Assembly: GCF_963853765.1 (NCBI RefSeq)
Contig: NC_088855.1
Coordinates: 50,902,001 to 50,966,000 of the forward strand
DNA length: 64,000 nt
Direction of reading: 5' to 3'
From: Magallana gigas
Taxonomy: Eukaryota
Shown in pieces: positions 1-64,000 of this stretch. Made by a program: the position numbers and the translations under genes. Under the pieces are notes generated by a model. It worked only from the letters and a program-made list of their open reading frames with translations, did not search any database and was not told the origin of the DNA. Position 1 is the first letter of the stretch, and every line of letters starts with the position of its first letter.

Positions 1-379
1 TGTTCATGTTTCAATTTACGTGAAAAAAAATTTATAATACTACTAATAGTGGATTCGATCCAGCGACTACAAAATCAAAAAGACCTCCGCGTTACCACTA
101 GGCCACACATCTAACATTTTCAGCAGATGCAATTCAATATATATGGCTATATACATGATTGTACAAGAAATGACACTAGTTGAATTATTTGTCTGATTAC
201 ACAATTTGTATGATTGTGTAATTTGCGTTTTTTTGAATATATCTAAACTAAATATTGTATAATATTGAAAATATCTGATGTTTGCAAAAGGCTATAGGCC
301 TATTTGAGACCAAGTCGTATATTAAGTGCGCTATACTTCTTTCTCAAAAATTTTCAATAATTCCTAATTGCAAAACTTT

Positions 380-525
380 GTATACTCTTTGCCGAAGGGT
401 GATTTGTGCCAAGTTTGGTTAAAATTGGCTCAGTGGTTGTGTAGAAGATGTAGAAAATGTGAAAAGTTTACGGACAGACGGACGACAGACAAAATGTGAA
501 CAGAAAAGCTCACTTGAGCTTTTAG
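380..525 (+). mobile_element. Helentron/HINE-like non-autonomous element, right-end fragment
   Basis: An ACGG/ACAG microsatellite (acggacagacggacgacagac) is followed by the hairpin aaaagctcacttgagctttt. The same family occurs in reverse orientation at about 38808-38880. Boundaries are approximate. Confidence 0.5.
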
Positions 526-665
526 ATAACAATCAACTGCTGAAAAACTGTTGAAAGAGGTTGAATAAATTAATCTACAACATTTCAAATCATCGTTGGA
601 AAAGATGAATGAAAATTATTACTGAACTTCCTTTTGGTAATGAAAGAATTCTTTATCATACTTAC

Positions 666-2570
666 ATGGTGAAGCCAAGCTGTAAACTCGGCACCTGTGA
701 CCGTGTTGTCATCTGAAAATTAAATGAAAACTTTGTCAGATTGATTAATAAAGTGTACGAATTTTTAATACGCCTTTATACATGTTTATCAGCTTTGATA
801 CTAAAAACGCATTGCAATTGGGTGATGCTCTATAAATAACAAGGAAAAATTTTGTCATGAATTTCCCTTAAAAAGAGACTATAGAATACATTATATGAAA
901 TGATTGAGTCTTCTTTATTTCTATGAGAGGGTGGTGGTGATTATTGTTGTTGGGTGGGGGAGGGGGGAGGGGTAATGTATCTCACTGTTTGTGTCCATGG
1001 CCATGTGGTGCATTCCGAGGTCGTCCTTCTTCAAGCAGCCGTCAGTAGTGATGTCCAAATGATGGAACATTCCTTCGGATGCGTGGTGGTCGTCATGGTA
1101 ATCTAAATTCCACTGATGTGTGAATTCGTGCATGGTGACACAACCATCACCTATAAAAGGGGTTCGAGAAAAAAAAGGTCAGCTTATTACGTCATCCCAA
1201 AGGAAATCACCACGCAAGTTCAACTGTGAAAAACACATTGATGGTTTTCATATAATGTATGACAACTCTTTTTGAATGTTTTTATGTATCAGTAGCTAAA
1301 CAATTGTTTACGATGAGTCAGTCAAAAAACAAATTGCCATTTATAAATAGAAATTTGTAATTATTACATACTCTTATAATTATTTTTGCAATGATTCCAA
1401 ATCCTCGTAACCATTAAAAAACAGTTTATTCAATTATTCATATAAAACGCGCAATATATCAAAGGTAAATTCACAAAAAATATATAGTTAAATATTGCTT
1501 TTAAAAGTAGGCTTTAACAGATTTTAAAAATGTATATCAATAAGCGGATACATGTATATTCATCCGAACTGGTGAGGTCTTGACTCGACTTAGTCAGTGG
1601 TTATATGAACACGATCACATTTCTAAGGTGTTATACAGAAGAGGTGTTCTTGGTAATCTATGGAAATCTTCAGTGCTTATCTGCGCTTACCGTCATGATC
1701 GTAGTTAGTGACGAACTCTGTGTCAATTTCTTCCACTGTTATGTTGCCATCTGCGTTTTTGTCCATGTTTCCAATGATCATCGTCGATATTTGGTCTAGA
1801 GTCAATCCATGATGATTGGCCCTTTAACATGCACAACAAAGACATATAAACAGATCTGTTGAAATCGTCGGAACATATACATTACGCCATTTTAATTATC
1901 TTTGCTCAAAGGATTGCATTTTTGTATCGAAGAATTTTATTAATTACTCATTTAAAGATGGATAACTCTGCAAAAAAAGAAGTTTGTTTCCAAAATCGTT
2001 GAAGACACGATGAGAGTAATGAATAGCAATGCGTTTTGTAAACAAGAAATGCAATCGACTGTGACAGAAACACAATCGTATACGTTCAAAATGTGTTTTC
2101 TTTGATTCAAGAATTAGTCACTCAGCTCAACATGCAAAAACGGAGACGTTCTTGGAGTTTTACGAAACAACCCGAATATTCTAACTATATGATGTCTGCG
2201 ACTAATATATTTTCACGGTTTGGTGTTTCTTTTATCCATATCGACACAATGACAAAAATATTTGCGAAAAACATTTTTTTATCAAAACCTTTTCCAATAT
2301 TTGCAATGCGAACTACCTATTAATTGGTAGTTAATACTACACTGCGGAACTTTCGTCAGAAGTGATATTATTTGTCAAAATCATATAAAGTGCTTGTTTT
2401 TTTCTATCGATGCCCTTGTCACCCTAATACGCATTCGTCCTAGAATCTGTTAATGAGATTCTCATCCCATTTCCAAAGTAATTTCCACTATAGGAGTGCT
2501 TATATTAGCACCTCTGAGATACTTACGCAAATACAATTCCAACGCACAATAATGGCAGCAAAAACTTCAT
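666..2570 (-). CDS. Secreted His-rich four-EF-hand calcium-binding protein (resembles molluscan secreted EF-hand / shell-matrix-type proteins); 3' terminal exon not located
   Basis: Minus-strand exons are 2570-2527 (MKFLLPLLCVGIVFA, signal peptide), 1821-1691, 1150-986 and 712-666. All junctions are GT-AG with consistent phases (2,1,1,0). EF loops are DKNADGNITVEE, DHDGDGCVTMHE, DITTDGCLKKDD and DTNNDNTVTGAE; 129 aa reconstructed. The last exon may be the short exon near 520-550 or lie outside the window. Confidence 0.85.
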
Positions 2571-3880
2571 TCTATCCTAATAAAGCAAAGTTAAAATCTT
2601 AATACAAAAACATATACAATTTTTCCAAAATGAATACTAATTCATTACGTTTGTGAGAGTATTTTAGATGATTTTGATATTTAAAATTTTGCAACAAAAG
2701 GAAGCGAACATTGTACAAACCTGTCCGTTTCTGAAGACAAACTTTAAGATTGTAATCAAAGGGTTCCTGTACTGCAGTGGGTGACCTATCTAGACACAGA
2801 CTATCTTTTACGTCATAGTTCTATAACCTCGTCAATCCCCACTTAGATAGAAGACATGCACAGCCACATCAAAGAACACGTGGGTTTGGAATATTGTGCA
2901 CAGATGCCAATTTATTTGGAATGATATGCATCCAAAACGCTAGAATGGTCTGCAAACATAAATTATTCCATAAGTAAAAACTATACTTTTACAAACGTAG
3001 AAAATACACGCTATTTAACTTGCATATCGTCGCATGATATTTTATACCTCTAAAACGTATCTCTAAAATATGAGCTATACTGGATACTAAATTCTCTTCA
3101 GAACTGAAAAATAAACAGGACATGTGTACCAGTAAACTCAATGCCTGCATATTGTACACATTTTTTTAGTGGATTCGTTTTGGTTTATGGTACCTATTTG
3201 ATGTATACAAAAGTATGACTATTTGTTGTATATACCTCTGTTGGAATCGATGGTGGTGTTTCACAGGGATCATTGTTAAGGCCTGTTATATTCAACCAGA
3301 GACAAACTGTAAGGTTTTTAACGTGTTAGCTCTGCGAAACAGTTCTCTCCAGCAGAAATAATTCATTATTCCACACCCAATCGATCGCCAATAATACATA
3401 GTTTATTGTTTTCATTTCGCTTTTATAATAAGAGTAACATGGACATCCTGCTTTGTCCTGAAAGTCTTAATCCTCACATAACATGGGAAACAACCAGTAT
3501 CCCTTGATAACCAAATAACCCCTAAGAGTTGAAAAGGTTTGCCTTTAACATGCCATTCATTAGTCGCATAGTAGGAGCACGCCCAGTCAAATAAAATTAC
3601 AAAGATCGAATCAACTCACTGGGATATTAGCATTACCGTACAATAAGTAATGAACATAGCAGTTACTAAACTGTAATTATCTTGTAGGCTATTAAATATG
3701 AAGTGAGCAATATGTTAACTGACAGGTGCTTTTTAATGTAGACACATTAACCTTCGCTCCATGAGCACACAGTTGATTATTTTTTTATCGATCAAACAAA
3801 ATCTTCTATTTTAATGATATGATTTTATTTATTATGAGATTTTATTTTATTTGCTTACGATGTAGTACACACATTTCAGT

Positions 3881-3922
3881 ACAGAGAACTAGCAAACAGA
3901 AACAGAGAACTAGCAAACAGAA
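3881..3922. repeat. 21-bp tandem duplication
   Basis: acagagaactagcaaacagaa occurs twice in tandem. Confidence 0.8.
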
Positions 3923-6012
3923 GTTTTCTGTGACTGAAAAAGTCGTCATCGGAAACTGACGATCAGTCTAGGCCAAACTTACTAAACTTTCCTCTCAGTT
4001 TTTATGAATATTTATGTCCTATTTGAATTAATTATTGAATTCACCAAGCTAAACCAGCACTATACATTATATTTGCTTGAAAGACACAGAGCCTGGCAAC
4101 ATTCAGGAATTATGAAATAGAACTTAATTTTTGTGGGGTAACTGGGGAGCCGACCAGTGTGCCAGTTTAACTACCCATGTAGGGACACACTGTGGGCCCG
4201 AGTATGAGACATCAGTGTCCGAACCTGAACGATCCCCAGCGTTCTAAGGAGGGTAGTGAGACCTGCCCTTCTCAACCTGTCTCCTGCAGTGCTACCTGGT
4301 TTAGAACTTTGCATGACAAAGGCTACTTTATCAACCAATTATTACATGCACCAGCCTGTAGCATCCCCTCACTGGAGTGAGGTGGATGTGGCCCCACCTA
4401 TACCCAGTGTAGGCCCCACTATACAATAAACCCAATTTTACATTGTAACCACATGGCACAGTTAACTGTAATAACTTTGCCTTTTATAAACCATATTGAA
4501 TAATTTAATTTATATACTATCCCCTAGCTTTGAAAGCAAGTGGGGGGAGACACCTAGGTTTTGGAGCAGAAAGTGTCAACACATACCACTGCGGACTCCC
4601 CAGTCCGCGCCGCTAAACTTTCCTCTAAGTTTTTATGAATATTTATATCCTATTTGAATTGTTTTTCTAAATTATCGATAGATGGAAACCAAATAAACTA
4701 ATATATGTTTGTTAAAATGGAAAGAGTTTAGCTTTATCATTGGCGGATTAAAAATAATATATGTCTATGAATCCGAGGAACACCTACGGTCAATCAGAGT
4801 GTGAGATTCCGGTCGTGATTTTCGATGATTTGAAGTAGTATATTTCTTTTTGTTTCTGTTTCTTTTATCTGTGAATTTGTATTCCATGGTAAAGCCGTGG
4901 GTTTTAACTATTTTCCTCCATGAATATAATACGGGACTCAGAAGTGTAAAATTAAGATAAAAAATACATCTCAAATTGATAAACACATTTCACAAATGTG
5001 TCAAAGATTATAATGTATATATGGAAATCTTTATTTCTGCGAAAAGCCTTTTGGCGTTTTATGGATTCATACGAAGTAGTATTGTCAATATACAATAACG
5101 CGCTATAATGACTGGTTTTGTCATAAATTTATATTGTAAAATTGTGATTTATCACTTTAATTTTAAAAATATACCGGTGTAAATATTATAAATTTTTAAT
5201 CTAAGTAAAGAAGTTGCATTGTATAATCATTTCTAGAGCGAGTTTTTTTTATCCATATTAAACCATTTTTATAAAATAATCCATTGGCAATCATTGTGCT
5301 TTCCACGCAGATTCATCTTTTCGCAATAATCCAGAAATTCAACTGGATAATGATACATAATGCCTTGACCTTGGAACTCAATATCGACATGAAAAGAAAT
5401 CGAGTACTGAAATTTAAAAAAAAAAACCGATTATCTCGGAAAATTTGTGTTCATTATATATATTTTATTTTTAGCGTAATCTGCCACTTTGTGAAGATGT
5501 TTAAGAATTGTCATTGATTTGGAATGGGTACACTGTTTCATTTATAAAAACCGTAACAAAATTCTACATGCATATGCCAGGTAAGATTTTTCTTTTTCTT
5601 TGGCGACATGAAAAGCAAAATCAAATATAGGGTTATCGAAATAGTGTCATTTTTGTGTGTGTTAGTATACTATTAATGTTGGTTTTTTTAGCGCAGTTGA
5701 TACGTAGGACTTGTTTTCCAATGAGTATATAATGAGAACTGTTTGAATCTTTGAATTCTTAACTGACAATTTAATCTATGAAACGCTGTGATCAGTTAAA
5801 TAATAAGTATACTTCATATCATTTTACAACGAAATTGCGTCTTGTAATTTTGGCATGACCTAGTCGAATGCCACACAGATTTTAAACTGGAGACGGATAT
5901 CAGAATGACTAAACATGGTCCAAGCCATTCCCATTTCGCCAGCAACAGTGATTTATTCATTTGCATACAGAATCCATGATGTTTATGGCAATGATCCATC
6001 TGCTGATAAATG

Positions 6013-6128
6013 CCAATTGATCGGCATCCAATAGGAGCGCGTCCATCGTCGCGTCATCCATAGGTCTATATAAGACCTGTTCTCAATGAAAAGGAGGAGG
6101 CCACATATAAGTCTTGAGTAAGGTAGGT
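6013..6128 (+). promoter_or_regulatory. Putative core promoter and short non-coding first exon of the neuropeptide gene
   Basis: CCAAT at 6013 and 6028, CRE half-site gcgtca at 6051-6056, TATATAA at 6067-6073, and donor AG|gtaggt at 6122/6123. This lies upstream of the acceptor(s) at 6869/6976/7089. Confidence 0.5.
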
Positions 6129-6824
6129 CAAACTTATTTCTCTTTCATATGTTTTACCATTTTTGCGAGTAAATATATATGATTAGGCATTTTTTCATGT
6201 TCGTTACAGGTTTTTTTTTTTAGTATTTTAGCATAAATAATAGAAATATTGAACATTTCATGTTTAAAAAGTATAAGAAAGGACAGAACAATACTTGTTT
6301 TTTTTAATGTAAAACCGAAATTTTATATTAAAAAAGATGTGCTGTTCTGCACTTTTGGAAAAGTCTAAATCTTGGTTTCCCTGATGAGACCAGGAGGAAT
6401 CATTGGTTGTGATTGTGGATTTTCCTTTAATTAGGACTTGCAAATGAACTTGTTACCATATATATGAGTCCGGGCGATCTTTTGGAATTTGTTTCGATAA
6501 AACATCAAATGATGAGTATTTTGGTCCCAATCTAAATGCAGATTTCACTATCACCTTGGTCATTTGATTTTACAAATTGCCTTGTTTTGTGTGTTAATAG
6601 CATCTGACTTTTACATTACACGAACAAAAATTTATTTCTACAAAAGAAAAAAGCGTCATGCGCAATTAGGCCTCCATTCGGATCTTAATTCTATTTAGAC
6701 TGTATTTCATTTACGAACAAAAACCTATTTGAGAAATTTTTGCTACAAACAAATATCATATAGGATTTTATAATCAATATATCTACGGAAGTAAAATAGA
6801 TACAATCCATCTGCTTCAGCTGTG

Positions 6825-7146
6825 TCTATATTTGGTCCTGATTTATACATCAGAAATGTTTTATTACAGAAATGGCCGGGATTTTCCAAGGTTTTCTTCT
6901 ACTCCTCCTGTTTTACAATGTAGCATCCAGATCTATATTTGGTCTTGATATAGACAATAGAAATGTTTTATTACAGAAATGGCCGGGATTTTCCAAGGTT
7001 TTCTTCTACTCCTCCTGTTTTACAATGTAGCATCCAGATCTATATTTGGTCTTGATATAGACAATAGAAATGTTTATGTTTTATTACAGAAATGGCCGGG
7101 ATTTTCCAAAGTTCTCTTCTACTCCTCCTGTTTTTCAATGTAGCAT
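6825..7146 (+). repeat. Tandem triplication (107/113-bp unit) of intron 3' end plus 5' part of the signal-peptide exon
   Basis: ttattacag|aaATGGCCGGGATTTTCCAA recurs with ATGs at 6872, 6979 and 7092. Only the third copy continues to a donor (7179/7180). Confidence 0.95.
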
Positions 7147-9997
7147 CAACATCTATCCACGTGCAGCTTATACCCTCCGGTAAGTAATTGGTCACTGCAG
7201 CCCTGTTGTTACTTAGATAAAAGATAAAAGAAGTTTGTGCCAGGTGACTAGAAAGAAATGGTCGAGTCTCTTATTGTCAAATAAATATTGCAACAGAAAC
7301 TTAAATTGGGGATACGTGCAAAGAAAATATTTAATAATTTTATTTTGTTTAAATTTGATATTCAGAATTGTTCTATTGTTTTGGATCCTTAGCAAATCAC
7401 GAAATTTAAAATTACTAGTTTAATGAAGAAAACGTTCGCTTTAAAAATTACATGTATTCTAGTTAGATGTCCCATTGGTGAATTTTCAGTTTAAAATAAG
7501 TTTTAGACGATTTGGGTCTTTTATAATTTCAGATCAAATACAAACAAAAAACCAAATTCAACCAACAATGTAATTAGTTATGAGCAAATGTAATAGATTA
7601 ATGCTACTTGAGTTTAAACTAATATCGAGTGCTTGATAAAACTTTAAGAGAATTGATCTACTTTTCCATTAAAATCCTGTAAAACTAATGATGTCATCGG
7701 AACGGATGAATTTATATTGCTTATTATGCAATGGTACTTTCATTCCAATCGCGAGCGATTGGTTACTTAAAATTAATAAATTACAGCTGAAGTTTACTGT
7801 GTACCAAGAGGTCTTTCTGACTGGTACTAGTATTTGTTGGTCTTTTGATTTTAAATATGTGAAGAAAATGCGAACGTATGTGAGCTGTTTGTCCTAGAAT
7901 AAAGTTCTTTATAAGGATGAAATTGAGTACAGTGGTAAAAAAAAGTAATTTATCAACGGCATTGGCTGGTTCAGTATATAAAATATAATGGTCTTCCAGC
8001 ATCGTTTAAAAGTCAATTATAAGAAATAGTACATTTGGATAATAATACGATACCTGTTTATTTCAAAATACCATTTAACTCATTTAGTTCCTTAAACGTA
8101 CATTTGCTCTTTAGTACACCGCCAATCTAACGATTATCAAAGACTTGTTTAAACATTTATATACCGTAGGGATAGTCAATTCTTAACTGTGTTACTTCTG
8201 TCGACAGATTCCCAAGACAATAGAGCATATTTTTGTTGACTGTTGTTAAGTGAAAGAAAGGACAGGGGCGTAAAAGGCGTTGTATATCCCTTATCGGATG
8301 AGAAGTAAATCTCAGTCGACTTTTTAAACAAAAATTCTGTGGTTTTCTAAAAAATTATGATAAGATTTAAAAAAATAAATATTTAATACGATCTAGATAC
8401 GATCTGAATAACGATCAAAAATACTTAATGTTCATGTTCTGTACACACAATGTCGCATAAAAATGGCGCTAGCACAGATATGACATTATGCTGTAATGTT
8501 TAGAAATGAACTAATAAAACAAACGAGATAAGTACAAAGTATAAATATATATTTGTTAATTTGTCAGAGAATGATGTTTTATATTATACATGTACTGATG
8601 TACACTTTCAAATGTAAATTTCTTTTTATATGTATGTATGCCATTTCAACATTCTGGATGTGGGGGATTTGTCAGGCATTTATAGATGTTAAAAAAGTCA
8701 TCCTGGATTAAATGCGACATCTTTGAAGGTTTCCCTTCGTAATAAAATGTGACGACACAACACCGAAGCAAAAAATGTCAGAATGGCGGTCTCAGTTTTT
8801 TAAATTATTACAGTAACTGATTATTCATATTCTTTCTCGGTTTTTTTTTTAATATCTTTAATGCTGATCACCAAATGGTGTTTTTCCCTAATTTTTCTAG
8901 ATACCCCGATTGCTGGAAATGATGGAATGTACCATGTAGAAGCGAAGCGGCCATTTGGCGGCGTATACGGCAGACCATTCACGATGGGGAGGCGTTCTTC
9001 GGACTTCGGAAATTCCCACCTCGCGGCAAAAAGACCTTTCGGTAGAGTATTTGGAAGATCCTATAAATTAGGAAAACGAGATTTCGTGCCTCCAGAATCC
9101 CATCATATTACGGTGAAACGCCCATTTGGAAGAATATTTGGAAACTACAGAACAAATGTCCACGCTTCCACGCAAAAACAAACAAAACGTCCTTTTGGGT
9201 CTGTATATAGAATTTCATATAGTAAACGACCCTTTGGAGGGGTTTATGGTAATTCTTACAAGATAGGCAAACGATACGTTCTACCACAGGATGAACATAA
9301 CGAGGTGAAACGACCCTTTGGTAAAGTTTATGGTCGCTCATACAAATTTGGTAAGAGACCGTTTGGCCAAGTATATGGATCAAGGTACGGAAAAAGATCG
9401 GTCGGAAGCTTCGACGATGAAGCAGCGATAATCTTGGAAAACACGTCTCCATCAGAACACAATGGGCACGAGCTACTTGTAAAACGACCTTTTGGTAAAA
9501 TTTACGGGAAAAGATATGACGTTGACAAACGCCCTTTTGGTCAAATCTACAGCCCAAGACGTCCTTTTGGTAAGCGACCCTTCCCTGGTAGCGTCGACTT
9601 CCCGATGCTGAACAAGAGACCATTCGGTAAAATGTATGGGAGATCGTATAGACTAAAGAAAAGCCCATACAAAATATACACAGATGGGAAAGGTTCATTT
9701 GTAAACATTCCAGATTCTATCGTAGATGAGCCCGATAGCCTTGTACTTCCGGGTCCATCCGACCGGATTTCGAACCAGCCTTATCCGGCTTTCTTTGAGG
9801 ATCCAGGTCAAAAAGACGTAGTTTTTGTTGAGACAGGCGGATATGACGTGGACGTACCAGGTTCTGAAGGTCAAACAGAGGATCAGGATATGGGAGAAGT
9901 ATACACAGACAGTGATGGTGCTATGGAGGAGGACGAATCAGACGATGGAAATCTAGGGATTGAAGAGGACAGTGAGGAAGACAGCGAAGAAGAATAG
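7092..9997 (+). CDS. Multi-copy neuropeptide precursor (PFG...amide peptides; resembles bivalve PFGx7/8amide-type precursors), 394 aa
   Basis: Exon 7092-7179 encodes the signal peptide MAGIFQSSLLLLLFFNVASTSIHVQLIPS and ends G|gtaagt (phase 1). It joins acceptor tttttctag|AT at 8901, in frame with the 8861-9997 ORF. There are eleven (K/R)R-PFG units, several G-KR/G-RR amidation and cleavage sites, and an acidic C-terminal tail. The family name is recalled, not searched. Confidence 0.92.
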
Positions 9998-10824
9998 TGG
10001 TTTTATTCATCCATAAGACGGATATTATACGGAAAAAAAAATTAAAACAGATGACGAAGATCAATATTTTAGATAGGTGATTGAGGAAATTAACCTGAAA
10101 TCTTTTCAAGTCTAGATCTCGTTAAAATAGTTTGCTGTCTCATTCTGTTATGTCATGAATGAAGGACATCGGTGACATCAATTAAATTAAGAAGTTTTAT
10201 TTTCTCATCCCTAACTCTTATACGGAAAACTTTTCCGTATAAGAAGTACCACTATGTCTCATATTTTCAAAAATTTTGTTTCGGCTTATTCGATCAGAAA
10301 TGAACTGTCATACTTTTCAAAATGAAATGATTTATCATTTGTATTTTAGTACAAGACTTTTAAAGTAAAATTTCTCAGAGTGTGATTTATTTTCATATGT
10401 GTTCATTTAACTGTTGTTATATTTAATCATCGATCTTCGTAATTAAATGTACTAAATATTGGATGTTGCGTTTTTAAAAGTAAAGATTTGTTACGTCTAG
10501 TTATAGCATATTAATTCTACAACGATGGTACTCTGCAAATATAGAATTAATAAATTTAAAGAACTATTATTATGAATTATCTAGAAAATATCAAAAAATG
10601 TATATTGAATTTGATATGGATTAACAACAAAAAAGCTAGTCTCTTTATATCTTAATTTAATTTTTTTTTACTTTTTTTTTCATTTAAATCTACTCTGATA
10701 TGTTACAATTTATTTTTATCTGTAACAATAGATTTAAGTAAGCACCACGTGTTCATTAGTTTCATTTTGATGAACTTTCTAGTGTGTCTGCATGTCAAGT
10801 CTATCACCTCTCCATCGTCATTAG

Positions 10825-10886
10825 TGACGTCAGTTGCTTATAAATGATGTCTTTTGAAATCAATTAAGAAATACCAACCGGTGAGT
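10825..10886 (+). promoter_or_regulatory. Orphan CRE-TATA promoter with short exon and strong donor
   Basis: Perfect TGACGTCA at 10825-10832, TATAAA at 10839-10844, and CCG|gtgagt donor at 10880/10881. No downstream gene is firmly assigned. Confidence 0.35.
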
Positions 10887-12347
10887 TCAATTTACACTTC
10901 TTTGGCGAATTACTTACAGGGCCATGATAGACTATAATTGCAAATACGTCGGCAATAACATTACTCCATCAATATTGACCTTATCAAAGTGAGGTTGGAT
11001 TTTAATTGAATTATTTATCTACTTGTTGCTTTTTAACGATCGTCAAATGCCATCATATGAATATACATTGAACATTTTTGCTCCTACAACAACAGGCGCC
11101 TGGCGTTAAAATGTTTCTTGTAATAATAAGATTATCCCATGTACCATAAATTCGTATGAATTAAACATCATTTGGCCAAAAGAGGATAGTGAGGAGACCT
11201 TGGCAAACCTGAAGAAGATAAGTGGAATCAGAGGCAAAGGAGGCAGGATTCGGCGGGGCCCATGTAAAGAAAAAAAAAGATACTTTCCTTACACTCCCTT
11301 CTTTTCATTTTTTTATTGCCTATTTGTTCTCCCCCTCCCACCCCCATCCACCAAACTTTCCATTTTTTTTCTACTCTGTAATCAATTTTTGTTTTGTTAT
11401 CATTACATGTTTTTTCTTTTATTTTTCATTTTTTCTCTACACTACATATACTTTTTTCTATTTTCATCCATAGCAATTAACCAGTATTTTTTCTATTTTT
11501 TTGATTTTCATTTTCCTATCATTAGCTATTTTTTTTGTTTATTTTTTTTGCACTGTACCTCCTTCCAATGCTATTTATAATATTAATCTATTATACAAAA
11601 TTCAGTTGCAATATATATACACATATCTTATATAAAATTGTATAATTACTCATATTATACCTTGACTACAGGAGAGAACATAAATAGGCAGTATGCCTGC
11701 TGTTCAATCCATTTCATTGTATCTATATACTTGAATAAAATACTTCTTAAATTAAAGAAAGCCGCCCTAAACAGAGTCCGCTGGCGAGGAGTTTTTGCGG
11801 CCTTCTGCTCTCCAAGGAGCGAACAGGAATAAGTCAAGTGGCCAAAACTTGTAAATTGTGGCTCAAATAAAAAATAAATCGTTTTACCCCCCCCCCCCCC
11901 TCCTAAAATTGAGGGAAAACGTTCTTTATTTCAAATTATGATGTCAAAACATTACATCATATTTCCTTGGTTCGACTGATTTTTTTTTAATTTAAAATGA
12001 ATCTCACAGGAGAACAGGCATATTCCGTTTTAAAACTGTCAGACTCCAGTTGTACGAGTTATGCAATAAGAAAAACAACTCAATAAGCAATAGACTTTTC
12101 AGATAGTGAGAACGTTTGAAAAAAACAGGATTTCTATACAGCGGCTATTGTGAGGAATTTTACTCATTGACTTAACGTTGTTATTGATCTAAAGGACGTC
12201 ATTTTGAGCACTGTACTTATGGATGTGTGTAAAATTCGTTTAGTGAGTATACATTCATGAAATTGCAATAATTTTTTTCGTAAATAATCAAAATATATTC
12301 AAAGAGTATGGTATTATATATTATGGTATTATATATTATGGTACACC

Positions 12348-13089
12348 ATGTATTCAGTTCGGTATCAAGAGAAAACGTAACCAAGAGGAAACATACCCAG
12401 GAGAAAACGTACCCAATTTCTAGGGTACGTTTTCTCCAAGAGAGAACGTACCCAGGTACGTTTTCTCTTGGAGAAAACGTACCCTATAAAAATCATAAAC
12501 ATAATTTTAAACAGTTTTAAATACTATTTTACTGCTTAAATTTTGAGGAATATATGAATTTAATAGATGCATGAATTAAATAAAAGTAATTATTTTTATA
12601 TGTAATGGTTGAATATTTAGAATAATATAGATTCCGTAAGGTTTTTCTTATATTTGTATTGTTTGAATATTTAATGGACTTGGACATGATTTAAGTTCAA
12701 CTTTATTTTCATAAATGATTTTTATTAAATAGTTGATCAATAAATTTACCATGTTTGTTATCTGTATTCTGCTTTAATTAAGTATTAGTAATTTCAATGT
12801 AATTATTTACCTTTGAGACTTTCGAAGTTTGGTCAATTCTAGGAACATTTTAGCAATGAAAAAAACCTATTCATAAAGATGACGTATAATTTATCGAAAA
12901 ACGCGCTATCGACTTCTTAAAATACTCATGATAATTAAGTTCTCTGAATTAAACATTTCTCCAAGAGAAAACGTACCTGGGTACGTTCTCTCTTGGAGAA
13001 AACGAACCCTAGAAATTGGGAACGTTTTCTCCTGGGTACGTTTTCTCTTGTGTACGTTTTCTCCAGCATTCTTCAGATCTGAATCCCAT
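12348..13089. mobile_element. Foldback-type MITE with ~130-bp TIRs built from GAGAAAACGTACC subrepeats
   Basis: 12360-12485 is the reverse complement of about 12955-13065. The mirror ORFs 12308-12520(+) and 12906-13109(-) share QEKT(Y/F)PISRVRFLQERTYPGTFSLGE. Confidence 0.85.
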
Positions 13090-13382
13090 AGAATTAGCCC
13101 GAGGATCATGAAGCTACAAATGTATCTGATACTTAATGTCTCTTGGTTGCAAACACTGACAAAATCTCAAAATGATATCAAAAGTGTCTTGATATGATGT
13201 CAATCATCATTGATTATTTATGACAAACAATCAGATAAAGGGACCAAGACACGATTTGAGCACAGGTGCTTGAGGGCAGGACCGACCCCTCCCCCCTCCA
13301 TCCCCCTACCCCCAAGTATCTACACTTTACTGAATTTTTTCTTTAAATTATCTTTTTATGACATATCTATAATCTAATGTAT

Positions 13383-14200
13383 CACCCCTGCGAATGTGTT
13401 CGGAATGCTTTCTTTATCGTTTAATTGCTAAGTATGTAATAAATCCAGAGGTGCTCGAATGAAAGTTCACGAGACTTCACCGAGATTTGTTCAGTTTCTG
13501 TGAAATTTCGAGCGGAAGTATAAGTGTTCGGATAATATTCTCAAAATACGTAAGTACTGGTCGTTTTTCATATCATATTCTACTTTATGTTAAAACATTA
13601 AAATCTTTTAAGTTGTATGTCTTATTTCACCATCTAGCGGTTATTTATATTAAACGATAATATTCAGAACAGAGTTATTGTTCGTGTTCAACCAGGTGTA
13701 AAGTGGTTGAAAATATAAACATTGGGTTGCTTAATTAAATCATAGCCATGTTTGATGCTTGTGGTGTGCAATACCATGTTTTTATAAAAAATAATGGGTG
13801 TATGTTTTGCATAGAAACCTAGTATATCGAGCCATCTTCAAGGGACATTCTGCATAAAATAGTATAGTCTGTTTCACTATTTATGCTATTACTAGGTCAA
13901 GCGCTGATCGAATATAATCCTATTTTGGATCTCTACGTACTAAAGCATGTTAATTGTTGTAACAGCAGACAAAAACTATTTTTTTGTATTGTCACATTTA
14001 TTTCTAGAACACATTTTATCCACCAATTAATGATATTAAGTTTAAAATAAATAAACCTCTAGGTTTTATATTTGATTACAAATACCTAGATTCTATGAAA
14101 TAGACTATAAACACGAGGCATGATTTTTACTGCGAAACTGAAAGGGTCAAATAAATCCACGTGGTTTAAAATTTAAATGACAATAACATTCGCAGGGGTG
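13383..14200. mobile_element. 818-bp non-autonomous DNA transposon with CAC termini and 5-bp TSD (Transib/RAG-like signature)
   Basis: Perfect 15-bp TIR CACCCCTGCGAATGT (13383-13397 and 14186-14200), with direct TGTAT on both flanks (13378-13382, 14201-14205). The superfamily assignment is inference. Confidence 0.75.
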
Positions 14201-14299
14201 TGTATACAATCATTGCAAAAAATAACCTAACAAACATCTTGGGGAAAAAATCACATCCCCTCTTATATTATTTTTTTTCAAATGTTTGTTTTGGGCAAT

Positions 14300-14730
14300 T
14301 AAGCCCCGCGGAACTGCTAATACTAATATGAGAAGAGGCAAATGCGAGTTATATGGTGCCCGAAAACCAGGGCTTTGGTTAGATGGGGCTCATCAGTCTG
14401 GGAGGACAACTCATCTAAGAGAAGGAAAACTTAAAATATAATTTGATTCCAAATTAAACCTCCACTGCCTTGTTGCCATACCCACATGCGTGAAAAGCTA
14501 GATGGATAAAAACGTCAATATAAAAAGCCGAATGGGTGGACTGTGCTCAACATCGAGGGATGGAAAACAATCTCGGAAGTAAAGACCAAAAAATCAAACC
14601 ACCTTTCCTCAAGGTCAATAGAGGTTTGCGTAGGGCAAACGACCCACCCTAGACAAAACAAATTGTTACAGAAGCAGCAACAACAAACACTGTGGCCCAT
14701 GTTCCTCACGGAAAGACAGGCCTAAGTAAA
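14300..14730 (+). mobile_element. Probable 5'-UTR fragment of an RTE-clade non-LTR retrotransposon
   Basis: The motifs agatggggctcatcag...ggacaactcatctaagagaaggaaaac...aaacctccactgccttg and gggcaaacgacccaccc...gttacagaagcagcaac resemble recalled RTE 5' regions. There is no ORF. Confidence 0.4.
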
Positions 14731-15237
14731 TATATAAGTATACCAGTACAACACAAATGTAAACAATAACAAGACTCGCACTTTGTTTACAAAACAAAGA
14801 TTTTCAATAAGTGTATCTTGCTCGTAACTCGATATTTGGCTTTCAGATTTTCATGCAGCATTAAAAATATCATTATTAACCATTCTAGACATTAAAAATT
14901 AAATAATAAAATTTGATAAATTTGAGCTCAAATCGTTGTCCCTTTAATGACTGGCTGAAATTTTGACTTAAGTCTGAAATAGCTTTAAGATCCCGAGGCC
15001 TGGTCAGATACAAACACTTTGTACAGAGTATATACACAGTATGTGTTTCATTTTGCTGTGAAATGTAACCCCCTTGTCGTTTCGACAAGAATATAGGGTA
15101 AAGATGATAGTGTGTTTATGATCCCAGTGTTAATCGGATTTTGATAACTTTCTGTCGTCGATGTTCGTCACTTGCCTGGTGCTGGGTCTTTTAATAGCTA
15201 TTTCCAGTGACACCTTTGCTTCAGACGGAGTGGTTAA

Positions 15238-15555
15238 GGTTGTATCGGACATTAATCGATATTAATGTGGACTAAAGTACATTACAATTAAAATACTTTC
15301 AACGGTTTAGAATTTTCACATTTTACTATATTTAACCAAAAAATACTTTTTAAATTTTTTTTGAAAAATAAAAATTATAAAATCCCAAGAGGGATTCGAA
15401 CGCATGACCAACAGATTCGTAGTAACTCCTCAAACCCACTGAGCCGCGCTGTTAAGTAACAATTTTGGAAATGGAAATGTTCGTAAAATTGAACTTAATT
15501 TTATTGTTAATTTCGATAAATTATACGTCACTATATGTAGATGTCCCAAAATACC
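15238..15555. mobile_element. TTAA-flanked (Kolobok-like) MITE with an internal tRNA-like segment
   Basis: TTAA at 15234-15237, then ggttgtatcggaca; the degenerate right end gatgtcccaaaatacc is followed by ttca. The internal gggattcgaac...ccactgagccgc is tRNA A/B-box-like on the minus strand. A related sequence lies at 33660-33880. Confidence 0.5.
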
Positions 15556-16120
15556 TTCAGTTTTCATAGCTGACTTGAACTGTTGCTGTGAATGAATTTA
15601 TTTTGTAGTTAAAACCCGTCCTTGAAACCGAAAAAAAATGTTAATGACTATGTCGTAATTAAAAGAAAATATATAAAAATAACTCCCCAAGTATTAAAGT
15701 ATGACGAAATAAATTTTCTTTTATTAAAAACATGACAATCTTTTTCAGATTTTCCATGAAATAATTTGCTAGCATGTTTTTGGTCAGACAGTTTTTTTTA
15801 ATTTCGTTTCTTCCCACGTTTCCATATTTCTAACTATTTGGAAACCAGTCATGGAATGAACATAGAAAAATTCTAAAAAAATCTCTCTTATTTTTCAAGA
15901 ATTCAAAATGAGTGCATACAGCTTAAAGAACACAGAATCGCGTCCTAACCAGTTCATACACTTGAAATCTATCGTTCACGCATTTATTTAATTAGCAGTG
16001 TTTTGGTCGTTAAATGACAAAATTAATTTCAAAAATAAATAATGGATAAAATTTTTGTCGTTAGAAGGTGTTTTATTTTCTACCTATTGCTTTTATAAAT
16101 AATTGCCGAAAACTTATCTC

Positions 16121-16194
<74 letters not shown>
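16121..16194. repeat. (AG)n microsatellite
   Basis: About 37 AG units with one interruption. Confidence 0.98.
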
Positions 16195-16197
<3 letters not shown>

Positions 16198-16443
16198 TAT
16201 GCTTTCCCTTACTTCCAGGGTTTATAGGGGCCACCCTTGCAAAAAAAAAAAAAACCTGCAAAATCCTCAGAGCATTATTTATAAAATCCTAAGTATCAAT
16301 TCATACATATGTGTAATGTCCTGATAAAAAACAACAAAATAAAACAAAATGAAATATCGCATAAATAATATTACATGTATATTTATATTTAATTGTGTGA
16401 AATATTTACAAACTATATACAACATGTTAAAATCAATCTAATG

Positions 16444-18230
16444 TCAATGACGTAAATAAAAGTCAATGGCTGTAGAAAAAGCGGCAAATCCCATGGCACC
16501 AAACAACCCAGCCTTCAGTCCCGCTAAAAGAGAGGAAACAGGAAATGGTCAGAAAATACTCAAAACAATTCAATTTTGTAGCAGTAACAAAAATCCAAAC
16601 AAAATATTAAAAATTTAATCCCAAAAATAATTTGTAAAAACTTACCTCGGAGGCCAAGAACACCTCCGACAATAAATCCAGTAATTGTACCATTCCCAAG
16701 CTCAGTCTTTCCTCGATACTGAAATAAAATTTTTACCAAATACAATTGAGTCTGAATGAACTAGTTTCAATTATATAAATTAGTTTTAGATAAAACCCGA
16801 CTGTTTGATTGAAAATAAATGTCTACTAACTGTCTCTAAACAACATTCTGTTCCAGCAAACATTGCTCCAACAATGGCAAAGTTTTTACCATAGGACCAG
16901 AATCTTGCCCTCATTTCTTTTAGGACCATTCTTGTAGTAGGAGTTTCAGTAGACATTGTGGACATGGGGTCAACACCAGCAGTAAACAATCCAAACAAAC
17001 CACCCAGTCCAAACCCTACAAAACATACAAAACTTATACATGTTATAGGAATATTACACAGGAATATCAATCACATATTCTCGCTTTGTACTAGATGTTA
17101 TTACTTCTATATAAAGTTAATTTGATGAAAACAAGACTCGTTGATGCTGCACATTCTATACTCTGTCCCGAGTTTTTGCTTCCACCACTTTTTGCTTGAT
17201 ATTTCAATAATAGTATAAAATACCTTTGTGCTCAAACTACATTCATCCACTTATATGAAAAATGTCCAGATTATCTGTTTAAAAACGCCCCTTCTACCGC
17301 TTCGGGTTTCAATACACATCCAAAAATTGAAAGTCTACGGAATTTTGCATTGCATCAGCCATTATTAAGCCCGGATGATAATGTTAAAAAATTGCGCGAT
17401 GTATTCTGAGTGTATTCCGAGTGGAGAAAAGATGTAAACATTTCCCATTACAAATCTCCGTAAGAAACTTGTTTTCGTTCCTGTGAAATTTTATGAGTGA
17501 AAAGGGATAACTGTTCAATGAAGATATCTTGGATATATTCCCTTTTACCGATTTCAATTGTATTTCTTTCACAGGTATGTGTATTTTTATCAAAAATCAT
17601 CAAAAATTGATGGAAGCAATAACTTGGAACAGACTATAGTGGTTGCACTGCATGTATATACAGTTGAACAGGTTGGGACCAATCGCCCAAATGGGATATA
17701 ATAGCCCTTTCAGGATATAATAGCCCAAATGGGATATAAATTTAAAGTGCAAAAAATAAAAAAAATTTGATTTAAATTTATATCCCATTTGGGCCATTAT
17801 ATCCCCAACGGGCTAGTAGGCCAATATCCCATTTGGGCGATTGGTCCCACCTGTTGAACTATAAAGTACCAATGCACAAAATATTTACAATACTACCAAT
17901 CAATATTCACATCAATCATTTCTGTTTGTCTTCAAAGCTCGAATAAGATATAAATCAACCTTTTCTTTATGTGTTCTAGTTACCTGCAACACAGCTTAAT
18001 GCCGATTTGCACACACAGCTCTCGAAAAAGCCAGACACCAGCATCTCTTCTCTAGTTTTGGGGAACTGCGGGATCCCTCCAAGTGGAATAACCTGTGCCC
18101 TCCTCTCTTTACGATTGCCAATAACATGATCCATAACAAAACTAAAACTTTCAACGTCTTTGGGCGTTAATTTGGGTGTGTTGTTCTGATATGTTCCATT
18201 GACACCCGTGCTTTGCAAGGGCGCCGCCAT
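16444..18230 (-). CDS. TIMM22: Mitochondrial import inner membrane translocase subunit Tim22, 194 aa
   Basis: Exons are 18230-17984, 17015-16831, 16718-16646 and 16523-16444 (stop TGA). Tim17/22 motifs include FESCVCKSALSCVAGFGLGGLFGLFTA, SYGKNFAIVGAMFAGTECCLET and [28 protein letters not shown]. Confidence 0.96.
17270..17590 (+). repeat. Dispersed repeat family, copy 1 (other copies at ~28280-28620 plus and ~53250-53600 minus)
   Basis: The three loci share colinear blocks: aaacgcccc, aaagtctacgg, cccagatgat/cccggatgat, aaatctcc, tcaatgaagatatcttgga and gatttcaa. Confidence 0.75.
17661..17861. mobile_element. ~200-bp palindromic Tc1/mariner-type MITE in TIMM22 intron 1
   Basis: Ends cagttgaacaggttgggaccaatcgcccaaatgggata and tatcccatttgggcgattggtcccacctgttgaact are near-perfect inverted repeats with TA flanks. 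Confidence 0.8.
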
Positions 18231-18651
18231 TGCTGAAAATCTATGAGATTCCGAACCCGAGGCAAAAGTTACCCATTAATTTAAACGAGTTGACACTAGG
18301 ACCTAAATATTGTTATGCTTTGATCAAAATTTATTTTTTTAATTTTATACATCTGAAATATTTTTTGGATTTTCTAAATGTAAATTATCGGAAAATATGT
18401 TTACTGAATACATCTAGATTAGAGCTATATTTATAACAGGGACAGAAAGCTTCTAATTCATTTTCTATCACATTTCTGTCAACATTTGCTTGTATATACT
18501 GCTTTTAATTGCAGGCGCTGCTCAATACATGAAGTTGCCAAAACATAGTGGTCTGGAGACAGAGATTCGTTACATCAATGGATCGACAAAACCAGAGACA
18601 TAAATAATGTTAATTTATTTATGTCTCAGATAAAACGCCGGAATATGTATA

Positions 18652-18875
18652 CTGTATATGTACAGTGTTATTCCCACCCTTTAATAGAACAACACTTGCA
18701 AACGGCTTCACTCCGTCTTGAATTCGCCCAGACACAATCATAAAAAATAGATACCCTTACTTATGAACAAAGTTATGTAAACATTGTCTTGAATTCGCCC
18801 AGTCTTTAATTCACCACTAACAGCGAGGTCGAAAGGAGCGAAAATAAAATGCGGCAAATATTTCCATGTCTACAG
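18652..18875. mobile_element. TA-flanked CTGTA...TACAG MITE (related copy at 35882-36086 in opposite orientation)
   Basis: ta|ctgtat...tctacag|ta termini with internal gaattcgccc repeats. The right end matches the left end of the 35882 copy. Confidence 0.65.
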
Positions 18876-19010
18876 TATCAACGAAATAACAAGTTCGTTA
18901 TTTCAGTTGTATATCGAGATTTACTTTAAGAAGTTAGCTAACTTGTTGCATAACATGGTCATTCCTGATTACCCCACGTTAACGAGTACCCAATACATAC
19001 TTACAATCGG

Positions 19011-20100
19011 TTTTGTTATACTTTCATGTTAAATACTGAAATCTGATTGGTTAAGACGCAGTTAATAATATTTACTATTACCCTCAGCGTTAGCAACGCA
19101 CTTGGCAACGGGTAACATTATACAATTATTTAATGCTTGAGCAGTCAATAGACCAGAATATTTTTCCCGAGGTGCAGGGAACAGCTCAGTATGATCTATT
19201 GCCCGAGGCCAACGGCCGAGGGCAATAGATCATACTGAGCTGTCCCCTGCATCAAGGGAAAAAATTCTGGTCTATTGACTGTTCAAGCATTAAATAATTG
19301 TTTTATTACCTAATTCCTATTTTAGTTTTCGGGGTTTACAATTTGCATATTGCAGATGGTTTTCGTGCCATTATTCAATATACTCAGATTTTTTCCCCAT
19401 CTTTTACATGCACAAAGCCTGTTACATGCATTACAACATCTCAATTTAATATTAGTTTACTCAAAGAAGGGGGAGTCTTCAACCCATTAGATTTTCATTA
19501 GTCTTTTACCTCATATAACGCTTTAAACCTGTTGATTATTTGATACTCCATTTTGATAACATTGTATTTGGTTTCACCAAGTACTAAAAACAGCGTCTAT
19601 GTAAAGGAATATACATTCCCTGAGAACTATGGAAAGGATATAACATTAACATACCCGCGTTCTGAAATACGTTGCCGGTCCAATAGATCGCAGTCTATTG
19701 ACCGGCGGTCCAATAGATCGAAGTCTATTGACCGGCGGTCGAATAGATCGCAGTCTATTGACCGGCAGTTCAAAATAGACGCAAATATTTAATTTGTAAT
19801 AAAACAACAAAATCCCTTTGATTAGGTAATAATAAAAAATGTTACATGCGCGAAAATTATGCGCGTACGGTTCGCTGTAGAATTCACGTTATTCCTATAT
19901 AAAAGCAGTAAAATTTTCTTAAAAATTTTAAAAAAGACATTCAGTATAACAAAATAAATAGTGCCTGTTTGGGAGGATAACAGTTGAAATTGACACCCCT
20001 CGAAAACCATTGTCAACCTCCGCTTCGCGTCGGTTGACAATGGTTTTCTCGGGGTGTCAATTTCAACTGTTACCCTCCCAAACAGGCACTATTTATATAA
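19011..20100 (+). mobile_element. Non-autonomous element: 12-bp IR-bounded body plus 143-nt terminal hairpin; interrupted by a nested element
   Basis: IR ttttgttatact (19011-19022) / agtataacaaaa (19943-19954). The hairpin 19954-20096 has a loop containing gcttcgc (20022-20028). Confidence 0.75.
19118..19832 (-). mobile_element. Nested element of the same architecture in opposite orientation (180-nt hairpin plus 12-bp IR-bounded body)
   Basis: Hairpin at 19122-19301; IR ttattacctaat (19303-19314) / attaggtaataa (19821-19832); internal 3x30-bp palindromic array at 19675-19766. Confidence 0.75.
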
Positions 20101-22076
20101 TATACAATGATGTTTAAATGGTTCATAATGGTGCATGTGATGGCAGCGGGCAACAATAAGCAGAGAAAGACTATTGTTTGCAACGTTATGTATGTTCATA
20201 TATGTAAATTTAAATATTTTTAATGTATCGAAGATTAGAGAGTTCCCGAGACAAAATTTTAGCAACGATGTCGTACATTGTTTCTATAAAGCAATATAAA
20301 ACGGTCGATATGTTGTTGTTGTTTTTTTTTTTAACATGTGTACTTTCTCCTTTATTTCATTTGAAATATGATATAGATCATACAACTACTAACAACATCA
20401 ATATCACAACCTGTCCAGTTTCAATCATTTTGATCGATTAATCATATATGATTATATTAAATACCGCATTCCCTGAATTTTTAAACTTCTTATTAACTGC
20501 TGCAGAGTTCAGTCATTAATTTATTTCGTTTCTCACGTACCTATACTTACTCATGCAGTGTAATAAAACAGTAGTATCAACCATATAATAAAGACTTGGC
20601 TTTTCCTTCCTATTATACTGAAAGACAGTGATAATTTACCTACTTTTACACGGCCACTTTAAAATTAAGGTATTTGTTTGCAAACTTAAATTTTTCATCA
20701 ACAGAAAATTTCCTCAAACCGGATCTGACAATGGGAGAACAATAGTCAACACCGCAATATTTCTCAGTTAACCAACAATAACCAACTCTTATGCTTTCAA
20801 TTCAATTCACCATGTACTAGTATGGCACTCTTAAAGTGTATACAATTTATAAATCGTCAAATAGCTGATAGCTAGACTAAATATCAATTTTGCATGCTAG
20901 AAAGTATAACATTAGAAATATTTCACATTCTTTCTGTTTCTGTTTTTACGCAACATGTAAAGGTGTCTATAGCCACCATTCTGATAAAATTCTTCTATCC
21001 GAATTTTATTCCAGACCTGTGGCTTAGATGTTTAGCTGTCCTGTCTCTTTGGACATCATCACATGATGCAATCAAATATAAGATTTTGTGATCCACCTTT
21101 TCATACTTAAATGTATATGTATCAATAGATTTTCTATAAAGATATACAGTATATATAGGACTTTAGAACCAGGAAGAACGGTACACATCATGAAATCAGT
21201 GACTACCCACTTATCATTTATCTGCTGAATTACTGAGGAAAACAACCCCTTTATACTTGTTTCATTTACAAGAACTTTTCAGTAGTGAAGAGCACATTTC
21301 AATGTTGTCAATCAATATCAAACTACACAAAGTTATGTTTCATAGATATATTTAATCAGTAATGCTTACAAATATTCATTATTTATAAAATTGCCGTGAT
21401 AAAACTCTGTTGATGCATCATAAGCGATTGTTGAATTTCTGTTACTACAACTAAAATTTGCGTCAACTGATGGAAGAAGAAAACAATCTGCAGCTTAGAG
21501 TTTGACACATAACTAAATACCAAAGATGCACACAAAATTGAGGAAAAAAAGTGAAAAAATTAAAAGAAATTCTCAATACAATATTCTCCTACTTTACATT
21601 AATTTGACATAACATGAACAATTACAACATAGACAAAAAAATATCTCAGATCCATCTGTCAACTACAGCAATCATACATATAACAGAACATTGTGTGGAT
21701 GAGTATGACAGTTATACAATGAAAAGACAATTGATGTATTAATTATATTTTAGGAAGTCTTTATATAACAGCATCAACAGTTTTGCATCAATAGATTTCT
21801 GACATGATGTAATAAATGGAGCGTGATATAATTGATTGAGTTCGGTGTTTTGTGATTATGTGATTCTTAAAACAGGAAAAAAACTAAAATCACTGTTTCT
21901 GTTTATAAATAACAGCATCACAGACTTGTACTGCAGACCTCCCCTGGCCCAGTCTGCTGGTGGAAGTATACAAACATGGCACTTTATCAACAAGTGTCTC
22001 ATGTCTTAGCCCTTTGTTGCACAGATCTCACACGGATGTTTTACACAGTTCCCAGTTTCTTGTCTATGTGTAAGTT

Positions 22077-25000
22077 CTATAAGAAGTAGTCTGGCTGTGG
22101 CTTTTTGGATGGTATACCTCTTGACTCCTACAATCAAAATAAAATAAATTTTTATCAAGTTTCATATGTTTTTTTCAATAGTTGATGCAAATCCAAGATA
22201 TGTGGTGCTTTGAATATGAACATAGTAATGGAGCTCTGAAGAAAACGAGTTCCTGCTACTGAGTGGTCAAATAAATAATGTAGTCTCAAAAGGTTAACAG
22301 GTTTGCAGATAAACAATTTACCTGAGGAGCTGCCTCGAATATGGTGAAGTCCCTGTCCAAATGTTCATCTAGTTCCAAAATAGCTGCAACATTTCCACAT
22401 CTGAAACAATAAAGCATATTAAAACAATGTTTTAAAATCTTTTGTTCATGTATCAATTTGGACAAGATGGCAAATATTCTATAAACACAAATATGGGCAA
22501 CAAAAGAATCAAAAGTTAATACAATAACTCTATTTAACAAACCCACCTGTAACAGTAGTTCGGAGCTGACCATACAGTCAGAACTGTTTCACTAAAGTGC
22601 CACTTATAACCCTCCATTACTAATTGATGAGCTCGACATATAAGCTCAATACTGTTGGCTGCATTAAACTGTGCCACCACATCATGCCCAAAGAGGTACC
22701 CGGCTCCTCTAGGACTCACTCCCCAGCCCTGCATGTCTGCAAAACATCAAATATTGTGTTATTATAGTGATGTTAAAAAACCTCAATGGGTACATAAAAA
22801 ACATTCATCTCCATGTTTGTTTTATTTTTAGTAGTCAGGAAAATCCTGTTAATGGAGATGCAGCACTGACCTTCAGGATCTGACCATAGTAAGTCACACA
22901 TTGGTCCATCGTGTGGAACTTCTTGCTTCCTGTCTATTGCACGGATTTGATCTAGTGTCTGTATAGAGGGGGATAATCCACCATGTACACAAAATATCTG
23001 TGTAAAACAACAAGATAAGCTTATTGTTATCAAATCATGTACTGATAATCAAACACCACTTCAATTATATTCTGGTAAAGGAGGGAGGTAACTTGATTTT
23101 ACCAAAAAATATTTCATTATTAAAATCTACTAACAAAAAATATTTGTAACATATCAGTATTTTCGTTGATAACTTTCTCAATGTAATCTTTGATAGAATC
23201 AATCTAATTTTGTGTACATCAAAAATATTCCACCAAAATTCCTTACCTTTCCATCAATGATTGCTGAAAGACTAAGATAGTCAAATATTTCTGTGCAGTA
23301 TCTCCAAACTGTGATAGAGCCATACTTCCTTAGGCACTCATCATAAAATCCATAAACCTGTGTTATCTGACGACTTTCATGGTTTCCTCGAATCAGTGTT
23401 ATTCTGTCTGGATACCTTACCTAAAATTAAAGAGGAAAACCAGGTTATATTTCATTTAGGTTGTTTGTAATAGTTAACATGCAGACATAACAGCAAGGGC
23501 AAATAAAGAACTCCCACACCACCTTCTGGTTAATGGGACAGGTCATAACCACTTTTTGCACATTTTGTTTCAAAATTAGCAACACATCTTATCAACCTCC
23601 GTCGGTAAAATTTCATTGTCTTCAGTTGGCAGGGTTGTTCAATTTCAATTCTTTATTCGCTCAAGACCAGTTCACTGGTATTTGAGGTTCAAAATCAGTA
23701 TATACAAATGTACACGAATACAGTCAAGGATCACATGTACAGTAGGAGTAATAATGACAAAAAAAGGTTAAAATCACAATACAATAGGTTGTTAAAGTTG
23801 GTTTCTGGAAGAACAGACTTTGAAAATTTTCTTAATAAATATTGACAAGTTTTTTAGTTTTCTACATTAAAAGTATTCATGAGCTCGTTAAATTTTATAA
23901 TATTTGGGTTTTCATAATTTCTCTTGGGTAAAAACATTTTTCTGTCGTTTACAAAACGTGTACATTCTAAAATATAATGAAATTCATCCCCAATACTATT
24001 AGAATCACACATTGTACATTTTCTTAAATGTTTTTCAATATTATGCCATCTACCTGTTTCAATGGGGAATCGATGATTACATGATCGTAATTTTGTAAAC
24101 GTGATCCGTAGATCTGTAGGTAAAATCAACAAGTACTTTTCTAAATTAAGATTTGTTTTAAAAATTCTATATTTAATACATTTTGGTGAGTTATCTACTA
24201 TACTTCTCCAATCTTGTACAAATTGATTTTGTAATATTTCTTTAACTATTGACTTAAGCCAGTTATAGCTACATATTGTTTGATTTTCCCATATATAAGA
24301 CAACCCGCACGAGTTGAGTATATCATGTATACATTTTATCCATGGATGCATAAAAGATCCATTTTTGTAACATCTATAAAAATAACAATAGATTACATTA
24401 GTGAGTTTACAATCGTGGGCTTGTTGGAGTAAATTACTTGGAAATGTAATTAATTACTTTCAAATACATCAATAATTTTGTCAATTACTTACAATTACAT
24501 TGATTTTTTCAAATGTAATTAATTAATTTCAGTAAGTTTGAAAAATGTAATTAATTACACTCAATTACAAAAACTTCTTTCAATTACCCCATCCCTGACA
24601 GTTGGAATATTACCTTCCTAAACAGACAAGTAGATTGGAGGCTGAAATGAGATTTTATTTGCCATGGACAATCAGTAAATTGTTGATGCTCTCAGACCCC
24701 CAAGAAGATCGTCAATAAAGGTTGTGTGCCAATCATTCAATGGTTATTTTCCACTAGTGTACTTTATTTATTTAATTAAATGAATTTAATTGGATCTGTG
24801 AATATCTTCAACATCTTTAAAAATATAATCAGTCAATAAGAACATTGTACTGACCTTCAGAGCTAATAATAACAAAAAGGTTTCAACACTGTAAAAGCCC
24901 CGATCCACAAAGTCTCCCATAAATAAATAGTTCGTGTTTGGAACATCACCTCCGACTTTAAATAATTCTTTTAGATCATAAAACTGGCCATGAATATCCC

Positions 25001-28000
25001 CACACACCTACAAAACAAATCAATCAAAGAGATCAGCAATTTATCACATTTCAATTTTGTATCGTTTCCATCAATGTCAAACTAGAACTGTCCTAATGGG
25101 ACTAATACCCCCGCTAGGCTAATTTCAAATGGGACAAATAATTGAATTGAATAATAATTAAGGTTTGGAACACATAAAAAAAAAAATTCTAGAATTGTAA
25201 AAAAAAAAAAATAGTTAACAAAGAAATATCAAAATTGTCAGAATTTCACTGTAAATACATATCTATAACAGTAATACATTTACAAATGTATGTATTTGAT
25301 GATATATTTTTTTAATTTAATTGATTTAAAGAAAAACCAACAAAATGACAAAAACCCCTCCCTTTGCAGTGAATAGAAATACCGGTAGCCAAGCAATGCT
25401 CTTCTGTTGATAAAACTTTCAATATCTTTCTTATAAGAGTCTTGACAGATGCAATTAGTTGTTTCAAATTTTCCTCACTTTCTCCTATGGCACAATTGAA
25501 CTCCATATCAGAAAATTGATCCCATAGGACTATGATTTTCTTTGATGAGCTTGTTAAATTTAATAAACTCCCAAAACATTACCATAATTACCATACTATG
25601 TAAAAATATGTAAAAAAGAAAATTTAATATTACTAACAATTTTAAATTGCCAAAACACTACAATCATATCAGTAATTTTGAATTTCATTTAAATTAATGC
25701 CCAATAGGGTCACTTCATCAAATTACTTGACAAATAAATTTAAACAACCTCTAAAAATAGTTTAACTTCTTTATTAATAATTATATTATTTATTTCCTTA
25801 TAATGATAGACCTTTTGGTTTACATGAAACAGTTTTAAAATAGCCCCAAAACCATCACCCATTTTACAGATTATCAATTTCCCCTAAACACATGCTCCAT
25901 CTGAACCATGGCTCAGATAATGGCTCCCTTGGGACAAATGAATTCAGCCACACTTGTCTTTGATGTTCTCATTAGCTCCTAAGAATTTATCATTGACAAA
26001 CAAAAACTTTGCATTGTCAGTTGATAGAATACTTAAAAAAAAATAATTTTTTTTTTATTAATTAAGACATAAAGACAAAAAACTCCATCTGGATGTATTT
26101 ATATAAATATATTTTAGAGTGTTTTCTATTAATTAATTAATAAAATCTGTAAGGATTACCTCCCTTACTTTTCAACATTAGTGTACAATATATAGAATAA
26201 GGAAAATGAAAAATGTCATAAAATAATTAAATCTTGTCTGATCTTAAAAAAAATTGCAGGTGCACATCTTCAGATGGTGTTCAACATATGTACAAATTTT
26301 CAAACTGTTCCATGCAGTAATAAAAAATTCTATAGGGGGGACAAAGTTGCGTCTACAGACAGACGGACAGACGGACAGACAGACAGACGGACAGACAGAC
26401 AGACAGACGGACAGGGTGAAACCAATATACCCCCCTAAACTTCGTTTGCGGGGGTATAATAAATTGCAGACCCATTTCAAAATTTATAGATCATTAATTA
26501 AATTAAAGATAATGCGTACTGCTATACTTACCGTGACTGGTGAATCAACTCTCTGAACATTGCTCTCCTCTACAAGAATTTCTCGAGCTTTAGCGCAAAG
26601 CGCTTTAACTTCACTCTCTTTAATTACTTCACATCTTCTCAACTGTTCAATTTGTCTAAAATACACAAGCAAACATTAATATTGCACCTTTTTTCTGAAT
26701 AGATAAAAGATGTCACTGACAGATTTTCCCCACCATAAATCCCCAAACAAAATGCATTTTTGATACTCTTTGTCCAGATATACTGTATGTTGTAAAGTCT
26801 TGTATATAATATGCACCTTTTTTAGCCAATAATATGATCAAACAATAATATGATGTAATCAACATTTCTCTCTTGTGACTTCACAGTTTAATTCATTCAA
26901 GTGCAGGAATATTAGCTATAACTATAATTTAACCTAAGTAAAACTTATTTACTTTTCGTCCTGTTATGGAGTTTAATGTTATTGTTTTATATATAGACAC
27001 TGTCAGCAAAAGATTGATTATGTGTACAACTTGATAACATATTGATGGTATACAACATAAAAATGTTTCTTCATAATATTTTATTGAATTGGACTTATTA
27101 TCATTCAAGTCATTACTTTTGTTGTTCTGGTTTGGATCTGCAAATGTAATTACTTTTCAGAACTTTGAATACATAATCAATGCATGCACACTAATGACTA
27201 TTTCAACATCTTTTTTTTTGATTTTCGATTGAAAATTTCTTTTTTTTCCTTGGGGTGAGTATTATACATATGGACAGCAATTTTTTTCATCATTTCACAT
27301 CCCAGTGTTTTGTCTTAAAGTGTCCTCCGTAAAAAGAAATACGATTAAAATATATTAAGAAATATAACTGGGAAAAATCATCTGTTTATAAATTAATAAA
27401 ATTAAGTGTCCAAAATTATAAAGATTTGTGTAATCTGGGGAAATATCTATATTTAGCTTTTAAAAACCACAACATTATTCCATAAATTGTTTTTTGTTAC
27501 GCATGTTATCCTGTGTCTCTATTTCATATCTGATATTGTATCATGCCAAATGTCTATAATTATCATTTTTCTTATGTAATATGTTTGTTGAGCAAATAAA
27601 GAATGACTCTTGTTTATTCATTGAATTTGAAGCTGATACTGAGCATGAAGCTGTAGATATGTTAAAGAGTGTTGTATATTTGAAACATTTGCAAAAACTC
27701 TTTATTAGCTTTACTTAAAAAAAAAGTAATGGTAATGGTAATGCATTACTTTACTCATGTAATGGTAATGTAATGCATTACTTCAAGAAAATCAAGTAAT
27801 GGTAATGGTAATTTAATGCCCAAATTCATGAAGTAATGGTAATGTAATGCATTACTTTACAATTTAATTCGCCCCAAGCCTGCATCCCACAATGGAGGTG
27901 CGTATTATACACACGACTTTTTGGTAGTTGATGTTTGAAAAAAGAAATCTAGAAATTTTTTGCTATATACGTATCTCAACAGACAGGGTTGTAACATACC

Positions 28001-28819
28001 CCCTCCCCCCCCCCCCCCCCAAAACTTACACTTGCAGCAAACATTTTTCTTAAATTTACATATAAAAAGATGAACTATCATGGAGTTGCCTTATTGGGAG
28101 TATTAAAAAAATTGAATTTAAAATAGGAAATTAATAGTGAAAGAGTGAAATTGAAGTTTTGGTATACTATGACAAACTGTAACAATCAAAATTTTCTTAA
28201 ATTGTCCTATATTTATAAATATATCTCTGGGTTTAAACAATGGTCTAGCTTTCAAAAGTATACAAAAAAATCCCAAGATTTCTTCCCTAAAACGCCCCCT
28301 TTTTCAGATTTCAATTCATGGCTAAAAATAAAGTCTACGGGGGTTTCCCATTGCAAAAGAAGATGATGGCCCAGATGATACATTGGAAAATTGTGCAAGT
28401 GAGTTCCGAATGGAGTAAAAATTTAAACATGATATTCCCCATTTTAAATCTCCATATGATATCAGTTTTCGTCTGTAAATTTTCTCGACTCAGAGTGAAA
28501 AACGATAATGTGTCAATGAAGATATCTTGGAATTGGATATTTACCCTTTCATTGATTTCAACTGCACATTTCTCATAGGTATCATCCCCTGATGGTATGT
28601 GAATTTTTATTAAAAATTGTCCAAATGAGCTACATAAACTTGGGACAGACAATAGTCAAATATTTTTTTATCTGCGGAAGAAACTTGTTGAAAAAATGAG
28701 AATACATGCTTTCAGAATCTCGCACGTACTCTCAATCTGTTTATTATCCAAAATTGATTGACCTACCGACAAAAGGAGATATGTTATTGTTTTACTCACC
28801 TATCTAAGTCACTTGTCAT
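22077..28819 (-). CDS. PPP4C: Serine/threonine-protein phosphatase 4 catalytic subunit, 305 aa
   Basis: Exons are 28819-28800 (MTSDLDR), 26655-26532, 25007-24855, 23420-23247, 22997-22871, 22736-22547, 22400-22322 and 22127-22077. Motifs [27 protein letters not shown] and C-terminal DYFL are present. PP4-specific stretches are [27 protein letters not shown] and GIPSKKP. Confidence 0.97.
23630..24597. mobile_element. hAT-type MITE (CAGGG termini, 8-bp TSD, GTAATTAATTAC repeats) interrupted by a LINE
   Basis: The left end cagggttg at 23630 resumes as gagtaaattac near 24427; the right end is aattaccccatccctg at 24597. Flanks tcagttgg (23622-23629) and acagttgg (24598-24605) match 7/8. Confidence 0.7.
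23640..24416 (-). mobile_element. 5'-truncated non-LTR retrotransposon (ORF2 C-terminus plus 3' UTR and tail)
   Basis: ORF 24351-23854 includes [15 protein letters not shown] and CTMC...[10 protein letters not shown], a C-terminal Cys/His motif of RTEX/CR1/L2-like LINEs. The 3' end is aataaagaattgaaattgaa, with ttgtt duplicated at 23635-23639 and 24421-24425. Confidence 0.88.
25078..26460 (+). mobile_element. Helentron-associated non-autonomous element (HINE/pearl-like) in a PPP4C intron
   Basis: Left end aaactagaactgtcc with subTIR tacccccgc (25106-25114). The right end has an (ACAG/ACGG)n tract, the hairpin ccccctaaacttcgtttgcggggg, and subTIR gcgggggta (26448-26456). Confidence 0.7.
27724..27882. 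mobile_element. Partial GTAATG/CATTAC-rich MITE (hAT-like right end)
   Basis: Repeated gtaatggtaatgtaatgcattac ending gccccaagcctg, similar to the right end at 24597. The left end was not found. Confidence 0.55.
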
Positions 28820-29157
28820 TTTCTTTGATGAGAGTTAATCCAACTGCAATTCAAAAGGAAGACGTCTAGTTTATAATCTTCTTGCAAACGCAAGGATGTT
28901 ACAAATGTATAAATAATAGAGACATTTGACAAGTATCTTAATCACAGAAATATCTCTTTCAGTGCTTCAAAACAACGAGACAACGGCTTTGAACATGTTC
29001 ATGATGTTGAATTCGAGTGGCTTATATAGACAGAGATTTTGCGTAAGAATGGCATAGATATACGATAAATCAATATTTCTGTTTTTATAAGATCTTAATC
29101 TCAAATGATTCATTACAAATGATGTGTAAAACAAACAAATCATAAAAGATAACGCTT

Positions 29158-29200
29158 ACTCACTGGTCGCGGTGTCCCCTACCCTCTCTCTCTGACGTCA
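29158..29200 (-). promoter_or_regulatory. PPP4C 5'-UTR first exon donor and perfect CRE
   Basis: Minus-strand donor gtgagt at 29163-29158 and TGACGTCA at 29193-29200. The downstream acceptor at 28844 precedes the ATG exon. Confidence 0.55.
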
Positions 29201-29400
29201 CGTACTTGATCTCGGCCCAGATCTCGTTTTAACGAGATCAGTTATTTATTATTTTTTTGAAATGATTATTAATATAATATTTACATTAATTAAATCAAAC
29301 ATATTAAATACAATTTTGTTACCAGGTTTTTAGATTTTTTTCTCTCTGTGTTTGCCCATAAGATCTCGGCCATCTCCGATTCGACAACCTCGGTAGATCG

Positions 29401-29493
29401 TAGTCTCGTTCAACCAGACGCTCGGCTGTCTCCGTAAATCTCCGACGAGCGGAGATTTACGGAGACAGCCGAGCGTCTGGTTGAACGAGACTA
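29401..29493. mobile_element. 93-bp perfect-hairpin MITE with 9-bp TSD (TAG...CTA termini; AcademH-like)
   Basis: 44-bp perfect stem with a 5-nt loop (acgag). ggtagatcg is duplicated at 29392-29400 and 29494-29502. Confidence 0.85.
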
Positions 29494-29510
29494 GGTAGAT
29501 CGCAAACGCC

Positions 29511-30006
29511 GGGTGCTGGTCACTTCGCCCCAAAGCCAAAGCGCCCCATGCACGAGCGCCCCAAATTTTTCTTGGTGCGCCCCAAGTACAATTCACGAGC
29601 GCACCAAGTGTATGTCACGAGCGCCCCAATTATATCTCACGAGCGGCCCAAATGTTGGTTTTTTCATGATTAAATTTTTTTACGTACGAGCGCCCCAAAG
29701 TCATTTTCGCTTACAGTATTCATTTGAATGTTATGAGCAAAATTTTCCAATGATCCGAATGTTTTTGTTTTTTTTCAGGTTTTTTTACGAGCGCCCCAAA
29801 ATATATTAACATATGATTAAGACATAATAGGACTATAATCAGGAAAACCATTTTGGGGCGTCGTGAAAACGTTTTCGATTTTTAGTACAATATTGGAAAT
29901 TTGGGGCGCTCGTGCAAATTATCAAAGACGTAAGATGTAATGATAATTTATTTTGGGGCGTTCGTGAATACATTTGGGGCGCTCGTGAAACGTAATTGGG
30001 GCGCTC
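29511..30006. mobile_element. Foldback MITE with ACGAGCGCCCCAA subrepeats
   Basis: About 7 forward copies in 29551-29800 and about 5 reverse copies (ttggggcgctcgt) in 29851-30006. The right end appears truncated against a G-run element fragment ending gatgctacgtgcctg at 30160. Confidence 0.75.
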
Positions 30007-30169
30007 CAAAAAAAAAAAGGGTTTCTTTCCAAAATCCTAATGCGTGGGGGGGGGGGGGGGGCAGAACTCCATGTTAATTAATTTTTTTTTGTAAGTAAAT
30101 ATTATAAAAAAAAACTTTGCTGCGTAAAAAAGTGCCCCCCTCCCGGATGCTACGTGCCTGTCGTCTATG

Positions 30170-30410
30170 TAGTCCGAAATATCTGACGTTTTTCTGGCTT
30201 TTTTAACGATTTTGATATTTACTTGCCGAAATATCTGACGTTTTTCTGGCTTTTTTAACGATTTTGATATTTACTAAATATCAAAATCGTTAAAAAAGCC
30301 AGAAAAACGTCAGATATTTTTCTGGCTTTTTTAACGATTTTGAAATTTACTTGCCAAGTAAATATCAAAATCGTTAAAAAAGCCAGAAAAACGTCAGATA
30401 TTTCGGACTA
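30170..30410. mobile_element. TAG...CTA palindromic MITE with internal duplication/inversion
   Basis: Termini tagtccgaaatatctgacg / cgtcagatatttcggacta. Flanks tcgtctatg / atgtctatg match 7/9. A 48-bp unit is arranged A,A,A',A(partial),A'. Confidence 0.8.
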
Positions 30411-31331
30411 ATGTCTATGATACATAAGAGGGATGAAAATCGGGATGAAAACATGCGCTTGGAATCGTTGCTTAATTTACAAGTGGCATATGTATAGATG
30501 ATACACTTAGATTTAATATGCTTTTAAAAGAAGCACTTTTCACAGCTTTATATGATATTTAAACATTTTTTTAAAAATATCTATTTACTCTTTTAAATTA
30601 TTTAAGCATGTTCCTAATTCCACAAAATTCCACATCTACTGGTTGTTCTGTCCCGGAGTTACCATGGTTACTGTTAGAATATATGTCGAAATCTAAAATC
30701 TAAATAGTTAATATACAGACATAAACATGTCCGAAAACTGGATAAAATTTAAAAAATAAATTTATTAATGTTTATTGTAATATGACATGAACAAATTGAC
30801 ATGTGTATCAAAGTAATTTAATTAGTATCAATAAAAAGTACTATATGAAATATCTTAAGTGATATAACTGTCATACTGATCAATGACTATGCAGTATATT
30901 TACTTATAATAAATGTTTGGTCTTTTATATTCTAGTTTCCTCAAACAATAAAGTCGTTACTCCTGTTTTTGGCTCAATTGAATTTTTTAATCAATTTCTA
31001 GGTTTAACAGTTAACGCGGTTTAAAAATGGGTAAAATAAAAAAAAGTTCAGGTTTGTTTTACGTACATGAGCTCAGTTGTCGGATAGTGGAGTTCATTAT
31101 TATTGTTCCCGAAGACATAAAATATTGAAAATGAAATTAGTCATCTTAAGTGTATTTCTGTGCATTGCATTAAAAACATTCACTGAAAACCCCTGTCCAA
31201 GTGAATTCGTAGTAAATTTATACTGAAGTACACTTTTTAACATGATTGTAACAGGGGTTTTCAGCGATTTTTTTTAATGCAATAACAATTACACAGAAAC
31301 ACACATAAGATAATAATTTGTATCTTCGATA

Positions 31332-31751
31332 CAGGCACGTAGCATCGTTTTTGAAAGTGGGGGGCCAGACCCATCCAAAAAATCTTGACAAGCAAAAAAA
31401 GGGAAATTTAAAGTTTTCCAAAAATCTTCAAAATCCTAATCCGGGGGGGGGGGGGGGGGGGTGGTGGTAAACTCAACTATACTTCCAAAAAAAAATTCTT
31501 CCCTACAAAAAATTTTTTCCCTCCAAATCATGAAATTCCTAATCCGTGGGGGGGGGGGGGGGGGTAACTTCAATTTGACTACTCATTTCCTAATTTTTAA
31601 TACCAATTTTTTACTAACTTCCAAAAAAGTGGGGGGGGGGGCCAACTCCTCTATAATTCATTTTTTTATATGTAAATTTTAAAAATTTTGTTGCTGCGAG
31701 AAAAAGTGGGGGGCCAGGCCCCCCCTGGCCCCCCCTGATGCTACGTGCCTG
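31332..31751. mobile_element. 420-bp G-run-rich MITE with 15-bp TIR
   Basis: CAGGCACGTAGCATC ... GATGCTACGTGCCTG with cgata on both flanks. A partial second copy ends at 30160. Confidence 0.85.
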
Positions 31752-31951
31752 CGATAGAAGTAACAAAGAACTCGTCTCCACTCTCCGATAGCCAAGCCCA
31801 GTGATTTGTTTCCGTTGGTATTTTTCCGGAGATTAGACCACATCCGCTTGTCTATTACACTGTGCCGATTTCACAATAACCCAAATACTATTGCTATTGC
31901 ATATATTGCTTAATAACATCATCTTAAGCAATACCCCAGCATTTGTTGAAG

Positions 31952-34900
31952 ATGGGGAACATTAATACAGTTGGGCCAAATGAGGCTCTTGTTATTTCAG
32001 GTAAGTTTTTTTTAAAAGCAGTGTGTCTTCGCAGCAACTTCGATAAAGTCAGTTTCCGGTATAATGTTACGGCGACCCAACCCCTTTTAGTCTTATTGTC
32101 ACGGTCCGTAAAAGCTTTTTATCAGCGATACTAATGCATTGCAGTTTTTATTTTCATTTTTTTAATGTATGCAATATAGACATTTTCAATTAATTCAAAC
32201 GACGTACAGTATAACATCTGCACATACCCTGCACATGGTACATATATGTACTGTATGTAATATTATATCCTACCACAGTGAAGAATCGACCAAACACGCG
32301 TATGTTTCCTTGAAGCAACTGTTAACTTCTCGCCATGTATGCTATTTATTAATATTAACCACCCACTGAGATTAAATCTTTTTTATTTTATACATTAATT
32401 TTTGGACCAATTTAATATTACAACTTAATTTGGTATGAAACAACATCTTTATTTTAAAATCCTGCATACTTACATGTGTAAGATAATTATGAACATGTGT
32501 AACAGAGACTGATATTCATAGTTACCAGTTAATTTGGGTTATCCACAAGATATTAAATCCACCCTTTTGATGGATTTTGTTGTAACTCAAATTACTCAAT
32601 AGCTGAAGCTTTAAAGAATGATAAATGTACTATTCTACCACATTAAAGTGGTATTGGACACCTGCATATTGTGACATACTTCCTATTTGAATACAAAAAA
32701 ATCAAGTGTAATGGGATGGGAGAAATAATGACGGACCAGACTGAGATTCAGCCCAGGCCTCCTGAATCTCTAGTCAGGTGTCAGTGTTTTCCCCAGGCCA
32801 ATTTTGGCATAGTGGTACATGTACCACCATGCATTGAAGATCCCCGCCATGCATCAGACAGTACCGCCATGCTTCCCACTATGCATACTTATTATAAAGC
32901 AAAAATCTTTTTTCCAATGATATCACATCTTGACTGTGATAAGTAGATGTAAAATTGTTGTTATTCCATTCAATCTTCATAAAAACGCTTGTACCCACAG
33001 AGAGCATCGCTAACTTCAACATTGATCTCAGCGAGGTGGCACACGTGGTTAATGGTTAAAGGACTTGGCTTATGATTGAGATATATTGAAACTGAGCTTT
33101 TTAATCGGTAATAAATGCATAAAAAGAGACGTGATTACTTCTTGTTTTAATATGATGTGCCTTTTTCGACACCTCCGCCATTATCGAATGTTGTAGATTT
33201 TCCAAGATCTAAATATAGCACATTGTTTACTTGATGGTGTTAGCTTGGTTGCGATATGCTTGAACTGTTTATTTGCTGTAAAATTATTGGAAACTTGAGA
33301 AAATGTACTCAATAAAGAAAAAAACTTAAAGTTAATTGCAAGAAATACACGAAAGCAAAGCGATGTCACATGACTAGACTAGAGAAATCATATAGTATTG
33401 ATGAAATTGATTGTGTGCACATGTATAGGGACTGACTGCAAAGTTATAATACATCAACCAAATTTAATGAAATTTAAATAATCAAAATATCACGGAAAGT
33501 TTTATATAAAGCCAAATTTAAACAAAGAAGATCAACTGTCCAGAATAAGTTGAAGCAGTTTGCTGTAAATGCATTCTGCCTATTTCTTGGTCCGTCATTA
33601 TTTCTCCCATCCCATTACACAAGTATGATTTTATAATTTTTTTTCCTTCCAGCATAGTTACTAAAAGAATACCGCAACTGGTTAGAGCCTTGACTAGAAA
33701 TCTGTTAGTCATGAGTTCGAATTCCTCTAAGGCAGCAGGCTTTTACAACTTTAATCTTTGTGAAAATAAAATTTTTGAAACATTATTGGTCAAATATTGT
33801 ATAATTTAGAAACTCTAAAATGAAAACGTGAAAGTATTATGATTATAGAATTGACATTCACAGGTGTCCCATACCACCTTTTAGATTGAAGTTAATTTTT
33901 GGTCATGATGGTTTGTGAATTTTAGAGATGGGTGAAACAAATTTGATAAATATTTACATTAATTTTTTTTACTATTTTTCTGTCATCAGGAGGATGTGGT
34001 GGCTCCACAGGAAGAAAGACCATTGTTGGGGGCTGGGGTTGGTCTTGGTGCCTGGTGTCAGATGTCCAGAGGTAAGGCCTTAGTCTCATCGCTTCTCAGG
34101 GAAAAAGAGGAATGCACAATTAATTTTTCAAATCTCACAAAATACTGATAACTTGGACAATGGACTCAAAAGGTGAAAATTCTCCATTGCTATGATAAGC
34201 TTGTTTTGTTTTTTTTTAACTGAAAGAAGAAACAATTTGCTTGAAATCAAATCCTTTGGATCCAATCTTGTTGATTGCTTCACAAGAATACAGATAATTA
34301 TTTTCCATATACTTTTCTACAGTATGTCTAGTGCAAATTCCCTTTAATCATAAATTTCCACATTTACAAAAGAAAGAATTATTCTACACCATTTAAGAGT
34401 TTTAACTCAAATAGTAAATCATTACCTATCTTAGGCATAATGTTTAACTATTTATGTTTCATTTTTTTAGAATCTCCTTGGAGGTTATGACCTTGAACCC
34501 AGTATGTGAGAGCGTGGAGACCTCTGAAGGTGTCCCGGTCACCGTGACAGGTGTGGCTCAGGTGAAAATCATGAAGGAGCCCGAGCTGCTGAAAACCGCC
34601 TGTGAACAGTTCTTGGGGAAGAGTGTGGCCCACGTAGAGTCGGTGATTCTACAGACCCTGGAAGGCCATCTCAGGTCCATTCTTGGTATGCTCTACGCAT
34701 CAATACAATACTCTCTATGGGATGTGTTATTGTAATTTTGAAACAAAATTGTACGTAAACAACCTATCAGAATTCAGTAATTTTGAAAAATGAAACTGCA
34801 TAGAAACCGTATGATTTGTGAAATGACTAGGTGAGTGTTAATCATTTTTAATGTTGTTACATATCCTTGTATGTGAAATGGCTGACATAGATCATTCTAT

Positions 34901-37369
34901 GCCAGAAGAATGTTGAATGCAATGGATGAAAAGACTATTCCATAATGTATTTTGTACACTCCTATAGAGATGCATTTCCAAATAATTCAGGTACTTTGAC
35001 CGTGGAAGCAATTTACCAAGACAGAGACCAGTTTGCCCAGCTGGTGAGAGAGGTTGCTTCCCCTGATGTTGGTAAGATGGGGATTGAAGTTCTCAGTTTC
35101 ACCATAAAGGACATCAACGACAGAGTGGAGTACCTGTCCTCCCTGGGACGAGCCCAGACGGCCAATGTCAAGAGAGACGCAGACATTGGTGTAGCAGAGG
35201 CAAACAAGGATGCAGGAATCAGGGTTAGTTTATTAAAGAGCCCAAATCAATTTAGGTTGTAAGCTCTTTCAAATTAATTTTTAAAGGAGGAAAATAATTT
35301 ATCAGTTAATGAAATGAAATGGTTAAAGTTTGATTTACTGGTAAAAAGAAAATTGTGATGGGTTAAAGAAATAAATTTGATAGCTATAATGTTACACAAA
35401 TAATAATTGGTTTCAGAAAGTTTATACTTTTAAAATGTGAACTTTATAAAAAGGCGTAAACTGTTTTGATGTAGTGTATGTGAGTAAATATTCTTAAAGC
35501 TTTTGAAGTTGATCCTTAAAATTAAGTTTTATGGAAGAAGGTACAGATACATGTAGTAATAAAAATTAGCTTTTAAATAGGGAGAGGTTGTGCAAATAGA
35601 ATGTCATTCAGATTGATGTACTATATTTGCAAACTATTTACCTAGATTCTTTCAGCCAAGCAAATGGCTCATCAGAAATGAATTATATGTTGAATCATTG
35701 ATAACTTTTATAACAGGAAGCAGAGTGTGACAAGCAATTGATGGACACCAAGTTTACGGCTGACACAAAGATTGCAGACTCCTCCAGGCAGTACCAGATG
35801 ATGAAAGCTTCATTTGACATGGAAGTCAATGCCAAGGTGGGAACCTCAGTAATTGTAAACCTGTTGTGTTTGTAGGAAGTACCTGTAAACAGAAAAATAT
35901 TCGTCCCCATTTTATTTTCACCCCTTTGTTGTCAGCGGACAAATTTCAGACTGGAGAAATTCCAATGTCTCAAATTATATCTTTTAAAACAGAACTGTGT
36001 CTGGGTGAATTCAAGATGGGGCAAAACTGTTTGCAAGTGTAGAAGGTCTAAAATTACATGTGGCGAAAAATTACCCAGTATACATTATCATTCGGATGTT
36101 ATTAAAGTCTCAATATTGTAGAAAGCTGAGGCTGAATTGGCCTATCAGCTTCAAGCAGCCCGTGAGAGGCAGAGTATCAGGCAGGAGGAGATTGAGATTG
36201 AGGTGGTGGAGAGGAGGAAGCTCATTGATGTGGAGGAGAAGGAAATCCTCAGGAAGGAGAAGGAACTGATAGCCACTGTCAAAAGACCGGCAGAGGCGCA
36301 GGCTTACAAGGTCGAACAGCTGGCTGAAGGTCAGAGGTAAGCAACCTCTCAAATCAAAGGGATGAGGAATGTATGAACTACAGCTGTGTTTGTTGGGATA
36401 TTCAGACATCCAGTCTTATTGTTTATTGTATTTTTGTGAAATATTGCTCTGTGTTATTGTAGGGTTTGATGTAAGTAAAGTGAGTGCAGAACTTACTTTA
36501 TCACAAACATTTTAGATTCTTTAGTTTAATACATATATTTATATGAAATTAGGATTATTTGAATATTGATCAAGAAATTGCATTTTTCATCTAGTGCATA
36601 ATCATGTTTTCATAAAGATAGTGTAGGTTTTGTGATTTTTTTTGAAACAAAAGTATAAGACATGCATGTATATTTTTTTTAACATTTTTTTTTTATTCAG
36701 AATGAGTTAGTTTTGCAATGACACACACTTGCTCCAATGGTCATTTTCATTGACATGTTATAGTAAGACAGATGATTCATTGTAAATTACCATAAATAGA
36801 TTTTAAAACAATTCACACATTTTAGGAAACAAACAGTGGAGGCTGCCCATGCTGAGGCTGAGAGGATCCGTTTGATTGGTGGATCAGAGGCCGGAGCCAT
36901 CGAATGTGTGGGCAAGGCTGAAGCAGAAAAGATGAGACTGAAGGCTTCAGCTTACAAACAGTATGGAGAAGCTGCCATGTTGTCTCTGGTTCTGGAGACT
37001 TTGCCAAAGGTCAGAAGTGTATTATTCTCAATGTACATCATATTAACACAATGAAATCAGGAGCAACATGAAAGAGACCTGTACTTTCTTTTTATAGATT
37101 GCTGCTGAGGTTGCCGCTCCTCTGTCCAAGACTGATACTATAGTGATGGTCGGGGACGACAGAACCACCAGTGAAGTGAGCCGCTTAGTGAGTCAGCTAC
37201 CTCCTGCTGTCCAGGCCCTCACAGGGGTTGACCTCTCTAAGGTCAGTAACAAACTGAAGTCTTAAAACTTAAAAAAAAAAAAAAAACTGCAAATGCACCA
37301 AAATCTTGTATCATCAAATATTTATTTTATTTACAGGTTGTTGGGAAAATCCCCGGTGCCACATCCTAG
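31952..37369 (+). CDS. FLOT2: Flotillin-2 (reggie-1), 424 aa
   Basis: Exons are 31952-32000, 33990-34071, 34471-34685, 34991-35223, 35717-35836, 36122-36336, 36826-37009, 37098-37241 and 37337-37369. The N-terminus is [21 protein letters not shown]. The SPFH domain ([40 protein letters not shown]) and EA-rich flotillin coil are present. Confidence 0.96.
32647..33879. mobile_element. Composite TTAA-type (Kolobok-like) MITE(s) in FLOT2 intron 1
   Basis: ttaa|agtggtattggacacctg ... caggtgtcccataccacct|ttta, with an internal perfect 33-bp inverted repeat (32706-32738 / 33588-33620) and tRNA-like segments. Confidence 0.55.
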
Positions 37370-38807
37370 AACAAGTGTGGTGTTATTCTAAACTCTGCAT
37401 GCTTTTTTAATGGGACATATAGATTCCATTGTGAACATTGTGTTACTGTTTGTGTAGATTTATTTTACACTTGCTGATATCTTAAACTCAAATCCATTAA
37501 TAGCAGCATCTACCATCATAGTCTTGTAAAGTTTATACACCCATCAGATAACTAAAGATTATATCACGTACCATTTAGATACAGCCTACTTTTCATCATT
37601 TACTAGTCATTATCATTTTTTTAATTAATTGAAAAGTAACAGTAATTTACCAATAATAGAAAAAATTATATAACAATGGAATTTCAAAAGCTATGTGTTG
37701 CTCAAATATATAGATATATAGAAAATGGAATGCCTTAAATCACATTTGTTAAAGATATCAATCACTGTCTGTTTAGTACATTGACATGCACCGGTGCATT
37801 GTACTTGTATGTAACGGTACAATATTTTACCCATGCGTTTAACAAAATTGTTTTTTTTAAAAGGGTTAGTGAAAATGAATTTTGGTTTGTATTGGACAGA
37901 TTACCATTGTTACGCAACAGCAGTGATGGCTATTGCAACAAGGTATTGCCCTGCTGCTACACAGGATTAAGAGATGAGAACTTATTATCTTAACTGGCAG
38001 CTAAACGTCCTTCTTGTATTTTAAGTTACCAGAAAACCTAAATGTTGTTTTACTAAATCACTTTACATGTTTTATTTGGTAATGAATCTTTTTATGTTAC
38101 TTTTTTAAATTGTTCTTATTGGCATTACCACAATTGAATTGAACAACTGCACTATCAGAGGTCTATTCACAAAATACAGTATAGCTTTTATTGTTCTTGC
38201 TTGTTTTTTCAGAAAAATGCAAATAAAAAAAATAATTTGTGTCAGACTGACCAATTGCCATAATCATCTCAAAAATAACCTTCAGTTTTAAATTCAAAAT
38301 TTGAATTGTTCAATTGTTGGTACACACTGTTCCATTTTTGGAACTCCATATACATGTAGCTTTTGTGTAAAGTATTGATATTTTAAAGATACTATGTTTG
38401 TATTAGAACATCTTTGTTTTCCCACCCATAGTATGTTTATCATTTAATTAGCAATATTATTCAGCAAATTAGGAAAGCTGATTGTGTATTTATTCTGGTT
38501 ATCAATGTACTTTGTACTTATATGTGTACCTTGGAAATAAATTTGAAAAATACGTACTGTTATGGATACAACTACTGTATATCTTAAATCCAATTAAACC
38601 ATGCCCCTTGATGCTCTTCAGTAGATCGCAGCAATGTACTGGATAGGATAAATAGATCTTTTAAATAATCCTATTCTTGATAAAGCACCTATAATTTATG
38701 TAGACAAATTTCTTTCCCCTCTGTTTGTAACCCTTCAGACCTCAGGTAATGATGATTAAAATAGCTTCACAAGCTGCAGCCTTCATTTGTGTCTCCAGAA
38801 ATTTTTA

Positions 38808-39697
38808 ATATTTACTCCTGAACAGATTGTTCAAGAGAGCTTTTACTGATCACCTGTTGTTTACCCGTCTGTCCATCTGTAATTTTTTCCACATTTTTTA
38901 CTTTTTCTGTATAACCACTGGGGCATATTTAACCAAACTGAACAATAAAAATAGGGTGTAAATCTGAAAAACCACTGCACCGGAAATGCCAATTCATACA
39001 CCAAAGCTTGTATACATGTATATAATGAAGATTTTAATTTGTTAAAATTGTGACCCCCGGACTAATACTAGGCCCCCCAAGAGGGGCTAAGTTTACATAG
39101 AAATATATAGGGAAAATGTTTATAAATCTTCACAAAAACCACTATGCTACAATTTGTGAGATTACCTTGCAGCTTCCTCAGATAGTATAAATTCTAAATT
39201 GTTAAATTTGTGACCTCAGGACTAAAACTGGGTCACCAAGAGGGGTTCCAAGTGTAATGTAGAAGTATATAGGGAAAATGTTTATAAATCTGCTGCACAA
39301 GAACTACAATTTGTGATATTACAATTAATGCAAGCGTCCTAAAATATTTTAGATTTTAAATTGTTTAAATATGCTTTGTTTATGTGAAGACTGAGCCATA
39401 GGAGAGAGTTTACTTTTTTGGCATGATCTGAAAAGACGTTGAACCCTTCAACTAATACTTCATTCATGGTCAAAGCCCAAAGGCACTCTGAGTTAAGTTT
39501 GAGCCTGATTAGTCCAATGTTAGAGAATATATGGTCCTGACAAGGATTTTTCACATAAATCATCTGTGACCTATGCATGAGCCAGATCGGGCTTTTAAGG
39601 GGAAAGAAGATATGCTCCAAACAATGAAATCTCAGACGAACAGACAGATGAATGGACAGACTGATCACAATCGGTCACCTGCAGATTGGAGCCCTAA
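38808..39697. mobile_element. Two degenerate HINE-like fragments with ~162-bp satellite-like internal repeats
   Basis: Reverse-oriented HINE end at 38808-38880. The block tatagggaaaatgtttataaatct repeats 162 bp apart (39111, 39273). A forward (ACAG)n-type end lies at 39630-39697. Confidence 0.5.
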
Positions 39698-40308
39698 TAA
39701 TTACCTTGTGCCACGTTTGGATAAAATATGGTTCTGCCGCTTATATTCATATATTACTTGACCATCGCACAAGGCAGAGAGTCTTCATATTCTTTGAGGA
39801 AAGTGTGTAATTCATAAAATACAATGTGCTTTCATCATTATTCAATTCTTAAAATATTATTGTTATGAGTTTATCAAATGTTCATTACATCACTTTTAAA
39901 AGTAGGAGCACTGTCCATGGATTTGGGTGTCTTCATGACAAGGTAGGGCCACTTTACATGCCCATAAATGTTGATGAAACTTAGCAAGTACATGTACTAT
40001 ACATGGAATTAAAAGAATTCAGTTAAAAATGAGCAAAACATAAAAAAGTAGTACGTGTACATGTTATCAAATATTTTATTACAATATTATTCATGCATCA
40101 TTTTTTAATACTCATGACTTCAAGTTTGACAAAGAACAATGATACATTAACTGAAAGATGTATGGGATGAATATTGTGAAATATACAATGTTTATACTTT
40201 TTGCTAACTCTGAAGGGAACCATACACACATTCATACATGTACAAATTAAAAAGATAACCTTTAATTCATATCAATAAATCCAGTTACTGGATAACAAGT
40301 CTCTTGAT

Positions 40309-43300
40309 TCACATTCCAGGGGAGGAGAGACTTTTCTCCATAAACTTTCTTTTAGCAAAACACAGCCACCACTGCAAAATAACAAAATATTGGGACATAA
40401 TTCTAAAAACCTTTTTCCTTGTTTAATGTTTTAATACTCAACTTGTGTTTGAAATAACAATTTAGCTGTTATCTCTCAGACTAAAATTTATCCATACCTT
40501 GCTTGGCTTATCGTCTTGCTCGAACACCTTCTCTACCATTCTCAAGCCTGTTTCTTGTCTTATCTGTAGGAGGTAGTTTCTCATGGTATCTGGTATTGAA
40601 ATAAGACCATTTAGTCATAGAGAAATTGTGCTTACACAAGTTCATGTTTTGAACAATTTATTGACTTGATTCAAGTCATGTTTACCGGTAGTAGCAATTG
40701 CATTTTTTAGGCAAATCAATGCTAGTACACCCTAACATTTGTGAGTATGTATCATATAATATACTTTGGAATTACTTAAATGGGAGACAATTTTTAGATC
40801 TTGACAATTTTTTAAACAGGTTTTATGTAAATAAAAATAAAATAGTGAAAAAATTGTTTTTCATAATAACTTTGAGTGTAAATTCAATAACAGGGGAGCA
40901 GCAAGAAAATCCACACAAACTGAGCAATAACAATCAAACTTATTGTAAACAATTTACAAATTTACGTCAAAAGTATGTACACAACATGATCTCACCTTCC
41001 TCTGCCCTGTTGGCTGGCTTTGTAAACATTGCATTAAGAGGAAACTTCGGCTCTCCAGGAATAGGGAAATTAATCAAACCTAATGTGTACATTTCTTTAC
41101 TGCCAGCAGATTTTGTGGAACACTAATAGAAAAAAAATAGGCAATAATTTTTCAGTTCTCAGGTTTATAGGTGCCACTGTATCAAAGAAAGATTAACTTT
41201 TATTTTTCAATTACAATGTTCACAGCTTCATGAACACTTGAATGTTAACTGTACAGTTACAATTGTGATACAGAGCCTAGAGTTCTTTGTATTAACTCTT
41301 TTTCTTTTTACTGACGCTTAATATTAAAATTCTAGACAAGCAGTTGGAATAGTTTAGTAAAATGGAAAGATTTCATTTGTAAATTTTTAGCTCAAATTAT
41401 GACTATTCAATTTAAGAAGTATTTTATTTAAGTTTATATATATATACACTGAATGGGAAAGAACAGCAGGCAAAACGCCTATATAATTATGTCCTCTCCT
41501 ATCGTCAACTGAAGGTATATATAAATACATGTACATGTATTACCGGCCATTATATATTTTTTACCTAGAATATACTAACATTTGAATTTTGTACAATAAG
41601 TTAATATTATAAATAATGTTGGAAACAAAGATACAACAACAAAATTAAAAAAAAAACAATAGAAAAGTAACGGGTACAGATTAATTGCTAGGAAAAAAAA
41701 TTTAGGGGAAGAGAAGAAAGAATGAAAAGAAACAAAAAATTGATAGCATTTTTAGGACAAACACAGATTAAAAGCTAAAGAGGGAAGAACAAATACAACT
41801 GTACAACAAAAAAAATGAAGATGAATAAAGTCAATGTTACCCATTTTGATACATATTATATTTATGGTACACATGTACTAGTTTAAAAGGCTTACTTTAA
41901 TCTGTTTGAAGTTTCGATAAAGAAATGAATTTTATCAAATAACAGTAAATCATTTTGGAATGTAAATTTTCACTTCCAATTTGTAATAGGTATGATATTG
42001 TCATTCACATCCTTAAATTAAAAAAAAATATGACTGTGCCCTTTTAGCTGGATGAAATTAACTTCATAAAATTATAGATCTCATAACAAAATAACCCTCT
42101 ATTAAAACAATAAATCCAATCATTGTTGAGATTTATTACCTTTTGTAACTTTTTGAGACATTCTGTGATGTACAAGGTAATGTATATGAGAGTTCTATCA
42201 GCTTCACTCTGAAAGAAACAATTCATTTATTGTAGATCAATGCAACTACATGTAATGAGGCGTTGATGAAATATCCATACTATATTGATCTGTGACAAGA
42301 AATCAGGCAACAATTAATTACAGTTGTCAATGCTGATTTCATATCTTGCAACACCACTCAATTTAAGTTTACATTATGAGAAGTTTGTTCTTAGCATGAT
42401 TATTCAATGTATGTAGCTTGCACATATATTTGGATTAAGACGTTCCTCTAAAGGGAGGTAATGTTAAATATATGCAGCTTGTAATAGCACGTATAAGTGC
42501 ATATTCAATTGATAAAATGTCAGCATATTTTGAAAGACATGCATTTTAATAAATAAACATCTATGTCATTATATAATCTATGCAATTATAAAGTCTACCA
42601 TACTAAGCAGGGCCATCAATTGAGAATGGATGACCCACATGAATTAACATACAAATAAAATACAATCTTTGATTACTCGAAAGTCATGATGTCCCCAGGT
42701 GGCATGACCTACATACCATATTGAATGCCCTATGAAACAAGGAATAAGAATATTTATGGTTAAAGGGTGGGGAACTCAACAGTTTTCAACATATTTGAGC
42801 TCTTCCTGCTTCAGGGACCACCCCTTACAATCTTGACCTGCATACCATTTGACGCCTCATGGCACAAGGAACAAGAATATAATGTAACAGATGTTAATGA
42901 AAAGTTGCAATCTTTTACCTTAATGTTTTTGAGGATATATTAAGTACATATCAAATACAAGTACTAGTATATGCAAAGAATTTGTTTTCAAAAATAAAAC
43001 ATTCTACCAATCCGACTTCTAGCTATCAGCAATCTAAATCCTAATGAAATCTAAAAAGTTTGCAAATTGTTTCCCTGTAGATTTACTATTTTAGAAAAAA
43101 AATCTTACTTTAACATGTTTGTAACAACCCTATCTTGGTATAAAAAGGAAGTAAATTTGTGTTTTGTGTGTCGACTCTGAAATACAAAATATTTAAATAA
43201 CCAATATAAAGACATGCCTATTCTACTAAAAAAGTTGATCAGAACTTTGACAATCAGTCAGGATTGTCAGCGGATGCATTACTTTGAGCAAAAATAGTGA

Positions 43301-44182
43301 GGGCCATCCATACTGGGTCCAAGTTATATTTGTTATTCACTGACAAGATGAGCAGCAATATCATTGCTAATTATCATGGATATTTCAACTTCGAAATCTG
43401 CACTTAATGTTGAAATACTGCTGAATAAAAAAACACACCCATAGTTATTTAAAAGGTAACATAATTTCAAAAAAAAAAATTAGATTTTTCAAACTATAGC
43501 TGTTCAGTGTTAGTTTTTTTTTTATTGAAAGACAATCAATGTTGTTTTCTTTTGACTATATTGAATTAATTGTCAATACTGCTTGGATGCCCCCTTGCTG
43601 GCAAGGGGGAAGAAACATATTTTTTTTAACAGAGACACTTGTTTTAGACTGTGATAAAAATTAGAAATTGGTTGTACTGGTGTGCAGAAAATTCATTTGT
43701 ACTGTACAGTAGCAAAAAAACCCTCTAAACTCAGTTGAACTATTTATCATTTCATCATTGTGGACAAATTGATATAATAGTTAATTAAATAAACATATTA
43801 TACAAAGTCAAGCATTTAGCTCTTACCTTTATTTCATAATTCCTGAAGAAGATGTTTGCTTTGAAGTAATAAATAGCCTCGTCAATAATATCAAAATCTG
43901 ATGCTAAAAAAAATAATACAGTAAATCCATTACTTAACAAATTAAACAAAGAGGATATTGAAATATTTCATTCGATTTAACAAAGTCAAAATATATCCTT
44001 ACCATCTCTTGGAGCAGGACCTTTGTAAGTGGTTCTTAAAGGCATCAAAGCCATATTTCCTACCAGTTTAGGAGGTTCTGTGAACTTTGAGTGATAGGCC
44101 TGAAAGTAAGGACAAATCATAAGTTAACATGTTCTATATTACTTTTATCAAATACATATTATCAAATGTAACATACCGGCAT
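40309..44182 (-). CDS. ARPC3: Actin-related protein 2/3 complex subunit 3 (p21-Arc), 176 aa
   Basis: Exons are 44182-44177 (MP), 44099-44003, 43903-43827, 42208-42140, 41122-40996, 40589-40498 and 40371-40309. Motifs include [46 protein letters not shown] and KPSKWWLCF. Confidence 0.96.
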
Positions 44183-44199
44183 AATTAGTTTCTGTCAAG

Positions 44200-44553
44200 T
44201 CTCAATAAAAATATTTGTTTCCCTGTCAAACCCGTCAATATCCCTGTTCCACCTTCTTCCGCATAGGTCCGCTAATATCAATGAAAAAATAAATATCACT
44301 CACAATATGGGCATCAGAAACATAGGCCATATAGATAACAAATTCAATATTAAACTACATCAATAAGAGATAGGTAATAAATATTAATTTAGTTTTTTAA
44401 CCTCTGTTGGAAAATGAATTTTTATTCATTATAACTTACACAAGCGACAGAGACTTTAACTTGATCAGCTATGCGCTTTATGAAGCTATATTTTTAGAAG
44501 TCATAGTAGGATCGAAAGTGACATCGAATTCTTAGAAACTAACTTGGATCATC
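44200..44553. promoter_or_regulatory. Putative bidirectional promoter of ARPC3 and GPN3
   Basis: Divergent start codons at 44182(-) and 44554(+), 372 bp apart. Confidence 0.7.
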
Positions 44554-47500
44554 ATGCCGCGATATGGACAGCTTGTTATGGGCCCAGCAGGTAGTGGTAA
44601 GGTAAGATAAACACAACTAAACAGCCAGATATTGTGTGCTTGATTTCGGCCCATGGAAAACTAGATAACTCGGTACCTGGTAAAATCGCCACCAATGAAG
44701 ATTGTACAGGTGTTGTAATCTGTTTTACGATGCGACTGTTGGGGCGAACGCATTTGATTTAAATACACACAGGTACATATTTTTCATAATGAATTACAGC
44801 GTTGTTTATTTTAATCAGCTAAATATTTCAACATCTTTTTAATGAATGATGTTCTTAAAATACTTTGTTACCTATTCTCAAGAAAACGTGACATTAGTAT
44901 CCATTTGCAGTTTACCAGGTATTGTTAGTAAGATTCTGATATACTTCAGAGGGAGCAATAGTTCAATTTTTTTCTTTGCCCAGGCATTGTCGCAGTGCTT
45001 GCTGGCGCTTCAAACCGATGGGCTGTGCTTGCTGTAATTGACACTTGGTTAATTCGTATCTAGTAATTGTGTACAGATAGGATCATTTGCAAAAGCTCAA
45101 CAGCAATTAGGCCTAACAAAAAAAATGGTTTGTTTCCACTTTCATGCTGAAAAAAAGTAGGGTCGGTCTGTCGGATTTTTTTTTTTTTTCAAATATTTTT
45201 TTCCCTTTAATATTGCAGTATCCATACATGCCGGTTAGATACTGACACTGCTGAATGGTATAAAATGAGAAATACTTTTAATATCATTCCTGACTATTAA
45301 GCTGGTCTTAAGAAAACACAACAATGATATTATATATCAGATACTTCCTCTGCCAACGATGAGAGCATTATTAAAATGTACAACACATGGAAACATACAG
45401 CCATTTTGAAACAAAACGTTTGAGTTACACTGATTTGAGAAGAGTAACTGCTTCAAGCGTTTTTGTGACCAAAATATTGAGTAATTTTTTTTCCAAATCG
45501 GTTAAAAACGAAAATAAACGATTTTCCATCAAAAATCCTTAAAAAAAGTTTTGAGTCGGGGGGTAAAAGCTAGGGTCGGTCGGGAAAGCGGAAACAAACA
45601 CTTTTTTTTCTTAGGCCTTAGGGAAAACCATAATGCCTTCATGCTGTCACTCTACACGCCATTGCATTCGTCAAGACTGAAAATTTTTGACAGACATCTC
45701 CGAAAGAGAGACGTCTGTCGAAAATTTTCAGTCTCGACGAATCTCACTGAGATTAGCCATAGCACTGACACAAGTTTGCAGTTTATAAAATGCATCACAA
45801 CACAACATAGGCTGTCACACAACATGCACATGCTGTCATGCTAAAAAAAAACTCACAAAAATTACCATTGTGATGTCACCTGATATGCCATTGCACCAAT
45901 ACAACTTCATGTACTGCAGCAATGCTTTAAAACAACTTCATATAATCAACTGTCACGCTAACAACACTTCACCAAACTAGCCAATGCTTTGTTATACAGC
46001 ATACTGTCACATGCTATTGTTCTAACACATTAAAATTAACAACACGCACCATAAGTTGTGTGAAGTGTTAGTTTGACTCTTTGTTGTGTAAATTAGGTTA
46101 GCTTAATGAAGAGTGAGTAAAGTTTGTTAGTGGGATGGCAAGTTGTGTGAAAGGAATACTGTAAGTTTTAATGTGCTGTTCCCTGTTTGGTTTTTTCAAT
46201 GCATGGTGCTAGGTTCCTTGTTTCATGCAAGCACTTAATTCTGCAAATCAGCCCTTTTTGTATCAAATTACAAAAAAATCTTCTTGTAAAATGCATGTGA
46301 TCAACTGTTTTTGTTTTCTTTCTATTTGCTTTTAGTCAACCTACTGCAGTAACATGGTAAAGCATGCTGAAATGTTGAAGAGAACAATCCATGTGGTGAA
46401 CCTGGACCCTGCAGCCGAGTACTTTGATTATCCTGTTCTTGCTGGTATGTTACATACTTTTATAAGCGTTTAAGGGATGTAACAGACTAATAGCTTTCTT
46501 CCAAACGGTATACGGTGATAAATAAAAAGATGCAATCACCTGTGGGTGTCCGAAGATGTTGATGAAACTGAAATATAACTTTAAGTAATTTTAATTTTTG
46601 ATTTGTCAATAAAATCAATGTAAGAAAGTGTATGAGGCATGAAGGACTGACTGTGTGTTCCCAGTGATTAAAAAGGCTGGATAGTAAAAAAAAGAAGTAA
46701 CCATTAGCTCTACATAAAATTTTAAGATATAATTGGCTTGGTAATAAACTATTATTTTATAAAGAAAAAGACTGTACCGGTACATTTTAGCTTTTAGGTA
46801 TTTTCCTTAGAATAATACAGTCTAAAAATCACTACAACCATCGAGTCATCGTAAGTTCCAAAAGTATAAAAACTTATAACTATTAATTGTAATAAATATA
46901 CCCGGTACATGCTTTCTTTACTTTCTTCTTCATGCCCTTTTTACTGGGAAGATTTATTTTATAATAGAATAATGGTAAGGTTTTGCAATACAGCTTTCTT
47001 ATTGATGAAGATTTCAATACATGAATTTAGATTATTGCAGCAATTTATATTGACCTTTAGTAAAAAAAAAAAAAAAAAAAAAAAAAGGGTTATAAGATGC
47101 ATTTGCTGCATTTAGAAATATGAATATTAAATCCATTGGAATCCCTAATTTGAATGGCTTATGAAGATCAGTGATATCTCTTTTTAACTATGCTTGTAGT
47201 ACTAGTTGCAACTTATTCTATCTGAATAATTTTGGTAACCCCCCCCCCCCCCCCTTACACACCCAATAAAAAAAAACCCACTGAAAAAAGGTCTGAGTTC
47301 TCAAGAATACTATACATTGAAGGATAGATGAAATTAACTTGTACAGTGTACATGTGTTTATATTTCATAGATATTCGAGAACTCATACACTTAGATGATG
47401 CCATGGAGGATGAGTCTTTGAGATTTGGTCCAAATGGGGGTCTTGTGTTCTGTATGGAGTAAGTCTGCCATATTAAAAGTCAGCTTAGTTTTTCAAGATC

Positions 47501-48527
47501 AATTATTACTGTACATGTATTAACTATTAATAAATATATAGTTGTTATTTACCAATCTCAATTTGTTTAAAGATACTTAGCACAAAATTTTGACTGGCTA
47601 CAAGAACAACTGGAAGAAGTTGAAGATGACTACATTATATTTGACTGTCCAGGTATATTCATTTTCACTTCATCCTATTTGCCTTAGTATTGTAGACTCT
47701 AAATGGCTTTTAACTAAACACAGTTACATGTAGCAGAAGTAAATGTCTATACATACACAGAGCTCTGCAGTGTAAATGAGTGTTTTTCGAGTAAAATCAA
47801 AAACGTCATATTCATTATTGCTATTTTTATTATTCACATCGTAGGAACCCACAGGTTTTCTCTCTGGTACAATGCTTCCACGGGTTTTCTATCCGTAACA
47901 CTGCTTTCAAGCAGTGTAACAGATAGAAAACCTGTGGGTTCCGATGATGATTATTCATGACAGCATCGCTTTGGTTGTAGGTCAGATTGAATTATACACA
48001 CATATCCCTGTGATGCGACAGCTTGTTGAAACTCTACAGAAATGGGACTTCCGAATTTGTGGTGTATTTTTAGTGGACTCTCAGTTTATGATTGAGCCAT
48101 CCAAGTTCATATCAGGAATTCTTACTGCTTTATCCACAATGGTTAACCTGGAAATCCCCCATGTGAATGTCATGACGAAAATAGATCTACTTAGTAAAAA
48201 GGCCAAAAAGGAGCTTGAAAGGTTAGGATATATTTGTTATGGTTTAGTTAAAAGTTTAAATGTAATACTTAATTAACAGAAACACACTGTCAGTCTTCCA
48301 AATATATGTACCATACTTACTGACATAAATTTTCTTTGTGGAAATAAACTTGTCTGTCCAACGTCCATGTTTGGTCCTCAAGTTTTTAAAAAGTAAAATA
48401 TATTACTGGGAAAATCTTTGATCTGAGACATTGGGGGGGGGGGTATTTCTTCTTTAGACAGCTCTAGATTGTCTTTGAAATATTCATTTTTGACCTTTAC
48501 TAAATATCTTTAATCTTTAGCCTCTCT

Positions 48528-48567
<40 letters not shown>

Positions 48568-49217
48568 AGGTGAGTGTGTGTATGTATCGGCTGAAAATTA
48601 AGTTCAACATATTAAATTGATAGAAGGTTGGTTCCTGTCCTGGCAGTGTTTCATTTTGAGTCATTTTGTTAACATATATCTTTCAGATACTTGGAGCCAG
48701 AACTACCCATACTACTGGCAGAGGAGTTTGATGACAGCAGATTGAGTCAAAAGTTTAAGAAGCTAAATAGCTCAATTGCAAAAATGGTAAGTTTTAAATG
48801 AAGGGAAGAAATAAAACTGGTCTCTGTCTTTGAATTTGGTGTAAAAGGGGGAAGTTTCTTGGTAAAATTGAACTTTGATGTTCATGTTTCATACTTTGTT
48901 TCTTTATTTTATTACAGATAGATGACTATAGTTTGGTGAAGTTTCTACCAATGGACATCAGTGATGAGGATACCATCAATGATGTACTTATTCAGATAGA
49001 CACAGCCATTCAATATGGGGAAGATTTTGAACCAAAAGAGATCCCGGTAAGAGACATTTTACTTTACAATTAACAGACTGAGTAAGCTTTATTCTTAATA
49101 AAATAAATGTAAATAATTATTTCACCACCAAATGTTAAAAAGTTACAAGGTTTCATATATAAAGCCTCTGCTGTTGCTTTAAAATGTCAAGGAGCAAATA
49201 AAACAAAGAATTGTCTC

Positions 49218-49248
<31 letters not shown>

Positions 49249-61186: not shown

Positions 61187-63052
61187 GACAGACGGACGGA
61201 CGGACAAGGTGATTCCTATATACCCCCCCAAACTTTGTTTGCGGGGGGTATAATAAAGTACCTTGGTGATAGGTCTAAATTTATTCAACATTTTCTTACG
61301 TCAAAACATATTTTTAAGGGGGAGCCACAAATAGTGTTCATGGATTTCAGAAAAAGATTACCGTAATCCGGTGAATATAATACGCAGTAGTGTACAATAC
61401 GCACCCCCCACTTTAGGCCTGAAAATGGTGAAAAAAGCTTGTTGGGATGTATAATACGCATCAAAAAAATTGACCAAACGGTAATCCCGAGTATCAACAA
61501 AGCAGTTATACCATGTATGCACGCTTGAAACTTCATCGCGGGATAACGCTACCGGAAATAAGAAAAACACAATATTTTCTTAGATACGATTTATTGTAAC
61601 TAATACATCGCGGTAATATCTTTAATTCATAATCAATGTTTTAAATAGACCTAGCATTAAATATTCTACCATAAATAAAATCAACTACTTATATAATTGT
61701 TTAGTCATTACAATCCCTGTGAAGTGAAAAACGGATAATGTACAGGTATGGAGATAACGGACCTAATTAAATTCTTAAATGACTCCGATCAAAGTGATCA
61801 ATTAGAGGCCTGAAACATAATAAAATATATGCACAAAGAGTTGTGTTGTGTATAGTACACATAGCCTTAGGGGGGTGTCCGAGATACCCAAGGTGTCAAG
61901 CGTTAGCGGAGGGGGAGCACAACTGTTTCAATGGCTTCAATTAAAGGAATAGGTTATAGAATTATCTATATTCATAATTATTAATAACAGCTGTAATGGC
62001 GGCGTACACGGAGATAAAGAATAGGCAGTTCAAATCAATTTTTAAAGGCCATTTTGAAACAGTTTTTTTATTAACAGACTTAAAGTGTACATTTTCTTTA
62101 ATTACATGCTATAGTAATGATTTCCTAAGGGTTAAATAATAATATATATGTGACAATGAAGGAATGTTACGATGTCCTGTCTGTGAACAGCATAGGTAAT
62201 ACGGCAGTATGATACCCCGTGCTTCAGCTAGGGAAAAATATGTCCAAATCCTATAGGGATGTATAATACGCACCCCTTTCTCACGGTAAAAAATGCTGGG
62301 AAAAAAGTGCGTATTATATTCACCGGATTACGGTACCACAAGTTGAATTACTGAGTCTGAGAACTTATGTAAAATTTTTACAGAAATATCACTGGTGCTT
62401 GAGGACAGGACTGACCACCCCCCCCCATCCCTCAGCATCAAGACCCCCAGGATTTAACTCATTTTTTCATTGCCGTTTAATTATTCTTTATTGACATATT
62501 TATAAACTAATACATGCAGTACACAAAAATACTTATAACAAACATTTTGAAAAAGATCTTACCCCCACTATTTAAAATGTTTTACCGAGCGAATACACAT
62601 GAAATTAATATATAATATCAATGATATTCTGCAATGGTGAAGTAAAATATTGAACACTGAGTGTATAAAAAAAACTATCGTCCGAGGCCCTAGTTCATTA
62701 TGGTCCTAAAGCCATGTCCTTTTTGTTTTCCTTGCCTATCTTGTGAGATTTAGTCCACAGTTGATGAAATTTTTTTTTACAAATATAATGATTATTAATG
62801 TAAAGTCATATGAAAAAGCAAAAGTCCTTTATATGTATGTTATTATTAATTTAAAGTAACAACTTTAACCAAACGTCTAATGCATAATGTGTCACATATT
62901 CTTAGTGTACAATAAACAACTCATGTGCCTCTGAAGATATGTAGATACACATGTACCTGTCTTCTTGCTTGGTCCTGTGTGTAGTGGGAAGTCAGTTTCA
63001 TCAGGGAGTTGGTCCCACCACACTCCCCATCCACCAAATTTCTCATCGCCAT
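50884..63052 (-). CDS. PEX5: Peroxisomal targeting signal 1 receptor (PEX5, long/PEX7-binding form), ~619 aa
   Basis: Sixteen exons: 63052-62957, 60228-60190, 59821-59786, 59658-59535, 59144-58955, 57525-57390, 55109-54987, 54359-54235, 54112-54055, 53113-52970, 52883-52813, 52521-52336, 52116-52035, 51952-51866, 51621-51464 and 51088-50884. It has [11 protein letters not shown] (Cys11), an LVDEF motif, 8 WxxxF/Y motifs, KLANSEFLKFV, and TPRs ([26 protein letters not shown]). Confidence 0.95.
54527..54584. repeat. (AG)n microsatellite
   Basis: About 29 AG units. Confidence 0.97.
55600..56912 (+). mobile_element. Helentron/HINE-like non-autonomous element (~1.3 kb)
   Basis: Left IR ggcctgaagggcc and subTIR ATGGCGTCGAG (55625-55635). 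The right subTIR CTCGACGCCAT (56896-56906) sits within the hairpin atggctttcgagcttcgctcgacgccat, followed by an A-run. Confidence 0.65.
57621..58235. mobile_element. 615-bp TA-flanked Tc1/mariner(pogo)-type MITE
   Basis: ta|ccgtatatcaggttttttccgc ... gcggaaaaaacctgatatactg|ta. Confidence 0.82.
58541..58937. repeat. 31-bp minisatellite (~12-13 copies)
   Basis: Unit attaatcattgactgctataggagcattatg with variants. Two adjacent units carry the same 9-bp insertion. Confidence 0.95.
59233..59459. mobile_element. CTGTA...TACAG mariner-type MITE
   Basis: ctgtaaaccaacttttattcgc at the left end versus the reverse complement of the right end, ctgtaaatcaacttttgttcat. Confidence 0.65.
60507..61254 (+). 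mobile_element. Complete HINE/pearl-like element with ~146-bp internal tandem repeats
   Basis: Left aaaactagaggtactgtgagcaagctcac and subTIR taccccccgc (60541-60550); about 3 tandem 146-147-bp units; (ACAG/ACGG)n at 61146-61205; hairpin and subTIR gcggggggta (61241-61250). Confidence 0.85.
61361..62333. mobile_element. 973-bp pogo/Tigger-type MITE with perfect 26-bp TIR and TA TSD
   Basis: ta|CCGTAATCCGGTGAATATAATACGCA ... TGCGTATTATATTCACCGGATTACGG|ta. Confidence 0.88.
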
Positions 63053-64000
63053 TGTCGCCCGAGACTTTTCCTTAAAAAAAATGTAGACACAATAATCCAT
63101 CATGTTTTTTGTAAATGACAAAAAAATTCGCACCAAGTTGTACACAAACCTTGAAAATACTCAACAGAACTCTTACATGTACTCATCTTTACACTAATAT
63201 CACATTATTACTTAAATCTGAGAATTATACGCTGTAGACACCTGACAGAGATAATTCGAATTTATTAAATTGTAAATAATTTTCAATGTTTATCTATACA
63301 TTTCCGATAAACTTTAAAGTAATTTTAAAATATCATCACTAGAATTACCTCTAGCTCATAATGAAAATCCAAAAAGAAAAATTCTTTGGTACGTTGTACG
63401 TTGTTGAAAAATAAACAAACACATAAATCTTCCAAGTTTATGACACCGATTAACGCCCTTTATCATGACCACTAGGAGGCGCTGTGTGTACAACACGCGT
63501 GTGTCATAACAAGGTGCTTGTGGGCTATATTGCTCACATGAACAACGTCTGTGATAAAGTCAATTACAGATTGTCTACAGATAACTAATAAAATTGCTTT
63601 ATGTCATAGGCCCCTACTAAAAACAACCAACCAACCACTACCTAAACCATTCTCTACATAGAACTTTGCAGTCTTGATATAAATGTAAACTTCACCCCCC
63701 CCCCCCAATTACCGGGTAAATAAATAAATAAAATCATGACATATTTTTTCCAGTCATTAGGGAATCGTTCTTTAGAATTAAAAGGTGATAATTTTGGAAA
63801 GGGCGTGATCAATCCAACAAATCCCGAAAGGCTTCATATTCGATTTGATCACGCCCCGACCGAAATTTTCACCTCAGTTAAAATATTCACAAAAATGATT
63901 CCTTAATTATTACTTATATTTATATAATTTTCGGCCATTGCACGATAAAATATTTGAATATAGATAAGCAAACCCCACTTGCTTCCCAATTATACGACAT

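What the first reader, a model, noticed from the sequence alone, without database searches (positions are those of the whole stretch)
8901..9670. Precursor encodes nested short (PFGxxY/F-amide) and long (12-mer amide) peptides
Seen: 11 PFG units after KR/RR. Dibasic cleavage alone gives PFGGVYGRPFTMa, PFGRVFGRSYKLa, PFGGVYGNSYKIa, PFGKVYGRSYKFa, PFGQVYGSRYa and PFGKIYa. Four units have an internal G-R that, if cut monobasically, would give amidated hexapeptides PFGGVYa, PFGRVFa, PFGKVYa and PFGKMYa plus SYK(L/F)a tetrapeptides. One unit (PFGKIY-GKR) encodes the hexapeptide form directly, and others replace the R (GN, GS) and block it. KRPFG codons are synonymously scrambled between copies (e.g. 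aagcggccatttggc, aaaagacctttcggt, aaacgtccttttggg), indicating long-term protein-level selection. Established: KR-Pro processing occurs in molluscs (myomodulin PMSMLRLamide). Inference: a cell-type-dependent two-tier peptide code. I know of no deorphanised receptor for this family.
Basis: partly seen in the sequence, partly recalled or inferred. Interest (0 to 1): 0.7.

Follow-up and report, generated by a model that had tools for sequence, protein, structure and literature searches.

The report
Known oyster PFGx8amide neuropeptide precursor gene

Summary
Window 8901-9997 (+) is exon 2 of a two-exon gene; exon 1 (7092-7179) carries the signal peptide. The GT..AG splice 7179^8901 is present in an RNA contig.

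The exon encodes 11 KR/RR-PFG motifs plus one PFP unit.

The gene is not new. It is the Crassostrea gigas PFGx8amide precursor (EST CU986338) of Stewart et al. 2014 (PMC4200219). Their supplement predicts 10 of its 11 peptides exactly as the window encodes them. Relatives are reported in Pinctada and Lottia, and in scallop as PFVx7amide.

The nested two-tier idea is unsupported:
- Mass spectrometry of oyster visceral ganglia found PFGGVYGRPFTMamide intact, with its Gly-Arg uncut. No hexapeptide was listed, although the 600-4000 Da sieve would have admitted them.
- None of the four internal Gly-Arg sites has a basic residue at P4, P6 or P8.
- The Gly at position 7 is kept whatever follows it.
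- The basic residue at position 8 swaps Arg for Lys among oysters and is mostly absent in the non-oyster relatives examined.

Verdict: already known, ordinary, low interest.

The parts
7092..7179 (+). Exon 1: start codon and signal peptide (MAGIFQSSLLLLLFFNVASTSIHVQLIPS plus the first base of an Asp codon), with donor CCG|GTAAGT
   Evidence: It matches the N-terminus of the published C. gigas precursor and of the Saccostrea homologue P0005. RNA contig X3 joins 7179 to 8901.
7180..8900 (+). Phase-1 intron of 1721 bases, GT..AG
   Evidence: table 5: the joint skips 1721 bases with GT..AG ends, in one 1372-nt contig of depth 92. One search shows the splice-site sequences.
8901..9997 (+). Exon 2 coding part: all the peptide copies, the spacers, an acidic C-terminal tail and the TAG stop (9995-9997)
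   Evidence: Homologues P0001-P0009. RNA contigs cover 8900-10187.
8945..9655 (+). Peptide-repeat region: 10 PFG peptides and 1 PFP peptide flanked by KR/RR/KK. Seven carry a C-terminal Gly amide donor (eight if PFGQIYSPRRPF-G is counted uncut).
   Evidence: unit table. The same peptide list is in Additional file 1 of PMC4200219.
8951..8989 (+). Unit 1, PFGGVYGRPFTM-G: detected intact and amidated in oyster visceral ganglia
   Evidence: Additional file 3 of PMC4200219: Cg-PFGx8amide 1327.59, R.PFGGVYGRPFTM.G, amidated.
9191..9223 (+). Unit 4, PFGSVYRISYS (not amidated): detected intact, its internal Arg uncut
   Evidence: Additional file 3 of PMC4200219: Cg-PFGx8amide 1275.62, R.PFGSVYRISYS.K.
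9488..9508 (+). Unit 8, PFGKIY-G (followed by KR): hexapeptide amide encoded directly, a derived shortened unit
   Evidence: It aligns with a 6-column gap to 12-residue units of Saccostrea P0005 and P0006. It is kept as PFGK[IM]YGKR in P0001-P0004.
9656..9994 (+). C-terminal spacer and acidic tail (ends EEDSEEDSEEE), with no dibasic-flanked peptides
   Evidence: Conserved in P0001-P0004. The published EST-derived sequence is frameshifted here.
9998..10187 (+). At least 190 bases of 3' untranslated region; the end is not mapped
   Evidence: the X3 contig runs to 10187. One search gives the sequence. No poly(A) site was determined.

Best explanation
The finding is exon 2 of the Pacific oyster (Crassostrea/Magallana gigas or a very close relative) gene for the PFGx8amide neuropeptide precursor.

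The 394-residue prepropeptide has a signal peptide from exon 1. It then carries a run of peptide copies, each starting Pro-Phe-Gly directly after a Lys-Arg pair, and an acidic tail.

The processing steps are inferred from general neuropeptide biochemistry, and the end products are confirmed by spectrometry for two peptides:
- Prohormone convertases cut after the dibasic pairs, including before Pro.
- A carboxypeptidase trims the basic residues.
- A C-terminal Gly, where present, is converted to an amide.

The main products are 10- to 12-residue peptides of the pattern PFGxxYGxSYKx-amide, plus one directly encoded hexapeptide, PFGKIYamide, and a few non-amidated peptides.

The internal Gly-Arg in four units is best read as part of the peptide: a conserved Gly at position 7 followed by an often basic position 8. 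It is not a processing site. The receptor and the physiological role are unknown.
For: Identity:
- Stewart et al. 2014 (PMC4200219) named PFGx8amide as a new family.
- Their Additional file 4 gives the C. gigas precursor from EST CU986338. By eye it matches the window model over the whole repeat region except for a few substitutions.
- Their Additional file 1 predicts 11 peptides. Ten are encoded identically in the window, and the eleventh differs in its last residue (SYRQ versus SYRL).

Gene model and expression:
- The phases of donor and acceptor match.
- A 1372-nt contig of run X3 shows the joint 7179^8901, and contigs of X1 and X5 cover exon 2.

Family: there are homologues in other oysters, Saccostrea and Pinctada, in Lottia and in scallop as PFVx7amide.

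Processing: spectrometry of visceral ganglia found PFGGVYGRPFTMamide and PFGSVYRISYS, both starting right after KR and both with an internal Arg uncut.

Selection: synonymous sites are saturated between copies while KRPFG is invariant.
Against: - Only 2 of the 11 predicted peptides were seen by spectrometry, so the products of the other units rest on prediction.
- The G-R of the one unit seen intact is followed by Pro, which may itself hinder cleavage. It therefore says little about the three G-R|Ser units.
- The organism names in the run search were coded. The species call rests on the near identity to the published C. gigas EST protein, and a sister taxon such as C. angulata is not excluded.
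Confidence: 0.88

Rival explanations
1. Nested two-tier processing. In some cells a convertase also cuts after the single Arg of the internal Gly-Arg. This would turn four 12-mers into amidated hexapeptides (PFGGVYa, PFGRVFa, PFGKVYa, PFGKMYa) plus short C-terminal fragments, so one gene would give two length classes with different targets.
For: - Four units do carry G-R at the same position.
- A hexapeptide amide of the same pattern is encoded directly (PFGKIY-GKR) and is kept in four oyster sequences.
- A basic residue at position 8 is retained in the orthologous units of several oysters.
- From my own knowledge, not tested here: amidated peptides made by a cut at Gly-Arg inside a longer peptide are known elsewhere, for example adrenorphin/metorphamide from proenkephalin.
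Against: - PFGGVYGRPFTMamide was found intact in ganglia. No PFG hexapeptide was listed, although the 600-4000 Da sieve would have let them through.
- All four sites read P2 Gly, P3 Tyr/Phe, P4 Val/Met, P6 Gly and P8 Pro. None has the basic residue at P4, P6 or P8 that monobasic sites usually need (for the contexts; the rule is from my own knowledge: Devi 1991, Veenstra 2000).
- NeuroPred as used by Stewart et al. kept the 12-mers whole.
- Arg is replaced by Lys in orthologous units of P0003, Saccostrea and P0006. Single Lys is a poor cleavage site (my own knowledge).
- Gly at position 7 is equally conserved before N, S, Q, T, A, D and G.
- Position 8 is not basic in any of the eight Lottia units, nor in P0008 and P0009, and it is basic in only 2 of the PFG units of Pinctada P0007.
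- The hexapeptide unit arose by an internal deletion of a 12-mer unit.
Confidence: 0.1
2. PFGx8amide is not a separate mollusc family but a diverged, amidated branch of the pedal peptide/orcokinin-type precursors. These are multi-copy KR-flanked peptides such as PFDSISGSHGLSGFA.
For: - Both are long tandem arrays of KR-flanked peptides starting P-F-x-S-I/V and carrying internal Gly residues.
- Stewart et al. list the Lymnaea pedal peptide precursor AAP57098.1 under the PFGx8amide heading in their sequence files.
- Their BLAST clustering places PFGx8amide in the central cluster that also holds pedal peptide.
Against: - Pedal peptides are about 15 residues long and not amidated.
- Oysters keep three separate pedal peptide genes besides this one.
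- Pfam gave no hit.
- No statistical comparison was run here, because no pedal peptide precursor was available by reference.
Confidence: 0.15
3. The protein is not a neuropeptide precursor but some other secreted repeat protein, such as a structural, adhesive or antimicrobial peptide array.
For: None specific. The tissue of the RNA runs used here is not known.
Against: - Two of its peptides were recovered from visceral ganglia extracts, one of them amidated.
- The layout is typical of neuropeptide precursors: signal peptide, dibasic flanks, Gly amide donors and an acidic spacer.
Confidence: 0.02

Closest known systems
Cg-PFGx8amide precursor, Crassostrea gigas EST CU986338 (Stewart et al. 2014, BMC Genomics 15:840, PMC4200219)
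   Same: It is the same gene. The signal peptide, the order of units and 10 of the 11 predicted peptides are identical. Two of its peptides were confirmed by spectrometry.
   Different: - There are a few substitutions: G7S, Y15F, M33I, T72A, one extra His, K to T, QKLF to HELL, and SYRQ to SYRL.
- The published sequence ends in a shifted frame (...QQRIRIWEKYTQT), which is the other-frame ORF at 9825-9956. The genome, the RNA contig and the homologues instead give an acidic tail ending EEDSEEDSEEE.
Pf-PFGx8amide (Pinctada fucata) and the Lottia gigantea homologue ESO91628.1
   Same: KR-PFG start, 12-residue units with a C-terminal Gly-KR, and the pattern PFGxx[YF]Gxx[YF]xx-amide.
   Different: - Position 8 is mostly not basic (D, P, S, N, G), so there is no internal G-R.
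- The full Pinctada protein P0007 also carries a second block of PFV/PFT-type units that the oyster gene lacks.
Scallop PFVx7amide precursor (Patinopecten yessoensis; Zhang et al. 2018, PMC5996578)
   Same: The authors regard it as the scallop counterpart. It holds multi-copy KR-PF units ending in Gly-KR.
   Different: The units are 10-mers of the type PFVLGGGYKFamide. They resemble the second half of the Pinctada precursor rather than the oyster units.
Pedal peptide / orcokinin-type precursors of molluscs
   Same: Long arrays of KR-flanked peptides beginning PF-x-S-I/V.
   Different: They are not amidated, are about 15 residues long, and are encoded by separate genes in oysters. Homology was not shown here.
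Adrenorphin (metorphamide) from proenkephalin A, as a working analogy for the nested idea (from my own knowledge, not tested here)
   Same: An amidated short peptide is made by a cut at a single Arg after Gly inside a longer opioid peptide.
   Different: That site has Arg at P4 (the RxxR type). The oyster sites have Val or Met at P4 and no basic residue at P4, P6 or P8.

Membership tests
PFGx8amide neuropeptide precursors (Stewart et al. 2014) | Near identity to the type member, C. gigas EST CU986338 | tested here: met
   The window model was compared by eye with the sequence printed in Additional file 4. The unit order is the same, 10 of 11 predicted peptides are identical, and there are a few substitutions. 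No program alignment was run, because the EST protein has no reference id.
PFGx8amide neuropeptide precursors (Stewart et al. 2014) | Multiple peptide copies starting Pro-Phe-Gly directly after a dibasic site | tested here: met
   11 [KR]R-PFG motifs, against at most 1 in 20,000 shuffles.
PFGx8amide neuropeptide precursors (Stewart et al. 2014) | Units of about 11-12 residues ending in Gly plus a dibasic site (amide donor) | tested here: met
   Four 12-mers, one 10-mer and one 6-mer end in G-KR/RR, and PFGQIYSPRRPF-G-KR does as well. Four units have no Gly donor.
PFGx8amide neuropeptide precursors (Stewart et al. 2014) | N-terminal signal peptide | tested here: inconclusive
   Exon 1 encodes a hydrophobic N-terminus (LLLLLFF), is spliced in frame and matches the published N-terminus. 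No signal-peptide predictor was available.
PFGx8amide neuropeptide precursors (Stewart et al. 2014) | Mature peptides present in nervous tissue | not testable with these tools
   Taken from the literature: two peptides were found in C. gigas visceral ganglia by LC-MS/MS. The tissue of the RNA runs used here is unknown.
Pedal peptide / orcokinin-type precursors | Non-amidated peptides of about 15 residues, of the type PFDSISGSxGxSGFx | tested here: not met
   The units here are 6-12 residues, most carry a Gly amide donor, and none has the DSI or GF-end motif.
Precursors with nested peptides made by monobasic cleavage | An internal single Arg with a basic residue at P4, P6 or P8, and recovery of both the short and the long form | tested here: not met
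   P4 is V/M, P6 is G and P8 is P at all four sites. Published spectrometry lists only long forms. The context rule itself is from my own knowledge.

The most novel reading that the evidence does not exclude
In a subset of oyster neurons the three G-R|Ser units (PFGRVFGRSYKL, PFGKVYGRSYKF, PFGKMYGRSYRL) are cut after the single Arg. This would give PFGxxY/F-amide hexapeptides that join the directly encoded PFGKIYamide as a second ligand class, with its own receptor or potency. It would be an oyster-lineage innovation layered on an older 12-mer family.
Probability: 0.08. Interest if true: 0.4.

Novelty: already known. Interest (0 to 1): 0.12.

Why it matters
As it stands this is a re-discovery. 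The gene, the family name, the peptide list and partial spectrometric proof were published in 2014.

What remains open is what the family does:
- No receptor and no physiological role turned up in the literature held here, for a peptide family present in bivalves and at least one gastropod.
- Small gains from this check are a genome-anchored two-exon model, a corrected C-terminus for the published precursor, and a comparative argument that the internal Gly-Arg is part of the ligand rather than a cut site.
- If the nested processing were real, it would be a modest example of lineage-specific diversification of a neuropeptide gene. It would not be a new principle.

Tried and rejected
- Pfam scan of exon 2: only two sub-threshold chance hits.
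- Full-text searches for the peptide strings found nothing relevant in main texts. The first was swamped by the bacterial gene name RpfG. The sequences sit only in supplements.
- I looked for later oyster peptidomics. Réalis-Doyelle et al. 2021 (PMC8398477) has no PFG string in the main text or in the two held supplements. The 2025 Saccostrea paper has none either.
- The NeuroPred paper is not held. A general paper gave only a generic statement on monobasic sites. The P4/P6/P8 rule is therefore cited from my own knowledge.
- The raw-read RNA run X20 gave only a handful of reads on exon 2, too few to say anything on ends or level.
- A scan of the whole window for a second KRPF-rich frame found no tandem paralogue.
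- The large representative protein search, structure prediction and further word searches were not run.
- The joined two-exon protein was built only inside a script for translation.

Full report
**What is in the sequence**

Window 8861-9997 (+) is one long open frame. A polypyrimidine tract and an AG end at 8900, so the coding exon starts at 8901.

From 8945 to 9655 the frame holds 11 [KR]R-Pro-Phe-Gly motifs and one KR-Pro-Phe-Pro unit. The units read:
- PFGGVYGRPFTM-G-RR
- PFGRVFGRSYKL-G-KR
- PFGRIFGNYRTNVHASTQKQT-KR
- PFGSVYRISYS-KR
- PFGGVYGNSYKI-G-KR
- PFGKVYGRSYKF-G-KR
- PFGQVYGSRY-G-KR
- PFGKIY-G-KR
- PFGQIYSP-RR-PF-G-KR
- PFPGSVDFPMLN-KR
- PFGKMYGRSYRL-KK

The motif count is far beyond chance: 11 observed, against at most 1 in any of 20,000 residue shuffles.

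All 11 KRPFG stretches differ at the DNA level. Between units, 62.5% of identical residues use different codons, against 59.7% expected if codons were drawn at random from the exon's own usage. Tandem Repeats Finder does not see the array at the DNA level at all.

**Gene model**

The Saccostrea homologue P0005 starts MAGILQVFLLFLFYN. A matching start, MAGIFQSSLLLLLFFNVASTSIHVQLIPS, lies at 7092-7179 and is followed by GTAAGT.

Donor and acceptor are both phase 1. Joining them gives a 394-residue protein with no stop.

A 1372-nt contig of run X3 (depth 92) carries exactly this joint: it skips 1721 bases with GT..AG ends and runs on to 10187. Contigs of runs X1 and X5 cover exon 2. The gene is thus spliced as modelled and present in RNA-type assemblies. 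The tissue is not known, and the few raw reads of X20 add little.

The joined protein was built only in a script.

**What it is**

Pfam has no family for it. The word search found nine relatives: unnamed oyster-like sequences at 97, 87, 85 and 48% identity, an 'uncharacterized protein' of Saccostrea echinata, a hypothetical protein of Pinctada imbricata, and three other unnamed sequences.

A literature search on PFG plus oyster neuropeptides led to Stewart et al. 2014 (PMC4200219). That paper names 'PFGx8amide' as one of three new neuropeptide families of Pinctada fucata and Crassostrea gigas.
- Their Additional file 4 prints the C. gigas precursor from EST CU986338. It starts MAGIFQGSLLLLLFYNVASTSIHVQLIPSDTPMAGNDGMYHVEAKRPFGGVYGRPFTMGRR and follows the window model unit for unit, with a handful of substitutions.
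- Their Additional file 1 predicts PFGGVYGRPFTMa, PFGSVYRISYS, PFGKVYGRSYKFa, PFGRVFGRSYKLa, PFGRIFGNY, PFGGVYGNSYKIa, PFGQVYGSRYa, PFGKIYa, PFGQIYSPRRPFa, PFPGSVDFPMLN and PFGKMYGRSYRQ. The window encodes all of these; only the last differs, by one residue (SYRL).
- Their Additional file 3 reports two of them from visceral ganglia by LC-MS/MS: PFGSVYRISYS, and PFGGVYGRPFTM with an amidated C-terminus.

So the finding is the published Cg-PFGx8amide gene, in the Pacific oyster or a very close relative.

The family also has a Lottia gigantea member with units such as PFGRMFGDSFNT-GKR. Its authors equate a scallop precursor, 'PFVx7amide', with it. Only three relevant papers in the held library use the family name. 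None reports a receptor or a function.

**The nested two-tier idea**

Six lines of evidence speak against it.

1. *Spectrometry.* The one G-R unit seen by spectrometry, PFGGVYGRPFTMamide, was intact, and PFGSVYRISYS kept its internal Arg too. The mass sieve was 600-4000 Da, so hexapeptides of about 650-740 Da were not excluded, yet none is listed. This is weak negative evidence: only 2 of 11 peptides were seen at all, and unit 1 has Pro after the Arg.
2. *Site context.* All four sites read P1 Arg, P2 Gly, P3 Tyr/Phe, P4 Val/Met, P5 Gly/Arg/Lys, P6 Gly, P7 Phe and P8 Pro. From my own knowledge (Devi 1991; Veenstra 2000), monobasic sites that are used normally have a basic residue at P4, P6 or P8, and none does here. 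NeuroPred as applied by Stewart et al. also left these units whole.
3. *Gly at position 7.* In the oyster alignment it is kept in nearly all units, whether the next residue is R, K, N, S, Q, T or A. It is also common before D and G in the more distant relatives. It therefore belongs to the peptide motif and is not there as an amide donor.
4. *Position 8.* It is basic in about half of the oyster units, but Arg and Lys interchange in orthologous units:
   - unit 1: R, R, R, K, R
   - unit 6: R five times, then K, K
   - last unit: R, R, R, K, R, K, T
   
   It is basic in only 2 of the PFG units of Pinctada P0007, and in none of the units of P0008, P0009 or Lottia. A positive charge, not a cleavage site, fits this best.
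5. *The hexapeptide unit.* PFGKIY-GKR aligns with a six-column gap to 12-residue units of Saccostrea and P0006. It is a derived shortened unit of the Crassostrea-side lineage, not an ancestral short form.
6. *The 'RRPFGKR' unit.* This is the tail of an 11-12-mer, PFGQIYS..RPFamide, which has a single Arg in P0004 and Saccostrea.

The idea is chemically possible and cannot be excluded for the three G-R|Ser units. I put it at about one in ten.

**Mechanism**

Shown:
- The gene structure and the splice.
- The peptide array and protein-level selection.
- Cleavage at KR|Pro and amidation, for the two detected peptides (from the literature).

Inferred from general neuropeptide biochemistry:
- Signal peptide removal.
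- Convertase cuts at all dibasic pairs.
- Carboxypeptidase trimming.
- Amidation of every Gly-ended unit.
- Release as neuromodulators or hormones.

Unknown: the receptor, the target tissues and the role.

**Comparison and novelty**

It is a member, in fact the type member, of PFGx8amide. A relation to pedal peptide-type precursors is suggested by the shared KR-PF-x-S-I/V start and by the way Stewart et al. file a Lymnaea pedal peptide precursor under this heading. The peptides differ in length and amidation, and I ran no statistical test.

The verdict is 'already known'.

The small additions from this check are:
- a genome-anchored exon model;
- the observation that the published EST-derived protein is frameshifted near its 3' end: its last residues, QQRIRIWEKYTQT, are the other-frame ORF at 9825-9956, whereas the genome, the RNA contig and the homologues give an acidic tail;
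- the comparative case against the nested reading.

I confirmed the triplication but did not study it further.

Noticed in passing
window 6825-7156: The module holding an acceptor-like tract, the ATG and the signal-peptide start is tandemly triplicated (period 107, 92% match). Only the third copy (ATG at 7092) runs into the GTAAGT donor at 7180. Copies 1 and 2 (ATG at 6872 and 6979) read into the next repeat and stop. The RNA contig starts at 7094, so it does not say whether the upstream copies are transcribed. Already flagged by the scan as s1-399323.
   Followed up: partly
window 9825-9997: The published EST-derived Cg-PFGx8amide protein ends in the other reading frame (...QQRIRIWEKYTQT). 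This is probably a single-pass EST frameshift. The genome frame continues into an acidic tail ending EEDSEEDSEEE, which is conserved in four oyster homologues and present in the X3 RNA contig.
   Followed up: partly
window 8206-8735 (intron): Short stretches of the intron attract pieces of unrelated RNA contigs and reads that continue into unlike sequence. They look like dispersed repeat fragments rather than exons.
   Followed up: no
window 34930-35259 (+): This open stretch matches the end of the SPFH/Band 7 domain (Pfam PF01145, E 1.2e-10). It is probably an exon of a flotillin-like gene.
   Followed up: no
window 47920-48273 (+): This open stretch matches Pfam ATP_bind_1 (PF03029, E 3.8e-26). 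It is probably an exon of a GPN-loop GTPase gene.
   Followed up: no
P0007 (Pinctada imbricata, 519 aa) and P0008: The full-length pearl-oyster-type precursors carry a first block of PFGx8amide units, an acidic spacer and a second block of PFV/PFT-type units (PFVLGGFHM-G, PFTLGGGPFSL-G). The second block resembles the scallop PFVx7amide peptides. The true oyster gene has lost or never had it, so PFGx8amide and PFVx7amide may be two halves of one ancestral precursor.
   Followed up: partly
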